Shown here piece after piece: positions 1-48,077 of a stretch of 48,077 nt of DNA. Both the position numbers and the translations under genes were made by a program. Where the stretch lies: IMG/VR virus record IMGVR_UViG_3300009551_000042; one strand, written 5' to 3'. The notes under the pieces were generated by a model that was not told the origin of the DNA, made no database searches, and saw nothing but the letters and a program-made list of their open reading frames with translations. How positions within the stretch are numbered: position 1 is the first letter of the stretch; each line of letters begins with the position of its first letter. The DNA comes from a virus (taxonomy: Duplodnaviria > Heunggongvirae > Uroviricota > Caudoviricetes).

Positions 1-2
1 AC

Positions 3-218
3 ACCGACCTGAGCCGCACCGGCCTCATCTTTGCCGGCCACAGCCTGCCCGAGGTTCCGAACGGCTTCACGGCTCCCGTGAGCGCCGCTGGCGTCACCAC
101 CAGCCGATCGCGCTACCTCAGCAACGATCCCGCCTGGGAAACCGAGGCACGCGCAGCCGTCGCTGGGCTCGGCGAGCCGCTTTTGGATATTGCCGCTCAC
201 GCGGCACTTTCATTCTGA
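3..218 (+). CDS. 3' end of a gene truncated by the window edge (hypothetical)
   Basis: Open frame 3 from the window start to TGA 216-218 (TDLSRTGLIFAGHSLPEV...AAHAALSF*). Confidence 0.5.
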   Translation, partial: TDLSRTGLIFAGHSLPEVPNGFTAPVSAAGVTTSRSRYLSNDPAWETEARAAVAGLGEPLLDIAAHAALSF

Positions 219-251
219 TTGACCAACCAACTCACGTTAAGGGGACATAAC

Positions 252-596
252 ATGAACAAAATTGAGTGCCTGGCGGCACTGCACCGGGAGACTGCGCGTC
301 TGGTGGTGAAACTCGCCAGGAACCAAGCCATAGACTCAATGGACAGGCTGCAAATTGCAGATCTGCCACGGATCGGGCGCTTGCTTACTCGTTGCTGTGG
401 AGTAAGCCTGAGGGATTCAGAGATTCCCAGACTTGTAAGCCCAGAGGGTGAAGTCACCTCGACCATCTGCCGCCTGTTTCAGCACACATCAGGGCTACTC
501 GCGGCCCTTGCTCGGTCCGCTCAGCCAATGCCTGAACGCGATATCCTGTTGGCGTACGCGCTTACGCTCGATCTGCATCGACTGACATCAGAATGA
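252..596 (+). CDS. hypothetical protein
   Basis: ATG 252 with AAGGGG upstream; stop overlaps the next ATG (ATGA). Confidence 0.65.
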   Translation: MNKIECLAALHRETARLVVKLARNQAIDSMDRLQIADLPRIGRLLTRCCGVSLRDSEIPRLVSPEGEVTSTICRLFQHTSGLLAALARSAQPMPERDILLAYALTLDLHRLTSE

Positions 597-862
597 ACCC
601 CAAGGAATTCAACAAGCAACCCGCGATCAATCATCTACGCGCGGCGGTGCAGCTCTTCAACCAATGCCCGGAGTCATTCACCCACCGATTTACTTACATG
701 GAGCTTTGGACGCTGTATCGGGCCTGGAAGATGTCCGGCAGCCTTACGCGGCCCGATGAGTGGCGCGCACCAGTGCTAAGCGACGCACTGGCAGGCAAGA
801 TCCCGCGCTTGCGTTATGCCTCGCGCGCGGCTAGCGTCCGCCGATCAAGAGGGACCACATGA
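593..862 (+). CDS. hypothetical protein
   Basis: ATGA-coupled at both ends. Confidence 0.7.
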   Translation: MNPKEFNKQPAINHLRAAVQLFNQCPESFTHRFTYMELWTLYRAWKMSGSLTRPDEWRAPVLSDALAGKIPRLRYASRAASVRRSRGTT

Positions 863-1071
863 CGGAAGTCACTACGGAGCAAACCCAACCGGAACCATCC
901 ACCGAGCTACAGGCGTTCATCACCGATCTGGAAGCCCTTACCCGAAAGCACGGCTTCACCATCGTGACCGGCTGCTGTGGTTGCCCAGAAGTGGTGCGGG
1001 TGCCGATGGATGGCCGGTACAAGCACGGCCATGGCAAGCACCTCAGCTGGGAGGAAGGCGAATGGCACTGA
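859..1071 (+). CDS. hypothetical protein (GCCGCP motif)
   Basis: GAGGGA SD, ATGA coupling. Confidence 0.7.
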   Translation: MTEVTTEQTQPEPSTELQAFITDLEALTRKHGFTIVTGCCGCPEVVRVPMDGRYKHGHGKHLSWEEGEWH

Positions 1072-1445
1072 CGCACCGCCCACTTGCCGAAGCCCTCAGG
1101 CGAACCAGTGGGGACATGCTCCTAGAACTGGCGCGGGACATCACCAAAGGCGCCGAGGTCTCGCGCACGAGAACCAAGAGCATCGAGGTCGAGTTCAAGG
1201 GCGACGCGCTGATCGCTCGGCTCATGGTGAAAGAGCGCCGAGACAGTGGGCTCACGTTTACCGGCTGCTACGTGCAAATCACACGGGCTCGGTCGGGAAA
1301 CCGCTTCGTGCTGAGGCCGTTCGTTCGGACGCTTTCGGCCGGCTATTTGCCGGAAATTGCTGACAGGATCAGCGGCATCAATGAGCTTCATACGATCGGA
1401 AACCTGCTAGAATCTCGCGTGAAAGGCTTGGAGTTCGACGAGTGA
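1062..1445 (+). CDS. hypothetical protein
   Basis: Likely start ATG 1062 (GAGGAAGG SD) within track ORF 816..1445; GTGA-coupled to the next gene. Confidence 0.65.
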   Translation: MALTHRPLAEALRRTSGDMLLELARDITKGAEVSRTRTKSIEVEFKGDALIARLMVKERRDSGLTFTGCYVQITRARSGNRFVLRPFVRTLSAGYLPEIADRISGINELHTIGNLLESRVKGLEFDE

Positions 1446-1822
1446 AAAAGAAGCAAAAAGCCGCAGGAAACCTGACGCCGGGCGGCATCAATCACACGAT
1501 TTGGGCCCCAAAAAGTCAGAAAAAGAACTGGCAACAGTGCGCGGCGGAACTTGGATTTGATGCCGGATCCTTCGCGCGGCGGGCACTGGTGGCGGCCACT
1601 ACTGGCGCGCTACATGTCGAATTCACCGAAAGGCAGCTCCCTCGGGGGCGCCCCACGAGTGAGCGTGAAGAACTCGTGCAATTTCAGGTGAAATTGCAAC
1701 CTGGCGCCTCAAAAGAGTTCAAAAGTTGCGCAAAAGCCCAAGGTTTGAACGTCGGCGAATGGGAAAGACAGGTTATTGACGCAGCGTGTAAGGCCAAAGA
1801 TAAATCTTTCCTTGTCTCGTGA
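1442..1822 (+). CDS. putative DNA-binding protein with two ribbon-helix-helix-like units
   Basis: Internal duplication INHTIWAPKSQKKNWQQCAAELGFDAGSFARRALVAA / VQFQVKLQPGASKEFKSCAKAQGLNVGEWERQVIDAA (beta-strand then two helices), joined by a PRGRP linker. Confidence 0.5.
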   Translation: MKKKQKAAGNLTPGGINHTIWAPKSQKKNWQQCAAELGFDAGSFARRALVAATTGALHVEFTERQLPRGRPTSEREELVQFQVKLQPGASKEFKSCAKAQGLNVGEWERQVIDAACKAKDKSFLVS

Positions 1823-1823
1823 T

Positions 1824-1901
1824 TGGGGGCTGTGATACCCAGCCGATCGTTACCGGTCGGCTGGACTGTGTCCCCCACTGTTGGCCAGTTGGCCGGTAAC
1901 G
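1824..1901 (+). other. structured non-coding element (nested hairpin with loop complementary to downstream sequence)
   Basis: TGGGGG 1824-1829 / CCCCCA 1872-1877; CCAGCCGA 1839-1846 / TCGGCTGG 1857-1864; loop CGTTACCGG 1848-1856 is the reverse complement of CCGGTAACG 1893-1901. Confidence 0.45.
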
Positions 1902-1943
1902 CTTTCCAGTTAGCGTGTAGTCAATCCGCTGAGACTGAAGAAA

Positions 1944-2222
1944 GTGCCCTACCTGGTGCCCTACCTTTGCGCGAGGTAGGCCACACGTAAGCCAGCGTGA
2001 GTGCTCGTGAAAATAACCAAGTGTCCTACCTGGCTAACCTTTTCGAGCAAAACTTTTCTCCCTATATTTCTTCTTTTATATGATGTTGATCAAAAAGGTA
2101 GGGCAGGTAGGACACTTTTCGAAATAGAGCCTAGTTGATGCTGGATCGTGTGCCCTACCTCACGGGCCGGGTAGGGCAGAGGTAGGCCACTTTCCTATTT
2201 TGAAAGGGGCAAGGTAGGTCAC
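1944..2222. repeat. iteron-like repeat cluster around an AT-rich core; candidate replication origin
   Basis: About 10 copies of GTGNCCTACCT or its reverse complement (1944, 1956, 1974rc, 2021, 2032 degenerate, 2096rc, 2105rc, 2150, 2170rc, 2180rc, 2212rc); 20-bp imperfect inverted repeat 2021-2040 / 2096-2115 flanks an AT-rich 55-bp spacer. Confidence 0.75.
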
Positions 2223-2392
2223 TCCGGCGATATCGTTCGGGTTTTCCCGTTTCTCGCTGAGGGTGGTGATTTCAGGGCGCGTATACGCCTCTATAAACGG
2301 TTTTGGTGTCGGGTCGGTGTCGGGGCTCACCGTCTGCGCGCGAGACGTTTCTAGATGGCTTTCTGTGGCAGCAAACGCTATGACTGCCAGGC

Positions 2393-2914
2393 ATGAATGG
2401 GAATCTAAGTTATGAGCAAGCCGAGGCGCTAAAACTATGCGTCATCGAGAAAGAGGTCTACGACCTGGGGGCTGGAGACCTCACCCTGAGTCACCAGATC
2501 CTGGCGATGGGTGCTCGGCGCGTGATCGCTGTTGATTGCGAATACCGAAACCGTCGACCGGCAACAGCGATCGAAGGCATGCCGCTGATCGGTTGCTACT
2601 TCGAGGAGTTCTACCCGCGCGAGATCGAGATCGCTTTCATGTCGTGGCCCGAGAACCACAAGCCCATCGGGCTGGAGCGTCTCGCAAGCATGGCGCGACA
2701 TGTCGTGTACTTGGGCAGCACGTTCGGCGGCACGATGTGCGGCACACGCGGATTGTGGGAACACCTCATCACGCGCGACGTTTTGAGCTGGGTCCCTGAT
2801 GAGCGGAACAGCCTGATCATCTACGGCCCGAGGCGCACTCAACGCGCGCTCTTGCCTGACGAGCGCGCCGCGCTCGATGACGAAAGGATCCACGTATGGC
2901 CAGCCAGACTCTGA
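2393..2914 (+). CDS. class I SAM-dependent methyltransferase-like protein (paralog 1)
   Basis: Motif I VYDLGAGD, acidic residue closing beta2 (VIAVD); colinear similarity to the C-terminal domain of 6070..6969. Confidence 0.7.
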   Translation: MNGNLSYEQAEALKLCVIEKEVYDLGAGDLTLSHQILAMGARRVIAVDCEYRNRRPATAIEGMPLIGCYFEEFYPREIEIAFMSWPENHKPIGLERLASMARHVVYLGSTFGGTMCGTRGLWEHLITRDVLSWVPDERNSLIIYGPRRTQRALLPDERAALDDERIHVWPARL

Positions 2915-3342
2915 TCGATAAGTCGAGCTGGGGTGATGGGCCATGGCAACATGAGCCCGATCGCGTGGAATGGAAGGCGCACGGGTTTCACTGCCTCATC
3001 ACCCGCAACGATTTCATGGTCCATCTGTGCGGCTATGTTGCAGTGCCGCCCGGTCATCCTTGGCACGGCAAGCAACCGAACGCCGATGCTCATGGTGGTG
3101 TGAACTACGCCGAGTCATGTGCGGGCAAGGTCTGCCACGTTCCCGCCCCTGGTGAGTCTGATGACGTTTGGTGGGTCGGGTTTGATTGTGGTCACGGTGG
3201 TGACATCTCACCGGGGACAGCATGGGCCCTCAAGTCGCACGGCATGGACTATTTTTCGCGCGGCTGGTCTTACCGCGATCTGCCTTACGTGACGGCTGAG
3301 GTCGAAGGCCTCGCGCTGCAAGCGTCGAAGGCTCAGCCGTGA
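2896..3342 (+). CDS. conserved phage hypothetical protein (HLCGYV-x-HP...HGG...WWVGFDCGH)
   Basis: Cys/His motif pattern recognised as a widespread phage family of unknown function. Confidence 0.75.
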   Translation: MASQTLIDKSSWGDGPWQHEPDRVEWKAHGFHCLITRNDFMVHLCGYVAVPPGHPWHGKQPNADAHGGVNYAESCAGKVCHVPAPGESDDVWWVGFDCGHGGDISPGTAWALKSHGMDYFSRGWSYRDLPYVTAEVEGLALQASKAQP

Positions 3343-3608
3343 TCACTCGTCGGCTGTTCCTAGCTACGGCTGCGCTCGCGCCGATGATGCCGCGTATGAA
3401 GCTAACGGGGCTTGCGGCGTTGAAGGCCTGGGCTGCTGGGTGTGGGTGTCGCGTTGTACTTGGTCACCTACCGGAACTTGATGAGATGGTGATCGTGCTC
3501 GTAACGAAGGAAGGTAACCCGAGCTGGGCGAGCTTCGGTTGTCCAGTTACACGGCTTGACGAGCATTGTGATGGTGTTCTTCGATCGATCATAGGGATCC
3601 GATCGTGA
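3339..3608 (+). CDS. hypothetical protein
   Basis: GTGA-coupled at both ends. Confidence 0.6.
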   Translation: MITRRLFLATAALAPMMPRMKLTGLAALKAWAAGCGCRVVLGHLPELDEMVIVLVTKEGNPSWASFGCPVTRLDEHCDGVLRSIIGIRS

Positions 3609-3862
3609 ACTCCACCAACACGCCTAACGCTGTCTGCCCGAAGTGCAGCCGCGCTAACGACAAGGCCAGCGACGTTCTAGGCGACAGCACTCCCAGTGTG
3701 GGCGACTTCTGCGTGTGCGGGCGCTGCGCCGCCCCGCTACGGTATGGCCCAAACATGACCCTGGTCGAAACGAGTGTGAACGAGGCAAAGCGGCTCCTAC
3801 CCCGTGATGCTTTCCGCGCCTTCAAGCTCATGCGTCTCGCGATTCAGAGCATGAACAATTGA
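3605..3862 (+). CDS. zinc-ribbon protein
   Basis: CPKC...CVCGRC. Confidence 0.65.
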   Translation: MNSTNTPNAVCPKCSRANDKASDVLGDSTPSVGDFCVCGRCAAPLRYGPNMTLVETSVNEAKRLLPRDAFRAFKLMRLAIQSMNN

Positions 3863-4080
3863 CCTACCTGGAGCGCGTTCAGGCTTTGCTCGGTCCCCAC
3901 GGCTCCCGATGCAACAAGATGCATTTGGCTGCCGGTTGGGGGTTTGAGTGGAAATGGGCGGGTGATCCCCCGCTCCCAAACGGGATCATGCAAAGCAGGA
4001 TGCAGTTTTTCGTTTATAATCAATGGGTTACGGCTCAGTCCTGGGATGAGGACGTAAAACCACTGCTTGAACACATATAG
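3859..4080 (+). CDS. hypothetical protein
   Basis: TTG start overlapping the previous TGA (TTGA); ends in TAG. Confidence 0.55.
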   Translation: MTYLERVQALLGPHGSRCNKMHLAAGWGFEWKWAGDPPLPNGIMQSRMQFFVYNQWVTAQSWDEDVKPLLEHI

Positions 4081-4329
4081 GGGGATTGAGCTGGAAAAGG
4101 GCTAGCGGCTTTCTCGGGCGCACGCCGCTCCCACACGAAAAAATCCTGGCACCTACATTTCCCCACACCAGGCCGGGCGGTCGAAATGTATTGTCATGTA
4201 TTGCATAATTCGTTTATAGCTTGGTTGAAATCTATAAACGACCGTCGGGCCGAAACTGCCCCTCCGACTGGCTATCCCTCCCCGTCGGCTCTGCCTTCCC
4301 TGCCTATTTTCGTCCCCAAATTCGATTTC

Positions 4330-4357
4330 TGTACACACACCGTCCGGTGCGTGTACA
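4330..4357. promoter_or_regulatory. candidate serine-recombinase binding/crossover site
   Basis: 13-bp inverted repeat TGTACACACACCG-TC-CGGTGCGTGTACA (1 mismatch, 2-nt centre) ending 12 nt before the recombinase ATG. Confidence 0.55.
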
Positions 4358-4369
4358 CTGGCAGCAACG

Positions 4370-5104
4370 ATGGTCCGCAACAAGCGCAAGGCGAAGCCCG
4401 GAAATCCAGGCCTAGCGATCGGCTACATCCGAGCCAGCAAAGAGGATCAGGCGCTCACACCTCGGGCCCAGGCCCATGCGCTCGACGCATGGGCGGAGCG
4501 CATGGGCGTGACGTTGGTTGCTGTGTTCTTTGACCTAGGCCTATCCGGCTCGCTAGGGCTCGCCGCAGACGGCTTTCCGGAGCTTGAGAAGCGGCCAGGC
4601 CTAGCCGAAGCCCTGCAAGCGCTCCGCGTGCTCCATGCTGGCTCACTGGTTGTCGCCAAGCGCGATCGGCTTGCCCGTGACGTCACCTTGGCCGGCCTAC
4701 TCGGGCGCATGGCCGGCCATGCTGGCGCACGCATCATCAGCGCCGCTGGTGAGGGCACCGAGCTTGCCGACTCCGAAGACGGCGACGACATGCGCTTGCT
4801 TTATGACATGTTCGCTCAGCGAGAGCGCCGGCTCATCCGGAGCCGCACCAAAGCGGCACTAGCGGTCAAGAAGGCGCGCGGTGAGCGCATCGGGCAAGTG
4901 CCCTACGGCTGGCGCCTGGCGGCCGACGGCGTGACCCTTGAGGTCGACCCGCTCGAACTGGCCACGCTGGAGCACATCAAAGCCGAACGGGCCCGAGGCG
5001 TGAGCCTGCGCGGCATCGTCGCGGACCTGAACGAAGCTGGAGCCTTCGCTCGCGGGTCAAGGTGGCACCTGACGACCATTGCCCGAGTGCTCCGCAAGCC
5101 GTGA
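4370..5104 (+). CDS. serine recombinase (resolvase/invertase family with short C-terminal recombinase domain)
   Basis: GYIRAS catalytic motif, D-x-G-x-SG, RPGL, KRDRLAR, ER..I..RTKAAL, G..PYG, and a terminal helix-turn-helix (W..TTIARVL). Confidence 0.92.
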   Translation: MVRNKRKAKPGNPGLAIGYIRASKEDQALTPRAQAHALDAWAERMGVTLVAVFFDLGLSGSLGLAADGFPELEKRPGLAEALQALRVLHAGSLVVAKRDRLARDVTLAGLLGRMAGHAGARIISAAGEGTELADSEDGDDMRLLYDMFAQRERRLIRSRTKAALAVKKARGERIGQVPYGWRLAADGVTLEVDPLELATLEHIKAERARGVSLRGIVADLNEAGAFARGSRWHLTTIARVLRKP

Positions 5105-5133
5105 ACGGGCCTTGATTTGTGCTGCCCGTCGGG

Positions 5134-5156
5134 CATAGGCTCCGCGCGAGGCTATG
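5134..5156. promoter_or_regulatory. palindromic operator/promoter-like element
   Basis: CATAGGCT-N7-AGGCTATG, ending on the alkB ATG; near-identical element at 11556-11579. Confidence 0.45.
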
Positions 5157-5693
5157 ACCCGAATCGTGGGCGAATGCAGGCTATACAACCTGGGCGAGGT
5201 GCTGGGCGATCTAGAGCTGCAACAGCGCAGCGTCATCGTTGGCGGTACAGCCTTCCCGCAGCCGAGGCTAACGCAGTGGTTTGGCGCCCAGGCCTACGCA
5301 TACAGCGGGCTCCGTTGGGAACCGGTCCACATGCCGCGGGTCGTGAGCGAGCTGCGCGAAGCCGTGGAGGAGCTGTGTCACGACAAGTTCAATAGCTGTC
5401 TGGTGAACTACTACCGCGACGGCTCGGATTGCGTGGGGTGGCACTCGGACAATGAGCCGATCTTCGGCCACCGCGCTGCGGTTGCGTCGCTGTCGCTCGG
5501 AGCAACGCGGCTTTTCAAGCTCCGCCGCAAGAGTGACCACGCGGAACAGCTCCGCTTTGACCTGGAACACGGCTCGGTTCTGTACATGCCGCCAGGAACG
5601 CAAGACGAATGGGAACACACGATCCCACGAACCACGGCCCACGTCGGTCCGCGGTTGAACCTCACCTTCCGCCAAACGGTGCCGCACGCATGA
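5154..5693 (+). CDS. alkB: AlkB-family 2OG-Fe(II) dioxygenase (ALKBH2/3-like)
   Basis: QPRL, YAYSG, NSCLVNYYRDGSD, WHSD (HxD), ASLSLGATR, distal H (WEH), RLNLTFR. Confidence 0.95.
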   Translation: MTRIVGECRLYNLGEVLGDLELQQRSVIVGGTAFPQPRLTQWFGAQAYAYSGLRWEPVHMPRVVSELREAVEELCHDKFNSCLVNYYRDGSDCVGWHSDNEPIFGHRAAVASLSLGATRLFKLRRKSDHAEQLRFDLEHGSVLYMPPGTQDEWEHTIPRTTAHVGPRLNLTFRQTVPHA

Positions 5694-6073
5694 GAGTCTT
5701 GGAAAGCCCCAACGGTGAGCCCATGCTCATCATCCCCGACAGTCACACGGACTTCGTTCCCATGAGCGGCTGTCGCGTCGTGGAATACGGCCGTTTGCCG
5801 GTCCTGAACTTCGACGGCAGCCCGGTCCCCGAGCGCTGCCTGGACGTCTTACGGCGCCTCGTTGGCTACGGCCGTGCGAGCACCGTTGATCAGCTCAAAC
5901 AGTCGCTCGATGAGGCCGATCGCCAGGAGGCTGCGCGCTGCGCTGGTCGCTCCCAAGGCTTCGACGCCATGACGGAAGCGCTTTGGGAGCTGGTGCAGCG
6001 TCTAGAGCTGGGCTCGCCCGGAACGGTCCCGCTGAGGCACTTGGCCGACCGCAGAGAGAGCGAGCCGGGATGA
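5690..6073 (+). CDS. hypothetical protein
   Basis: ATG 5690 overlaps the alkB stop (ATGA); ATGA-coupled to the next gene. Confidence 0.6.
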   Translation: MRVLESPNGEPMLIIPDSHTDFVPMSGCRVVEYGRLPVLNFDGSPVPERCLDVLRRLVGYGRASTVDQLKQSLDEADRQEAARCAGRSQGFDAMTEALWELVQRLELGSPGTVPLRHLADRRESEPG

Positions 6074-6969
6074 CGGAGACACCGCAAGCAGCCATCGCCT
6101 TCGGTGCGCCGCAGAAGCTTAGCCCGGGCTCAACGCACAAGCGCTGCGCCGAGTGCGGCGGGCCATGCTGGTTCGCTGCGGTCACGTGGAAGCGCCTGGA
6201 GACGATCGCCAAGTCGATGCCGGTGACCTACGTCTGTCTACCCTGCTCACCGAAGGCCCCGCCGTCGACCAGTGGGCGCGTTGAGCCATTCAGCGCCGAA
6301 GAGGTCGCCTACGCTCGCTCACGGGGCGAGGATTGGACCGCCGAGCAGATGCGCAGCAACGCTGAGGCTGTGTTTGCTGAGCTACGCACGCACGTGCACC
6401 GGCCGCACCACGTCGAAAACGGGGAGCTTAACGAGGCGCAGCGCTCCGCGCTTCGGCCGTTCATCGCTGAGCGCCACGTGTACGACCTCGGCGCCGGAGA
6501 CTGCGCGCTGACCGCGGAGCTGGTGTGCATGGGCGCTCGCCACGTCGTCGCTGTGGATGAGAAGTTCCGCGAGGTTCATACCTACGGCCCGGTCACGATG
6601 CTCGGCGCTTGGTTCCACGAGCTACAGGCCAAAGAAGACATCGAGGTGGCGTTCGTGAGCTGGCCCACGCCGATCTACACCTGGCCGCCAGCGCCGCGTT
6701 ACGCGCAAGGCCTGATCGACCTCTGCGACGCCGCGCCCGTCGTCGCCTACCTCGGCTCGAACTTTGGGAGCCGATGCGGGAACGTCGAGCTGTGGCAGCA
6801 CCTGGGAACTCGCGAAGTCCTGGCCCACGTTCCCGACCCCCGGAACACGCTGATCGTATACGGACGCAAGGGCGGACGCATACCCGGTCAGGGCTTGCTG
6901 CCGGAGGAGAAAGCGGCGCTGTACTGGGGCGCCAATCCGCTCCCGGTTTACGGGGTGACCTATGGCTGA
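6070..6969 (+). CDS. zinc-finger domain fused to a SAM-dependent methyltransferase-like domain (paralog 2)
   Basis: N-terminal CAEC...CLPC; C-terminal VYDLGAGD...VVAVD...AFVSWP...YLGSNFG...RNTLIVYG...LLPEEKAAL. Confidence 0.7.
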   Translation: MTETPQAAIAFGAPQKLSPGSTHKRCAECGGPCWFAAVTWKRLETIAKSMPVTYVCLPCSPKAPPSTSGRVEPFSAEEVAYARSRGEDWTAEQMRSNAEAVFAELRTHVHRPHHVENGELNEAQRSALRPFIAERHVYDLGAGDCALTAELVCMGARHVVAVDEKFREVHTYGPVTMLGAWFHELQAKEDIEVAFVSWPTPIYTWPPAPRYAQGLIDLCDAAPVVAYLGSNFGSRCGNVELWQHLGTREVLAHVPDPRNTLIVYGRKGGRIPGQGLLPEEKAALYWGANPLPVYGVTYG

Positions 6970-7402
6970 GCCCCGGGCGATGGTTCGCGAGGTCGACGGA
7001 CAGCTCGTGCTCGATGACCCGGACGCTCTCGCGGTGATTCGAGCAGTGGCAAAGCACAACTGCCGGCTGACGTTCGAGGCGCAGCGCGAGCACGTTGACC
7101 GCTGGGCACGGCGCATCGTGGAGCTAGGCCAGTCGCCGCGCTCTGTGGTGATCGTCGTGCTGAACGTTGACGATCCCAACGGTAGCGAGGTGGCTAACGC
7201 GCTTATGCCAAACTCTGCGGCCCTCTGGGACGGGATTCGGGCACGCGGTGAGACACCGTTCGCTCGCGGCCTCGTTTCGCGTCGGTTCACTGAGCTACTA
7301 TTGCGCCGTTACGACCCTGAGGCGTTCTTCAAGCTTGAGACGATCGAGCTAGGCGTGGTCGTCATGGACCACGGCGTGGCGGAGGTGTTCCCCCATGCTT
7401 GA
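6962..7402 (+). CDS. hypothetical protein
   Basis: Overlapping start/stop chain, coding-like composition. Confidence 0.7.
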   Translation: MAEPRAMVREVDGQLVLDDPDALAVIRAVAKHNCRLTFEAQREHVDRWARRIVELGQSPRSVVIVVLNVDDPNGSEVANALMPNSAALWDGIRARGETPFARGLVSRRFTELLLRRYDPEAFFKLETIELGVVVMDHGVAEVFPHA

Positions 7403-7652
7403 GGTCTGGGTCATCGAAGACGCCAAGGGCGAGCCCGTAGCGGCCTACATCGGCTCGCGTGAGGGCTTGCCGCCACTACGCGAGGGTGAGCGGCTTGAGC
7501 AGTACGGACGGCGCTCACAGACCGTCGAGCTGGCGCAGGCAGTGGCTCACGTGATCCCGTGCGCGAAGCTAACAGCGCTCGGCTGGCTGCGCGTGCCAGA
7601 CCTGATCGACCAGTGCGCAGACGTCGGCATCGAGCTGGAGCTAGAGAAATGA
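7395..7652 (+). CDS. hypothetical protein, N-terminus paralogous to 8709..9164
   Basis: MLEVWVIEDAKGEPV vs MPQVWVIETADGRPI. Confidence 0.65.
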   Translation: MLEVWVIEDAKGEPVAAYIGSREGLPPLREGERLEQYGRRSQTVELAQAVAHVIPCAKLTALGWLRVPDLIDQCADVGIELELEK

Positions 7653-7846
7653 AGTGCGCTCACTGCTCTGACACGGAAACCCAGGCATGCGCCGTGACCA
7701 TTGACGGTGTCGAGCTGCGAACGGTGCTCATGCTCTGCAACTTTCACAAGGAACGACTATTGCTCCGGCTAGGCATCGTGCTCGGCTCGCTGGACCTGCC
7801 TTTGGATGAGGTGGCTCGCAAGTTCGCCGTTGCGGCTGGCTCATGA
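7649..7846 (+). CDS. small zinc-finger protein
   Basis: CAHC...CNFH; ATGA coupling at both ends. Confidence 0.6.
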   Translation: MKCAHCSDTETQACAVTIDGVELRTVLMLCNFHKERLLLRLGIVLGSLDLPLDEVARKFAVAAGS

Positions 7847-8145
7847 CGCCGGCCCTGATCATCTGCCACCGAATCGACGAGCCCGACCGTGTGCCGGTGC
7901 CGGGTTCGCTTCCGCTGCCTTGCGCGATCTGTCGGGCGACGGTGTTGGTCTCACCGTCAGTGCTAACTCGCGTCGCGGAGGAGTCGCTAAACCCGCACTA
8001 TATGTGCGTTGAGTGCGGCGTGGAGTACATGAACGGTGTTCAGCTGCTGCCGCCCACCGCCAAGCAACAAGCCGAGAGGGCCGCTGCCGGCGGTGGTGAG
8101 TGGCCCATGCGGGAGCTATGGGACCAGCGGCTGCGGCGCGTTTAG
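7843..8145 (+). CDS. zinc-finger protein, paralogous to the N-domain of 6070..6969
   Basis: PGS-x4-CAIC...YMCVEC. Confidence 0.65.
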   Translation: MTPALIICHRIDEPDRVPVPGSLPLPCAICRATVLVSPSVLTRVAEESLNPHYMCVECGVEYMNGVQLLPPTAKQQAERAAAGGGEWPMRELWDQRLRRV

Positions 8146-8621
8146 CGCGGGCCGCCGCTCCGCGCGCGTGTCTCTGGTCCGCCTGGCTTTTCAGGCTGCG
8201 GAAGGACTACCTTTTTGTCGTTGACGAGCACCAGCGCCGCTTCCATGAACCAGTGATACTGCTGCGGAGCGCCATCCTTTGTAAGGCTCGGCGCCTGCAC
8301 CGCGTAGCCGTTGGTGTTGATCTCGTTGCTACGGCCAATAATCACGCCTTCCAAATCGATGATGGTGTGCCTCACGGTGGCACCCATCTCGAACTTGAAC
8401 GGGAGGTTCACTGCTTCGATGGCTACCTTTGGCGTGTCCAGCAATTCGAGCGCGTGCTCGTCCATGTAGAAGGCGTCTTTGGGCTTGCCTTCCTCGGTCA
8501 AACCCCGCGGTTGCACCGTGTACCGGTTGCACCCGGTGATGTGTTCTGACCTAGCGATAGCCACACCTTCGAATCCGTGGATCAGGTGCCGCACCGTTAC
8601 GCCCAGCTCGTATTTGAACAT
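8142..8621 (-). CDS. protein with two tandem copies of a small phage beta-barrel (SH3-like) domain
   Basis: FKYELGVTVRH...FEGV...GCNRYTVQP / FKFEMGATVRH...LEGV...NGYAVQAP; GGAGG SD. Confidence 0.75.
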   Translation of the reverse strand: MFKYELGVTVRHLIHGFEGVAIARSEHITGCNRYTVQPRGLTEEGKPKDAFYMDEHALELLDTPKVAIEAVNLPFKFEMGATVRHTIIDLEGVIIGRSNEINTNGYAVQAPSLTKDGAPQQYHWFMEAALVLVNDKKVVLPQPEKPGGPETRARSGGPR

Positions 8622-8708
8622 TTCTTTGACCTCCAGGCCTCACCAATAGGCCACCGGTAATAATTTGTCCATTGTTCTATGCCTGCCAGTGGGCTAGCCT
8701 CTGCTGCT

Positions 8709-9164
8709 ATGCCTCAGGTGTGGGTAATCGAGACGGCGGACGGACGCCCAATCGTGGCCGAGCCAGACCGTGACGCGCTCCCCACCGTGCCGCCCGGTGG
8801 AAGAGTGGTGGCCTACACGTGCGATCGGGGTGACGCGCTCGCTGCTGATCAGCTTGCTTTGGTTGAAGGCGTCCTAGCCGGCTCGTTGCCGCCGGTCGAT
8901 CGGGATCACCCGCGTTGGAGCCCGGCAATGGATCGAGCTGTTGCCGCAGCACGCTATCGCTGGTGGCTCGGGACGATTCGCTTGGCGTTCTTAGAATGGT
9001 TCGACGTGGCTCCCAAGAAATTGCGGGACATCTTTGATCAGATGCCATGCCCAAGGTGCGGACTCACGAAATGGTCACATGCGCCGCAGTGCGCGCAGCG
9101 TAACGCCGAGGCGATCGTCTCGACGTTCGGCGCTGAGGTTCGGATCAAGGGTGTTCCAGAATGA
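8709..9164 (+). CDS. hypothetical protein with a C-terminal CPRC...H..C motif
   Basis: ATG 8709; N-terminus paralogous to 7395..7652. Confidence 0.65.
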   Translation: MPQVWVIETADGRPIVAEPDRDALPTVPPGGRVVAYTCDRGDALAADQLALVEGVLAGSLPPVDRDHPRWSPAMDRAVAAARYRWWLGTIRLAFLEWFDVAPKKLRDIFDQMPCPRCGLTKWSHAPQCAQRNAEAIVSTFGAEVRIKGVPE

Positions 9165-9481
9165 TGATCGCTGCGCTGATCGTTACGCAGCTGCTGATCG
9201 TCGGCATGTATGCGTTTTCGGAGCATCGCAACGCGCCATGGTTGCCGTGGTGGCGCCGCTACCTGTCGGTGCTGTTCCTGGTTTTGCAGATGCCGGCGCC
9301 ATTCGTTGGCATCGGGTTTCCACTGTTCGCAATCATTGCGATTGCCGTTTTTCAATGGAACACCATCACCGCCGAGAACAATCGCCGCAACGGTAAGAAC
9401 CACAAGAAGCTCGAAGCGGAGGCGCGCCAAACCGAGGTCGAGGCTCGTGTATGGGCTCGCGAATGCGCAGAGGCGCAATAA
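9161..9481 (+). CDS. membrane protein (2-3 hydrophobic segments)
   Basis: Hydrophobic stretches followed by a basic coiled tail. Confidence 0.65.
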   Translation: MMIAALIVTQLLIVGMYAFSEHRNAPWLPWWRRYLSVLFLVLQMPAPFVGIGFPLFAIIAIAVFQWNTITAENNRRNGKNHKKLEAEARQTEVEARVWARECAEAQ

Positions 9482-9496
9482 AGAAAGGGACGGGAA

Positions 9497-10099
9497 ATGT
9501 TTGACGAGGTCCAGGATGACGACGACGCACCGGTTAGCACCATCGGAAAGACTCCGGCTGAGCTGCTGACGACGTATCTGTATGGCGAAGGTAGCGAAGC
9601 ACTGGCGGACATCGTTCGCGACAGCATCACTCCGGACAGCGTGAAAGAGCTGATGGATGTGGCTGACGAGCTTCGCGGAGACGGGACGCCGGCATCCGGA
9701 GCCATCGCTGACGCGATCCAGACGCTCACGCTGAGCCAGCGCGTTCGCCTGGCATTCGAATCCGCGCTGTACGACGATGGTGACCCGAGGGTCGCGAACG
9801 GTCCAGCTCCTGACACCGTGATGGTCTCCGGCGTTGCGCTGAACGTCGGCTTCGAGCCGACCAGGCTTGAGGGCCAGCGGGAGATCGTTCGGGCGCTCGC
9901 ACAAGAGATCCTTAAGCCCGGGTTCTATTCACCGCGTGGCGAGAGTTTCCTGGAGCTTCCGTTTGACAAGGATGGTCGGCAATGGGGCGAGCACATCAAC
10001 GCGGATCAGTTCCTGTGCCTCGCGGCCGCTCTCGGCTTCGTCGAGATGGATCCAAAGGTGAGTCTGTGCGAAGCGCTGTTGTTGCAGTTCAAAATCTGA
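9497..10099 (+). CDS. conserved phage hypothetical protein
   Basis: AGGGA SD; C-terminal GF.P.RL...SFL....DKDG.QW..H pattern familiar from phage hypotheticals. Confidence 0.7.
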   Translation: MFDEVQDDDDAPVSTIGKTPAELLTTYLYGEGSEALADIVRDSITPDSVKELMDVADELRGDGTPASGAIADAIQTLTLSQRVRLAFESALYDDGDPRVANGPAPDTVMVSGVALNVGFEPTRLEGQREIVRALAQEILKPGFYSPRGESFLELPFDKDGRQWGEHINADQFLCLAAALGFVEMDPKVSLCEALLLQFKI

Positions 10100-10317
10100 C
10101 GGCCAAGCCGCTGCTCGTCACCCATGCTGAGCTTGAACCGTTCAGCATGGGTGATGCCTACAAGCGCTGTTGCCCGGTGTGTCGAGCGGGTACGTTGACG
10201 ATGGAGCGCGATCCGTCCACGGGAAAGCTATTGCGTCGCGACCGCTGCAAGCTTTGCGGTCAGCGCGTCGTGTACACAGATTCGAAAGTAGGGAAAGAGG
10301 AGTTTCATGGGGCATGA
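10096..10317 (+). CDS. zinc-ribbon protein (probable CTG start)
   Basis: CPVC...CKLC; CTG overlaps the upstream TGA (CTGA); alternative ATG at 10147. Confidence 0.55.
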   Translation: MTAKPLLVTHAELEPFSMGDAYKRCCPVCRAGTLTMERDPSTGKLLRRDRCKLCGQRVVYTDSKVGKEEFHGA

Positions 10318-10606
10318 CGCAAGCGTGGTGTACTTCAAGCACTTCAGAGTCTGCGTTGCATTGGCAACGCTCGCACTAGCCGGGACACTGATCGGACTGT
10401 TCTCTGGCGCTCGTTGGTTCACCACCGCCGGAAACCTGATGGTGCTATTCGGGACTATGGCCATCTACAACCGCGAGCTTTACAGACTCGCGATTGTTGC
10501 AGAGCACCAGCATGCTGCTGTCAAAGATGCCGCCGCGATCATTGCTCGCTTGGTCTCGCCCGATGACTTACCTCGGCTCACCGAGGAGCGCCCGACTACG
10601 CACTAG
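10307..10606 (+). CDS. small two-TM membrane protein
   Basis: GAGGAG SD; two hydrophobic helices. Confidence 0.65.
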   Translation: MGHDASVVYFKHFRVCVALATLALAGTLIGLFSGARWFTTAGNLMVLFGTMAIYNRELYRLAIVAEHQHAAVKDAAAIIARLVSPDDLPRLTEERPTTH

Positions 10607-11115
10607 CTGACCTGGGGAAGGATCTTCGTAAAGATCCCAGCGGAGCGATTGGCATCGAGTTCTTTGAACTCTCCGAGCGTTGGCTTCGCACCGGCACGCA
10701 CGATCGGCGCCATCCACACGCTGGAGTTGGCTTTGCCTCGCTCTTCATAGCTAATCATCACCATCTCTTGTCGCCCGGCTGCATCCTCCAGCGACTTGCC
10801 GGCTTTTCTGAGTCCCGCGTACTCCTCAAGCGTCAGGGTGTCGTGGAACCACGTTTCGGTGATGAAAACGCACAGAACGGCCTCGCACTGCTTCGCGATA
10901 TCTCGCGCGGCGCTGGCAAAGTCTCCCTTAGTTCCTGCGTCAAACCGGCTTGGGACCACTGGTAGCACCTCGGGTCCGGGCAGCCGCTCTCCCGTCTTTG
11001 GATGCCTCGTAACCAAAAGCAAGATCACGGGCCGCACGCTGCCGCTTTCCTCGAAATTCTCTTTCGCGACGTTGCGAACGTGAGCTTTCCAATCCTCGAT
11101 GTCTTCCGTCTTCAT
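10603..11115 (-). CDS. hypothetical protein, tandem paralog A
   Basis: Colinear similarity with 11115..11558. Confidence 0.75.
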   Translation of the reverse strand: MKTEDIEDWKAHVRNVAKENFEESGSVRPVILLLVTRHPKTGERLPGPEVLPVVPSRFDAGTKGDFASAARDIAKQCEAVLCVFITETWFHDTLTLEEYAGLRKAGKSLEDAAGRQEMVMISYEERGKANSSVWMAPIVRAGAKPTLGEFKELDANRSAGIFTKILPQVS

Positions 11116-11558
11116 CAGTTCACCCGAGGCAGGATCCCGCCGAAAGGCCCCTCGGTTGGCTTGGTGGCCTCGAACTCACCCACCCTTCGCTCTTCGACGA
11201 TCGGCGCGATCCACATCACGCTTTGGTACTTGCCTCGTTCCTCACAGTGAACGATCAGCGCGCGCTGATTCTCTCCGTCGTCTTTCGAGACCATGCCTTC
11301 ACCTGCGAACACGCAGGCGATGGCTTCGGATCGCTTGGCGATGGCTCGCGTGGTCGTGAGAAACTCGTCGTTGCTCATGCCGCCACCGAACACGACCGGC
11401 AGCTCTTCCGGCTCGGCTAGCGCGGTCCCATCCTTGAAATGACGGGTCGTCAGCAGCACGAGTGCCGGCGTGATGAACCCCTCGGCCTCGAAGGCCTTCT
11501 TAGCGTTGTCCCGGATCTCGCCTTGCCAGACCGTTATTTCCTCGGGCGTCACAGGCAT
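11115..11558 (-). CDS. hypothetical protein, tandem paralog B
   Basis: Shared motifs NAK..FE..G...P, TRH.K.G, AK..EA..CVF, EERGK..S..W.APIV, GEF. Confidence 0.75.
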   Translation of the reverse strand: MPVTPEEITVWQGEIRDNAKKAFEAEGFITPALVLLTTRHFKDGTALAEPEELPVVFGGGMSNDEFLTTTRAIAKRSEAIACVFAGEGMVSKDDGENQRALIVHCEERGKYQSVMWIAPIVEERRVGEFEATKPTEGPFGGILPRVN

Positions 11559-11579
11559 AGCCTAGCACCGAAGGCTATG
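11556..11579. promoter_or_regulatory. perfect palindrome at a divergent promoter
   Basis: CATAGCCT-N8-AGGCTATG between divergently oriented gene blocks. Confidence 0.5.
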
Positions 11580-11598
11580 ACCGTGGCAACGAAAAAGC

Positions 11599-11898
11599 AT
11601 GCGCAAAGAGATATGCACATGCGGCGCCTGGAACACGCCCACGTCAAAGAGCTGCTGGAAGTGTGGAACGAGGGACGTCGAGATCAAGATCGAGTTCCTG
11701 AAGACCGCGTTCCAGCCTCGCCCGTTCGATCTGTTTCGCGACTTAACGGCGTTGCACAAGGCTTACGAGATGATGCCCATCGCTCGGGGCTTCGAACGAC
11801 AGCATCTCCAAGCTTACCATCGTGCGGTTGGTGAGCTTTTGGAAGGCGAGCGAAAGCATCGCAGCGACAGCTACCACAATCGGCCTCTCTGGTGGTGA
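11599..11898 (+). CDS. zinc-ribbon protein
   Basis: CTCG...SCWKCG. Confidence 0.6.
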   Translation: MRKEICTCGAWNTPTSKSCWKCGTRDVEIKIEFLKTAFQPRPFDLFRDLTALHKAYEMMPIARGFERQHLQAYHRAVGELLEGERKHRSDSYHNRPLWW

Positions 11899-12164
11899 TC
11901 ATCGAGCCGCGGATCCCAGTCTTCTACCACCTGCTACCCCAGCGGGTGACGAAGCTGGAGACGGAAAACGCTGCGCTGCGCTCGGCGCTCGACACGCTCA
12001 CGCGCCCGACAGCCGATGACGCGCTGGACCTGATTTTCGATCTCGCGTGTGCCGTGGAAGCGACCGGGGTGATCGACGAGAAAACGAAGGCATTGCTCTC
12101 ACGCGCTGAGGGCTTCGGCTGGTGTAGTGCCGAAAGCGACGAAGAGGATACGGAGGAAGAATGA
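11892..12164 (+). CDS. hypothetical protein
   Basis: Overlap-coupled; short coiled coil, acidic tail. Confidence 0.6.
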   Translation: MVIIEPRIPVFYHLLPQRVTKLETENAALRSALDTLTRPTADDALDLIFDLACAVEATGVIDEKTKALLSRAEGFGWCSAESDEEDTEEE

Positions 12165-12736
12165 TTTTGCCGCTGAAGTTGATCCGCATCCTAGAAGTTG
12201 TCGAAGACGTCCCTTCCGTAGGGATCACCAAAGGTGACATTCTCTGGGGACACCACCTCCCGGGCGGTGTTCTCGGCGCCGACTACTTCTGCTCTTCGGA
12301 CCGCAAGCGCTTCGGCTGGGTTCACTGTGAGGACGTGAACCTGCCCGCACCGGGTACGCTTATCCGAGTTGCCTTCCCGTTCAGCGGGACCATCAAGGCG
12401 TCGGAGGTTGTGCGAATCGACGACGAGATGGCGGTCTTCCAGAACCGTTTCTGGGTGAACGATCGCAAGGGTAAGTTTGGGTGGGTCGACAGCTTCGAGA
12501 TCATCGAAGAGCCCAAGACGGATCCAGCTCCGGTGACAGAGCCCGACTTGCCGGCGCCTCAAAAGGACGACCTCCGCGCCCGATGCGGCCGCCAACGCCG
12601 CGAGCTGCGCCGGTTGAACGAAAAGCAGCGAGTGTCACTGCTCGAAAAGCACCGAATCGAAACGACGCTTGAGAATGCGTTGCAAGAGGTATTGAACCTG
12701 CGGCAACGGCTCCGAGTGCTGGAGGCCGCTGTATGA
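12161..12736 (+). CDS. hypothetical protein with C-terminal coiled coil
   Basis: GGAGGA SD, ATGA coupling. Confidence 0.7.
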   Translation: MILPLKLIRILEVVEDVPSVGITKGDILWGHHLPGGVLGADYFCSSDRKRFGWVHCEDVNLPAPGTLIRVAFPFSGTIKASEVVRIDDEMAVFQNRFWVNDRKGKFGWVDSFEIIEEPKTDPAPVTEPDLPAPQKDDLRARCGRQRRELRRLNEKQRVSLLEKHRIETTLENALQEVLNLRQRLRVLEAAV

Positions 12737-13113
12737 CGCGCCACCAGCTAATCAGCTACCTGTCCGAGGTTCTCGGGCTGTGTGGCTGCTCTGACAATGA
12801 CCAGTCCGTGCGGTTTCTGTTCGACTTGCTAGAGGCCGGAGAAATGCGCGGCGCCGGCATGACCGCAGAATCCGACGCCACCATCGACGACATTCTGCCG
12901 GAGGGTGATTGTCTTGAGCGTAACCTGCCCGTGTATTGGATGACAGCCGGCGGCCTCATCGAACACGGCTACACGCTGACGTCGTACACGCTCAGCGAGA
13001 TCGGTGTGCGCGTGCTCGAAGCGCTCCGCACATATGGGACCGGGGATGACCTCTGGGCCGATGACGCCCCGCCCGTGGTTCCGATCGGAGAACCGGAGCG
13101 GGTCTGGAATTGA
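12733..13113 (+). CDS. hypothetical protein
   Basis: ATGA coupling. Confidence 0.7.
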   Translation: MTRHQLISYLSEVLGLCGCSDNDQSVRFLFDLLEAGEMRGAGMTAESDATIDDILPEGDCLERNLPVYWMTAGGLIEHGYTLTSYTLSEIGVRVLEALRTYGTGDDLWADDAPPVVPIGEPERVWN

Positions 13114-13418
13114 TTCCGATTCCGATTACCTGGATCGAGCCGCATTGGCGGGCTCCAGCTAACTACGTAGACATCTCTGAGTCGTTTGGCGCTCCTCCTC
13201 GTCAGGAGGTGCTCGAACCAGTGCCCCACCCTTGTTCGTTTTGCGGCAACCTAACCCCCAGTGAGCCCAAGGGCAAACGCGGCTGGCGCGTCTGCTATCG
13301 CCCATCGTGCGATCTAGCAAGGGCCGCACAAGAAGAGCGAATCTACGCAGGCCTAGTGGATTGCCCGGAAACGCGGCGCGATGCGCTCGCATGGGCGCTT
13401 AGAAAGCTTCAATCATGA
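13110..13418 (+). CDS. zinc-finger protein
   Basis: TTGA-coupled start; CSFC...C.RPSC. Confidence 0.6.
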   Translation: MIPIPITWIEPHWRAPANYVDISESFGAPPRQEVLEPVPHPCSFCGNLTPSEPKGKRGWRVCYRPSCDLARAAQEERIYAGLVDCPETRRDALAWALRKLQS

Positions 13419-13579
13419 GTGACGAGAAATGGTTCTGGGGCTGCATCGCGGCTGTACTGATCACGATGTGCGTCACACTGCCGAAATGCGCAAACTCGCT
13501 GAATGAGAACGAATACCGAAAGCTGGAACTATGCCTGAACCATCACAAGCACTGGATGCGAGGTGAGTGTATCGAATGA
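13415..13579 (+). CDS. small membrane-anchored Cys-containing protein (54 aa, not in ORF track)
   Basis: MSDEKWFWGCIAAVLITMCVTLPKC...CIE*; ATGA-coupled at both ends. Confidence 0.6.
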   Translation: MSDEKWFWGCIAAVLITMCVTLPKCANSLNENEYRKLELCLNHHKHWMRGECIE

Positions 13580-13893
13580 CCATTACACGCATCGATACGA
13601 CACTGCGCCCACAGCGCCTAAAAGTCCAAAACTCACATCTAGTTGGTCACGAAGGGTTCGAAGCATCATTCACAACAAGCGACGGACTGAGTCTACTTCT
13701 CGATGGTAGGCTGCCACAGGAGCTGCGCCCGATCTTGTCTCGACTCATGGATGCAAAGATCAAGATATCGCTCGTGTTTGAACTCGAAGATGTTGGCGTT
13801 CCAGAGCTGACAGAAGCGCTCGACGCAGCAAAGATGGGCAACCGCAAGCGCGCACTCGAATGCGCTGGACAGGCCGTCAAGCAACTCGCATGA
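13576..13893 (+). CDS. hypothetical protein
   Basis: ATG 13576 overlaps the previous TGA. Confidence 0.6.
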   Translation: MTITRIDTTLRPQRLKVQNSHLVGHEGFEASFTTSDGLSLLLDGRLPQELRPILSRLMDAKIKISLVFELEDVGVPELTEALDAAKMGNRKRALECAGQAVKQLA

Positions 13894-14066
13894 CCGACGA
13901 AGAACTTTTGGTTAGAGAATACGCTCGCCAGTTGGCCGCCGAAGAGCGGGCGTTCTGGGATGCTGTGGTGTTGGTGTGCCTAGAGAAAGGCGACACCTAC
14001 ATCTCTGCAATAAACATCGCGACTCAATCCCTTGAGCGCCGGAGGCTGTGCCTTGCTGTCGAATGA
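13890..14066 (+). CDS. hypothetical protein
   Basis: ATGA coupling. Confidence 0.55.
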   Translation: MTDEELLVREYARQLAAEERAFWDAVVLVCLEKGDTYISAINIATQSLERRRLCLAVE

Positions 14067-14232
14067 ACAACGCATCGCCGACTTGGAGCGCGCGCTGGCG
14101 CTCTTCATGTCCGCTTTCATGATGAGTCAACATAAGCACTACCGCTACATGCAACAGGGCGGCCGCATCCGGTTCACGTTCGAGGATGTTTACGATGGGT
14201 CAACAAACATTGACTACGAGCCTGCGCAGTAA
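14053..14232 (+). CDS. hypothetical protein
   Basis: TTG 14053 with GGAGG 7 nt upstream. Confidence 0.5.
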   Translation: MLSNEQRIADLERALALFMSAFMMSQHKHYRYMQQGGRIRFTFEDVYDGSTNIDYEPAQ

Positions 14233-14839
14233 ATTTAATGCGCTATGGTCGCGTCTGCAGGCCAAGGGGGACTCTGACCCATACTACGACTTGCTGTGCG
14301 AGTCCTATTCCGCGTTCCCGCGCGCCTATCACACGCTAGAGCACATTGATAAGTGCCTCGATGCCCTGCCCGAGCTGGCGCCGAATCAACCGGACGAATT
14401 CCTAGATCCCATTCGTTGGGCTATCTGGTTTCACGACGCCTGCATGAGCTTTGGTGGCCCGGGGAAGGATGAGGAAGACTCTGCGGATCTAGCCTGTGAC
14501 ATCGCGGCCGAGGTCGGAATCCCGCACGGGGCAACGCGCCGGCTGATTCTTGCAACCAAAACCCACGTTGCGACGCTGCCCGACGAAGCGTTGCTGCTGG
14601 ACGCAGACCTTTCGATCCTGGCAGCGCCATCGGACATCTTCTGGCGCTACGAGGGACAGGTACGCCAGGAATACGCACACGTCCCCGACGAGATCTATCG
14701 CCCTGCGCGCCGTCGCATCCTGCAGTCGTTCAGGGACAGGCGTCAGATTTACCAGTCACCACACGGGTTCCACGAATGGGAACGCAAAGCACGCTTCAAC
14801 TTGGGTCAGTCGATCGCCGGCCTTGGCGGGGTCGACTGA
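14186..14839 (+). CDS. HD-superfamily metal-dependent phosphohydrolase (COG4339-like)
   Basis: RAYHTLEH, AIWFHDA, LILATKTH, LLDADLSIL, YE.QVRQEYAHVP, IY...E..AR.NL; true start may be slightly downstream. Confidence 0.85.
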   Translation: MFTMGQQTLTTSLRSKFNALWSRLQAKGDSDPYYDLLCESYSAFPRAYHTLEHIDKCLDALPELAPNQPDEFLDPIRWAIWFHDACMSFGGPGKDEEDSADLACDIAAEVGIPHGATRRLILATKTHVATLPDEALLLDADLSILAAPSDIFWRYEGQVRQEYAHVPDEIYRPARRRILQSFRDRRQIYQSPHGFHEWERKARFNLGQSIAGLGGVD

Positions 14840-15093
14840 GCGCCGCGATCGGGTTCGCTGGAACAGCGCTACTGGGCGCGTGCGCGCTCCCGCTGGTCAT
14901 TCAGACCGTTCGTGATGGTCATGCGGACTCGGTGAACAGCTGGTTCCTGTTCTTGTGGCTAACGGGTGAGCTAGCTATGCTCGGACACGTCCTCATAGAA
15001 AAAGCGTCGTTGCCGCTAGTTCTGAACTACGCCGCCAACGCGCTGATGGTGGGGATAGTTGGTTGGTACAAATGTGCGTCTATTCAATGGTGA
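14836..15093 (+). CDS. PQ-loop / SemiSWEET-like three-helix membrane protein
   Basis: IGFAGTALLGACALP-x-VIQTVRDGHADSV, W..GE, LPLVLNY..N pattern; probable CTG start overlapping the HD stop. Confidence 0.75.
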   Translation: MSAAIGFAGTALLGACALPLVIQTVRDGHADSVNSWFLFLWLTGELAMLGHVLIEKASLPLVLNYAANALMVGIVGWYKCASIQW

Positions 15094-15425
15094 TGGATCA
15101 CTATGATCCACAGGTACCGGTAATCACGACCATACCATGGACCTGGTCGTCTCCGGTTCCTTTAGAACCCCAACCGACCATCGACCTCGACGAGTGGCGA
15201 AAGCTTCTGGAAGACCTCAAGCAAGCGCGTGACGCCGCTATCAAGGTCGACGACCTTACCGGTCAACCTGACTGCGTTGATCCAGAAAAAGCAAAGCTAG
15301 AGGATCGCGTGCGCCAGCTCGAAGAGCTTTTGGCTAAGCCACCAGAGTTTGTGATCGTGGAAGGCGGCGGGCTCGAGCCCGGCACCTACCGCGTGATTGA
15401 TGGAAAACTGTACAAGGCAATATGA
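15087..15425 (+). CDS. phage hypothetical protein (QPDC.DPEK motif)
   Basis: Motif and coiled coil typical of phage hypotheticals. Confidence 0.65.
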   Translation: MVMDHYDPQVPVITTIPWTWSSPVPLEPQPTIDLDEWRKLLEDLKQARDAAIKVDDLTGQPDCVDPEKAKLEDRVRQLEELLAKPPEFVIVEGGGLEPGTYRVIDGKLYKAI

Positions 15426-15640
15426 TCGTCATTGAGTTTAGCAAGTATCGCAAAAAGGGCCTGACTGAGATGCGCCCTTGGACCCCTGCAGAGGACATGA
15501 CCGGAGTCAGCGTGTCCGATGCCGATCGCGGGACAGGTTCCCCGCAGCCTGGCGACATGATCGCGCGCAACCCTGTGAAGCCGGAAGACCGCTGGCTCGT
15601 TGCAGAGGACTACTTCCGCGCGAACTACGAGGCAGCGTGA
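15422..15640 (+). CDS. conserved small phage protein (PGDYG-like)
   Basis: KYRKK...EMRP...GVSVS..D...GSP.PGDMIARNP...D.WLVA..YF..NYE. Confidence 0.7.
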   Translation: MIVIEFSKYRKKGLTEMRPWTPAEDMTGVSVSDADRGTGSPQPGDMIARNPVKPEDRWLVAEDYFRANYEAA

Positions 15641-15786
15641 ACCTCACCGAGGCCAAGGAAGACATCTGGGAGGCAGCGGATCGCTTCCGCCAGCTGGCCC
15701 AGCAGTCTAAGAGCCCCAAGGCGCGCAAGCTGCTGACGAATGCTGCTGACACGCTACAGGCACTCTTTCCAGGTAACGACCAATGA
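15637..15786 (+). CDS. hypothetical protein (49 aa)
   Basis: GTGA-coupled start, ATGA-coupled end. Confidence 0.55.
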   Translation: MNLTEAKEDIWEAADRFRQLAQQSKSPKARKLLTNAADTLQALFPGNDQ

Positions 15787-16416
15787 GAGAAGATCTCACA
15801 TACATTGCGGTCGTTCTAGACCGCTCAGCCTCGATGCGCTCGTGTCTGAATGAGACCATCCAAGGTTTTAACAACTTCATCGACGAGCAGAAGGCCGAAC
15901 CGGGCGAGGCGTTGTTTTCGCTGGTTCTGTTTGACCACGAATACACGCCGGTAGTTCAGGGCATCTCGCTCCGTTCAGCGACACACCTGACCCCGGAGAC
16001 CTACGTTCCGCGCGGTGACACGGCGTTGCGCGAAGCTTATTGGCCGCACCATCGACGACGTGGGCGCAAAGCTGCGCGCGATGCCAGAGGCTCAGCGCCC
16101 GGGCAAGGTGCTGATCATGATCCAGACGGATGGTGCTGAGAATTGCTCTGGACCGGCCTACAGTCGCGAGCGCATCCGGGACATGATCAAGCACCAGCGC
16201 GATAAGTACAGCTGGGATTTTGTCTTCATCGGGACCACCGAAAAAGCTATCGCTGACGCGGTCGAGATGGGTGTGCGCCCGACCTTCACTGTCAACTACG
16301 CGGCGACGCCGGAGGGTACAGGAGACGTGATGCGCACGATGAGTCTCGGTGTCCGGAACTTCCGCTCGACCAACAAGGCGGACATCGACAAGGCTGACTA
16401 CAGTTTCTCCAAGTGA
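15783..16416 (+). pseudogene. von Willebrand factor A (TerY-like) protein split by a +1 frameshift
   Basis: MIDAS DRSAS in 15783..16139; T of GDTAL; TDG..EN in 16015..16416; removing one T at 16037-16038 gives ...TALREAIGRTIDDVG... Confidence 0.85.
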
Positions 16417-16597
16417 GATCCTCAAGTCACTCCGTAGCCGGGGTTACGCTGTTCGCGTTGACGATGCTGGTTGCGTCACGGCAACTGGTGTCACGCCGCG
16501 CGATCCAGAACGTGCTCGGAAGCTTCTGGAAGAGAACCAAGCTGGCCTCCGCGCGATCTTGGAAGCTGAAAGCATCCTAGGAGCAGTTTTGAAATGA
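16349..16597 (+). CDS. hypothetical protein (start uncertain; weak TubC_N-like pattern)
   Basis: EILKSLRSRGYAVRV...RKLLEENQAGLRAIL; ATGA-coupled to the next gene. Confidence 0.45.
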   Translation: MSGTSARPTRRTSTRLTTVSPSEILKSLRSRGYAVRVDDAGCVTATGVTPRDPERARKLLEENQAGLRAILEAESILGAVLK

Positions 16598-16797
16598 TGA
16601 CTGCAGAAGTTGAGCTGGACTCAGAGGCCGACAAGATCTGTCGCGAGTTGATTGGCCGACGTTGCGAGTGTGCCGACGGTCAAGAGGTCTGGATCATGGC
16701 TCGTGAGGTCGATGGTCAGAACGTCACGTACTACCTAGCCCCGGTGCTTTTTGCTGTACCTGATGTGTTTGGGGATACTGCTAGCGATCCTAGCTGA
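16594..16797 (+). CDS. hypothetical protein
   Basis: ATGA coupling. Confidence 0.55.
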   Translation: MMTAEVELDSEADKICRELIGRRCECADGQEVWIMAREVDGQNVTYYLAPVLFAVPDVFGDTASDPS

Positions 16798-16806
16798 GGC
16801 GGTGCG

Positions 16807-17031
16807 ATGAATAAGATCGTTCCTGAGTTCTATTTGCCGGTGGAGACGCCACGAGGCGCCGGGTTCGTCCCTGGTGACGGGGTCGAAGAGGTGTCGCTTT
16901 GGCAGCTCTGGTGCAAGTCCGGCGAGAGTGACGACGCCAGGCGCGCCACGGTTGCAGACCTCCGCAAAGCCGGCTTCGTGAAGCGCAAGAAGAAACCTGT
17001 TCCGCCGCTCCAAGCGAAGCGCAAGCGATGA
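16807..17031 (+). CDS. hypothetical protein, basic C-terminus
   Basis: GAGG SD. Confidence 0.6.
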   Translation: MNKIVPEFYLPVETPRGAGFVPGDGVEEVSLWQLWCKSGESDDARRATVADLRKAGFVKRKKKPVPPLQAKRKR

Positions 17032-17195
17032 CGGGCTATTGCACCTACTGTCCAAAGTGTAGCGGCGAGGTTGAGTTTGAGCCTTGGGGCGATCCGTTCA
17101 ACTGCCCACATTGTGGTGTGCTGTTAGAGCACGAGCACGAGTGCGAGGAAGAAGACTGCTACGACTATGTCAGAGAAAGAAAAGCCGCGGACTAA
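17028..17195 (+). CDS. small zinc-ribbon protein (55 aa, not in ORF track)
   Basis: MTGYCTYCPKC...CPHCG...; ATGA-coupled start, TAA 17193-17195. Confidence 0.65.
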   Translation: MTGYCTYCPKCSGEVEFEPWGDPFNCPHCGVLLEHEHECEEEDCYDYVRERKAAD

Positions 17196-17751
17196 TCCGC
17201 GTGCTGGAAGTAACGATCCTGAGCTGTGGGATCTTGAGCTCGATTGGTACTTTGGGGACTTTGAAGGGCTGTGTGGACTGCAGAGCGTAGGCACGAGCGG
17301 GGCCGGTGAGAACGCGCTACGTAAGCCAACCGAGGAAGAAAAGGCAGAGCGCCGACAGCGCATCAAAAACGGTTTCTTGCTGACGATGCCAGGGCCACCG
17401 AAGGCCGACCAACATTCTGTCAGCGCGGCCCAGGCCGACGCTGCCGCATTCCAAGCAATGGCCCACGGGGTCTTTGCACGGGGCCGCCGCATCTGGCGCA
17501 AGGTCTCAGCGATGCCCTATGGCGTCCAGCAGCTACTTCGCCAGTCTTACGAGGAGCGCTTGCGCGAGGCTGGCATTGACTGCGGTCGCCCACCGCTGCG
17601 CGACGACCAGGTCAGAGCCGCTCACCGCTGCTATCGAGGCCAGGAATACGACGTCTACTGCGACCTTGTGATTCGGGAGCTAGACCCGCCACCGCCTGAA
17701 CGAAAGCCCTGGAAGAACCCACCCGCGGCGGGAGCACAGCACCAATGGTGA
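17167..17751 (+). CDS. hypothetical protein (position resembles a late-gene regulator)
   Basis: Long ORF shortly upstream of the packaging genes; no family recognised. Confidence 0.65.
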   Translation: MSEKEKPRTNPRAGSNDPELWDLELDWYFGDFEGLCGLQSVGTSGAGENALRKPTEEEKAERRQRIKNGFLLTMPGPPKADQHSVSAAQADAAAFQAMAHGVFARGRRIWRKVSAMPYGVQQLLRQSYEERLREAGIDCGRPPLRDDQVRAAHRCYRGQEYDVYCDLVIRELDPPPPERKPWKNPPAAGAQHQW

Positions 17752-18173
17752 GGGAGCCGGTGGATTCGGTTGTGATGCGCCACGCGCTAGAAGACTCCCA
17801 AGAGCGCGACTTCGCGCGCCGGGTGGAGCCACTAGTTGCCAAGCTCCACGTTGGATACAACTACTTCGAACCGGAAGAGTTCCACGACCTAGCCTGCTAC
17901 TTCACCGAAGGTCGCGCCCGAACAGATGCTGTCAACGATGGCGTTTTCAGGGTCTCAAAGAAGGTCGACGTCATTCGTACGGGATCCGGAACTCTTCAAA
18001 CAATGACCGAGCTTTCCCGCAATTTGGGTGTAGCTCGACAGACGCTCCAAGACTGGGTCGGCACTTTGAAACTTCCGCACCGCTTCCGCGGCAAGCGAAA
18101 GGTCTATAATATCAATGAATTGCGCCGCTATCTGCTGGGCAGACGTGAAGGGGATAACAAGGGTTTACGGTAA
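17745..18173 (+). CDS. protein with C-terminal MerR/excisionase-like HTH
   Basis: TMTELSRNLGVARQTLQDWV..LKLP....GKRKVYNINELRRYL. Confidence 0.75.
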   Translation: MVREPVDSVVMRHALEDSQERDFARRVEPLVAKLHVGYNYFEPEEFHDLACYFTEGRARTDAVNDGVFRVSKKVDVIRTGSGTLQTMTELSRNLGVARQTLQDWVGTLKLPHRFRGKRKVYNINELRRYLLGRREGDNKGLR

Positions 18174-18314
18174 CCCCGCGACGAACCACCTGACTGTCGG
18201 CGTCAAAACCGTCCGCTTTCATGCGCCAATTCGTTTTCGCGGCGCTCCTGTACCTGGAGCCGTATCTAGTCTACCTGCCGTACTCCCCCGCTGTTGCTCA
18301 GCTCTGGGGGTAAC

Positions 18315-18566
18315 ATGATCTCGGTACCCGCCGGCAACGATTACACGCCATGGGTACCGCTGCAGTCCGGAGCCTGCAAAGCTTGCGGACGCGCTGGTTC
18401 CGGCAAAGACCCGAACGAAGTCTTCTCCTACCCGAAGACCGCTGAATCGCTCGTCCTGTGCACTGCGTGTGCTCGTGGGTTGACGATGTGCATAGCCAAA
18501 GAGCTGAAGCAACGGCATGCCAAAAAGCCCACGCCGCCAAAGGCTCCGGCGAAGGTATCTGCGTAA
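18315..18566 (+). CDS. zinc-finger protein
   Basis: GGGGG SD; CKAC...CTAC. Confidence 0.6.
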   Translation: MISVPAGNDYTPWVPLQSGACKACGRAGSGKDPNEVFSYPKTAESLVLCTACARGLTMCIAKELKQRHAKKPTPPKAPAKVSA

Positions 18567-18572
18567 ACGATT

Positions 18573-18650
18573 GGGCCACATTGGTGTCGATTGTGGGCAA
18601 AGCCTCAAGGTCCCCGCAAGACGAGGGTTCGATTCCCTCATGGTCCACCA
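18573..18650 (+). ncRNA. tmRNA tRNA-like-domain-only RNA (no mRNA-like domain)
   Basis: GGGCCAC-ATTGGTGTCGA-TTGTGGG-(15 nt)-CCCGCAA-GAC-GAGGG-TTCGATT-CCCTC-ATGGTCC-A-CCA: G3:U70, A73, encoded CCA, stemless D-loop ending TCGA, GAC linker, canonical T arm. Confidence 0.75.
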
Positions 18651-18731
18651 TGGTGTGAGACGCTGGTTCGAATCCAGCCTCCCAGAGCGATGCTCCAGGA
18701 GTAGCTCAGTGGGAGAGCGCACGCCGCTAAA
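18651..18731 (+). ncRNA. circularly permuted tRNA mimic (T arm before D arm, acceptor stem closed by a loop; YrlA-like topology)
   Basis: TGGTGTG-AGAC-GCTGG TTCGAAT CCAGC-CTCC CA GAGC GAT GCTC CA GGAG-TA-GCTC AGTGGGA GAGC-G-CACGCCG. Confidence 0.7.
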
Positions 18732-18735
18732 CTTC

Positions 18736-18885
18736 GCCGATGTGTCGGCCAGCTAATCCTCGGCAGGGGACCCTGGGACGCATCGGCTTTAATCGAAACA
18801 ACCAGGTAGAGCTTCGCTCCCGGTTGCGTGAGGTGAACGACATGGAAACACGTGACGTTGGCCTTCAGCCCCGCGGTGACGGGGG
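18736..18885 (+). ncRNA. run of four stem-loops in the leader of the small terminase gene
   Basis: GCCGATGTGTC/GACGCATCGGC (18736-18787); CAACC.GG..GAG/CTC.CCGGTTG (18799-18825); AGG..AACG.ACATG-GAAA-CACGT..CGTT..CCT (18831-18864); CCCC/GGGG (18869-18884). Confidence 0.45.
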
Positions 18886-18896
18886 AAATCATCACC

Positions 18897-19415
18897 ATGC
18901 CGAAGAAGAACGCTAGACAACAAGCGATCGAGATTCGCCGAGGCGAAGTGACAAAGCTTCGCACCAAAGGCAATCGCACCTATCGCGAAATAGCCGAGAA
19001 GCTCAACGTAAGTGTTGGGACTGTTGTCGGTGACATGTGGCACGTCCTCGACAATGTGCGCTCGCAACAAGAAATCGACGTCGAAAAATGTCGTGACGTT
19101 GAGCTAGCGCAACTCGACTTCTTTATGACGAAGGTTCTGGCCATCGTCACCGATGAAACAGATCGCGATCTCGTCTTGAAGGCGATTGATCGTGGCGTGA
19201 AGCTGTCCGAACGACGCTCCCGCTTGCTGGGCCTTGATGCGCCTGAGCGCCAGGAGGTTGCAACGGTCGATCTCACCGAAGCAACTCCGGAACGTGCTCG
19301 CGCGATCATGAACGAGCTGTTCCCCGCAATTGGGAATGACACAAATACTGAGGGGCAGCGGGAACAATCCCGCGAACCGGGACTTCTTGTCACGACTGGA
19401 GAGAGCGTTCCCTGA
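18897..19415 (+). CDS. terS: terminase small subunit (N-terminal HTH)
   Basis: TYREIAEKLNVSVGTV HTH, RRSRLLGLDAP motif, directly upstream of and overlapping terL. Confidence 0.75.
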   Translation: MPKKNARQQAIEIRRGEVTKLRTKGNRTYREIAEKLNVSVGTVVGDMWHVLDNVRSQQEIDVEKCRDVELAQLDFFMTKVLAIVTDETDRDLVLKAIDRGVKLSERRSRLLGLDAPERQEVATVDLTEATPERARAIMNELFPAIGNDTNTEGQREQSREPGLLVTTGESVP

Positions 19416-20697
19416 ACGGGAATTTCTAGCTCTTTCCTGCTGGCTCAATCAGTTCTACGGCTTCCAGCAAAACTGGCTGTTCGACAGAAATCGTTTCTCG
19501 ATTCTCGTCAAGTGCAGACAGATCGGTGCCTCACACACCTTTGCTGCCGCCGCAATTCTTTGGGCGCTCCTCGGTGAGGACACGTCCATTGTCAGCATTG
19601 GTCAGCGTGAAGCTGACGACGTGCTCGACAAGGTCGACAGGCACTCTCGCGCGCTTGCTCAGATGGGCAGCGTTTGGGGTGCCCAGGTCGCGAAGTCGCA
19701 AAGCCGCATCAAGCTCAACGGCGGCGGCACAATCTTTTCTCTCTCGTCCACTTCGGGTGGTCGCGGCAAGTCCGGCAATGTGTTGCTTGACGAGGCCGCC
19801 TACTACGAACACCCGGAGAAAGTCTGGGACGGCGCCTCAGCGACCACCATGCACGGTGGCTTTCGCATGCGCGTCATGTCGACACCCAACGGTGTCGGCA
19901 ACATGTTCCATCAGCTCGTGAAGTCGCCGCCTGACGGCTACCAGGTGCACAGCACCAACATTCACGAAGCTATTGCCGATGGTCTACCGGTCTCGCTCGC
20001 CGAGTGCCGCAAGATGGCCAAGGGCGATCCGCGTCTCTTTTCGCAGCTGTTCGAGTGCAAGTTTCTCGACGGCGAGATGCAATACATCCCGACGCATCTG
20101 ATCGACAACTGTTCGACAGACGCGCTGCCTGACGAGGGTGACGGGCCATATTTCGCGGGGCTTGATATCGGCAAAACCGCCGACCTCACCGTGCTCACGG
20201 TGATTCAAAAGGTCTACCGCAACGACAAGCCGCCAGTCTTCGTTGTGCGCAGCATCCAATCGCAGCGCCGCACCGACTCTGACGGGCTCGAAGCGATGGT
20301 CGCGGCCGCGTTCCAAAAGTACCAGCTTCGTCGCCTATGCGTTGACGCTACTGGTATGGGCGCGTTTCCCGCTGAGCGCATGCGCAAGCGTCACGGCCTA
20401 TCCAAGGTCGAACCGATCGCTTTCACTCTTCAGGTGAAAGAGGATCTCGCCACGGCGCTCTACACCGCGTTCGTGGAAGAAACGATCATGCTTCCGAAGA
20501 CAGCGCTCAAGGGTTCAGCCGATGGCGAACCGCAGCAGCTTGCGGAAGACATTGCGGCGCTTCGTCGCATCATCACGACAGCGGGAAACGTTCGCTACGA
20601 CGCACCGCACACCGACCAAGGTCACGCCGACCGTGCCTGGTCTCTGGCGATGGCGCTCCACGCTGGCATGACTGCCCCGTCCTACGCACGAATGTAA
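19330..20697 (+). CDS. terL: terminase large subunit (Mu gp28-like, Terminase_6 type)
   Basis: FQQNWLFD, Walker A KCRQIGAS, Walker B VLLDEAA, MSTPNG, nuclease GLDIG, CVDATGMG, HADRAWS. Confidence 0.93.
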   Translation: MGMTQILRGSGNNPANRDFLSRLERAFPEREFLALSCWLNQFYGFQQNWLFDRNRFSILVKCRQIGASHTFAAAAILWALLGEDTSIVSIGQREADDVLDKVDRHSRALAQMGSVWGAQVAKSQSRIKLNGGGTIFSLSSTSGGRGKSGNVLLDEAAYYEHPEKVWDGASATTMHGGFRMRVMSTPNGVGNMFHQLVKSPPDGYQVHSTNIHEAIADGLPVSLAECRKMAKGDPRLFSQLFECKFLDGEMQYIPTHLIDNCSTDALPDEGDGPYFAGLDIGKTADLTVLTVIQKVYRNDKPPVFVVRSIQSQRRTDSDGLEAMVAAAFQKYQLRRLCVDATGMGAFPAERMRKRHGLSKVEPIAFTLQVKEDLATALYTAFVEETIMLPKTALKGSADGEPQQLAEDIAALRRIITTAGNVRYDAPHTDQGHADRAWSLAMALHAGMTAPSYARM

Positions 20698-20904
20698 ATG
20701 GCTCGCCCTGGTGACATCGCAAAGCGCATCGCACGTAAGCGCGGCAGTCCAACCGACAAGGTTGTGACAAACCCGAAGCTACGTCTGACCGATCTGCTGA
20801 CCGCGATGGACATCGAGCACGGCGAGCGTGTGAAGCTCGAAAAAGAAGTGAAGTCACTTCGGCGCAAGCTCGACCTCGTGATGCGCCAGCTCCTGCAAAA
20901 CTAA
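20698..20904 (+). CDS. hypothetical coiled-coil protein
   Basis: TAA-ATG abutting terL. Confidence 0.6.
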   Translation: MARPGDIAKRIARKRGSPTDKVVTNPKLRLTDLLTAMDIEHGERVKLEKEVKSLRRKLDLVMRQLLQN

Positions 20905-20905
20905 A

Positions 20906-22504
20906 ATGCCGACCATTGCTCAACTGAATCAACGGCACCCGTGCTGCGATTCAGAGCGCGTGTCGGATCTGAAGGCCCTTTACGAGGGTGAGGAAGCTTT
21001 CGAAAAGAAGCTTCCTAAGTTCTTGCCTCGTCGCGAGCGCGAACCGCTAGCACGTTACGAGCTGCGCAAGAAAGAGTACCACTATCGGAACTACATTGGC
21101 CCGATCGTGGACTACTTCGCGTCGCTGCTCTTCACGGCACGCCCCCAGCCGGTGGCAAAGAAGCCTGAGAGCGACGATCCGGAAACGGATCCCGGCGACT
21201 ACTACAACGACTTTCGCGACGACTGCGACCGCACCGGAACGGACATCGATTCGTTTTTCAAGGCGGCTTTCACCAAAGCAATGGTTGAGGGCAAGGCCTG
21301 GATCCGACTGTACCACCCGGACGGGACGGAGTCCGCAACGGACAAGGCTCAGTTTGATAAGCTGAAGCTCGGCGACGCCTGGATCAAGCCCCTCGAATAT
21401 GACGAGGTTCTCGACTGGGAATACGATGACGAAGACAATCTTCTTTGGGCGATCACCCATAAGCGAGAAGCTCGTCGTGACGGGCCCGCCGGCGATCGCA
21501 AAGAGATCACCGAGACGTGGCAGTACCTCACCCCTGAGGACGTCGAAACGTTCGCGATCAGCTACGACAAGGATCGCCCACCGCAGCCGGAACAGCCAGT
21601 TCCTTCGCTCGGCGTCGTCTCGCACCGCTTCGAGCGCGTGCCGCTTGTCTGCATAGATTTTCCACCCGGCCTGTGGCTAGCGAAACGTCTGAAGACGCCT
21701 CAGCTCGCGCACTTCCGCGCAAGCAACGGTCAATCGTGGTCGCTTAGTGCGACTTGCTACGCGATGCCTGTTGCCAAGGTGGCTGACCCCGAGGAGTTCT
21801 CAAAGACGATCATGGGCGCCGGTTACGGCGTTATCATCGGCATTGAAGAATCCTGGGAATGGGAAGCCCCCCCGGCCGATCACTTTCTGGCTCTCGACAC
21901 CGAGATCAAGTCGCAGAAGGACGAGATTTTCCGCATCGCGCATCAGATGGCGCTGGGCGTTGAAAACAACTCCGCTGCCGTTGGTCGCTCCGCTGAGTCC
22001 AAGGCAACAGACGCGCAGTCTACGCGCGTGATGTTGGTAGCGTTCGCCAAAGAAGTAAAAGAGGAAATGGAGCGCGTTTACAACGCGATCAGCGTTTCCC
22101 GTGGCGACGAATACACCTGGACTATTGCTGGGCTCGATGAGTTCGCAACCTCGGACCTGATGGGTTTCCTTGAGGCGCTCACGCTGATCCAGGCTGCTGG
22201 CGGCATCCCGAGCAAGACGGCGAACGTCCAGATCAAAACTCGCGTCGCTGAAGGATTCCTACCTGATATCGATCAGGAGACTCGCGCCACGATCCGCAAA
22301 GAGATCGAGGACGAAATCCAAAACGCACCCGATCCGGCAGACGCCGAGATCGACCAGATGGTGCGGATGCACACGGCGCTAGCGGGAATCGATGGCGCAA
22401 CCCCACCAAAGCCAGGACAGCCAAAGCCGCCAAGCGGAACTAAGCCGAAGAAAGCTTTTGGCGGCGGAAACCGCAGCGCTCCTCCTGCTGCTAAGAAAGC
22501 GTGA
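20906..22504 (+). CDS. portal protein (DUF4055/SPP1 gp6-like)
   Basis: Position after terL, 532 aa; LY.G....K.LPKFLP...E...Y..R....Y.NY.GPIVD pattern. Confidence 0.85.
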   Translation: MPTIAQLNQRHPCCDSERVSDLKALYEGEEAFEKKLPKFLPRREREPLARYELRKKEYHYRNYIGPIVDYFASLLFTARPQPVAKKPESDDPETDPGDYYNDFRDDCDRTGTDIDSFFKAAFTKAMVEGKAWIRLYHPDGTESATDKAQFDKLKLGDAWIKPLEYDEVLDWEYDDEDNLLWAITHKREARRDGPAGDRKEITETWQYLTPEDVETFAISYDKDRPPQPEQPVPSLGVVSHRFERVPLVCIDFPPGLWLAKRLKTPQLAHFRASNGQSWSLSATCYAMPVAKVADPEEFSKTIMGAGYGVIIGIEESWEWEAPPADHFLALDTEIKSQKDEIFRIAHQMALGVENNSAAVGRSAESKATDAQSTRVMLVAFAKEVKEEMERVYNAISVSRGDEYTWTIAGLDEFATSDLMGFLEALTLIQAAGGIPSKTANVQIKTRVAEGFLPDIDQETRATIRKEIEDEIQNAPDPADAEIDQMVRMHTALAGIDGATPPKPGQPKPPSGTKPKKAFGGGNRSAPPAAKKA

Positions 22505-23063
22505 CCGAGCGGTAAGCATCGGTATTCGTGCCGGGCTAACGCCTCACGCTATCGCATCAAACATCGAAAGCGCTTGGCGCGTGGCCGTAGGCCAGGCCCG
22601 AGCCTATTCACGTGCCGCCAGTATCGCGCGCCTACGCGCAGAGCTGGCGGCGTTGGGTATTCCGAAGCGTGTTGCTGCCGCGGCTGCCGACGAGGCGGTC
22701 CGTGACGCTATGCGCGCGAGTCGTATTGCTCGCATTTACGCCGACCGATGGCGCTCCGTTGCGGAAGCAGATGGGGCGGCAGAAGCCTCACGGGCGACGG
22801 TTGGGCGCGTGCGTGTGATTGCCGCGACGGAGTCAGCAGAAGCCTGGAATTCAGGCCGTCTGCATGCTCTCCAGAATTACCCAGAAATTCAGGTGATGCG
22901 CGTTTGGGACGCGACCCTGGACAAGCGAACCTGTCAAGTCTGCGCCAACGCAGACGGCGACATGGTGGGTGTGCAAGAGCGTTTCCCCAACGGGGAGCCA
23001 GGCATGGTGCACCCGAACTGCCGCTGTACGTGGCACCCAATCCCAATCCAATTCACCCGCTGA
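22392..23063 (+). CDS. head morphogenesis protein (MuF/SPP1 gp7 family)
   Basis: WDATLDKRTC..C...DG...HPNCRC. Confidence 0.85.
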   Translation: MAQPHQSQDSQSRQAELSRRKLLAAETAALLLLLRKRDRAVSIGIRAGLTPHAIASNIESAWRVAVGQARAYSRAASIARLRAELAALGIPKRVAAAAADEAVRDAMRASRIARIYADRWRSVAEADGAAEASRATVGRVRVIAATESAEAWNSGRLHALQNYPEIQVMRVWDATLDKRTCQVCANADGDMVGVQERFPNGEPGMVHPNCRCTWHPIPIQFTR

Positions 23064-23150
23064 TGCTTGCGGGCACGGGCCTACAGCGCACCCGTTAAAG
23101 GCGCTGCCCGAGTTACTTCCTTACTCGTTAAACAGGATGCACGAGCAATC

Positions 23151-23942
23151 ATGCTTGGTCCTAGTGTTGTGTTGCGTGAAGAAAACAAAGAGCCCGATGC
23201 TGGTGGTGGCGATGCCCCGCTGTTCACGGAAGCTCAACTAGCTGCTCTGTCGCAGCTTGTTACGTCGACCGCAAACTCGGCTGTCACTGCCCAGTTGAAG
23301 CGAAACCTCCCAGGCGCCGTCTCCGATGGCATCAAGGGAATCAACTTCGCTGAGATCCTGGGGCCTGAGATTGCCAAGCTCAAGCCGGCGGAGCCTGCTG
23401 AGAAGAAGACTGCGGCTGACGACTTCACGAATCAACTCAAGGAAATGGCGGCAAAGCTAGATGCCGCTGAAGCCAAGGCAGTTGCTCTAGAGCGCGCACG
23501 TGCGGATGCGGAGACAAAGCGTCTCCAAGAAAACGCCGTCACACAGCTCCGCAATCAGCTCCAGCCCAAATTGCGCGACGACCTACTCGACGTAGCGGTC
23601 TCGCATTGGGCAACCGTCGAAGGACGCCTCAAGGTCCAAGACGACGGGACAACCACTCTCCGCGTCAAGCGCGCCTCTTTCAAAGGCGGTCCGGAGATGG
23701 ACGAAGATCTACCGCTTGCAGATGCCATTCCGGTTCTGCTCGCAAGTAAAGAAGCTAAGCCGTTTATTCCTGCACCAGGTGGGCAGCAGGAAAAAGGCGG
23801 TCCAGCCAAACAGCCCCGAGCCCCGTTCACACAGGGTGCTCCGAGCGTAGGCGCAGACGCAACCGACTCGGCGAAAGCCAGTGCGGCAATGGATGCGCTC
23901 GCGAAGCTCGGAATCACAGATCTGTCTGAAGTGCTCGGTTGA
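23151..23942 (+). CDS. capsid scaffolding protein
   Basis: Ala/Glu/Lys coiled coil, P..GG C-terminal region, position before the capsid gene. Confidence 0.7.
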   Translation: MLGPSVVLREENKEPDAGGGDAPLFTEAQLAALSQLVTSTANSAVTAQLKRNLPGAVSDGIKGINFAEILGPEIAKLKPAEPAEKKTAADDFTNQLKEMAAKLDAAEAKAVALERARADAETKRLQENAVTQLRNQLQPKLRDDLLDVAVSHWATVEGRLKVQDDGTTTLRVKRASFKGGPEMDEDLPLADAIPVLLASKEAKPFIPAPGGQQEKGGPAKQPRAPFTQGAPSVGADATDSAKASAAMDALAKLGITDLSEVLG

Positions 23943-24022
23943 TTGGCTAGCTGCGCTCCCGCTTAGGCGGTTCGTGCGCAGTGATTCCTTTCGCTCTGCC
24001 CACCGCAACTCGAAATTAGAAA

Positions 24023-25066
24023 ATGGCTGATACTCTTCAAACAGCAGCACTGATTACGCTCGCCCAAAATTACGCGGGCGATGTTGTGCGCCAGGTGAAC
24101 CGCACCTCGATGGCGCTCCGCGTGCTGCCAATCGTGACCGGTGAAGGCAAGAACGTTGCTTGGGCTGCGGCCTCCAGCGGCGCCGTGGTTGAAACCTATG
24201 CTGAAGGCGCCGATGCGGCGAACTTCGGCAGCGATGCGCAAGCTGCTGCAACGCTGAACTGGGCGTCTTATCGTTCGAACTTCCACGTGAGCGGTCTCGC
24301 TCGCGCGGCTGCTCGCACGAGCCACACCCCGGCCGGAAACCTCCAGCTGTGGGCCCGCAATATCGTTGATGCGTCGGCGGCTCTCGCCTCGCAGATCAAT
24401 ACCCACATCTACAGCGGCAACGGCGCTGCGTCTCCGAAGGAGATCACGGGCCTCGACGCGGCCATCGGCAGCACGTCCAACACCTACGCGACGATCGATC
24501 GCGGTACCGCCACCTACTGGCGCCCGTACCTGGCGAACCCCGGCGTTGCTACGGCTGTGACCCTGTCGCAACTCCGCGGTGACATCAGCTCGATCTACCA
24601 GCAGAGCGGTGAGTTCCCGGACATCGCGCTATGCTCGCCTGGTGTCTTCGACGCCATCGGCGCCCTGTTCGATGCGAACCGCCAGTACGTTCAGCCTGTC
24701 GTGGTGGCTAACACCGCCCGTGGCCAGATCAAGCTGGACGGTGGCTACGCCGGTCTGGCGATCGACGGTTGCGTGTTCTTGCGTGACAAGGATGCGACGC
24801 TGGAATCGGGTGGCGCCTCGGGCCGCATCTACTACCTGAACTCGAACTACGTTCGTCTGGTGGTGTTGCCGAACGCCGATGACCCTGGTCTGGGTCCGGA
24901 CATGATGCTGACCGCTAACGACGGCTTCGGCAGCATTCCGCTGATGTTTGGTTACGACTTGCTGGCCAAGGGCGGCGACTCCGCGAAGGCCCAGGTCAAG
25001 CTGTACACCGAGCTTCAAGTCAAGAAGCCGAACGCCTGCGGTATGCGTCGTTTCGTCCAGATCTAA
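24023..25066 (+). CDS. major capsid protein (HK97 fold expected)
   Basis: 347 aa, after the scaffold gene, biased codon usage, SG.G....EITGL..AI and IY.LN..Y patterns. Confidence 0.85.
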   Translation: MADTLQTAALITLAQNYAGDVVRQVNRTSMALRVLPIVTGEGKNVAWAAASSGAVVETYAEGADAANFGSDAQAAATLNWASYRSNFHVSGLARAAARTSHTPAGNLQLWARNIVDASAALASQINTHIYSGNGAASPKEITGLDAAIGSTSNTYATIDRGTATYWRPYLANPGVATAVTLSQLRGDISSIYQQSGEFPDIALCSPGVFDAIGALFDANRQYVQPVVVANTARGQIKLDGGYAGLAIDGCVFLRDKDATLESGGASGRIYYLNSNYVRLVVLPNADDPGLGPDMMLTANDGFGSIPLMFGYDLLAKGGDSAKAQVKLYTELQVKKPNACGMRRFVQI

Positions 25067-25090
25067 CGGTCTTTAGGAGCATAGCCACAG

Positions 25091-25618
25091 ATGCTTACTC
25101 GTAAAGCACCGCTGGACATGCTGTTCGCGCTGGTGGCGGAGCAAAACCGCCGCCAGCTCGATGCGATCAGCACGACCTATTTCCACGCTTGCCAGTGCGA
25201 AACCGTAACCGGTGGCGCTGGCGGTGTGACGATCACCCGCACCACGATTTCGACCGCGAACGCGAGCGACCTTGCAACCTCCGTTGCTTTGGTCAACGCG
25301 ATCAAGGTAGTCGTAAACAAGCACTTCGCTGACTCGGCTGCTCACAGCACCGGCACGGCGTCTGCTCTCGTGACGACTGCTGACGCGACCGATCTCGCGA
25401 CCGGCATCACGCTCGGAAACGCGCTGAAGGCTGCGTACAACACGCACCGCACCGCTTCGAACGTGCACTACAACAACGATTCGACCAACGCTGTCAGCTC
25501 GACTGATGCCACGGACCAAACGTCGCTCAACACCCTTCTGAACGAAATGAAGGGCGACGTTAACGCGCACATTGCGAGCGCGCCAACCGGTTCGTACATC
25601 AAGCTCGTCAGCGCTTGA
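25091..25618 (+). CDS. putative capsid decoration protein with three His-terminated helical repeats
   Basis: ASDLATSVALVNAIKVVVNKH / ATDLATGITLGNALKAAYNTH / ATDQTSLNTLLNEMKGDVNAH. Confidence 0.55.
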   Translation: MLTRKAPLDMLFALVAEQNRRQLDAISTTYFHACQCETVTGGAGGVTITRTTISTANASDLATSVALVNAIKVVVNKHFADSAAHSTGTASALVTTADATDLATGITLGNALKAAYNTHRTASNVHYNNDSTNAVSSTDATDQTSLNTLLNEMKGDVNAHIASAPTGSYIKLVSA

Positions 25619-25648
25619 TCCTTCCCGCGGTTGGGAGACCGCCTCACT

Positions 25649-26317
25649 ATGCGACTGCACAATCAAACTAACGAACCGATCACCTGGAACGACGGACCTT
25701 TCAACTACAAGTGGGAACCATTTGGTTTCGCTGAAGTTGACGAAAAGGCTGTCGAGCACATCCGTGCGCAAAAGGTAAAGGTCGACGTTAGCCCGGTCTC
25801 TCCGGAGAATCGTGCGCGCAGTGAGGCCGAGTCTGCCCAAGCCGCGGCGCTCAATAGTGATACGCGCAAGCTCAAGCAGGAGATGCTTGCAGCTTGCGCG
25901 GATCGTGACTCCGCAAAGGCTGAGGTCGAGCGCGTGAAGGTGCTGAACGCCTCGCTGGACAAGCGACTGGCGCAAGCAGAGTCAAAAGCCACTGAAGCCG
26001 CGGATAAGTACGCGGACGCCTCGACGGAGCGCGATGCGCTCAAGGCGGAGCTTGCTGGCCTAGCGGTTAGCGGCGTGGCTGAGGCTGATGTTGTTGTGAG
26101 CAAGGTCAAGGCACAGCTCGCTGACGCGCTTTCGAGCCTCGAACAGGCTCGCGCAGAGGCTGAGCGTGCGACGAAGGCTGAGCGTGACGCGCTGGCGAAG
26201 GCATCTGGCGCGGAGACCGCAGCGCTAGAGGCAATGTCCAAAGGCGACGCTCTGAAGGCTGAGGTTGCTGCTCTGAAGAAAGAGCTAGCATCGCTGGCTT
26301 CCAAGCCGAAGAAGTGA
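25649..26317 (+). CDS. coiled-coil virion-associated protein
   Basis: Small beta N-domain then a long Ala/Glu/Lys heptad pattern. Confidence 0.65.
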   Translation: MRLHNQTNEPITWNDGPFNYKWEPFGFAEVDEKAVEHIRAQKVKVDVSPVSPENRARSEAESAQAAALNSDTRKLKQEMLAACADRDSAKAEVERVKVLNASLDKRLAQAESKATEAADKYADASTERDALKAELAGLAVSGVAEADVVVSKVKAQLADALSSLEQARAEAERATKAERDALAKASGAETAALEAMSKGDALKAEVAALKKELASLASKPKK

Positions 26318-26341
26318 CGCTGCCGCGGTTGGAGCGCCTAG

Positions 26342-26773
26342 ATGGCCTTCTCTGCTGCACAGATTGTCCAGATCAAAAAGTATCTGGGCTTTCCACAAGT
26401 TTTTGAATCAGACAACTATCGTCTGATGGGCGCCATTCAGCTGATTGGTGCCGATGCAACGAAGCAAGCTTACGTCGAGTCGATCTTGACCGAGCTTGCA
26501 ACGGTTGACGCTGCGATCGCAGCGCAAGGCGCCTCAGGCGCCACGTATGGTGCTCTTAAAAAAGTCGATGAGGTCGAGTTCTACTCACCCAAAGAAAGCA
26601 GCACCACGACCGAAGACCTAGTCAGCTCAATGAAGCGCGGCCGTATGCTGTGCTCCCGCTTGAGCAGCGCCGTGGGTGTTCCCAAGGTCGCAAACTACTT
26701 CGGCACGCACGGCTACGCAGATGACAGCTGGGCTGGTGCTGACTTTCAGGTCGGCGCATGGCCGCTGGGATGA
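26342..26773 (+). CDS. probable head-tail adaptor
   Basis: Position and size (143 aa); IKKYLG N-terminal helix. Confidence 0.55.
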   Translation: MAFSAAQIVQIKKYLGFPQVFESDNYRLMGAIQLIGADATKQAYVESILTELATVDAAIAAQGASGATYGALKKVDEVEFYSPKESSTTTEDLVSSMKRGRMLCSRLSSAVGVPKVANYFGTHGYADDSWAGADFQVGAWPLG

Positions 26774-26776
26774 ACG

Positions 26777-27226
26777 ATGGCACTGGCTGACGACCTTATA
26801 GCAGTCATCTGGTCCATTCGTTCGATTCCTGGCCAGTTCGGGCTGCGCCCGCATACGGTCCAAATCATAAACCGATTTGCCTACGGTCAGCATACCGGAG
26901 ACGTCGATCTTTCATCGGCAACGCCGCTTGTTGAGCATGGCAACACCAATCCGAAAGTGCGATGGCTCGATGACGAAGCCCTCGCGGTAGGTGGTTTGCC
27001 ATCAGGCACGGTTGAGATCGGGCCCATTACTCCAAAGTTTGATGCCGGTGGTACAGCCCTTGCGACGCTCGACGCGCGCAACCTGGACACCGGCGATTCC
27101 TTGCATTTGCTCATTACGGGTCCAAAGCACCCGAGCGGCGCGCTCTACAAGGTAGTGCGAATCAACGCCGATCGAGCAATGCACTACATGCTTCGCGCTA
27201 CTCCGGTAAGCGAAAACCAGGACTGA
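26777..27226 (+). CDS. probable head closure/stopper protein
   Basis: Position; beta-rich 149 aa. Confidence 0.5.
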   Translation: MALADDLIAVIWSIRSIPGQFGLRPHTVQIINRFAYGQHTGDVDLSSATPLVEHGNTNPKVRWLDDEALAVGGLPSGTVEIGPITPKFDAGGTALATLDARNLDTGDSLHLLITGPKHPSGALYKVVRINADRAMHYMLRATPVSENQD

Positions 27227-27230
27227 CGCA

Positions 27231-27983
27231 ATGGGCGCTGACTCGATCGTCGATCAAACGGGCGGTCTAGTTTTTCCGCTCAACGCTGCGGACTACACGA
27301 ACACGCTGGCTCCGATGGATCCGGCGCGCTCGCGCCTGCTCGCGCTCTTTACGGCCGCAATCAACTACGAGTTGGCTGACGTCTGGAAGAAGATTACCGA
27401 CGGCTTGCCGCCGAACCATAAGCTTTTCGGCACGCGGCCCGTCCAGGACACTCTAGAGCTTCGCCCGTCGCCCAGCGTGATGCAGCAGCGCAAGGCAGCA
27501 TTCCCGCTGCTGTGCCTCCATCGCAGCGGGCGCGCGGCCTGGGACTTCTACACGCTCGAAATCGAGCGACGTATTCAAGACTGGTCGCTGCTGTACATCT
27601 TGCCCGCGCTCGACGTACAAGATCAGCGCCGCGTCGGGGACGTTCTTCTAACCGTCCCTGCGATCGTTCGTCGCGTGATCCGTAATCACGGTCACAAGGC
27701 GTTTGAGGACGGCAAGCTCCAGTTCTTCGGCGACGCTAGCGGCATTGGCGCCATTCGCCTCGTTGGCCAGACGGACATCGGCAATGCGCCGTTCTCCGAG
27801 GGCGCCGACGCACCGATCTATTACACGATCGTTTGTGAGCTACAGACTCACGAATACACCCAAGATAGCGCCGAAGAATTCGGCGAGTTCGAGGGCGCCG
27901 ACTTCACGATCGGCACAGGCGAAGCTGACGACATACTGCCCGATTTTATCGAGGCCTCTACGGACGTAATGGTGGACGAATGA
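27231..27983 (+). CDS. probable tail terminator/neck protein
   Basis: Position; FPLLCLHR pattern. Confidence 0.45.
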   Translation: MGADSIVDQTGGLVFPLNAADYTNTLAPMDPARSRLLALFTAAINYELADVWKKITDGLPPNHKLFGTRPVQDTLELRPSPSVMQQRKAAFPLLCLHRSGRAAWDFYTLEIERRIQDWSLLYILPALDVQDQRRVGDVLLTVPAIVRRVIRNHGHKAFEDGKLQFFGDASGIGAIRLVGQTDIGNAPFSEGADAPIYYTIVCELQTHEYTQDSAEEFGEFEGADFTIGTGEADDILPDFIEASTDVMVDE

Positions 27984-28372
27984 GCGAGGGAGAAACGCTC
28001 GACGACAAGCGCAAGGCGCGCAAGAAGCGCGCAGCAGAGAATCAGCCGAGACCTGTAGCCCGCAAGGGTAAGGGGCGCTCACCTGGCAAGGGTGTTGGCA
28101 TGACGCCAGCAACGGATCCAGCTGACGCGCTGGCGCAGATGCGTCGCAGCTTCTCTGATGTCTGGCTCGACGACGAGAAGAATCCAGCCATCAAATTGAT
28201 TGCCTCCGAGCATCACCTAGCCGCTCGACTCAACACCTACGCTGAAGGCCGTTGGCAGATTCGCCGCGTTGGTGACGACGCAGTGATCGCTCTAGTTGAG
28301 CTCCAGGACGGCACTCGGGAGACGCGCCGCTTCACACGCGGTGTGATCGATGACAGTTGGAAGCGTAGTTGA
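27980..28372 (+). CDS. hypothetical protein with basic N-terminus
   Basis: ATGA coupling. Confidence 0.65.
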   Translation: MSEGETLDDKRKARKKRAAENQPRPVARKGKGRSPGKGVGMTPATDPADALAQMRRSFSDVWLDDEKNPAIKLIASEHHLAARLNTYAEGRWQIRRVGDDAVIALVELQDGTRETRRFTRGVIDDSWKRS

Positions 28373-28844
28373 CGTCTCCAGGGTTCGCTCAGCTCACAAG
28401 AGATTTCTCGAAGCGCACGAAACGGCTTTCGATCGGGTTCTAGATCCTGGTCCGATTCTGCGTGACGTAAAGCAGCACATCGCCTCCGGCATTCTGCTGC
28501 AGATGCGCACGTTCCGGCTGATGCACAGCACGGACGCGAAGCTAATTCGAACGGCAAACCGTTCGCTGGTCCGTGTCACGAACACGGCCAAGTACGCATG
28601 GGCTCAAGAGAAGGGCTCGGGCAAGTACGGCCCCAAGGGAACCAAGTACCCGATCACGCCAAAGCGCGCCGGCTATCCGTTGCGCTTCTATTCATGGCGC
28701 CGCGGGACGTGGGTCTCGACGTACAAAGTAATGCACCCAGGCGTCAAGCCGACTCACTTCCTCGAAGTGGCGACCGACCTGGTGTTCCAAACGCGACTCG
28801 CGTTGTTGCGCGCTGCCATGAATTCGGCAGCGCGCCATTTCTGA
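28350..28844 (+). CDS. HK97 gp10-like neck/tail-completion protein
   Basis: AKYAWAQEKG and HPGVKPTHFL motifs. Confidence 0.65.
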   Translation: MTVGSVVDVSRVRSAHKRFLEAHETAFDRVLDPGPILRDVKQHIASGILLQMRTFRLMHSTDAKLIRTANRSLVRVTNTAKYAWAQEKGSGKYGPKGTKYPITPKRAGYPLRFYSWRRGTWVSTYKVMHPGVKPTHFLEVATDLVFQTRLALLRAAMNSAARHF

Positions 28845-28868
28845 TTTCTTTTCGGGAGACGTTTCACC

Positions 28869-29213
28869 TTGGCAACTCTGCGTTTCTACGCGCGCCACGA
28901 TCACCGGGTCTGGTATCCAGGACTCAAGATTCCAAACGGGCAGGCGCCTGTTTACTTGGGTCGCTCGTTCACTCCAGCGAAAGACGGTAAGCCGTCTGCC
29001 TCTCCAGCAACGAAGGATCCGATCGAGTGCCAGAGTGGCGACGTTGTCGCAACTCGCATCATTCGGCTGATGACGGTCGATCGACAAGATCCACCGTTCT
29101 TCTGCGCCGATGAACAGACCGCCGCGGAGTGTGGCTTTCCGTTCATCAAGGCGAAGTTCGTCGATGGCGTGTGGGTCGAAGCGCCGCAGAAGCCTGTCGT
29201 TTCCGTCGACTGA
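28869..29213 (+). CDS. hypothetical protein
   Basis: GGGAG SD, TTG start. Confidence 0.6.
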   Translation: MATLRFYARHDHRVWYPGLKIPNGQAPVYLGRSFTPAKDGKPSASPATKDPIECQSGDVVATRIIRLMTVDRQDPPFFCADEQTAAECGFPFIKAKFVDGVWVEAPQKPVVSVD

Positions 29214-29221
29214 AGGACTAG

Positions 29222-30772
29222 ATGTCTCTACCTGTAATTCCGATTACGGGTGTGGATGCGAATTACCGCGTCCCCGCCGTACTCGCCGAAATTGTATTCA
29301 ATCAAGGCCCTGCGACAGCCAGCGCGCCGACACGAAACGTGTGTTTCGTCATGCCCAAGCTGTCGAGCGGCAGTTGGACTGCGGCTACGCCGTATCAAGT
29401 AAAGAACGAATCAGACGCAATCACTGGCGCCGGATCCGGCTCCCCACTGCACCGTGCCATTCGCGTATTTCTGCAGTCCAATAAGGACGCGACGGTATAC
29501 GCCGTTCCTGTAACCGCGACGGCCGGTGGCTCCCCTGCCACGGCCACGGCCACGATCACGCTTGCCACAAATGCGACCGGTACCGGTACAGCAGTTGCGA
29601 CGATCGCGGGCGAGGACTGCTCTGCGTCGTTTGTCTCTGGCGCCACGCCAACAACCGTTGGTGACGCTCTAGTCGCTTCGATCAACGCGAAGACCTGGCT
29701 GCCCTGCACTGCGTCGAACGCAGCCGGAACTGTGACGTTGACCGCAAAGATCGCGGGCGCGTCGCAGGGAACTGGAACGCTAACTGTGCATCGTGTGCGC
29801 GTGACCATCACCACTGGTGTTGGCATGACCGCGGTTGCAAGCGGAGGTCTGGGATCGGTGACTGCTGGCGCAGACGGTTCCACGACCGAAGCAGCAAACA
29901 CGCTCGCCGCTCTCAACGCAATCGTTGCTCGTCGCTTCTACTACATGGTCTCAAGCGCGGTCGATGCGACAACGCTTGGCCACTTCAAGCTGCACCTTAG
30001 CACGAAGGCTGAGCCGCGCCGCGGCATGCGCTGTGTTGGCATTGCTGCCTATCCGGGCACACTGGCTAACGCGCAGACGCTCGCAACAACGCTGAACTTC
30101 CCGCGCCTGCAGGTCGCTTGGCAGCGTAACCCCGACACCTCGCCAGACGAGATTGCGGGCAACGTGGCCGCGATTCGCCAGAAGCGTGAAGCCGTGGATT
30201 CGGCCGCCAACATGGCCGGCTACCGCGACGCTGATTGGCTTATCAAACCAGCTTACACGACTAGCGATTGGCCTGACGACAACGACCAGAACGACGGCAT
30301 CACCGACGGCCTGGCTGTTATCGCGAGCGACGAAACCGGTTCTTACTTGGTTATGTCGGTCAACACGAAGTCGAAAGACTCGACCGGCGCCGTGGATGAC
30401 TTCCGCGCATGCGAGACGCATCGCGTCTCCGTGCCTGACGAGTTCGTCGACGAGCTTCTCCAAAACACTCGTCTGAAGTTCGGCCAGAAGAAGCTGAAGA
30501 ACGATGAGTTTCTGCCTGATGGCACGGTGAACCCGAACCAGCGTCGCATTCGCGACGTGATCACTCCGTCCATTGTCGGTGCGACCGTGAAGTCGCAACT
30601 CACCGACTACGAGAACAACGGGAAGATCCAAGACGCCGAACTGTCGAAGGCTGGACTCCAGGTTCTGAAGTCGCCCGCGAACGCTGCGCGCATTGAGTGC
30701 GGCTTCGATATCCACACCATCGATCACGCTCACCAGTTCACGTTCCGCGTGGCTGAAGTCAGCACGGGCTAA
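29222..30772 (+). CDS. contractile tail sheath protein (Mu gpL-like)
   Basis: I..VDANYRVP....E N-terminus, G.GS.L, A.GTVTLTAK..G, 516 aa, followed by the tube gene. Confidence 0.9.
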   Translation: MSLPVIPITGVDANYRVPAVLAEIVFNQGPATASAPTRNVCFVMPKLSSGSWTAATPYQVKNESDAITGAGSGSPLHRAIRVFLQSNKDATVYAVPVTATAGGSPATATATITLATNATGTGTAVATIAGEDCSASFVSGATPTTVGDALVASINAKTWLPCTASNAAGTVTLTAKIAGASQGTGTLTVHRVRVTITTGVGMTAVASGGLGSVTAGADGSTTEAANTLAALNAIVARRFYYMVSSAVDATTLGHFKLHLSTKAEPRRGMRCVGIAAYPGTLANAQTLATTLNFPRLQVAWQRNPDTSPDEIAGNVAAIRQKREAVDSAANMAGYRDADWLIKPAYTTSDWPDDNDQNDGITDGLAVIASDETGSYLVMSVNTKSKDSTGAVDDFRACETHRVSVPDEFVDELLQNTRLKFGQKKLKNDEFLPDGTVNPNQRRIRDVITPSIVGATVKSQLTDYENNGKIQDAELSKAGLQVLKSPANAARIECGFDIHTIDHAHQFTFRVAEVSTG

Positions 30773-30778
30773 TAGCCA

Positions 30779-31150
30779 ATGGCATTCACAGATTTTGCGA
30801 AACTCAGCGCGTTCTACAAGGGCAACGCGCTGACGAAGCTCACCTCCATCACCATCACGACGGAGAGCGGGCAACAGCGCGTCGACCTTCTAAACGAAGG
30901 CTTGGCGGGCTTTACGCCTGGCTCCGGCTCGGTAGAGATCGAAATCGGCTTTGCCGTTCCGATCGGTGGGCTTGAGGACACCTTTCAAGAAGACTGCGCG
31001 ACCGGCGCGATCGTTGAGATGCAAATCCCGATCGGTTCGAAGGATTACATCGGTCTCGGCAAGGTCATGAACGTGAAGATCAGCCAAACGACGGCACAGA
31101 ACGTCGAAGGCACATTCACCTGGTCTGGCCAACTCAAGCCGATCGAGTAA
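30779..31150 (+). CDS. tail tube protein
   Basis: 123 aa, beta-rich, immediately after the sheath. Confidence 0.8.
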   Translation: MAFTDFAKLSAFYKGNALTKLTSITITTESGQQRVDLLNEGLAGFTPGSGSVEIEIGFAVPIGGLEDTFQEDCATGAIVEMQIPIGSKDYIGLGKVMNVKISQTTAQNVEGTFTWSGQLKPIE

Positions 31151-31163
31151 TTCGCGCACACAA

Positions 31164-31292
31164 CCTGGCGCCGCGTCTGTGGGAGACGAATCGCGGCGCT
31201 GGGATTCCTTTTTACGTTGGCCCTCTTGGCGGCGTGTCGTCTCCCACCGATCCGCCCCTTGAGGGCTTTTCGTTTAGGGAGAAAACGAAATG
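31164..31292 (+). promoter_or_regulatory. two hairpins with 11-nt complementary loops followed by an SD-occluding hairpin
   Basis: CCTGGCGCCGCG/CGCGGCGCTGGG with loop GTGGGAGACGA 31179-31189; GCCCTC..GGCGG/CCGCC....GAGGGC with loop TCGTCTCCCAC 31237-31247; TTTCGTTT-AGGGAGA-AAACGAAA(TG). Confidence 0.6.
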
Positions 31293-31670
31293 TTGCAAAC
31301 CTTTCAGGAGCCGCCCGCGGTTCTCGAAATTCCAATTCCTCGCTGCGTGTCGCGTGAGCTGCATGCGCTAGCCAATCGCATTGGCCCGCGCACCTCTGCT
31401 CATGTGGCGCTCGTTGCGCTCGCCGCTACTCAGGTAAAGAACGTTGCTGGTTTTTCCGGCGGCTTCCATCCCGACGGTTCTGGTTACGTTGAGGTAATCG
31501 TGCGCCCCACGGCAACCTATCCGCTCGATACGCTGCGTTTGCAGGTCGAGAACCTTAGCCGCCGAGTTGATGGCGCCCACCCAGATACGATAATGCGTGA
31601 GTGGGCTGATACACCTACAGCAGAGCGCTCGGTTTGCAAGATCGTGAGGGACGATGTCCAAGCCACCTGA
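31290..31670 (+). CDS. hypothetical protein between tube and chaperone genes
   Basis: AGGGAG SD; no family recognised. Confidence 0.6.
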   Translation: MLQTFQEPPAVLEIPIPRCVSRELHALANRIGPRTSAHVALVALAATQVKNVAGFSGGFHPDGSGYVEVIVRPTATYPLDTLRLQVENLSRRVDGAHPDTIMREWADTPTAERSVCKIVRDDVQAT

Positions 31671-32466
31671 GGACATCTCACCAGCTGAGCTGTTTCTCAA
31701 ACTCAGCGAGCCTCGCCCGAGTGAGGTCATCGACTTCCCGCGCAAGGATCGTTTCGGCGATCCGGTTGGAAAGATCCGAATCCAGGTTTTGACCATGGAG
31801 GATCACAACCGCGCTCGCATTCTCGCTCAGCAAGCGCTGAAGAAGACTGTCGCCGGCTTCGGGCTTGAAGCGCTTGACCAGCGCGACATGGAGAGCCCTG
31901 CTGTCCGTGAGGTTCTAGGTGACCTTGTGGCTCACGAGATCCTTTGCATGGCCTGCGTCAGCGACAAGCCGACGTTTGAAGCGACGGACGAACGCCCCGC
32001 GGTCTATGCCAAGGTCTTCAAAACACCGGCAGATCTGCGACGAGTTCTGACAGCGGACGAAACGCTTACGCTGTTCCGTGCTTACCAGCTGGTACAGCAC
32101 CGCTATGGCCCTTTCGAGGCCACCACTGGCGAAGATGGTGAGCTTGAGGCGTGGATCAAACGCCTTGAGGAGGGTGCAGAGCACTTCCCTTTACTTCGCT
32201 TGGCCTTGCCTCAATTGCACGAACTGACATCGTGCTTTGCGGCAAGGATCTCTTTGCTATCCCACATCCTGGTTTCCCAGTGGGAGACCTTGCCGCCTAC
32301 TTTGGCGTCAGCCCTAGAGCCCTATTGTTTGGGCACTGGCTTGTCTGGCGCGCTTGTCGACGAGTACACGCGCATATCTTCGGAAAGCTCACGTGAGCCA
32401 TTGACCGTTGAGCAAGCGGCGCGCTGGGCGGAAGCCGACAAGAACGCGCGCCAACCTGAAGAGTAA
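31654..32466 (+). CDS. probable tail assembly chaperone
   Basis: Position directly before the tape measure gene. Confidence 0.6.
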   Translation: MSKPPEDISPAELFLKLSEPRPSEVIDFPRKDRFGDPVGKIRIQVLTMEDHNRARILAQQALKKTVAGFGLEALDQRDMESPAVREVLGDLVAHEILCMACVSDKPTFEATDERPAVYAKVFKTPADLRRVLTADETLTLFRAYQLVQHRYGPFEATTGEDGELEAWIKRLEEGAEHFPLLRLALPQLHELTSCFAARISLLSHILVSQWETLPPTLASALEPYCLGTGLSGALVDEYTRISSESSREPLTVEQAARWAEADKNARQPEE

Positions 32467-32468
32467 CC

Positions 32469-34760
32469 ATCACAACACTGACTTACGACCTGGCCGTAGT
32501 TGGTCGTAGGGTCGTTGAAAGCGAACTTGCAACGCTGGAGCGTCGTTTCGCGCAGCACGCCCAGCGTTTGCAGCGCCTATCAACCGACGCAGTGCGCGGC
32601 GCGCATTCTGCGGCCGGTGGTGGCGGTGGTGGCGGCGGACGCTTGCCGCGTGACCCGATGTTTCTACCGGGTCGCCGTGAGCAGATCGCAGCCATCCGCT
32701 CGCGTGAGCGCGCGGAACTGGCGTCAGCAAAGAACATTGCGCGCGCCAAAGAATCCCTCGATCGCCAGCGCTCAACGGCGCTAAACGCTTCGCACCGCGA
32801 GGAGCAGCGCACGATCCGTCAGCGTGTAAACGCTGAGTTCCGTGCCCGCGAACAAGCGCGAAACGACTATCACCGAGTTCGCCAAGAAAACAAGGCGTTC
32901 TGGCGCTCGACGCTAGGCAATAGCGCGGACAAGGTCATGGGCACAATCGGTGCCGTTGGCCGTGCCGGCGTTGCTGCGGTTGGACTGGGCGGCGGTGGAC
33001 TTGCTGCTGCGTCCGTGAATCAGGCGCTTCGCCTTGACGAGATGACTCGCCGTCTCTCGATCAACTCGCGTGGTCCTGGCCAAGCTGGGGCAAACCCCGA
33101 AGAGCTTCGCCGCACATTCACTAACCTTGGAATCGAGAGCGGGATCGCCCCGGAGCAGCTCGCCGGGGGCGCCATGAAGTTCGTTGCCAAGACCGGCGAC
33201 CTTGGAACGGCCATGGCGAACATGCGCACGTTTGCGATCACGGCGCAGGCCACTGGGGCCAGCGTCGAGGACATCGCAAGCGCAGCCGCAGACCTTTCCG
33301 AGAAGTTCGATATCAAATCGACTGAGGACATGGGCAAGGCTCTCGCTGTCCTTACCTTCCAGGGTAAGAAGGGCGCTTTCGAGCTGAAGGACATGGCCGA
33401 GCAGTTTCCCGAACTTGCCGCCGCGGCGCAACGCGCTGGTATGCGCGGAGTAAAGGGAATGCAGACTCTGGGTGGCCTCGCGCAGATCGCGCGACAGTCG
33501 ACCGGATCGGGCGCCGAGGCGAGCACGGCCCTACAAATGATGCTCACTCAGCTCACCACGAAAGCAGGTGACCTGAAGTCGGGCAAGGCGCTTGGAGGGG
33601 AAAGCGTCAACGTCTTCGAGGGTGGCGACGCCACAAAACGGGCGCGCGATATCCCCGAGGTGCTGTCCGAAATCATCAGCAAGAGTAACGGCAATCAGAC
33701 GCAGCTCGCTAAGCTGTTCGATGTTCGTGGCTTGCGTGCAGTTTCGCCGCTGATTAAGACATACCGCGACATGCACGATTCACTCGGTCCGAAAGCGACC
33801 GAGGCAGAGCGTCGTGCGGCGGGCAAGAAGGCTGTTCTAACTAAGATCGCTGTTGCGTCCGAGGGTGGTGGTAGCTGGGCGGACGTTGAGTCCGATGCAC
33901 GCGATGCCATGAAGGCAACTTCGGTGCAGCTTGAGCAACTCAAGATTCGTCTTGAGGCTGCTGTGGCTAGCTCGTTCTTCCCGCTGATGCAGAGCCTGGT
34001 GCCAGCTCTTGAAGAGATGGTCCCGCTGGTCTCCAAGGCGGCGAGCTTCATCGCAGCGCTTGTGCACACGCTTGCGCAGAACCCGATCCAGGGCATCGGC
34101 GCTGCAATCACGCTAAGCGTCACCAAGGATCTGATGGCTGCCGGCCTCGGTGAAGCTGCAAAGCTAGCGTTGATGAACGGCATCGGGGCTATGACCGAAG
34201 GCGCCGCGCTCGCACTGGCGATCGGCGCGTTTGAGGTCGGACAAATGGCCGTTAAGACCATGATGGTCGAAGCGCAGCAAGCTGCCGACTCCGCAACGGC
34301 ATCTGGTGACGAGGTTCGCGCCAAGGCTGCCAAAGAACTAGCCGAAAAGGGCTACCTGTCACAGGGTACACGCAACGAGCTAGAGGGCCTGAACCTGACG
34401 GAACAGTCCGTCATGTCGAAGGCCGACCGCTCGATCGCGGAGGGCCAGACATTCACCGGCATCGCCGGAATGGGCCTGCGCTCTCTTGGTGCAACTCTTG
34501 GTTTGAACGACGACACCGGAACGCTTGGCGAAGCCTCGAAGCTGATGACCACGGCGACCGATGAGAAGTACAACAAGGGTCACCAGGAAACGAAGCAGCT
34601 GCTAGACATGGATGCCTTTGCGCAGAAGTTCGAAGGCGGCGCGGAGAGCGTCCGTAAGATCATGGTCGAAGGCGCGACGGAAGCCGCGCAGGTTCTCAAG
34701 GATGGCGCCGCTGGTGCCAAGCCGAACCGGGGCGACAAGCCTACCGGAGTAAAACCCTGA
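32469..34760 (+). CDS. tape measure protein (TP901-type core); start appears to be ATC 32469
   Basis: Ala/Gly-rich helical; F..A..ATGA...D, GK.GAFELKDMA..FP.L motif; frame stays open upstream of TTG 32568 to (I)TTLTYDLAVVG, with in-frame TGA at 32457. Confidence 0.85.
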   Translation: MTTLTYDLAVVGRRVVESELATLERRFAQHAQRLQRLSTDAVRGAHSAAGGGGGGGGRLPRDPMFLPGRREQIAAIRSRERAELASAKNIARAKESLDRQRSTALNASHREEQRTIRQRVNAEFRAREQARNDYHRVRQENKAFWRSTLGNSADKVMGTIGAVGRAGVAAVGLGGGGLAAASVNQALRLDEMTRRLSINSRGPGQAGANPEELRRTFTNLGIESGIAPEQLAGGAMKFVAKTGDLGTAMANMRTFAITAQATGASVEDIASAAADLSEKFDIKSTEDMGKALAVLTFQGKKGAFELKDMAEQFPELAAAAQRAGMRGVKGMQTLGGLAQIARQSTGSGAEASTALQMMLTQLTTKAGDLKSGKALGGESVNVFEGGDATKRARDIPEVLSEIISKSNGNQTQLAKLFDVRGLRAVSPLIKTYRDMHDSLGPKATEAERRAAGKKAVLTKIAVASEGGGSWADVESDARDAMKATSVQLEQLKIRLEAAVASSFFPLMQSLVPALEEMVPLVSKAASFIAALVHTLAQNPIQGIGAAITLSVTKDLMAAGLGEAAKLALMNGIGAMTEGAALALAIGAFEVGQMAVKTMMVEAQQAADSATASGDEVRAKAAKELAEKGYLSQGTRNELEGLNLTEQSVMSKADRSIAEGQTFTGIAGMGLRSLGATLGLNDDTGTLGEASKLMTTATDEKYNKGHQETKQLLDMDAFAQKFEGGAESVRKIMVEGATEAAQVLKDGAAGAKPNRGDKPTGVKP

Positions 34761-35013
34761 GCTGGCAGCTCTGAAAGATCGCAAGGATCGCCACGACGCC
34801 CAAAAGGACCGCGGCGATCTTCCAACCGACGTTGGTTTTTGGCTTCGGTAACTGGCTCGCGAACTCTGACTGAGCCAGGTGCACCCACTTGCCTTCGCTC
34901 GGTTTTACCAGCGCGTCGTGTAGACCGCTGCTGATCATCTCTTCCACCTCGGCCCTGGAATAGGGCCCGGCCTCGTCGTTGCCAACGCGCACGCTGTAGG
35001 TCCGAGAATCCAC
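34741..35013 (-). CDS. GYF_2 (DUF4339)-like domain plus TM helix; antisense moron
   Basis: Y.V.....EAGPYSRAEVEEMISSG....V...EG.W, then hydrophobic helix; TAGCCT -10 box 6 nt before the GTG. Confidence 0.65.
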   Translation of the reverse strand: MDSRTYSVRVGNDEAGPYSRAEVEEMISSGLHDALVKPSEGKWVHLAQSEFASQLPKPKTNVGWKIAAVLLGVVAILAIFQSCQLRVLLR

Positions 35014-35072
35014 GCCACGAGGCTAGCGCTGGGAGACGCCGAAGCCAAGGGCATCAGCCCAGTGAGCCCGGA

Positions 35073-35987
35073 ATGGCTTCAACAGACGTCTTTCGTCTCG
35101 TGCCGCATATGGAGTGGCGCGGGAACGTTTACCCGATCGCCGCTCGCTCGGTTTCGTTTCGACACGAACAAATCGAGCACAAGATCCAATACAGACCAAA
35201 CGACTTCGCCGAGCCGCTAGGCCCGCACTCGTTCCTGTTTCGCTACACGATCCCCATGCGTGAGGATCTGGCGAAGGGCCCGTACAAGAGCCTCTTCAAT
35301 GAGGGCCTGGTCAAGCTCGTGCGCGACTGTCGCAACCGCGAGTCGGGCACACTGATTGATCCGTTTTACGGTGAGTTTACCTGCGTTCCGGTTTCGTTTG
35401 ACGAGCGCGTTGACGTCAACAAGCGCGACGGAACAGACGTAGAGGTAGAGTTCCTCCACTCCCCCGCCTTCGACGAAGGCGAACCGCTACTGAAGGACAG
35501 CATCACGGGGATCACTGGGCTAGTGAGCCAGGCTGGTGCGCTCGACGAGCAAGTCAAGGCAGCTGATTGGAATCAGGAACCATCGCCGCAAGGCCTCACT
35601 GACGCACTCAGCGCCATCAATGGCATTGGCCGCCGTGGCCTCCGCCAGATTGACCGCACAGCTTCGAGTCTCGACGACCTAGCGTTCAAGCTACGCAAGA
35701 TCGAGGAGACCGCGGACGAAGCCGAGAATCCGCAGAACTGGCGACTACGCGACAGCGCGCGCGCGGCACGCGATCAGGTGCAACGCGCAAAGGATCGCGC
35801 AACTGAAGATCCGACGCGCAAGATCTCTCGCGTCGGCACCAAGTACGCCAAGACGATCGGCACAATTGCTGTCGAGACCGACATGTCAATCGAGCAGTTG
35901 CTTGCGTTGAATCCGCACCTACGCAGCAAAGGCCCGCTCGTGCCAGCAGGCACACCGATCAGCTTCTACAAACGTGTCCAACGTTGA
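35073..35987 (+). CDS. Mu gpN-like (DNA circularisation N-domain) baseplate/tail protein with C-terminal LysM-like domain
   Basis: WRG..YP.......H....H...YR....E.LG N-terminus; TIGTIAVETDMSIEQLLALNP C-terminus. Confidence 0.75.
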   Translation: MASTDVFRLVPHMEWRGNVYPIAARSVSFRHEQIEHKIQYRPNDFAEPLGPHSFLFRYTIPMREDLAKGPYKSLFNEGLVKLVRDCRNRESGTLIDPFYGEFTCVPVSFDERVDVNKRDGTDVEVEFLHSPAFDEGEPLLKDSITGITGLVSQAGALDEQVKAADWNQEPSPQGLTDALSAINGIGRRGLRQIDRTASSLDDLAFKLRKIEETADEAENPQNWRLRDSARAARDQVQRAKDRATEDPTRKISRVGTKYAKTIGTIAVETDMSIEQLLALNPHLRSKGPLVPAGTPISFYKRVQR

Positions 35988-37209
35988 CCTTGATACGCCG
36001 CTAGTTGTCTACCTAGAAGGCCGCAACAACTTCCGAGAGCTGACGCGCATCAAGTCATGGTCCATCGAATCGGACTATATGACCAGCACGGACGGCTTCG
36101 AGTTCGTAGCTGTAGACGACAACATCGAAGTATTGCGCGACCTTGAGGCGTAGCCGGTCAAGCTAACCGTTGGCGGCGCCGTGCAGGTTGTCGGTCGCAT
36201 CGACGACACGATGCGCGGTGATGACGGGTTGGCTGTTACTTGCACAGGTCGCGATTACATCGCGGACCTAGTTGAGTGCAACGTAGACCCAACGCTGGTC
36301 ATCAAAGAGAAAGAAACACTTGGGGACGTAATCCTCAAGACTTGCGCCCCGATCGGCATCACGAAGATCGCTCCTGAGAGTGACGCCGCTGTCGCGTTGG
36401 ACATTCGCACGGGCGTTCCTAGAAAGACCAGAGCGCGCGGCAACACTAAGCAAGGCGGCAACCGCTCAAAGCCCTTCAAAGACATTTCTCTTGAGGACTT
36501 GAAGCCGGATATCGGCCAAGGGATTTACGAATTTCTAAACCCGATCTGCTTGCGTCAGGGATGCACTATCCAGCCGACGCATGAACGCAACACAGTTCTG
36601 ATTTCGTCTCCGTACTACGAGCAGGAGCCGAGCTACCAGATTGTCCGTTTGCGCCACGATACCGGGACAACGAACAACGTCATCAAGGCGGTTGCAAAGC
36701 GCAGCTTTTCATCTTTCCCGTCTCTCGTAATCGTTCAGGGACAGGGTGCGCCGCGAACCGGCGAGACGACGAGCAATTCGCAATTCCAGATCGATACCTG
36801 GTACGAAGCTCAGCAACAGGGCGGCGAACTAGCGCGGATCCTGAATTGGATCACCTTCAGCGGGCGTCGCAAGCCTGGTACAACCGACGAGCTTCCGCTC
36901 GATAAGATCTATCGCCTCAACGTCTTTCGCGACGAGAAGGCGCGCAACCAAGACCAAATCGAGAAGGCAGCGCGAAGACTGCTGGCAGAGCATCTCAAGC
37001 GTTCGCTTGAGTATCGCGTCACGTTGCGAGGGCACGCGGACCCTGTGTCCGGCGCGCTCTGGTCGCATGACTCGATTGTCACCGTCAACGATGACGTTTG
37101 CGACGTTCACGAGGATCTGTGGGTGCAGGCCCGCCGCTTCTCCTACACCGAGAGCAGCGGTCCGCAGACGGAGCTGATCTGTCTACGCCCGTGGAGCTTT
37201 GAGATATGA
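35974..37209 (+). pseudogene. baseplate hub protein (Mu gp44/gpP-like) interrupted by an in-frame TAG at 36151-36153
   Basis: GTG 35974 frame reads ...WSIESDYMTSTDGFEF...DLEA*PVKLTVGGAVQVVGRIDD...TCTGRD...DLV.C...; continuous with track ORF 36181..37209. Confidence 0.8.
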
Positions 37210-37880
37210 ACGTAGAAGTCGCGCGCCTAGGAGCGAGCCAGCAACACGCATCAACCAAGGCGATCGGCTGGCAGTGCATCAACCCGATCACGGGTGACGA
37301 CGACTTCGAGGATTTCGGCGTTGTCGACGTGATGCAGGGGCTTGGCATTACCGCCGCCCCCTGGCCCGCGGATGACTCTGGATACGCTGAAGCGCTGCTG
37401 CTCAAGGGAGCGGCAAACCGCAACGCAATCGCGGTAGGTGCTCGCGACACGCGCAGCGCCAAGGCAATCGGCAACGTTCGCCCGGGTGACACCGTGCTTC
37501 ACAGCACCGGCCCCGAGCAAGCCGCGCAGGTGCAGTGCAAAGAGGCCAAACGTCAGGTCGTCAACTATACGAAGGACACCGACGGTCAAGGCATGGTCTT
37601 CATGCTCGACGGCAAGAACAACAAGATCCAGTTCCTCGCGCGTGGCGCGATGATCGAGATCGATGACGTCGGGGACATCTCGATGATCGGTGCTGGCGGC
37701 GCCAGCATCATGATTCAGGGAAACCACATCTACATGAACGGCACGCTGCACATTCCGGGCATTCCGCCTGGAATGGTGCTCTACGCGGCGCCTCCTGGTG
37801 GTGGGTTCATCGGACCACCAGGCACACCGGGACTGCCTCCGAGCGTCCCACTGATTCCGGTTCTTGGTCTCGCTACTTGA
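37206..37880 (+). CDS. baseplate spike protein (Mu gp45-like)
   Basis: MQGLGITAAP, AVGARDTR, PGDTVLHS; position after the hub gene. Confidence 0.8.
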   Translation: MNVEVARLGASQQHASTKAIGWQCINPITGDDDFEDFGVVDVMQGLGITAAPWPADDSGYAEALLLKGAANRNAIAVGARDTRSAKAIGNVRPGDTVLHSTGPEQAAQVQCKEAKRQVVNYTKDTDGQGMVFMLDGKNNKIQFLARGAMIEIDDVGDISMIGAGGASIMIQGNHIYMNGTLHIPGIPPGMVLYAAPPGGGFIGPPGTPGLPPSVPLIPVLGLAT

Positions 37881-38182
37881 GCTGCAACTTCAAGTTGCCG
37901 GCGCTGGCTCTTCCGATCCCGTCGCTGGCATTCCCGAAAATCCCGTCACTCAAGTTTCCGTCGCTTGACCTCGATCTGCCCGCGTTGCCAAAGCTCCCAA
38001 TGCTAGCGCTACCGATCCCGTCGTTCGCGCTGCCGAAGATCCCAACGCTCAAGCTGCCGTCGATCGATCTGGACCTTCCGAGCTTGCCGCCGATCCCCTT
38101 CCCGGCGCTACCGATCCCATCGTTCGCGCTGCCGAAGATTCCGCAGCTAAAGCTACCGCACGTTGAGTGCCCGTTTGATTAA
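37877..38182 (+). CDS. Pro/Leu-rich protein made of three 33-aa repeats
   Basis: 99-bp period (copies near 37904, 38003, 38102); ALPIPS(L/F)A(F/L)PKIP.LK(F/L)P; terminal Cys in SCNF and CPFD. Confidence 0.7.
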   Translation: MSCNFKLPALALPIPSLAFPKIPSLKFPSLDLDLPALPKLPMLALPIPSFALPKIPTLKLPSIDLDLPSLPPIPFPALPIPSFALPKIPQLKLPHVECPFD

Positions 38183-38862
38183 AGCGGCGGGCCGCAATAC
38201 CAGCGAGAGCCAGCCGGTACTTGCGCGGTCACCATCCCGCAACCTTTCCCGGTTGCAGGATCATCCATCATCCCGCACTTGAAATAAAGCTGCGAACAAG
38301 CATTGCTCTTACCTTCGCAGTAGGTTGCGGCATCCGTGTTTGGGTTGGGTAGCGTGGTTGGATCGCACCGGCCGAATTGGTCGTTGATCTTGGTGCAGAT
38401 CCTGGTGGTTGGTGAGTCGTGTGCGCATACCTCATCACTCGCGCAAATCTTGCCACCGTCGCAAACCTTCCAGGACTCAACCTGAGGCGCTTCACCTCCA
38501 GCGCCCGCGACCGTTGGCGGCTCCTCACTGTCAGCGCCTCCTCCGCCTCCTGCACCCCCAGCCAGTGCGCCTGCTGCCCCGGCTTCGCCGCCTGGGGTTA
38601 TCACGACGGTAGCACCACCCGTGCTCTCACCAGCGGCGCCACTGATTGACGGACTGACGTCCACTATACCACCAGCACCGGCCGGCGCAGTCACGCTCAT
38701 AGATCCGGATCCGCCGCTATGCTTGACCGCGCTGCCGCCGTGTGACGCGCCAGCGACGGCGGGTGTCCCACCGGCACCGCCCTCAGCTAGCTCATGCGTA
38801 GACGCAGCTGTTCCGCCGCCACAGGCCGCGACGAGCAAAGCAAGAACTAACACCCGGTTCAT
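38179..38862 (-). CDS. lipoprotein with Gly-rich linker and Cys-rich C-domain; antisense moron
   Basis: MNRVLVLALLVAA-C lipobox; GGAGG/GGEAG linker; about 10 Cys at the C-terminus; TAAGCT box 8 nt before ATG 38862. Confidence 0.8.
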   Translation of the reverse strand: MNRVLVLALLVAACGGGTAASTHELAEGGAGGTPAVAGASHGGSAVKHSGGSGSMSVTAPAGAGGIVDVSPSISGAAGESTGGATVVITPGGEAGAAGALAGGAGGGGGADSEEPPTVAGAGGEAPQVESWKVCDGGKICASDEVCAHDSPTTRICTKINDQFGRCDPTTLPNPNTDAATYCEGKSNACSQLYFKCGMMDDPATGKGCGMVTAQVPAGSRWYCGPPL

Positions 38863-38927
38863 GATCGGGAAGCTTAACGCCCTTCCGTAAATCACGCAAG
38901 CGGCGCCGAAATACAAAGCAAATTCCT

Positions 38928-39371
38928 ATGGCTGAAGGATTCGGACTCCTGGAGTTCGGCCTTGGCGCCTTTGGTCTCGAAACACCGGACGAAGCTCCCG
39001 AGCCGCCTACTGGGCAGCCCGGATCTCGTTACATCAATCCCGCTACTGGCGATTACGAGATCGACGCGACAACCGGACAGCTGAAGCAGATGCCTCGCAC
39101 ACGTCAGCGTGTGCTGCTGGCTCTCATCACCCTGCGCAAGAGCGCGTCAATGGTCCCCGGCTTCGGCAACTCGCTGCCGAACAAGATGGGCACCGCGTTT
39201 GAGGTGCAAGTGCGGCAAGCGGTTCGCTTGGCTCTCAAGCATCTCACTGAGACTGAGGAAGCGATCCGCATCGACTCAATTCTTGTCGAGCGCGGCGCCA
39301 ACAGTCGCGCCCGCGTCACCGTCTCCTACACGGATCTGGAAACCAATCTTCCGGATCAAGTCCCGATCTGA
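38928..39371 (+). CDS. baseplate wedge protein (Mu gp46 / gp25-like)
   Basis: RVLLAL.T..G/S, G..L, VR.AL.HL, V.VSY.D; position before baseplate J. Confidence 0.75.
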   Translation: MAEGFGLLEFGLGAFGLETPDEAPEPPTGQPGSRYINPATGDYEIDATTGQLKQMPRTRQRVLLALITLRKSASMVPGFGNSLPNKMGTAFEVQVRQAVRLALKHLTETEEAIRIDSILVERGANSRARVTVSYTDLETNLPDQVPI

Positions 39372-40873
39372 TGGCAGACCTTTATCAACCGCGCAACGCC
39401 CAAGAACTCGTCGACCGTTTCTTGCGCGACGTGCGTCTCGCTGCCACGTCCGAAGACATCGACGAGCCACCGACACAGGTCGGCACTGACTTCTGGCTAA
39501 CGGCCAACGGCATCGCGGGCATGTGCCTACTTGGCTTCGCGAACGTCTCCGAAGCAGAGGCGAATCAAAGCGTACTAACGGCGACCGGCGAAGCGCTAGA
39601 CGCGCTGCGCGAGGGCTACGGTTTGCCCGAGGTGTCGGGCACACCCGCGAGCGGAAAGCTCACGGTTGAGATCCTGGGTGCCACCACCATCACCGACGGT
39701 CAGGTATTTCTGTACCCGAACGGTGTTTCTGGAACGGTTGTTGGGACCTACGTAAACCCTGCCGACGGAGACGAGGTCGACGTAACCGCTAGCGTTACAG
39801 GCACCAAAGGCAACCTCAAATCCGGTTCAAAGGTCCGCTTCGTTAGCCCACCGATCAACGTTGCCACTGAGGCAACGGTTTCGCAAGGCTCTCCGCTCAC
39901 GGGTGGAACCAGCGAAGAGACCGACGAGCGTAAGCGCGCGCGTATTCTCAACACGCTGCAGAACAAGCCAGCGGGCGGTAACTGGGGACAGATTCGGCAG
40001 ACCGCTCTCGACTCCCTAGGCAGTCTCACCGACGCATTCATTTTCAATGGGCTTGGCGGCCCAGCGTCGTTCAAGGCTGTTCCTGTAAAAGACTTCGACC
40101 TCGACAATAACGACTTTTCTCGTTCTGTTTCGTCGTCGGCACTTGCGACTGTTCGCAGTGCCATTCAGTCCACGCTATCAGCTGGCATCGAAGCAGTGGT
40201 GCAGACCAGCGTCGATCAACCTGTCGACGTCGCGGTGAAGCTCACGATCCCTGACGCAGTATCAGCGGGCGGCAACGGTGAAGGCTGGTTGGACTCTGCT
40301 CCATGGCCAACCCTTGAAACCGCTGACGCCGGCAAGGTTACGGTCACGGCTGTCACTTCCACGCTGGATGGACTCACGGTATCGGCCAACACGGCAGTTA
40401 ACCCAATCGACGGACAGACTCAGATTGCGTGGTGGTCTACGGCAGACCGCAAGTTTCGAACAGCAATGATCCTAGGTCACGGTGGCGCAGCCGCGGCGTG
40501 GACGTTGACCCTTGATCGTCCCCTCACCGACTCAACCGGCGCTGGACCTCAGATCGGTGACTACATTTGCCCAGCGGCGCAGAACCTCGAAGCATACGGC
40601 CAAGCGTGGGTAAACCTGTTCCGATCTTTCGGCACAGGTGAGAACACATCCGACACCGACCGCCTACCCCGCGCGTCACGTCATCCGTTTATCGCGGTTG
40701 GCGCTCCGTCGTCGCTGACGAACTCGTCTTTCAAGGCCATCACAAATCAGCACCCCGAGATCACGGACTACGAATTTTCGTATCGCTCTGCGACGTCTCC
40801 GACGGTGCCGGTTTCCACCGCGACCGCGCCGAACATCCTCATCCCGCGTCGCTTTGCAGTCTACCCGCTCTGA
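39371..40873 (+). CDS. baseplate J-like protein (Mu gp47)
   Basis: TATGEALD, A...G..GN, GG..EETDE..RARIL, PAGGN. Confidence 0.9.
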   Translation: MADLYQPRNAQELVDRFLRDVRLAATSEDIDEPPTQVGTDFWLTANGIAGMCLLGFANVSEAEANQSVLTATGEALDALREGYGLPEVSGTPASGKLTVEILGATTITDGQVFLYPNGVSGTVVGTYVNPADGDEVDVTASVTGTKGNLKSGSKVRFVSPPINVATEATVSQGSPLTGGTSEETDERKRARILNTLQNKPAGGNWGQIRQTALDSLGSLTDAFIFNGLGGPASFKAVPVKDFDLDNNDFSRSVSSSALATVRSAIQSTLSAGIEAVVQTSVDQPVDVAVKLTIPDAVSAGGNGEGWLDSAPWPTLETADAGKVTVTAVTSTLDGLTVSANTAVNPIDGQTQIAWWSTADRKFRTAMILGHGGAAAAWTLTLDRPLTDSTGAGPQIGDYICPAAQNLEAYGQAWVNLFRSFGTGENTSDTDRLPRASRHPFIAVGAPSSLTNSSFKAITNQHPEITDYEFSYRSATSPTVPVSTATAPNILIPRRFAVYPL

Positions 40874-40876
40874 TCC

Positions 40877-41419
40877 ATGGCTATCGTCCCTGAAGGCTCA
40901 CCGCTATGGGTGCGCACCGTTGACTTTTCGCACTACGGCGGCAACGTCGAGAAAGCGAACTATCTCTCGCGTGGCGCGATTGACGCGCTGACCGACGTTG
41001 ACGCAGCCCAATTCGCCCGACTGACTGCTGACCTCTCGGCACTCGCGCGCACGGCTCCTTTTGCGATCGTGCGCCTCGTGTGCAACGACAGCGCGCCGGC
41101 AGCGCCAACGATTGAGTTTGTGCATATGGCGGTCGGTGTCCGCCTAATATCGTACGCTGGCGGATCTCCGCCGGTCGGCTTTCCAAGCGCCGCACGCAAC
41201 GGAAACGGTGACGTCACCGTTACTTTTGCATCGTCCTACAACGATCCGTATGCGGTTGCCGGTGCTTTCAGTATCAGCCACGTGGTTCCCGGTATCATCG
41301 GCACGGCAGTAAGCCGATGCGTTGCAGAGATTCCTACGGCCACCACGGTGCGCCTTCGTGCTTTTGACGCGGCCGACGCCGCGCTCTCGAACGCACGCAT
41401 CAACTTCATGGTGTGGTAA
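40877..41419 (+). CDS. baseplate/tail-associated protein
   Basis: Position within the baseplate operon. Confidence 0.6.
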   Translation: MAIVPEGSPLWVRTVDFSHYGGNVEKANYLSRGAIDALTDVDAAQFARLTADLSALARTAPFAIVRLVCNDSAPAAPTIEFVHMAVGVRLISYAGGSPPVGFPSAARNGNGDVTVTFASSYNDPYAVAGAFSISHVVPGIIGTAVSRCVAEIPTATTVRLRAFDAADAALSNARINFMVW

Positions 41420-42586
41420 ATGTTCGGTGCGTTCGCGCCGCTTCCAATTCGCCTAACATCTGTCAGCGAGACAGAAGGCTGGAACGCGAAACAACAGTCA
41501 CGTGTGGCAGCTGATCTAGCCGCAGCTTGGCGCACGCAACCGCTGGCCACCATGACCGTCCAGGTGGGTGCATCCAGTGTAACACTGGTTAGCTACTTTG
41601 GACGCAACGGCGTTGGCGCCGCTTACGCGCCCGCGTTGACCTATACGAGCGCAACCAACCCGTGTCGTGCAACGTGGTCAGGAAGCTACCTGGATTCGTT
41701 GGAAGAGGAGCAGCCGTGGGCCATCCGCCACGCCTTTGCTCAGCTTCAGTATCCCGGCAGCGGCGCCAAGGGCGCAACCGTCGACCTGACCACGAACACG
41801 GCTGAAGTTGTCGTCTCGGCGACAACAACCACGCCATATCTGATCACCTTCACGATCTTCGGTGAATGGGGCAGCGATCGCAACATCGGTGATTACGGCG
41901 GCGACACCGAGAAGATCGACAACGAGACCGAGTCGATCGCGCCTTATGCCGCGCAATGGTACCGCGAGGTGCGCGCAGCACGCGGGTCCGCGTACTCAAA
42001 GAAGCCTTACACGCTGGTCGATTTCGAAAACCTAGCCATCGCGCGCATGATGGCTGCGAGCTTTTCGCGCAATGCAGAAAAGCTCACGGCAAACGCAACG
42101 CCGGCCCATGCCGACGAGAAACTAGACTACTGGGCAACAGTTCTGGGCGTTCCACGCACACCCAGCGACCCTGCCTGGCTAGTTCGCAAGCGTTGCGCCG
42201 CACATTTCCGCGTTGCGGCTACGCCCACCGTCGACGAAATTACTTCACAGGTCCAAGAACTACTCGGCGAAGCGTTCGTAACGATCCACACCTTCGAGGG
42301 GTCGGACCTAGATACCCCACCTGATCCAACCTACTGGCCAGCGGGAACTCACGGTCCTTCCAGCCTCTCCATCGGTGGCCCACCATGGATGTCCCGTCGC
42401 GCACATCTTCGCGTCGAAGTGCAGCAGCCGACCGGGATGACTCTGGCGGAATTTCTACAACTGATGACAGTTCAGCTGACACAGCTTCTGGACCGCCTGC
42501 TTCCCTCTTGGGTCACTTGGAATTGGAGCGAGGGCTCCGACGGCTTCCGCGTTGGTGTCGACCGCATCGGAGTTGATGCACTATGA
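41420..42586 (+). CDS. baseplate protein with C-terminal Mu gp48 (DUF2313)-like region
   Basis: P.HADEKLDYW...LG.P......R pattern. Confidence 0.6.
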   Translation: MFGAFAPLPIRLTSVSETEGWNAKQQSRVAADLAAAWRTQPLATMTVQVGASSVTLVSYFGRNGVGAAYAPALTYTSATNPCRATWSGSYLDSLEEEQPWAIRHAFAQLQYPGSGAKGATVDLTTNTAEVVVSATTTTPYLITFTIFGEWGSDRNIGDYGGDTEKIDNETESIAPYAAQWYREVRAARGSAYSKKPYTLVDFENLAIARMMAASFSRNAEKLTANATPAHADEKLDYWATVLGVPRTPSDPAWLVRKRCAAHFRVAATPTVDEITSQVQELLGEAFVTIHTFEGSDLDTPPDPTYWPAGTHGPSSLSIGGPPWMSRRAHLRVEVQQPTGMTLAEFLQLMTVQLTQLLDRLLPSWVTWNWSEGSDGFRVGVDRIGVDAL

Positions 42587-43365
42587 GCTTTACCAAACCC
42601 GGTCCCATCTCTGGCTACGTTACCGGAGACCTCATTGATGAAGCGGACATCAACTATTGGTGCTCGGCTCTTCCCGACTGCGTCGATGGCGCAGGAGGCG
42701 GCACGTACACCCTTGCGGCGCCGCTCATCTTCAACGGTGACGACCTCCAGATCGGTGAGGATCTCGACGTCGGTGGTGATCTAGCGATTACCGGAGACAC
42801 CACCTTGATAGGTGGCCTCACGGTCACCGGATCGGTAGTCTTCAACAACTACCTCCAGATCGGGTCATCCTCTAGCGACACCTGCGACGTGGTATCGGAC
42901 ATCACGTTTCGCGGCCCCGTAACTATTGGCGACGCATCGAGCGATCTGCTGCACGTCAACTCGACGACGACGTTCAACAACAATGTTACAGTCGGCAGTA
43001 GCGCTGCAGACACGTTGACGGTTGCCTCAAACACCACCGTTAACGGCACGCTAACCGCCACAGCGGCGACAGCACTCGCAGCTACAACGTTTCGCTTCAG
43101 CGCATCGGTTGCGGCCGACGCTGACAAAACGGTCACAGCAGCTGATTGTGGTCAAGTCTACTTCATCGAAACGAACGCTGCTGACCGGGCGTGGACAGCG
43201 TCCGGCACATTCACTATCGGTGATTGGATACTCGTGAAGCATCGCGCCAGCGGTGGACACACGGTAACGGTGCTCGGGACGGGTCTTACAATTGGAAAGG
43301 CCTTGTTGCTCATCAACAACGGCACCACCTGGCGCTCCTTTGCGCTGAGCGAGAACTTTGCATGA
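42583..43365 (+). CDS. short tail fibre / beta-helical virion protein
   Basis: DG..GGTY, then repeated V.G.L.V.G and TIG....D.L.V.S units. Confidence 0.65.
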   Translation: MSFTKPGPISGYVTGDLIDEADINYWCSALPDCVDGAGGGTYTLAAPLIFNGDDLQIGEDLDVGGDLAITGDTTLIGGLTVTGSVVFNNYLQIGSSSSDTCDVVSDITFRGPVTIGDASSDLLHVNSTTTFNNNVTVGSSAADTLTVASNTTVNGTLTATAATALAATTFRFSASVAADADKTVTAADCGQVYFIETNAADRAWTASGTFTIGDWILVKHRASGGHTVTVLGTGLTIGKALLLINNGTTWRSFALSENFA

Positions 43366-44474
43366 CCGCCCTGTCGCATACGCCGCAATATCCAGCGCCT
43401 CAGCGACAGACTCAGGTCACGTTCTCTCTCACGGAAGACGGCTCCGACTTTGTTCGCGTGTGGTGCACTATTGCACCGACTGGCTCGGAGTTGGATGGCA
43501 AGATCAACAGCAGCAAAGACCCGCGCAACCGCGTGCAGATCTTTGAGGGCACCCCAGCTCAGTCCTGGAGCTACAACTTCGACAAGGGCGGCAAGTACAC
43601 ATTTGTCGCTCAAGAATACACGAAGGGGTCAGGCTATGGCGGCGGCTACGAAGGCGATCCCAACGGCGCCGCCAACGAGGAAAAGGTCGGCACGGAATCG
43701 ACGTTGACGCTCTTTGTTGGCCAACGGGTTACGCAGCCGATTGGTCCGGTCGACAACCGCGCGACACTGGTTCTTTGGGTCTGGGATAACACGATTCGCG
43801 CCACCAACAAGGCGGTCCAGGGTGAAACTTCGCCTTCTATTATTGCGCAGTCCCCGACGGCTCTCGTGAAAACCGCCATCGGTTCGACGTCCCTGACAGC
43901 AGCACTTGCTGCGCTAGTCGATACAAACTGCGACGTGGCTACTGGCGATCTTGGGGCGTTTGGTCACAACCTCTACAACGCTGTCGGTTATCACTATGTG
44001 TCTACGTCGCACTCGGATGACGACACTGATAATCTGATCGGACCGTCGTACGACAGCCCACCGACCGCTCAAGCGTTTCAGGAGCTGGTTAATACCGCCT
44101 TGAAGTCGCTTCGGCAACACGTCACGAATGACACCGGGTCTGCTACCGGAGACGGCCACATTGGACCGGGCACTGGCAACTATCATTTTGATGGTCTCAG
44201 TGACCGCCTGAACGTGCCGCTCTATCAACAGGTTAGCAGCCTGGGTGAGGCATACGGTGCGTTCGTTGACATCGCGCGCTGCCTAGACGCTCACCAGAAC
44301 AACCTCGCCGTCCATGACGAGCTGGACGTCTACACGCTGACGACCCGCACCAAGCTCATGGACATTCATTACGCATTTCTGTCGGTACTTGCGTCATTGA
44401 CACCGTCCGTCCCGGCTGCGCAATCCAGCGGCGTTCAGACGCTACTGTCAACAGCCGGCTTCAAGGAAGAATAA
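43362..44474 (+). CDS. virion protein with N-terminal Ig-like domain and His-containing helical repeats
   Basis: ATG 43362 overlaps the previous TGA; D.GG.YTF strand; H-x(5-7)-H-x(2-3)-D motifs. Confidence 0.65.
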   Translation: MTALSHTPQYPAPQRQTQVTFSLTEDGSDFVRVWCTIAPTGSELDGKINSSKDPRNRVQIFEGTPAQSWSYNFDKGGKYTFVAQEYTKGSGYGGGYEGDPNGAANEEKVGTESTLTLFVGQRVTQPIGPVDNRATLVLWVWDNTIRATNKAVQGETSPSIIAQSPTALVKTAIGSTSLTAALAALVDTNCDVATGDLGAFGHNLYNAVGYHYVSTSHSDDDTDNLIGPSYDSPPTAQAFQELVNTALKSLRQHVTNDTGSATGDGHIGPGTGNYHFDGLSDRLNVPLYQQVSSLGEAYGAFVDIARCLDAHQNNLAVHDELDVYTLTTRTKLMDIHYAFLSVLASLTPSVPAAQSSGVQTLLSTAGFKEE

Positions 44475-44478
44475 ATCC

Positions 44479-44925
44479 ATGGCCGGCATTCTGGCTAACA
44501 GCGTCTCTCAATCGATGGACGCGGGGGACACCTCCGCCGATAACGCGGTCTCAGGGTACCTCACTCGTGAACGCATTGCGCTCACCGTGACGGGTACACC
44601 CGACCGTGTCGCGTGGAGCCTCGCAAAGCCGACATCTTCGGGCTCGGCTTGCGACCTTTCGACGCCCAACGATATCTCGACAAACTTCTCGCCTGACGTT
44701 GAAGGTTACTACGTCATCAGCTGCGTTGTTGATGGCGCGACCTCTTACGTCTTGCGCGTGGCTGTGGCCCAGGTGACCGCAGTTACGACCCTCACAAGCA
44801 TTCGCCTGATGCCAGTGTCGGAAGCGAGCGTTAGCGCTCCACCGACCGGCGCAACGCTCTTCTATTCCAGCGACCAAGACGCCGTCGCAGCCAAGCTGTC
44901 AGACAACTCCGTCGTTCTGCTCTAA
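44479..44925 (+). CDS. Ig/PKD-like virion protein
   Basis: VAWSL.KP..S...L.......F.PDVEGYYVI pattern. Confidence 0.65.
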   Translation: MAGILANSVSQSMDAGDTSADNAVSGYLTRERIALTVTGTPDRVAWSLAKPTSSGSACDLSTPNDISTNFSPDVEGYYVISCVVDGATSYVLRVAVAQVTAVTTLTSIRLMPVSEASVSAPPTGATLFYSSDQDAVAAKLSDNSVVLL

Positions 44926-44928
44926 TTA

Positions 44929-47900
44929 ATGGCTCTCTCAGCTGCCTTCACTGTTGAAGGCAACGCTAACCCTGCGCGCCATCAGGTTGCGTATGGGTCT
45001 ACCGTTGACCTTGCGCTCACGTCAACGGACGGAGCTACGTCAATCGTTTGGGAAATCATGGCTTGTTCCGATCCGGACGAGCCGATCCCGGCGATCACAC
45101 CTACTGGTAATCCCTACGGTAAGACGGCGTCGTTCGTCATGCCTGCGGATAGCGGTGACACGCTGGGCCGCACTTTCATTGTCCGTTGCACGGTTTCTAA
45201 CCAGGTACGCGGGGCTGATGGTGAGTACCAAACGGCTCGCGAATACGCGGTCATTGGCGCAGTCAACTCCCAGGGTCGTCTTCCGATTGTTCCCGGCGAG
45301 AAGAACTACCGCAACGGTACGCACGGCTGGGCGCCTGAAATCAACGAGCTGCTAAACCAGAGTGGTGGCGGCGGCGGTGGTGGCGGATCCGGAGGTGGTT
45401 GGACCGATGACGGTGCGATCGTTCGCCTCACCACCGCTGGTGACTCAGTGGCCATCGGAAGCGCTCTGCTTTCCGGCTCCGAAAAGCTTCGCGTGGTCGG
45501 TGATTCTCGCTTTGAGCAAGCGGCGGCCACGTCGGGTATCCCGAAAGCGCTTTTCGTCTCGGGTGCTGGTCATACGGGTCTCACCGCGAGCGCTGAGATC
45601 GTTGACGTCGACTTCTCGTTGAGCCGCACGGTTCAGCGAGCCACGGGTGGAGTTACGACGCAACGCGCGTTCGTTGTGCGCGCTCCGACTTATGGGTTTG
45701 TCGGTTCGAGCACCATCACGGACGCTGCGACGTTCGCGATCACTGGTGCTCCTGCTGCTGGAACTAACGCGACAATCACCAACGGCTATGCACTGTGGGT
45801 GCAGGCTGGTGCAGTGCGCTTCGCCTCGCTCGGAGCGGGCGTTGTGCAATCCAGCGCTACGGGTGTGCTGTCGGCCGGAACGTTGACCATTGCCAATGGC
45901 GGGACCGGCCTCACGTCGGCCGGTGGCACTGCAAACCGCGTGCTGATGACCGCGGACGGTTCGACGTTCGTAATGGCTCAGCCGCCGCTTGGCGCGCTAG
46001 CCGATCTCACTGGTCTATCCGTTCCAGGCCGAGCTGCAAACACTTCCGGCGTCATGGCCGCCATTACGGCGACCAACGACGGCGAAGTTCTACGCCGCTC
46101 AGGCACAGCTATCGGTTTCGGAACTGTTGCGACTGCCGGCATCGGTGACAACCAGGTCACGCTAGCCAAGCTTGCCACGCAGGCGGCCTACAGCGTTCTG
46201 GTAAACGCCACCAATGCAACGGCGGTTCCGACTGCGCTTGCCGCAACAGCCGACGGCCAGGTGCTCACGCGCTCCGGAACGGCCCTCATCTGGTCGACGG
46301 TTGCGGCAGCTGGCATCGCGGACGGGTCACTCGCGTACGCAAAGCTAGTCAACGGAACCGGCCTCAGCGTTATTGGGCGCAGCCCAAACACCGCGGGCGT
46401 AAATGCTGACATCGTCGCTGCGAATGATGGCGAAGTGCTTCGCCGTAACGGCGCCGCACTCGGCTTCGGCACGATCAGCACAGCTGGTATTGGCGACAAC
46501 CAAATAACGCTAGCGAAGCTTGCAACGCAGGCCGCGATGAGCGTCCTCGCGAACGCGACGAACACCACCGCTGTCCCAAGCGCCGTTGCAGCTGGCTCCG
46601 ATGGTCAAGTCTTCCTGCGTTCTGGAACCTCACTGGCCTTCGGAACAATCGCGACAGCAGGCATCACCGATGCGGCTGTCACCTACGTCAAGGTCCAACA
46701 CGGAACAGGGCTGAGCGTTGTTGGCCGTTCGCCGAACAGCGCTGGTGTCAATGCGGACATCGTTGCATCCAATGATGGCGACGTGCTTCGCCGTTCAGGA
46801 GCCTCGATCGGTTTCGGCTCGATCCCGGTTGGAAGCGTGTCGTTTGGCGCTGCCTCGACTGGCCAAGCGCTGATCTATAACGGGAGCGCATGGACGCCAG
46901 GCACCGACTTCGGTGCTCAGGTGCTGGTCACGACTGGCGGAGTCACCGCCGGTTCCGGCACTGCGCCCGCGACTGGTGCTATCCGGCTTCCGAACAGCGC
47001 GTATATCTATTCGCGCACGACGACGGCCGCGGATGTCGCGTTGTTGGGTATCAGCAACGGTGACGGAGTCATTCTTGGCAATACCACTTGCCAGACGATC
47101 ATCAACGGTTCGGCTGGCGCATCCGCTGTTCGCTTTCTAGCGAACGCCGCCGAGGTGTTTCGCGTAGGCACCACGATCACCACGTTCACGAACACGTTCC
47201 AATGGGACGCATCGTCGACCGCGATGACGATCAACCAGGTCGCCAAGACTACGGCCAGCGGCGCCGCGGCGTCGTTCTCGGCTCAGTCGACCTCGTTCGC
47301 TGGTGGCACTGGCGGATCGATGACGATCGCGGCCGGCGACTCGAACGGAGCCAGCGGCACACGCACGGGTGGCGCACTCGTGATGCGCTCCGGTACCGGC
47401 ACAACCATTGCCGGCGAAGTCACCATCAACCGCGGCAGCGACACCGCGTTCGCGACACTGACCACCGCCGCACAGGTTGGTGGTCCTGGTTTCGCGCACG
47501 CCGACCTTGCCGCAACGACTGACTTTCGCTTCCGCGACACATCCGGGAACACCCGTCACACCTGGACGCTGACCGCATACAGCGGCCGCCTCGCGACGTT
47601 TACGATCGACTCCGGAACCGCTAGTGCCTCTGACTGGGCCTACGCTGGCGCAGGTAACGCTACTGGCTTTCGTTGGCGTTTCACCGGTCAGCCGGCGCTC
47701 ACGACCGGCGGTGACTTCCAGGTCTTCGCTGGCGACGGCTCCGCATCGACCGGAACGGTGGTGGGCGGTGCGCTCTACCTGCAAGCGGGCTCAGCAACTG
47801 GCGCGACAGCCACACACACAGGCGGACTAACAACCCTTGCTGGTGGCGACGCAACCGGAGCGAGCGGAACTCGTACGGGTGGTGGCGTCACTATCCGTGT

Positions 47901-48077
47901 CGGAACCGGCTCAAGCGCTAACGGTGCACTGACACTCACGGGTGGCAGCGGCACTGCCGGCGTCTTGCTGACGGGTCAAAACACGGCGAACAGCGCTGCA
48001 CAACAGCTGCTGCTCTGGGATTCGACCACCAGTATTTGGACGATCGGATCTACCTCGGCAACAACCAACGTTGTCGT
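44929..48077 (+). CDS. long tail fibre / receptor-binding protein, truncated by the window end (not in ORF track)
   Basis: Open frame from ATG 44929 to the window end (>1049 aa); poly-Gly hinge 45361-45402; repetitive Gly/Ala/Thr-rich shaft. Confidence 0.85.
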   Translation, partial: MALSAAFTVEGNANPARHQVAYGSTVDLALTSTDGATSIVWEIMACSDPDEPIPAITPTGNPYGKTASFVMPADSGDTLGRTFIVRCTVSNQVRGADGEYQTAREYAVIGAVNSQGRLPIVPGEKNYRNGTHGWAPEINELLNQSGGGGGGGGSGGGWTDDGAIVRLTTAGDSVAIGSALLSGSEKLRVVGDSRFEQAAATSGIPKALFVSGAGHTGLTASAEIVDVDFSLSRTVQRATGGVTTQRAFVVRAPTYGFVGSSTITDAATFAITGAPAAGTNATITNGYALWVQAGAVRFASLGAGVVQSSATGVLSAGTLTIANGGTGLTSAGGTANRVLMTADGSTFVMAQPPLGALADLTGLSVPGRAANTSGVMAAITATNDGEVLRRSGTAIGFGTVATAGIGDNQVTLAKLATQAAYSVLVNATNATAVPTALAATADGQVLTRSGTALIWSTVAAAGIADGSLAYAKLVNGTGLSVIGRSPNTAGVNADIVAANDGEVLRRNGAALGFGTISTAGIGDNQITLAKLATQAAMSVLANATNTTAVPSAVAAGSDGQVFLRSGTSLAFGTIATAGITDAAVTYVKVQHGTGLSVVGRSPNSAGVNADIVASNDGDVLRRSGASIGFGSIPVGSVSFGAASTGQALIYNGSAWTPGTDFGAQVLVTTGGVTAGSGTAPATGAIRLPNSAYIYSRTTTAADVALLGISNGDGVILGNTTCQTIINGSAGASAVRFLANAAEVFRVGTTITTFTNTFQWDASSTAMTINQVAKTTASGAAASFSAQSTSFAGGTGGSMTIAAGDSNGASGTRTGGALVMRSGTGTTIAGEVTINRGSDTAFATLTTAAQVGGPGFAHADLAATTDFRFRDTSGNTRHTWTLTAYSGRLATFTIDSGTASASDWAYAGAGNATGFRWRFTGQPALTTGGDFQVFAGDGSASTGTVVGGALYLQAGSATGATATHTGGLTTLAGGDATGASGTRTGGGVTIRVGTGSSANGALTLTGGSGTAGVLLTGQNTANSAAQQLLLWDSTTSIWTIGSTSATTNVV
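46009..46824 (+). repeat. 58-aa (174-bp) tandem repeat in the fibre, alternating A-B-A-B-A
   Basis: G(E/D)VLRR.G at 46081, 46429, 46777; GQV(L/F).RSG at 46255, 46603. Confidence 0.85.

Follow-up and report, generated by a model that had tools for sequence, protein, structure and literature searches.

A tag-less tmRNA gene and a permuted tRNA-like domain form an optional insert before a conserved terS leader in an uncultured tailed phage

Introduction

What is encoded between the last small open reading frame and the probable terminase small subunit gene (terS) of an uncultured tailed phage, and do the RNA structures packed there act together? The phage encodes terL, portal, capsid, tail sheath and baseplate proteins within the window (the whole 48,077-nt stretch of DNA analysed here), and at 18567–18896 its structured elements are separated by spacers of only 1–11 nt. 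A first-pass annotation of this DNA read them as one ‘translation-mimic’ cassette at the early/late switch: two tRNA-shaped RNAs and four hairpins, aimed at ribosome rescue or anticodon-nuclease-type defences rather than at codon supplementation. We find that the region is three independent things, namely an optional two-RNA insert, an older conserved terS leader and lineage-specific hairpins (Table 1).

Table 1 Features at the terS locus and related elements in other phages.
Feature	Position	Strand	Remarks
Upstream flank, 83-aa CxxC..CxxC (Zn-finger) ORF	18315..18566	+	Present in clade
TLD-only (tag-less) tmRNA gene	18573..18650	+	Rfam, anatomy, family covariation
TLD acceptor stem	18573-18579 / 18640-18646	+	G3-U70; C7xA66 mismatch
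TLD P2 stem	18591-18597 / 18613-18619	+	AAA bulge, small capping hairpin
TLD T arm	18623-18639	+	
TLD A73 and CCA	18647-18650	+	
Circularly permuted tRNA-like domain	18652..18725	+	YrlA-type core without Ro60-binding stem
Permuted domain, closing stem	18652-18657 / 18720-18725	+	6-bp anticodon-stem equivalent
Permuted domain, T arm	18662-18678	+	
Permuted domain, closed acceptor-like stem-loop	18679-18701	+	
Permuted domain, U8-A9 and D arm	18702-18718	+	
H1, long irregular hairpin	18736..18787	+	~20 bp; z -4.2; window phage only
Conserved terS-leader element	18792..18866	+	Separate from both RNA genes
H2	18799-18826	+	Covarying
H3	18830-18866	+	Pairs over Shine-Dalgarno GAGGT 18830-18834 and ATG at 18842
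Leader ORF (uORF), 24 aa	18842..18916	+	Overlaps terS start
H4, weak hairpin before terS ATG	18875..18896	+	z -1.5, chance level, not conserved
Downstream flank, probable terS	18897..19415	+	HTH protein directly before terL
Unannotated TLD-only tmRNA, LuckySocke	L456:3001-3080		Cultured Streptomyces phage, within tRNA array
Unannotated TLD-only tmRNA, BRock	L457:2990-3069		Cultured Streptomyces phage, within tRNA array
Unannotated TLD-only tmRNA, Shaeky	L458:2990-3072		Cultured Streptomyces phage, within tRNA array
ACGC..CGCTGGCGGT.AA motif before terS	L314:4505-4524, L316:4486-4505, L207:4407-4427, L478:3376-3395, L481:3481-3500		

Results

Setting of the locus

The window covers 48 of the 112 kb of its contig (112,077 nt, with 64 kb lying beyond the window), and ARAGORN finds no canonical tRNA within these 48 kb, in agreement with the first-pass annotation. 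The stop codon of the upstream Zn-finger ORF is the left edge of the insertion slot. The downstream gene probably encodes the terminase small subunit, a call made from its position; its product matches PHROG 645, which is labelled ‘Rnase E’. Placement at an early/late switch was not confirmed, as every gene surrounding 18567–18896 lies on the plus strand, neither a promoter nor a terminator was identified in this region, and across relatives the terS block is accompanied by two small ORFs and a conserved motif upstream, which travel with it.

That upstream motif (18161–18220, between an HTH gene and a 30-aa hydrophobic ORF) is non-coding and near-identical in eight phages. It contains a GGGT/ACCC hairpin whose ACGGT loop can pair with a downstream ACCGT, both sides being changed in one relative (L207), which suggests a pseudoknot; alternatively, the motif could be a late promoter. 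An Rfam search of the motif gave no match at E up to 10. The small ORF that follows (18221–18313) is conserved as a hydrophobic, Pro/Tyr-rich product of 28–31 aa without an evident Shine-Dalgarno sequence and was overlooked by gene callers in relatives. Elsewhere, the window (1–48077) encodes an AlkB-type 2OG-Fe(II) oxygenase, a YccV-like protein, a resolvase (4370–5104) and a phosphohydrolase (14186–14839). As a clue to the host, TLD-only matches were sought in 201 genomes of one class, with none found, Atlas look-ups pointed to no host either, and a scan for relatives through a gene close to the window end likewise found none.

A tmRNA reduced to its tRNA-like domain

The first element is a tmRNA consisting of the tRNA-like domain (TLD) only, as the first-pass annotation had proposed. 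The Rfam tmRNA model (RF00023) aligns with both ends of 18573–18650, 13 nt replacing its 308-position middle, and scores 34.5 bits (E 1.4e-11) where the gathering score is 47; as ordinary 76-nt host RNAs also reach ~37 bits against this model, the call rests on anatomy, which is specific. The element has G3-U70, A73, an encoded CCA, a UCGA loop and a P2 stem of 7 bp that carries an A-rich bulge and a small cap; a D stem is absent, GAC precedes the T arm, and 29 nt separate UCGA from GAC. The UCGA loop and P2 stem are the features predicted to form the SmpB site. A full-length tmRNA is not what lies at 18573–18650, which has no tag frame and scores under the RF00023 gathering level. Against a model of the TLD-only type it scores 67 bits, the same sequence being among the 93 training rows of that model.

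Acceptor pairs 1–6 form, and position 7-66 is mismatched (C7xA66) in all six copies from the clade. Four of the six do not encode CCA, so 3′ maturation of the TLD would be needed. A coding reading of the insert was rejected, since the length differences between copies are not multiples of three. When the region was compared with cultured phages by BLAST, only matches the size of a T arm were returned.

Tag-less tmRNAs are widespread in phages

A pattern scan of IMG/VR for the TLD-only design returned at least 120 loci with at least 92 distinct sequences, mostly of 76–80 nt. Among the matches listed, the 92 distinct sequences had acceptor pairs 4–7, which the pattern does not fix, paired in 367 of 368 cells, and the types of pair vary; the best of six registers was taken for this count. 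The first eight pairs of P2 were paired in 682 of 744 cells among these matches, against 357 ± 13 with partners shuffled. C74, also left free by the pattern, was kept in 84 of the 92 listed family members while only 17 of the 92 encode CCA, as expected of an RNA matured like a tRNA; the 3′ maturation proposed in the first-pass annotation is thus likely.

Neighbours of the listed loci are varied (head genes, helicase, terminase), with tRNAs near 25 of the 92. No smpB gene was present in any of the 53 TLD-phage records among the matches listed, so the SmpB partner of the TLD must be that of the host. A full-length tmRNA was co-present in one of 35 TLD records among the matches listed. One complete 123.6-kb phage (L008, record G025) carries a TLD-only RNA at 46486–46567 and a 392-nt full-length tmRNA at 77588–77979.

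The family extends to cultured Streptomyces phages, in which it had gone unannotated (Table 1). GiJojo, pSt2308 and Alone3 gave matches resembling these Streptomyces phage copies, and two of the cultured carriers, LuckySocke and BRock, have genes for TROVE and an RNA ligase as well.

A permuted tRNA-like core without a Ro60 stem

One base past the TLD CCA begins a second element (18652–18725), whose parts run in the order anticodon-stem 3′ strand, variable loop, T arm, closed acceptor-like stem-loop, U8-A9, D arm and anticodon-stem 5′ strand. The permuted order is that of the YrlA tRNA-like domain (PMC4201824, 10.1101/312249). The permuted tRNA mimic named in the first-pass annotation is borne out by a folding z of -2.65, a match to Rfam YrlA (RF02553; 24.8 bits, E 0.024) and the conservation of its pairs in relatives; for the window copy alone another fold is favoured by 2.8 kcal/mol, and the relatives keep the tRNA-like pairs. 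Across 18 phage sequences, 94.8% of cells in the core are paired and 12 of 18 pairs are changed on both sides, with slid controls below 50%; the closing and acceptor-like stems covary. U8, A14, G15, C48, U54, C56 and A58 are invariant in all 18, a statement that does not extend to the D-stem bases, which were partly fixed by the search pattern and whose invariance is not evidence. Both elements can thus be taken as selected RNA structures with conserved and covarying stems, and neither would be able to decode, there being no anticodon in either; on these two points the earlier reading stands.

The domain folds like the effector domain of YrlA and lacks two features of YrlA membership. Clade copies match the YrlA model over its core only (positions 23–85 of 114). 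A scan for the Ro60-binding motif GNCGAAN0-1G gave only a near-match, within the TLD T arm; as the same scan missed several Ro60-adjacent controls, the lack of the terminal stem is the stronger point. No TROVE (Ro60) gene occurs among the 107 ORFs of the window, so none lies within ~4 kb on the same strand. Of 20 phage records bearing a permuted domain, 9 have a Ro60 gene within ~1 kb, and 3 complete records are without any.

U33 is absent from all five permuted copies, as is an unbroken 7-bp acceptor with discriminator, and the domain can therefore not be rebuilt into a decoding tRNA. By the rule given in PMC4201824, the interrupted acceptor would also make it a poor substrate for RNase P. 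The claim of two free tRNA-shaped RNAs accordingly lacks support for this element, which has neither a perfect 7-bp acceptor nor a 3′ end signal and may stay on the terS mRNA.

Permuted domains occur in other settings too. In five loci (L328, L329, L330, L333 and L334) they have GCACAATTTTAG before them and tRNA-Met after, with no TROVE and with one of the records complete; an unrelated phage fragment (L051, 2031–2172 and 2306–2381) has two permuted domains in direct tandem, followed by a tRNA and a TLD-only RNA.

Hairpins and the terS leader

The four hairpins had been counted as part of the mimic module. As structures, H1 to H3 fold (z -4.2 for H1 and -2.8 for H2 and H3 together, 18799–18866) and H4 is at chance level. 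As members of such a module they do not stand, since H2 and H3 form a separate terS leader that is present without either RNA, and H1 and H4 are not conserved. At the position of H1, other phages have unrelated hairpins or none. H1 was rejected as an intrinsic terminator, and no terminator follows the permuted domain.

All ten of the phages that share this gene order have the leader, whether or not they carry the insert. In each, GAGGT is followed 6–8 nt on by an ATG that opens a leader ORF, usually of 17–44 codons, with neither peptide sequence nor length conserved. H2 is 98% paired across the ten, both partners being changed in 4 of its 11 pairs, and in the window the Shine-Dalgarno sequence and ATG are both predicted to be fully paired in H3. 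From these sequence features, H2/H3 reads as a translation-control leader of terS and not as a translation mimic. The model of the leader was built from the same ten phages and had no match in 74 other sources; IMG/VR scans with the leader motif gave one chance match in a coding region and otherwise none.

An Rfam search of H1–H4 found no match at E up to 10, and hammerhead, HDV-like, pistol and group II domain V patterns did not fit by eye. Just before terS, relatives have a third short motif, ACGC..CGCTGGCGGT.AA, which is absent from the window, where H4 stands in its place. In all, the locus exposes two undescribed structured leaders beside the packaging genes.

The two-RNA insert is optional

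Recurrence of the pair in relatives, the test set beforehand, was observed: the TLD and permuted domain stand in the same order before terS in L207, L314, L478 and L483, making five phages with the window, and these four copies carry compensatory changes in the closing, T and acceptor-like stems. One relative (L211) has the TLD without the mimic and an unrelated hairpin instead, and three (L315, L316 and L481) have neither RNA. From the Zn-finger ORF to the leader start codon there are 44–45 nt in L316 and L481, compared with 205–275 nt where the pair is present. The slot is thus an optional cargo site for RNA genes and not a fixed module.

In the phage closest by terL (L121, 72%), the slot is 763 nt long and holds a canonical tRNA-Met with several odd tRNA-like RNAs, so that the phrase ‘rather than codon supplementation’ does not suit the slot. 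Before terS, L121:1230–1805 contains Thr-like, Ala(TGC)-like (with a non-standard T loop) and Tyr-like (with a long insert) RNAs, the canonical tRNA-Met and long hairpins. More distant terL relatives have none of these elements in the slot. In the terL tree the window clusters with L121 and away from the remaining four carriers of the pair; the region is therefore mosaic, and a single insertion may be the source of all five copies.

Outside the clade, none of ~92 other TLD loci among the matches listed has an abutting permuted domain, and the two RNAs lie near each other, without abutting, only in L051 and perhaps L007. Both kinds of RNA are known, and the pairing of a TLD with what appears from its sequence to be a bare YrlA core was not found described in the literature.

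Discussion

On balance, and with moderate confidence, we favour a reading in which the TLD competes with host tmRNA, the permuted core persists as an elbow mimic and the leader is separate. Host RNase P would cut the TLD 5′ end from a read-through transcript, 6 nt past the upstream stop, and tRNA-type 3′ maturation would free the TLD, separate it from the mimic and release the 5′ end of the permuted RNA. The TLD could then be charged with alanine by host AlaRS and bind the SmpB and EF-Tu of the host; having neither resume codon nor tag frame, it would compete with host tmRNA for host SmpB, so that fewer stalled phage proteins would be tagged and degraded. The permuted RNA, uncharged and non-decoding, would persist as a stable elbow mimic, whether released or kept on the terS transcript as its structured 5′ end. 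A shared role for the two RNAs is likewise put forward conditionally, and the pair may be a single insertion inherited by descent.

Precedent for competition comes from mycobacteriophage DS6A, which has a TLD-only (CDS-less) tmRNA (tmRNA Website tmID 11587). In one heterologous experiment (Mao 2009), as related in PMC4131195 and PMC11915505, a DS6A-like TLD-only RNA inhibited tmRNA, perhaps through SmpB titration, and did so independently of whether it could be charged. Ribosome rescue as the aim, one of two named in the first-pass annotation, sits poorly with this result, the only experiment on such a molecule. The same result also raises a point against our reading, in that alanine identity is strongly kept although the inhibition described there needs no charging.

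That point gives the best-placed alternative its footing: tag-free rescue, which corresponds to the rescue idea of the first-pass annotation and in which alanylated TLD with SmpB would take the stalled chain and release the ribosome without a degradation tag, as tag-less mitochondrial tmRNAs may do. Across the listed family, alanine identity, the T arm and C74 are kept beyond the needs of a mere SmpB sponge, a full tmRNA may coexist with the TLD (one of the 35 listed records), and PMC11915505 gives tag-less organellar tmRNAs a presumed role in dealing with incomplete mRNAs. We nevertheless think it unlikely: an RNA that has no message part offers no stop codon at which release could occur, so that another factor would be needed, and the sole test of such a molecule gave inhibition (PMC4131195). 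Competition with host tmRNA is favoured over it, and either would spare phage proteins from tagging.

Less probable again is that the pair serves as a processing or stabilising device of the late transcript, in which tRNA-type cutting at the TLD would generate a new 5′ end, with the permuted domain shielding the terS–terL mRNA. This is compatible with competition. The permuted domain begins 0–5 nt past TLD position 76, in four relatives it ends a few nucleotides before the leader, no terminator was found after it, and protection of RNA by a tRNA-like fold has been proposed for YrlA (10.1101/312249); however, three relatives do without the insert, and both RNA types are found elsewhere in unrelated contexts (head genes, helicase genes and tRNA arrays). 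To a fusion of this idea with competition we give slightly less credence still: maturation of the mini-tmRNA would release a late inhibitor or diverter of host trans-translation and leave the packaging-gene transcript protected at its 5′ end by a tRNA elbow that acts independently of Ro60; the phage would in addition have a full-length tmRNA of its own and so switch rescue mode during infection.

We rate lower, as quite improbable, the proposal that both RNAs act as decoys for defence nucleases or sensors that target tRNA or tmRNA (PrrC, RloC, PARIS, or CoCoNuTs and other systems with SmpB-like domains). Patchy presence in the clade would fit arms-race cargo, and the elbow residues are invariant. 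Anticodon nucleases read the anticodon loop, and neither RNA has one to be cut. Defence systems predicted to bind tmRNA do exist (PMC11090510), but our literature search found no case tying either RNA type to defence.

Inert scars (an ssrA attP remnant together with two decayed tRNAs joined by their halves, or re-ligation of a permuted tRNA gene to a decoding tRNA) are largely refuted and far the least probable reading: the window does hold a resolvase gene and tandem tRNAs can mimic YrlA (PMC4201824), but the TLD is intact at both ends and its stems covary, the 25 commonest neighbour families of the TLD matches listed include no integrase, ARAGORN finds no tRNA at the locus, the closing and acceptor-like stems of the permuted domain covary, and each of its five copies lacks both U33 and a clean acceptor with discriminator.

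Comparison with known systems

The competing TLD and elbow mimic that we favour each resemble known RNAs in part. Permuted tRNA genes of Cyanidioschyzon merolae have their 3′ half ahead of the 5′ half and are broken at the anticodon loop, as is 18652–18725; unlike them, the phage domain allows no U33 or anticodon to be rebuilt and has an interrupted acceptor stem, so it would give no decoding tRNA. With the YrlA Y RNA (RF02553; PMC4201824; 10.1101/312249) it shares the permuted order and elbow residues, and differs in that the long terminal stem for Ro60 binding and the GNCGAAN0-1G motif are missing and the 48-kb window lacks a TROVE gene. The locus thereby offers a test of the role of the tRNA-mimic domain without Ro60.

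The TLD-only gene at 18573–18650 resembles the tag-less organellar tmRNAs of jakobid and oomycete mitochondria and Mallomonadaceae plastids (PMC11915505, PMC3985003) in being a tmRNA cut down to its tRNA-like domain; those, however, are the only tmRNA of their organelle, whereas the phage-borne RNA would meet an intact host tmRNA. With the TLD of DS6A, compared by description, it has in common that it is a phage gene with little beyond the tRNA-like domain of tmRNA, with alanine identity and no tag frame; it differs in adjoining a permuted tRNA core before terS and in its clade-specific C7xA66. With at least 92 distinct sequences, the TLD-only type is far commoner than this single published phage case. 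Only a single phage has a published tag-less tmRNA, yet this RNA belongs to a large unannotated family that includes cultured Streptomyces phages, and a switching-off or rerouting of host trans-translation by phages is therefore directly testable.

What the first reader, a model, noticed from the sequence alone, without database searches (positions are those of the whole stretch)
18573..18650. Phage-borne tmRNA reduced to its tRNA-like domain (no mRNA domain)
Seen: a 78-nt gene with acceptor stem GGGCCA(C)/(A)TGGTCC including G3:U70, discriminator A73 and encoded CCA; an 11-nt stemless D-loop ATTGGTGTCGA; a 7-bp helix TTGTGGG/CCCGCAA; the GAC trinucleotide; and a T arm GAGGG-TTCGATT-CCCTC. Established: this order (D-loop ending UCGA, helix 2a, GAC, T arm, Ala identity G3:U70) is the tmRNA TLD, where helix 2 normally leads into several hundred nt of pseudoknots and tag ORF; mRNA-less tmRNAs are known from jakobid mitochondria. 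Here helix 2a is capped by only 15 nt, so there is no resume codon or tag. Inference: an alanylatable SmpB/EF-Tu ligand that either rescues stalled ribosomes without tagging or acts as a decoy that blocks host trans-translation or tRNA/tmRNA-targeting defence. I am not aware of such an element being described in phages, but cannot search.
Basis: partly seen in the sequence, partly recalled or inferred. Interest (0 to 1): 0.88.

Follow-up and report, generated by a model that had tools for sequence, protein, structure and literature searches.

The report
Phage tag-less mini-tmRNA gene
This uncultured soil phage carries a real 78-base gene for only the alanine-accepting, tRNA-like end of the bacterial ribosome-rescue RNA (tmRNA). 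The type is already published for mycobacteriophage DS6A, and it probably competes with the host's own rescue and protein-tagging system.

Summary
It is a genuine tmRNA reduced to its tRNA-like domain (TLD-only, no coding part).

- **Match to tmRNA:** Rfam's tmRNA model aligns to it end to end with 308 central positions deleted (25.9 bits, below the curated cut-off of 47).
- **Independent model:** a covariance model built from 21 other such elements, with the window left out and phage DS6A included, scores it 61.8 bits (E 1.6e-14). It is the only significant hit in 48 kb.
- **Covariation:** across 21 sequences all three helices are kept by compensatory changes, and G1:C72, G2:C71 and G3:U70 never vary.
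- **Carrier:** a tailed phage with Mu-like head and baseplate genes from a rhizosphere metagenome. A relative (TerL 59% identical) has a homologue at the same place upstream of the terminase genes.

DS6A's "TLD only" tmRNA is published, a similar RNA is reported to inhibit E. coli tmRNA, and this scan has met such genes on other phage DNA. Whether it titrates SmpB or rescues ribosomes without tagging is untested.

Directly 3' lies a circularly permuted tRNA-like module with a capped acceptor stem (YrlA-like shape, no Ro60 motif or gene found).

The parts
18573..18650 (+). TLD-only (tag-less) mini-tmRNA gene, 78 nt, CCA encoded
   Evidence: Rfam tmRNA global match at 25.9 bits. R1 scores it 64.8 bits. 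Leave-one-out R2 scores it 61.8 bits, E 1.6e-14.
18573..18579 (+). Acceptor stem 5' strand GGGCCAC, pairing with 18640-18646
   Evidence: Read directly. G1:C72, G2:C71 and G3:U70 are invariant in 21/21 family members, and positions 4-7 covary. Position 7 here is a C/A mismatch.
18580..18590 (+). Stemless D-loop analogue ATTGGTGTCGA (GG plus the TCGA motif of tmRNA)
   Evidence: TCGA is invariant in the first 15-sequence alignment. It aligns to the UUCGAC of the Rfam tmRNA consensus.
18591..18619 (+). Helix 2a (TTGTGGG/CCCGCAA) capped by 15 nt that hold an A-rich AAAGCC box and a 3-bp hairpin (GCC/GGT)
   Evidence: MFE fold. All 5 modelled pairs of helix 2a covary in the family. The A-rich xCC box recurs in most members.
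18620..18639 (+). GAC junction and T arm GAGGG-TTCGATT-CCCTC
   Evidence: The second T-stem pair covaries (UA 9, AU 5, GC 4, CG 3).
18640..18650 (+). Acceptor 3' strand ATGGTCC, discriminator A73, encoded CCA
18651..18726 (+). Adjacent circularly permuted tRNA-like module. Order: closing stem GGTGTG (18652-18657) with CACGCC (18720-18725); GAC; T arm 18662-18678; capped acceptor-like hairpin 18679-18701; TA; D arm 18704-18718; G.
   Evidence: Rfam YrlA RF02553 at 24.8 bits, E 0.005, below the cut-off of 69. The centroid fold keeps the closing stem and T arm. R2 picks up the GAC+T arm at 18659-18678. It is not part of the mini-tmRNA, but it starts 1 nt after its CCA.
18736..18787 (+). Strong compound hairpin followed by TTTAAT. 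Possibly the 3' end of the small-RNA cassette.
   Evidence: Folds. The consensus terminator scan did not call it.
18294..18566 (+). Upstream ORF (90 aa, Cys-rich, no family). Its stop codon ends 6 nt before the RNA gene.
   Evidence: A similar peptide is encoded at the same place in L252.
18852..20697 (+). Downstream HTH protein in the small-terminase position (18852-19415) and large terminase (19330-20697)
   Evidence: Pfam HTH/Sigma70_r4 hits below cut-off and Terminase_6N/6C. phrog_645.

Best explanation
The 78-nt gene encodes a homologue of the tRNA-like domain of tmRNA with the whole messenger part (pseudoknots, resume codon, tag frame) missing. It is the same kind of RNA as the published 'TLD only' tmRNA of mycobacteriophage DS6A.

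**Shown here:** the sequence, its fit to tmRNA and mini-tmRNA models, conserved structure with compensatory changes, invariant alanine identity elements, its phage setting, and a syntenic homologue in a related phage.

**Inferred, step by step:**
1. It is transcribed on the strand of all neighbouring genes, between the last small ORF and the terminase genes.
2. RNase P cuts at G18573, and the 3' end is trimmed to the encoded CCA at 18650.
3. Host AlaRS charges it through G3:U70 and A73.
4. Host SmpB binds its elbow and helix 2a, and EF-Tu binds the 12-bp acceptor/T stack.
5. It therefore competes with host tmRNA for SmpB and for stalled ribosomes.
6. Because it carries no resume codon, no ssrA degradation tag is added.

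The net effect I think most likely is inhibition of host trans-translation tagging during infection. My odds are about 0.9 that it is a functional TLD-only tmRNA homologue, and about 0.55 that its main action is competition or titration rather than productive rescue.
For: **Fit to models**
- Rfam tmRNA aligns end to end with only the middle deleted.
- Model R2, built without the window, scores it 61.8 bits, E 1.6e-14.
- With R1, true TLD-only elements score 53.8-88.1 bits. Forced alignments to the 3' ends of full-length tmRNAs reach at most about 48 bits, and ordinary tRNAs score in the low 30s or below.

**Conserved structure**
- In the 21-sequence alignment 98.9% of cells are paired, against 48-61% in the slid controls.
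- 10 of 17 pairs change on both sides, and all 5 pairs of helix 2a covary.
- G3:U70 is kept in 21/21 sequences.
- RNAalifold predicts the same 17 pairs de novo.

**Link to the published case**
- R1, built without DS6A, finds one strong element in the DS6A genome: L250:28478-28560, 68.2 bits.
- In five other carrier phages, two of them complete genomes, the best tmRNA-model hit is the roughly 81-nt element itself. Three of these exceed Rfam's cut-off (75.3, 52.4, 52.3 bits), and none of the five encodes SmpB.

**Synteny**
- L253 (TerL 59% identical) has an 80-nt homologue (52.9 bits) just upstream of the HTH/terminase genes. Its acceptor, helix 2a and T stems all differ from the window's but still pair.

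**Literature**
Against: - There are no expression, charging or binding data for this RNA.
- Its Rfam tmRNA score (25.9) is below the curated cut-off (47).
- The seventh acceptor pair is a C/A mismatch, where its nearest look-alikes (L074, L130) have U:A. This could be early decay.
- Only 1 of 7 phages with related terminases has a clear homologue, so the gene is dispensable for this phage lineage.
- The family sample was gathered with patterns that fixed part of the T arm and either the 3' CCACCA or the 5' GGGCC. Invariance at those positions is therefore partly by selection.
- The alignment used for pair counts was fitted to the model.
- The inhibition experiment is known to me only through two citing papers, because Mao et al. 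2009 is not held.
Confidence: 0.65

Rival explanations
1. Tag-free ribosome rescue. The charged mini-tmRNA enters stalled ribosomes with host SmpB and accepts the nascent chain on its alanine. The peptidyl-RNA is then released and hydrolysed. Ribosomes are freed and phage proteins made from broken messages escape the ssrA degron.
For: - All elements needed for charging and A-site entry are kept: G3:U70, A73, CCA and a 12-bp acceptor/T stack.
- A TLD-only RNA accepts peptide in vitro (PMC3895274).
- CDS-less tmRNAs are kept in jakobid mitochondria and some plastids together with SmpB, and are read as still helping with incomplete mRNAs (PMC11915505; PMC3590771).
Against: - No step after peptidyl transfer is known for such RNAs.
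- The reported effect of a similar RNA in E. coli is inhibition, and it did not depend on chargeability (PMC4131195).
- Strict conservation of G3:U70 fits this rival, but it also fits a decoy that must pass for tmRNA.
Confidence: 0.2
2. Decoy or trigger-blocker for host defence or RNA-repair proteins that recognise tmRNA or tRNA shape, possibly acting together with the adjacent permuted tRNA-like RNA. Candidate targets are systems with SmpB-like sensor domains and tRNA-directed nucleases.
For: - CoCoNuT type II/III-A defence systems carry SmpB-like domains predicted to bind tmRNA (PMC11090510).
- The gene sits 1 nt from a second tRNA mimic.
- About half of the family members lie inside phage tRNA arrays (11 of 23).
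Against: - This is purely contextual; no defence system or host is known for this phage.
- The adjacency to a permuted tRNA-like module is not general. Among the mini-tmRNA loci found, only L130 shows such modules.
Confidence: 0.08
3. A decayed tRNA-Ala or other non-functional tRNA-derived relic.
For: - ARAGORN and Rfam gathering thresholds call nothing.
- There is a C7/A66 mismatch.
- The element is sporadic among related phages.
Against: - It has no D stem and no 5-bp/7-nt anticodon arm.
- The tmRNA model beats the tRNA model of the same clan.
- tmRNA-specific motifs (TCGA, GAC) are present.
- Helix 2a covaries across 21 diverged sequences, which neutral decay would not keep.
Confidence: 0.05
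4. A fragment of a host ssrA gene carried as an attachment site (attP) of an ssrA-integrating phage.
For: tmRNA genes are common integration sites (PMC11915505 abstract).
Against: - An attP would hold only the 3' part, whereas here the matching 5' acceptor strand and D-loop analogue are present.
- The element lies next to the terminase genes, 13 kb from the only recombinase gene found (4370-5104).
- No full tmRNA with these ends was found in genome contigs.
Confidence: 0.02

Closest known systems
TLD-only (CDS-less) tmRNA of Mycobacterium phage DS6A (tmRNA Website tmID 11587; Mao et al. 2009 as cited in PMC4131195; PMC11915505)
   Same: It is phage-borne and about 80 nt long. It has an acceptor stem with G3:U70, a stemless D-loop analogue with TCGA, a short capped helix 2a and a T arm, and no tag frame. 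One model detects both elements (DS6A 68.2 bits, window 64.8 and 61.8 bits).
   Different: - DS6A: 83 nt, ends ACUA (CCA not encoded), junction CAC instead of GAC, lies between gp33 and DNA polymerase III gp34 in an actinophage of M. tuberculosis, and that phage also encodes an RtcB-like ligase.
- Window: 78 nt, CCA encoded, lies upstream of the terminase genes in an unrelated Mu-like-head phage, and is followed by a permuted tRNA-like module.
Full-length bacterial and phage tmRNA (Rfam RF00023; e.g. the annotated 403-nt tmRNA of Mycobacterium phage PegLeg)
   Same: The two ends of the molecule are the same: acceptor stem, D-loop analogue, helix 2a, GAC and T arm. They align to model positions 1-28 and 337-374.
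   Different: The 308 central model positions (pseudoknots, resume codon, tag ORF) are replaced by a 15-nt cap. The score is below the family cut-off.
CDS-less tmRNAs of jakobid mitochondria and of Mallomonadaceae plastids (PMC3590771; PMC11915505)
   Same: They are tmRNA reduced to little more than the TLD, with no tag frame. The plastid ones are about 65 bp.
   Different: They are organellar genes retained with a nucleus-encoded SmpB, so they are presumably the cell's own rescue factor. The phage RNA acts in a cell that already has a full tmRNA.
YrlA-type bacterial Y RNAs (Rfam RF02553; Chen et al. 2014, PMC4201824). This comparison concerns the neighbouring element 18651-18726 only.
   Same: The order is T arm, capped acceptor-like stem, then D arm, closed by a stem at the anticodon-stem position. 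tRNA core nucleotides are kept (U8, A14, G15/C48, G18G19, TTCGAAT loop).
   Different: It scores 24.8 bits against a cut-off of 69. No GNCGAAN0-1G Ro60-binding box is present. No TROVE/Ro60 gene was found among the window ORFs tested.

Membership tests
tmRNA (RF00023), tRNA-like domain | 7-bp acceptor stem with G3:U70, discriminator A73 and a 3' CCA | tested here: met
   six standard pairs including G3:U70, A73, and CCA encoded. Pair 7 is C/A. G3:U70 is present in 21/21 family members.
tmRNA (RF00023), tRNA-like domain | Stemless D-loop analogue ending in UCGA(C/U), helix 2a, and a G/A-AC junction before a 5-bp T stem with a UUCGAnU loop | tested here: met
   The global alignment to the Rfam consensus covers these blocks. 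Helix 2a covaries in 5/5 modelled pairs.
tmRNA (RF00023), whole molecule | mRNA-like domain: resume codon, tag reading frame with a stop, and pseudoknots | tested here: not met
   Only 15 nt lie between the strands of helix 2a. 308 model positions are deleted. ARAGORN finds no tag peptide.
tmRNA (RF00023), whole molecule | Score at or above Rfam's gathering cut-off (47 bits) | tested here: not met
   25.9 bits. Three of five sister elements in other phages do pass (75.3, 52.4, 52.3 bits).
TLD-only (CDS-less) tmRNA, DS6A type | An RNA gene of about 65-95 nt made of the TLD plus a short cap, recognisable as a homologue of the DS6A element | tested here: met
   Model R2 (DS6A plus 20 IMG/VR elements, window excluded) scores it 61.8 bits, E 1.6e-14, full length.
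TLD-only (CDS-less) tmRNA, DS6A type | Carried by a phage that has no full-length tmRNA or SmpB of its own | tested here: met
   The window has terminase, portal, Mu F, SU10 capsid, tape measure and baseplate genes. There is no other tmRNA-like hit in the window. No SmpB family hit was found among the 49 ORFs scanned. The window is part of a 112-kb contig, the rest of which was not seen.
TLD-only (CDS-less) tmRNA, DS6A type | Binds SmpB, is (or is not) alanylated, and inhibits host trans-translation | not testable with these tools
   Known only from the literature for a similar RNA (PMC4131195, PMC11915505).
Ordinary tRNA-Ala | Cloverleaf with a D stem and a 5-bp anticodon stem with a 7-nt loop bearing an NGC anticodon | tested here: not met
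   ARAGORN finds none. The Rfam tRNA model is outscored by tmRNA in the same clan. The 11-nt D region has no stem, and the only internal helix is 7 bp with a 15-nt cap.
YrlA Y RNA (RF02553), neighbouring element 18651-18726 | tRNA-like domain in the order T arm, capped acceptor-like stem, D arm | tested here: met
   Alignment to RF02553, direct reading and fold.
YrlA Y RNA (RF02553), neighbouring element 18651-18726 | GNCGAAN0-1G box and Ro60-binding stem; gene next to rsr (TROVE); score at or above the cut-off of 69 | tested here: not met
   No such box lies 5' of the T arm (motif from PMC4201824). It scores 24.8 bits. No TROVE hit was found in the ORFs tested.

The most novel reading that the evidence does not exclude
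The mini-tmRNA and the permuted, acceptor-capped tRNA-like RNA that starts one base after its CCA are cut from one precursor and act as a two-part 'tRNA-mimic cassette'. The first RNA is charged and really enters stalled ribosomes, ending translation with a single alanine and no degron. The second occupies host proteins that read tRNA shape (repair, modification or defence factors). Together they would reprogramme host translation quality control late in infection, rather than merely soaking up SmpB.
Probability: 0.12. Interest if true: 0.7.

Novelty: new member of a known kind. Interest (0 to 1): 0.45.

Why it matters
Trans-translation is the main ribosome-rescue and protein-tagging path of bacteria, and it is a drug target. 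A natural, phage-made RNA of about 80 nt that keeps exactly the parts needed for alanylation and for SmpB and EF-Tu binding, but drops the messenger part, is a ready-made probe and possible inhibitor of that path.

The published record rests on one phage (DS6A) and one set of E. coli experiments. This case adds several points:
- An example in an unrelated phage, with a syntenic homologue in a relative.
- Clear covariation support for the structure.
- The observation that ARAGORN and Rfam at its curated cut-offs report nothing here, so such genes go unannotated. The DS6A GenBank record itself does not annotate its copy.

This single instance does not change what is known about mechanism.

Tried and rejected
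- **Standard annotation tools.** ARAGORN on the window found nothing. Rfam at gathering thresholds found nothing.
- **Searches for relatives of the phage.** Megablast of 17500-19500 against phages gave no match. A TerL-based locus search in IMG/VR found no relatives.
- **Whole genome.** None is held for this window. The window's own TerL could not be looked up as an encoding contig.
- **Own element in genome contigs.** A pattern for it gave 0 hits, so there is no host clue. L253's genome is not held.
- **Sequencing runs.** One DNA holder was listed (a rhizosphere metagenome, probably the source). No RNA holder is listed, so expression could not be examined and read laying was not used.
- **Mao et al. 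2009.** The paper is not held, so the inhibition experiment is cited second-hand.
- **Mid-scoring R1 hits (30-48 bits).** On inspection these were 3' ends of full-length tmRNAs forced into a global alignment, or ordinary tRNAs. They were left out of the family.
- **Related phages L254-L258.** They have no mini-tmRNA and no tRNA.
- **Cluster M mycobacteriophage hits.** These are 3' ends of annotated or unannotated full-length tmRNAs.
- **ORFs overlapping the RNA genes on either strand.** They have no Pfam family, so a coding explanation was dropped.
- **attP fragment and degenerate tRNA-Ala readings.** Both were rejected; see the rival explanations.
- I did not build a third model for the neighbouring permuted module, because generic T-arm and D-arm similarity would make a hit uninformative. 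No complex prediction was run, because the tool takes no RNA chain.

Full report
**What is in the sequence.**
- The acceptor stem is GGGCCAC (18573-18579) with ATGGTCC (18640-18646). It includes G3:U70 and has a C7/A66 mismatch at its base.
- A73 and an encoded CCA end the gene at 18650.
- An 11-nt stemless D-loop analogue ends in TCGA.
- A 7-bp helix (TTGTGGG/CCCGCAA) is capped by 15 nt.
- GAC follows, then a T arm GAGGG-TTCGATT-CCCTC.

The minimum-energy fold gives these helices plus a 3-bp hairpin in the cap. Its z-score of -1.64 is not informative. ARAGORN finds no tRNA or tmRNA anywhere in the window, and Rfam at curated thresholds finds nothing.

**Is it tmRNA-like beyond chance?** With permissive thresholds on 18450-18950, the best Rfam match is tmRNA RF00023. 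It aligns globally (model 1-374) to exactly 18573-18650 with 308 central positions deleted, at 25.9 bits and E 1.1e-8. That is below the cut-off of 47, but it beats the other families of the tRNA clan. So the element matches both ends of tmRNA and nothing of its middle.

**A family exists.**
- A pattern scan of IMG/VR for a short distance between TCGA and a GAC-T-arm-acceptor-CCACCA end returned 115 loci.
- Most are 3' ends of full-length tmRNAs. Fourteen distinct sequences have a complete two-stranded acceptor stem within 77-89 nt.
- A second scan anchored on the 5' end (GGGCC...) added seven more distinct sequences, several of them without an encoded CCA.
- I built a covariance model R1 from 15 sequences.
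- With R1, true TLD-only elements score 53.8-88.1 bits. Forced alignments to full tmRNA ends reach at most about 48 bits, and tRNAs score lower still.

**Structure is conserved by compensatory change.** On 21 distinct sequences:
- 98.9% of cells are standard pairs, against 48-61% when partners are slid by 1-3 columns.
- 10 of 17 pairs change on both sides.
- All five modelled pairs of helix 2a covary, as do acceptor pairs 4-7 and the second T-stem pair.
- G1:C72, G2:C71 and G3:U70 never vary.
- RNAalifold predicts the same 17 pairs on its own.

Three caveats apply. The alignment was fitted to the model. The search patterns fixed part of the T arm and either the 3' or the 5' end. Shuffle counts are not probabilities. 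G3:U70 was never fixed on both sides by a pattern, so its invariance carries weight.

**Prior art.** The literature search and earlier notes of this scan both led to mycobacteriophage DS6A.
- Hudson, Lau and Williams list it as 'TLD only'. [quoted passage not shown]
- The 2025 tmRNA database paper calls it CDS-less and says it inhibits endogenous tmRNA in E. coli. It also reports plastid forms of about 65 bp and the tag-less mitochondrial forms (PMC11915505).
- I fetched the DS6A genome. R1, built without it, finds one strong element at 28478-28560 (68.2 bits), unannotated between gp33 and gp34.
- I then rebuilt the model with DS6A and without the window. It scores the window element 61.8 bits, E 1.6e-14, full length, and this is the only significant hit in the 48 kb with filters off.

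The window element is therefore a member of the DS6A kind. Mao et al. 2009 itself is not held.

**Setting.** The window is a tailed phage.
- It encodes a large terminase (Terminase_6N/6C), a portal-region protein, Mu F-like protein, SU10-type capsid, tape measure, Mu GpP-like and J-like baseplate proteins. It also encodes a small serine recombinase and an AlkB-like oxygenase.
- No ORF tested matches SmpB or TROVE/Ro60.
- Its DNA is held by one rhizosphere metagenome run, and no RNA run is listed.
- The RNA gene begins 6 nt after the stop codon of a 90-aa Cys-rich ORF. It lies about 200 nt upstream of an HTH protein in the small-terminase position. All of these are on one strand.
- No consensus promoter or terminator was called nearby. 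Co-transcription and excision by RNase P and 3' trimming are therefore inferred, not shown.

**Relatives.** The terminase has relatives at 55-72% identity in metagenomes and MAGs.
- One of them (L253, 59%) has an 80-nt mini-tmRNA (52.9 bits) at the same place, just upstream of the HTH/terminase pair. All of its stems differ from the window's yet still pair.
- The closest relative (L252, 72%) has only a 55-nt degenerate G3:U70 hairpin-plus-T-arm there, and a tRNA-Met.
- Five others have nothing.

The gene is thus an accessory, mobile feature of this phage group.

**Wider pattern.**
- Among 23 elements, 11 have tRNA genes within 2 kb, always on the same strand, and 12 stand alone.
- ARAGORN misses 22 and calls one a tRNA-Leu.
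- None of the loci holds a full tmRNA.
- In five carrier contigs, two of them complete genomes, the best tmRNA-model hit is the mini element itself. Three exceed Rfam's cut-off, and none encodes SmpB.

Carriers must therefore rely on host SmpB, AlaRS and EF-Tu.

**Mechanism.** The RNA keeps what established work says is needed for alanylation (G3:U70, A73), for EF-Tu (the acceptor/T stack) and for SmpB (elbow and helix 2a; crystal structures cited in PMC11090510).
- A TLD-only RNA accepts the nascent peptide in vitro (PMC3895274).
- Because there is no resume codon, translation cannot switch to a tag frame.
- The reported inhibition by a similar RNA did not depend on chargeability. I therefore favour competition with host tmRNA for SmpB and stalled ribosomes (about 0.55) over productive tag-free rescue (about 0.2).
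- A decoy role towards defence systems with SmpB-like sensor domains (PMC11090510) is possible but has no support here.
- Decay of a tRNA-Ala and an attP fragment are contradicted by the anatomy and the covariation.

**The neighbour.** One base after the CCA begins a second tRNA mimic (18651-18726). In order it has a closing stem GGTGTG/CACGCC, GAC, a T arm, a capped two-part hairpin in the acceptor position, TA, a canonical D arm and G.
- It matches Rfam YrlA at 24.8 bits (E 0.005, cut-off 69).
- It keeps the tRNA core nucleotides.
- It lacks the GNCGAAN0-1G box of Ro60-binding Y RNAs (PMC4201824), and no Ro60 gene was seen.
- Modules with the same order, followed by a C(C)TAAAC box, recur in many IMG/VR tRNA arrays and have no Rfam family.
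- Earlier notes of this scan describe such modules with other protein partners.
- I did not resolve what it does. Its adjacency to a mini-tmRNA is not general.

**Verdict.** The kind is already known, so this is a new member. The scan has found the same kind before on other phage DNA. Interest is moderate: the class is under-studied and invisible to standard annotation, but this instance adds no new mechanism.

Noticed in passing
window 18651-18726 (+): A circularly permuted tRNA-like module starts 1 nt after the mini-tmRNA. Its order is closing stem, GAC, T arm, capped acceptor-like hairpin, TA, D arm. It has YrlA-like topology (24.8 bits, below cut-off), no Ro60-binding box and no Ro60 gene in the ORFs tested.
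   Followed up: partly
window 18736-18837 (+): A strong compound hairpin (18736-18787) is followed by TTTAAT. After it, block 18792-18837 is 78% identical to L252:1807-1856 just before the HTH/terminase genes. It may be the end of the RNA cassette or a leader or packaging signal.
   Followed up: partly
L130:150-300, 866-975, 1228-1300, 3262-3420: The tRNA array of a 97-kb IMG/VR phage holds four copies of one frame: 5' GGTGTAAT..GAGGGTTACTTC and 3' CCTTCnCCGnnTTGGATAT, flanked by complementary acceptor-like strands. Two copies carry a T arm, capped hairpin and D arm insert. ARAGORN calls one of them tRNA-Lys. The same array holds a mini-tmRNA (2385-2467).
   Followed up: partly
IMG/VR loci L138, L149, L153, L157, L165, L180, L199, L200, L222, L227, L231, L249 and others: A module recurs with the order variable-arm-like hairpin, GAGGTC, T arm, capped hairpin, TAGCTCAG..AGAGC, GC(C)TAAAC. 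In L222 it is closed by a perfect 9-bp stem. The 7 sample loci scanned had no Rfam family at gathering thresholds other than tRNA. A shorter form (for example L150, L188, L196) has only the D arm enclosed by a 5-bp stem.
   Followed up: partly
L142:~2440-2590(-) and L186:~2740-2890(-): A T arm identical to the window's second T arm (GCTGGTTCGAATCCAGC) is followed by an acceptor 3' strand plus ACCA, a spacer of about 30 nt, then the complementary 5' strand with G3:U70, TA and a D arm. This is either two adjacent genes sharing one Ala-type acceptor stem or a permuted Ala-type tRNA-like gene.
   Followed up: no
L253:4788-4892: Immediately upstream of the syntenic mini-tmRNA lies another tRNA-like element. 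It has a 5-bp acceptor-like stem GGCAG/CTGCC, a 7-bp hairpin and a T arm GAAGG-TTCGAAT-TCTTC. Neither ARAGORN nor Rfam calls it.
   Followed up: no
L252:1228-1282: In the phage with the closest terminase (72%), the equivalent place holds a 55-nt element with GGGCCCG/CGGGTCC (G3:U70) and a T-arm-like hairpin but no D-loop analogue or helix 2a (R2 13 bits). It may be a further reduced or decayed form.
   Followed up: partly
L250:28478-28560 (DS6A JN698994) and L251:301-1503: The GenBank record of DS6A does not annotate its published TLD-only tmRNA. The same phage encodes an RtcB-like RNA ligase (gp76). RtcB's most frequent bacterial target is reported to be tmRNA (PMC11090510 citing Kotta-Loizou 2022).
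   Followed up: no
L268:540-630 (Microbacterium phage Vitas MN183281.1 39269-39359): An unannotated 91-nt element lies just upstream of tRNA-Asn. It has an Ala-type acceptor stem (GGGCCAG/CTGGTCC, G3:U70), ACCA and a T arm like the window's, but a different interior without the TCGA motif (R2 38.4 bits). It is a cultured phage that could serve for experiments.
   Followed up: partly
window 18852-19415 (+): The HTH protein in the small-terminase position matches phrog_645, whose PHROG label is 'Rnase E' (E 8e-20). The label looks doubtful for a protein at this position.
   Followed up: no
window 4370-5693 (+): A small serine recombinase (Resolvase N-terminal domain, 244 aa) lies next to an AlkB-like 2OG-Fe(II) oxygenase (179 aa) in the early region.
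   Followed up: no

What the first reader, a model, noticed from the sequence alone, without database searches (positions are those of the whole stretch)
18651..18731. Circularly permuted, acceptor-closed tRNA mimic directly behind the TLD's CCA
Seen: immediately after CCA the sequence gives the 3' anticodon-stem strand (TGGTGTG), variable loop AGAC, a perfect T arm (GCTGG-TTCGAAT-CCAGC), an acceptor-like stem closed as a hairpin (CTCC-CA-GAGC-GAT-GCTC-CA-GGAG), U8A9, a perfect D arm (GCTC-AGTGGGA-GAGC), G26 and the 5' anticodon-stem strand (CACGCCG), which pairs back 7 bp with TGGTGTG. T precedes D, there is no free CCA and the open end is at the anticodon. Established: this topology matches the effector domain of bacterial YrlA Y RNAs, which partner Ro60/Rsr. 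No Ro60/TROVE gene and no obvious Ro-binding bulged helix are visible in the window. Inference: a stand-alone tRNA-elbow mimic that could be a decoy for tRNA-modifying or tRNA-cleaving enzymes, or hijack host Rsr.
Basis: partly seen in the sequence, partly recalled or inferred. Interest (0 to 1): 0.82.

Follow-up and report, generated by a model that had tools for sequence, protein, structure and literature searches.

The report
Phage back-to-front tRNA mimic, probable Y RNA
An uncultured soil phage encodes a tRNA look-alike with its halves in swapped order and its acceptor end sealed, placed directly behind a small alanine-type tRNA-like domain; both sit inside a short helix carrying the Ro60-binding motif, so it is most likely an unusual two-headed member of the known Y RNA class.

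Summary
All tRNA elbow nucleotides are present.

A covariance model built only from similar modules of unrelated IMG/VR phage contigs hits this site at 45 bits (next best in the window 11.6). Rfam YrlA gives 24.8 bits, below its cut-off of 69. Genuine YrlA-like RNAs beside phage Ro60 genes also score only 30-52.

CGGCGAAG (18547-18554) pairs perfectly with CUUCGCCG (18732-18739), brackets both the tRNA-like domain (TLD) and the mimic, contains the published GNCGAA(N)G motif, and matches the YrlA consensus outer stem. Such a helix with that motif occurs at 0.06-0.3% of window positions.

No TROVE gene was found among 40 window ORFs. Earlier scan notes, which I could not check, place a Ro60 gene with three Y RNAs about 58 kb away in the same ~112-kb phage.

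No homologue of this cassette was found. "tRNA followed by a handle-less permuted mimic" recurs in at least 11 phage contigs, and most of those lack Ro60. The scan has flagged similar permuted mimics on other DNA before.

Verdict: a real mimic, probably a new variant of a YrlA-type Y RNA.

The parts
18547..18554 (+). Candidate Ro60 handle, 5' strand CGGCGAAG. GGCGAAGG at 18548-18555 fits GNCGAA(N)G. It lies in the last codons of ORF 18294-18566.
   Evidence: Pairing probability is 0.93-0.99 in RNAfold of 18540-18745. Empirical null 0.056%.
18555..18572 (+). 18-nt linker between the handle and the TLD. It contains the stop codon TAA of the upstream ORF at 18564-18566.
18573..18650 (+). tmRNA-type tRNA-like domain (TLD): acceptor stem GGGCCA/UGGUCC with G3:U70, T arm GAGGG-UUCGAUU-CCCUC, and ACCA end. 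In the composite model it is a branch inserted in the 5' side of the Y RNA stem.
   Evidence: Rfam tmRNA matches only its T arm, at 12.8 bits. It folds as a separate branch.
18651..18657 (+). 3' strand of the anticodon-stem analogue, UGGUGUG.
18658..18661 (+). Variable loop AGAC. C18661 is the Levitt partner of G18709.
   Evidence: This pair covaries as G-C or A-U in 14 of 15 modules.
18662..18678 (+). T arm GCUGG-UUCGAAU-CCAGC.
18679..18701 (+). Acceptor-stem analogue sealed as a hairpin: 4 bp, a 2x2 CA/CA internal loop, 4 bp, and loop GAU.
18702..18719 (+). U8 A9, D arm GCUC-AGUGGGA-GAGC, and G26.
18720..18726 (+). 5' strand of the anticodon-stem analogue, CACGCCG.
18727..18731 (+). 5-nt linker CUAAA. 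Together with the next bases it resembles the AaAcUu segment of the YrlA consensus.
   Evidence: alignment.
18732..18739 (+). Candidate Ro60 handle, 3' strand CUUCGCCG.
18736..18787 (+). Downstream long hairpin (arms 18736-18746 and 18777-18787). Its lowest 4 bp compete with the handle's 3' strand. It may mark the 3' end of the RNA.

Best explanation
Window 18651-18726 is a genuine YrlA-type tRNA mimic. It has the tRNA elbow (D and T arms) and a sealed acceptor stem, with its open end where the anticodon loop would be.

It is probably not free-standing. Together with the alanine-type tRNA-like domain in front of it, it is enclosed by an 8-bp helix (18547-18554 with 18732-18739) that carries the CGAA Ro60-binding motif. 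The whole ~193-nt RNA (18547-18739) would then be a Y RNA with two tRNA-like heads.

Inferred mechanism: the handle docks the phage's (or a host's) Ro60 ring. The tRNA-like heads recruit one or more tRNA-binding factors or PNPase, as proposed for YrlA and shown for phage phiLo Ro60-Yrl-PNPase complexes.

Shown here: the sequence, the fold propensity, membership of the module class, and the motif and helix statistics. Inferred only: transcription as one RNA, Ro60 binding, and the partners.
For: 1. All parts and all tertiary-contact nucleotides are present.
2. A model built without the window sequence hits the site at 45.3 bits, against 11.6 for the next best site.
3. Rfam's best family is YrlA, with a full-length alignment at 24.8 bits. 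Genuine YrlA-like RNAs beside Ro-like genes also stay below the cut-off of 69, at 30-52 bits: Xanthomonas phage MET23-P3, Gordonia phage VanLee, Caulobacter phage CcrColossus, Streptomyces phage GiJojo and IMG/VR record G004.
4. The outer helix CGGCGAAG/CUUCGCCG is identical to the Rfam consensus outer stem cggCga/ucGccg, and the following 3' loop AAACUU matches AaAcUu.
5. It contains GNCGAA(N)G, the motif defined in PMC4201824. CGAA was shown by mutation to matter for phage Ro60 binding in PMC12135203.
6. RNAfold of 18540-18745 gives the outer helix at probability 0.93-0.99, with the TLD and the mimic as two branches.
7. In the window itself, a helix of at least 8 bp in this geometry with the motif occurs at 0.056% of positions. 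With looser rules (at least 7 bp) the rate is 0.3%.
8. The Levitt pair G15-C48 follows the covariation seen in 14 of 15 such modules.
9. Unverified lead: earlier scan notes report a Ro60 gene with three Y RNAs about 28.9 kb beyond the window end in the same phage.
Against: - No homologue of the cassette was found. The closest TerL relative (72% identity, L239) has other RNAs in the same slot and shares only 18792-18837. A metagenome scan returned only chance hits.
- The handle is therefore supported by one sequence, without covariation.
- A 96-nt insertion (linker plus TLD) inside the Y RNA stem has no published precedent.
- The handle's 5' strand lies in the coding end of ORF 18294-18566.
- The handle's 3' strand overlaps the base of a downstream hairpin.
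- The Rfam score is below the gathering score, and sub-threshold YrlA hits also occur in control genomes without Ro60, such as E. coli and B. subtilis.
- Eleven 'tRNA plus permuted mimic' pairs in other phages have no such handle.
- Only 1 of 15 records carrying permuted mimics (mostly such pairs) encodes TROVE.
- If the TLD were processed like a tRNA, the RNA would be cut into pieces.
- I could not verify the presence of Ro60 in this genome.
Confidence: 0.5

Rival explanations
1. It is a handle-less, free tRNA-elbow mimic. The module is cut out of a 'tRNA-like domain plus mimic' precursor by tRNA-processing enzymes. It then acts without Ro60, for example as a decoy or docking site for an enzyme or defence nuclease that recognises the tRNA elbow. 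On this view the CGAA helix is a coincidence.
For: - The same layout, a tRNA 3' end followed after 0-10 nt by a permuted module, occurs in at least 11 IMG/VR phage contigs: L136, L156, L183, L146, L151 (behind a tRNA-Ala), L191, L181, L154, L225, L235 and L232.
- None of these pairs has a helix enclosing it.
- TROVE is absent from 14 of 15 records carrying permuted mimics, and from 7 of the 8 that are at least 90% complete.
- The modules carry stable closing tetraloops and a covarying Levitt pair, so they look selected.
Against: The 8-bp helix with GNCGAA(N)G that brackets this particular pair is expected at only 0.06-0.3% of positions. It copies the YrlA consensus outer stem. The phage is reported to have its own Ro60 gene (unverified). 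No partner or target is known for the handle-less class.
Confidence: 0.3
2. It is evolutionary debris. On this view it is a non-functional chimera left by rearrangements among tRNA-like genes in a variable cargo slot upstream of the terminase genes.
For: - The slot differs in the closest relative.
- The T arm plus CUCC is identical over 21 nt to the tRNA-Tyr of many Burkholderiales, while the D arm is of another type. The halves may therefore have different origins.
- The TLD and the mimic share an 18-nt AGAC-plus-T-arm repeat, and a 16-nt direct repeat flanks the cassette.
Against: Two unrelated halves would not by chance supply all of the following: a 7-bp closing stem, a 4+4-bp sealed acceptor, an intact U8/A14/G15-C48/G18G19/T-loop set, and a flanking 8-bp helix. 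Rough odds are below 1 in 10,000. The same design recurs in independent phages.
Confidence: 0.1
3. It is a permuted or split tRNA gene that matures into a decoding tRNA, as in Cyanidioschyzon merolae. Alternatively it is a phage attachment site carrying tRNA halves.
For: The gene order, with the 3' half before the 5' half, is that of permuted tRNA genes. Phages often integrate into tRNA or tmRNA genes. An excisionase-like HTH protein is encoded at 17745-18173.
Against: - There is no anticodon loop and no bulge-helix-bulge junction.
- The acceptor hairpin has no 7-bp stem and no CCA.
- Identity to bacterial tRNA-Tyr stops after CUCC, before the tRNA 3' end that an attP must carry.
- The only recombinase found in the window is a serine recombinase 13.5 kb away.
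Confidence: 0.04

Closest known systems
YrlA (Y RNA-like A), Rfam RF02553; Salmonella, Mycobacterium smegmatis and mycobacteriophage Y RNAs (Chen et al. 2014, PMC4201824; structure in Wang et al. 2018, 10.1101/312249)
   Same: The order of elements is the same: stem strand, variable loop, T arm, sealed acceptor stem, UA, D arm, stem strand. The elbow and Levitt nucleotides are conserved. The outer helix has the sequence cggCga/ucGccg and carries GNCGAA(N)G. There is no anticodon loop and no free CCA.
   Different: - It scores 24.8 bits against a cut-off of 69.
- A single 7-bp stem replaces the two inner stems.
- A 78-nt tmRNA-type tRNA-like domain plus an 18-nt linker is inserted in the 5' side between the handle and the mimic.
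- It is not adjacent to a Ro60 gene; none was found in the 48-kb window.
- The acceptor hairpin is longer, with a 2x2 internal loop.
Thermus phage phiLo Ro60 with Yrl1/Yrl2 (Hu et al. 2025, PMC12135203)
   Same: It is a phage-encoded Y RNA candidate recognised by a CGAA motif in a stem formed by the 5' and 3' ends. The expected partner is a phage Ro60 acting with host PNPase.
   Different: Yrl1 and Yrl2 are simple hairpins directly upstream of the Ro60 gene and have no tRNA-like module. Here there are two tRNA-like modules, and the locus is far from any Ro60 gene.
YrlA-like RNAs beside Ro-like genes of deposited phages (Xanthomonas phage MET23-P3, Gordonia phage VanLee, Caulobacter phage CcrColossus, Streptomyces phage GiJojo)
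   Same: They have a permuted T arm, sealed acceptor and D arm core, sub-threshold Rfam scores (30-52 bits), and often lie among tRNA genes. One CcrColossus copy has the same T arm, GCUGG-UUCGAAU-CCAGC.
   Different: Those RNAs share a different 5' element (GGUGGCGUAG ... UACUUCG). That element is absent from the window. They also lie within about 1 kb of the Ro-like gene.
Handle-less 'tRNA followed by permuted mimic' pairs in IMG/VR phage contigs (for example L225, L235, L151; not described in the papers I could search)
   Same: The mimic starts 0-10 nt after the 3' end of a tRNA. In L151 that tRNA is a tRNA-Ala with G3:U70, like the TLD here. The module architecture and tertiary nucleotides are the same.
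   Different: Those pairs have a real decoding tRNA in front and no enclosing helix or CGAA motif. They mostly occur in phages without a TROVE gene.
Permuted tRNA genes of Cyanidioschyzon merolae and two-piece (permuted) tmRNA genes
   Same: The 3' half of the tRNA fold is encoded before the 5' half. In the precursor the acceptor stem is closed by an intervening loop.
   Different: Those precursors are processed to give a free CCA end and a working anticodon or tag. Here there is no anticodon loop, no tag, no CCA after the 3' acceptor strand, and no 7-bp acceptor stem.

Membership tests
YrlA / bacterial and phage Y RNA (RF02553) | tRNA-like domain in permuted order: T arm, sealed acceptor stem-loop, UA, D arm, closed by a stem between the flanks. 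| tested here: met
   Sequence; full-length alignment to RF02553; 45.3 bits on the independent model R1.
YrlA / bacterial and phage Y RNA (RF02553) | Conserved nucleotides for tRNA tertiary contacts: D and T loops, the UA linker, a pyrimidine at the end of the variable loop, and the Levitt pair. | tested here: met
   U8 A9, A14, G15-C48, GG in the D loop, and UUCGAAU. The Levitt pair covaries in 14 of 15 modules.
YrlA / bacterial and phage Y RNA (RF02553) | Long stem formed by the 5' and 3' ends, carrying the Ro60-binding GNCGAA(N)G / CGAA motif. | tested here: inconclusive
   An 8-bp helix 18547-54/18732-39 with GGCGAAGG is present and unlikely by chance. However, it is separated from the mimic by a 96-nt insertion, is seen in one sequence only, and binding has not been tested.
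YrlA / bacterial and phage Y RNA (RF02553) | Score at or above Rfam's gathering threshold (69 bits). | tested here: not met
   24.8 bits. Genuine phage copies beside Ro-like genes also fail, at 30-52 bits. Sub-threshold hits also occur in control genomes without Ro60, such as E. coli and B. subtilis.
YrlA / bacterial and phage Y RNA (RF02553) | Encoded next to a Ro60/Rsr (TROVE) gene. | tested here: not met
   No TROVE among 40 window ORFs, including all ORFs of 250 aa or more. A Ro60 gene elsewhere in the genome is reported only by earlier notes.
YrlA / bacterial and phage Y RNA (RF02553) | Physical association with Ro60, and tRNA-type modification by TruB or DusA. | not testable with these tools
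   Needs immunoprecipitation, gel-shift assays or modification mapping.
Canonical tRNA | Cloverleaf in normal order with an anticodon loop and a free acceptor end. | tested here: not met
   ARAGORN finds 0 genes in the window. Rfam tRNA gives no hit.
Permuted tRNA gene (Cyanidioschyzon type) or two-piece tmRNA | Halves that can be rejoined or processed to give an anticodon loop (or tag) and a CCA end. | tested here: not met
   There is no anticodon loop and no CCA after the 3' acceptor strand. Rfam tmRNA_permuted gives 11.9 bits at E = 3.6.
Phage attP in a tRNA gene | Identity with a host tRNA running to its 3' end, with an integrase nearby. | tested here: not met
   The 21-nt identity with Burkholderiales tRNA-Tyr stops after CUCC. 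The only recombinase found among the 40 window ORFs scanned is a serine recombinase at 4370-5104.

The most novel reading that the evidence does not exclude
A single Ro60-handle RNA carries two different tRNA mimics in tandem: a tmRNA-style, alanine-identity acceptor/T-arm domain with an internal ACCA, and a YrlA-style sealed, permuted tRNA. Such a two-headed Y RNA could bring Ro60 and PNPase together with two sets of tRNA-binding factors, for example AlaRS, SmpB, EF-Tu or RNase P on one head and an elbow reader on the other. It would be encoded far from the Ro60 gene, just upstream of the terminase (packaging) genes.
Probability: 0.3. Interest if true: 0.75.

Novelty: new variant of a known kind. 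Interest (0 to 1): 0.55.

Why it matters
Y RNAs are the adaptors that decide what the Ro60 ring, and through it PNPase, acts on. For the bacterial and phage YrlA class, the partner of the tRNA-like head is still unknown.

A Y RNA that carries both an alanine-type acceptor/T-arm domain and a sealed permuted tRNA would narrow the search for that partner to factors that read acceptor/T-arm or elbow shapes. It would also give a compact construct for pull-downs.

Separately, permuted tRNA mimics sit directly behind ordinary tRNAs in many phages that have no Ro60 gene. This suggests the mimic has a use of its own in phage infection. Possible uses are as a decoy, a processing signal, or a docking site for tRNA enzymes or anti-phage tRNA nucleases. 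I found no description of this in the searchable literature.

Tried and rejected
- ARAGORN and Rfam at gathering thresholds found nothing in the window.
- BLAST of the region against 50,697 phage records gave no match.
- No relatives of TerL were found in IMG/VR by peptide patterns, and an exact 24-mer of the mimic had no match in IMG/VR.
- The window's own genome could not be reached. Ro60 in the same phage therefore rests on earlier notes only.
- TerL relatives L239-L244 carry neither the mimic nor the handle.
- A metagenome scan for handle, T-loop and handle returned 43 hits. All were ordinary tRNA genes flanked by chance 7-mers.
- Searches of earlier scan findings, by sequence and among relatives, returned only my own stretch or nothing.
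- The phage-type handle (GGUGGCGUAG ... UACUUCG) was not found in the window.
- Helices enclosing 'tRNA plus mimic' pairs in other phages were looked for; none was credible.
- The second YrlA hit in G004 (L290) is a junction between two tandem tRNAs, a known false positive.
- Model R1 also scores tandem-tRNA junctions, so its score alone does not prove a sealed acceptor.
- The attP reading was rejected because identity to tRNA-Tyr stops early.
- Literature searches for permuted tRNA mimics in phages found only the YrlA papers.

Full report
**What is there**

The window is part of an uncultured phage. Its large terminase is of the Mu gp28 type, followed by portal, SU10-type capsid, tape-measure and baseplate genes. 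Its terminase cluster sits on a 112,077-base contig.

The flagged stretch lies in a non-coding gap between a small zinc-ribbon ORF (18294-18566) and the probable small terminase (18852-19415).
- ACCA of the upstream tRNA-like domain ends at 18650.
- UGGUGUG (18651-57) pairs over 7 bp with CACGCCG (18720-26).
- Between them lie AGAC, a perfect T arm (18662-78), a sealed acceptor hairpin (18679-18701), UA, a perfect D arm (18704-18) and G26.

The nucleotides that hold a tRNA elbow together are all present: U8, A14, G15 with C48, the GG doublet of the D loop, G53-C61 and the loop UUCGAAU.

**Is it more than chance?**

- The 81-nt stretch folds better than all 200 shuffles, z = -2.7.
- ARAGORN finds no tRNA anywhere in the window, so the T arm and D arm do not belong to two neighbouring tRNA genes.
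- I collected modules with the same architecture from unrelated IMG/VR phage contigs by pattern scans and a simple scanner. I built a covariance model from five of them without the window sequence. It matches 18652-18725 over its whole length at 45.3 bits with no non-standard pair. The next best site in the window scores 11.6.
- This model also scores junctions between tandem tRNA genes. The score therefore shows the arrangement of arms, not the sealing, which the sequence itself shows.
- In 15 strict modules the Levitt pair, which my scanner did not constrain, is G-C or A-U in 14 cases. The window has G-C. That is independent evidence that this class folds like tRNA.

**Relation to YrlA**

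With a permissive threshold, Rfam's best family for the site is YrlA: a full-length alignment at 24.8 bits against a curated cut-off of 69. This weak score is neither proof nor disproof.
- Sub-threshold YrlA hits occur in control genomes that lack Ro60, such as E. coli and B. subtilis. One in phage G004 is a tandem-tRNA junction.
- On the other hand, YrlA-like RNAs lying within about 1 kb of Ro-like genes score only 30-52 bits. These are in Xanthomonas phage MET23-P3, Gordonia phage VanLee, Caulobacter phage CcrColossus, Streptomyces phage GiJojo and IMG/VR record G004.

**The missed handle**

The Rfam alignment forced the 5' strand of the YrlA outer stem onto the end of the tRNA-like domain, with several mismatches. 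Its 3' strand aligned well: AAACUU-CGCCG against the consensus AaAcUuGucGccg.

The true complement of that 3' strand lies 96 nt further upstream. CGGCGAAG (18547-54) pairs perfectly with CUUCGCCG (18732-39).
- This helix has the same sequence as the YrlA consensus outer stem, cggCga/ucGccg.
- Its 5' strand reads GGCGAAGG, which fits GNCGAA(N)G, the motif Chen et al. defined for Ro60 binding.
- Hu et al. showed that each base of CGAA contributes to binding of a phage Ro60.

Folding 18540-18745 gives a three-way structure: the outer helix (pair probabilities 0.93-0.99), the tRNA-like domain, and the permuted mimic.

As an empirical null I slid the same geometry over both strands of the window. 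A perfect helix of at least 8 bp occurs at 3.9% of positions, but one that also carries GNCGAA(N)G occurs at only 0.056%. With looser rules (at least 7 bp) and the real site excluded, the figures are 0.3% with the full motif and 1.2% with CGAA alone.

The handle is thus unlikely to be chance. It is still a single observation without covariation.

**Context in the genome**

No TROVE domain was found in the 40 window ORFs I scanned, which include every ORF of 250 aa or more.

Earlier notes of this scan say that the same ~112-kb phage carries several related features:
- a Ro60 gene followed by three Y RNAs, about 28.9 kb beyond the window's end;
- a full tmRNA;
- a 31-gene tRNA array;
- Tpt1 and an Rnl2-like ligase.

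I could not reach that part of the genome, so I treat this as a lead only. If it is true, the element lies about 58 kb from the Ro60 gene, unlike published Y RNAs.

**Comparative evidence**

I found no homologue of the cassette.
- The nearest relative by TerL (72% identity, L239) has a tRNA-Met and another T-arm element in the same slot. It shares only a ~50-nt element just upstream of the small terminase gene, window 18792-18837.
- More distant relatives have other tRNA-like pieces or nothing.
- A metagenome-wide scan for handle, T-loop and handle found 43 matches, all ordinary tRNA genes with chance flanks.

The gap upstream of the terminase genes therefore behaves as a variable cargo slot for tRNA-like genes.

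**A wider class**

The pattern scans showed that permuted tRNA mimics are common in phage contigs and come in at least two forms.
- The first form has long outer stems and conserved 5' elements such as GGUGGCGUAG ... UACUUCG. These are the ones seen beside Ro-like genes in deposited phages. That element is absent from the window.
- The second form has no handle and starts 0-10 nt after the 3' end of an ordinary tRNA. I saw it in at least 11 contigs, one of them behind a tRNA-Ala with G3:U70.

Among 15 records carrying permuted mimics (mostly such pairs), only one encodes a TROVE protein. Among the eight that are at least 90% complete, one does.

The window's layout, an alanine-type tRNA-like domain followed immediately by the mimic, matches this second form. 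The difference is that here the pair is enclosed by a CGAA helix, which none of the others has.

**Weighing the explanations**

The mimic itself is real; I put this near 0.9. The question is whether it works as part of a Ro60-bound Y RNA or on its own.
- For the Y RNA reading: the motif-bearing helix that copies the YrlA consensus, the fold, and the reported Ro60 gene in the same phage.
- Against: the lack of any homologue, the unprecedented 96-nt insertion, the overlap of the 5' strand with a coding end and of the 3' strand with a downstream hairpin, and the existence of a handle-less class in Ro60-free phages.

I put the composite Y RNA at about 0.5, the free handle-less mimic at about 0.3, debris at about 0.1, and a working permuted tRNA or attP together at about 0.04.

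The attP idea fails because the 21-nt identity of the T arm plus CUCC with the tRNA-Tyr of many Burkholderiales stops before the tRNA's 3' end. The only recombinase found in the window is a serine recombinase 13.5 kb away.

The permuted-tRNA idea fails for lack of an anticodon loop, a CCA and a 7-bp acceptor stem.

**Novelty**

YrlA and phage Y RNAs are published (PMC4201824, 10.1101/312249, PMC12135203). This scan has already flagged permuted mimics on other DNA, both next to Ro60 genes and without a handle.

Two things would be new here: the fusion of a tmRNA-type tRNA-like domain and a YrlA-type mimic inside one CGAA handle, and its position far from a Ro60 gene. That makes it a new variant of a known kind, resting on computation and on one sequence.

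Noticed in passing
window 18526-18541 and 18716-18731: A 16-nt direct repeat with 14 of 16 bases identical: AGC(C/G)CACGCCGC(C/U)AAA. The downstream copy is the end of the D stem, G26, the closing-stem strand and the linker. The upstream copy lies in the coding end of ORF 18294-18566 and could compete for pairing with UGGUGUG. It may be a trace of how the cassette was inserted or duplicated.
   Followed up: partly
window 18619-18636 and 18658-18675: The TLD and the mimic share an 18-nt AGAC-G-NN-GGUUCGA-N-UCC segment (15 of 18 identical). Their T-arm regions may be paralogous.
   Followed up: no
window 18792-18837; L239 1807-1856: This is the only stretch of the gap conserved with the closest relative (about 78% identity, ending in CCCGG(U/C)UGCGUGAGGUGAA), just upstream of the probable small terminase gene. 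It could be a late promoter, a regulatory element or a packaging signal.
   Followed up: partly
window 18606-18615 and 18766-18775: A 10-nt complementarity (90%) links the loop side of the TLD's inner helix to the apical part of the downstream long hairpin. It may be a long-range or alternative pairing.
   Followed up: no
window 18852-19415: The ORF in the small-terminase position has an N-terminal HTH. It matches PHROG 645, which is labelled 'RNase E' (E = 8e-20). This is probably a mislabelled terminase small subunit, but it sits directly after the RNA cassette.
   Followed up: no
IMG/VR loci L136, L156, L183, L146, L151, L191, L181, L154, L225, L235, L232: A recurrent pair consisting of an ordinary tRNA followed after 0-10 nt by a handle-less, permuted, acceptor-sealed tRNA mimic. 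It occurs mostly in phage records without a TROVE gene. I found no description of it in the papers I could search.
   Followed up: partly
L413 862-957 and 1322-1430; L414 480-593, 678-774 and 982-1091; L412 1079-1155 and 1244-1307; L411 928-1042; also L040, L045, L081, L116, L078, L099: Y-RNA-like RNAs beside phage Ro-like genes share a 5' element, GGUGGCGUAG-(7-8 nt)-UACUUCG, and a downstream UGUUCCCC. Some keep a whole anticodon-arm look-alike (loop CUGUUAA) before the T arm. All score below Rfam's YrlA cut-off. A second group (L062, L035, L063, L071, L034) has (A/U)CAGCAA instead.
   Followed up: partly
L291-L370 (genome contigs): The mimic's T arm plus CUCC (21 nt) is identical to the 3' part of the tRNA-Tyr(GUA) of many Burkholderiales (Rubrivivax, Roseateles, Sphaerotilus, Ramlibacter, Hydrogenophaga). 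This may be a weak hint about the host, or only a common T arm.
   Followed up: partly
L239 1100-1700: In the closest relative the same slot holds a tRNA-Met (1588-1663) and a T-arm element followed by GGCGAGUGGGG-N-GGUGCCCAG. That segment recurs in IMG/VR loci L167 and L174. It is an unidentified structured RNA.
   Followed up: no
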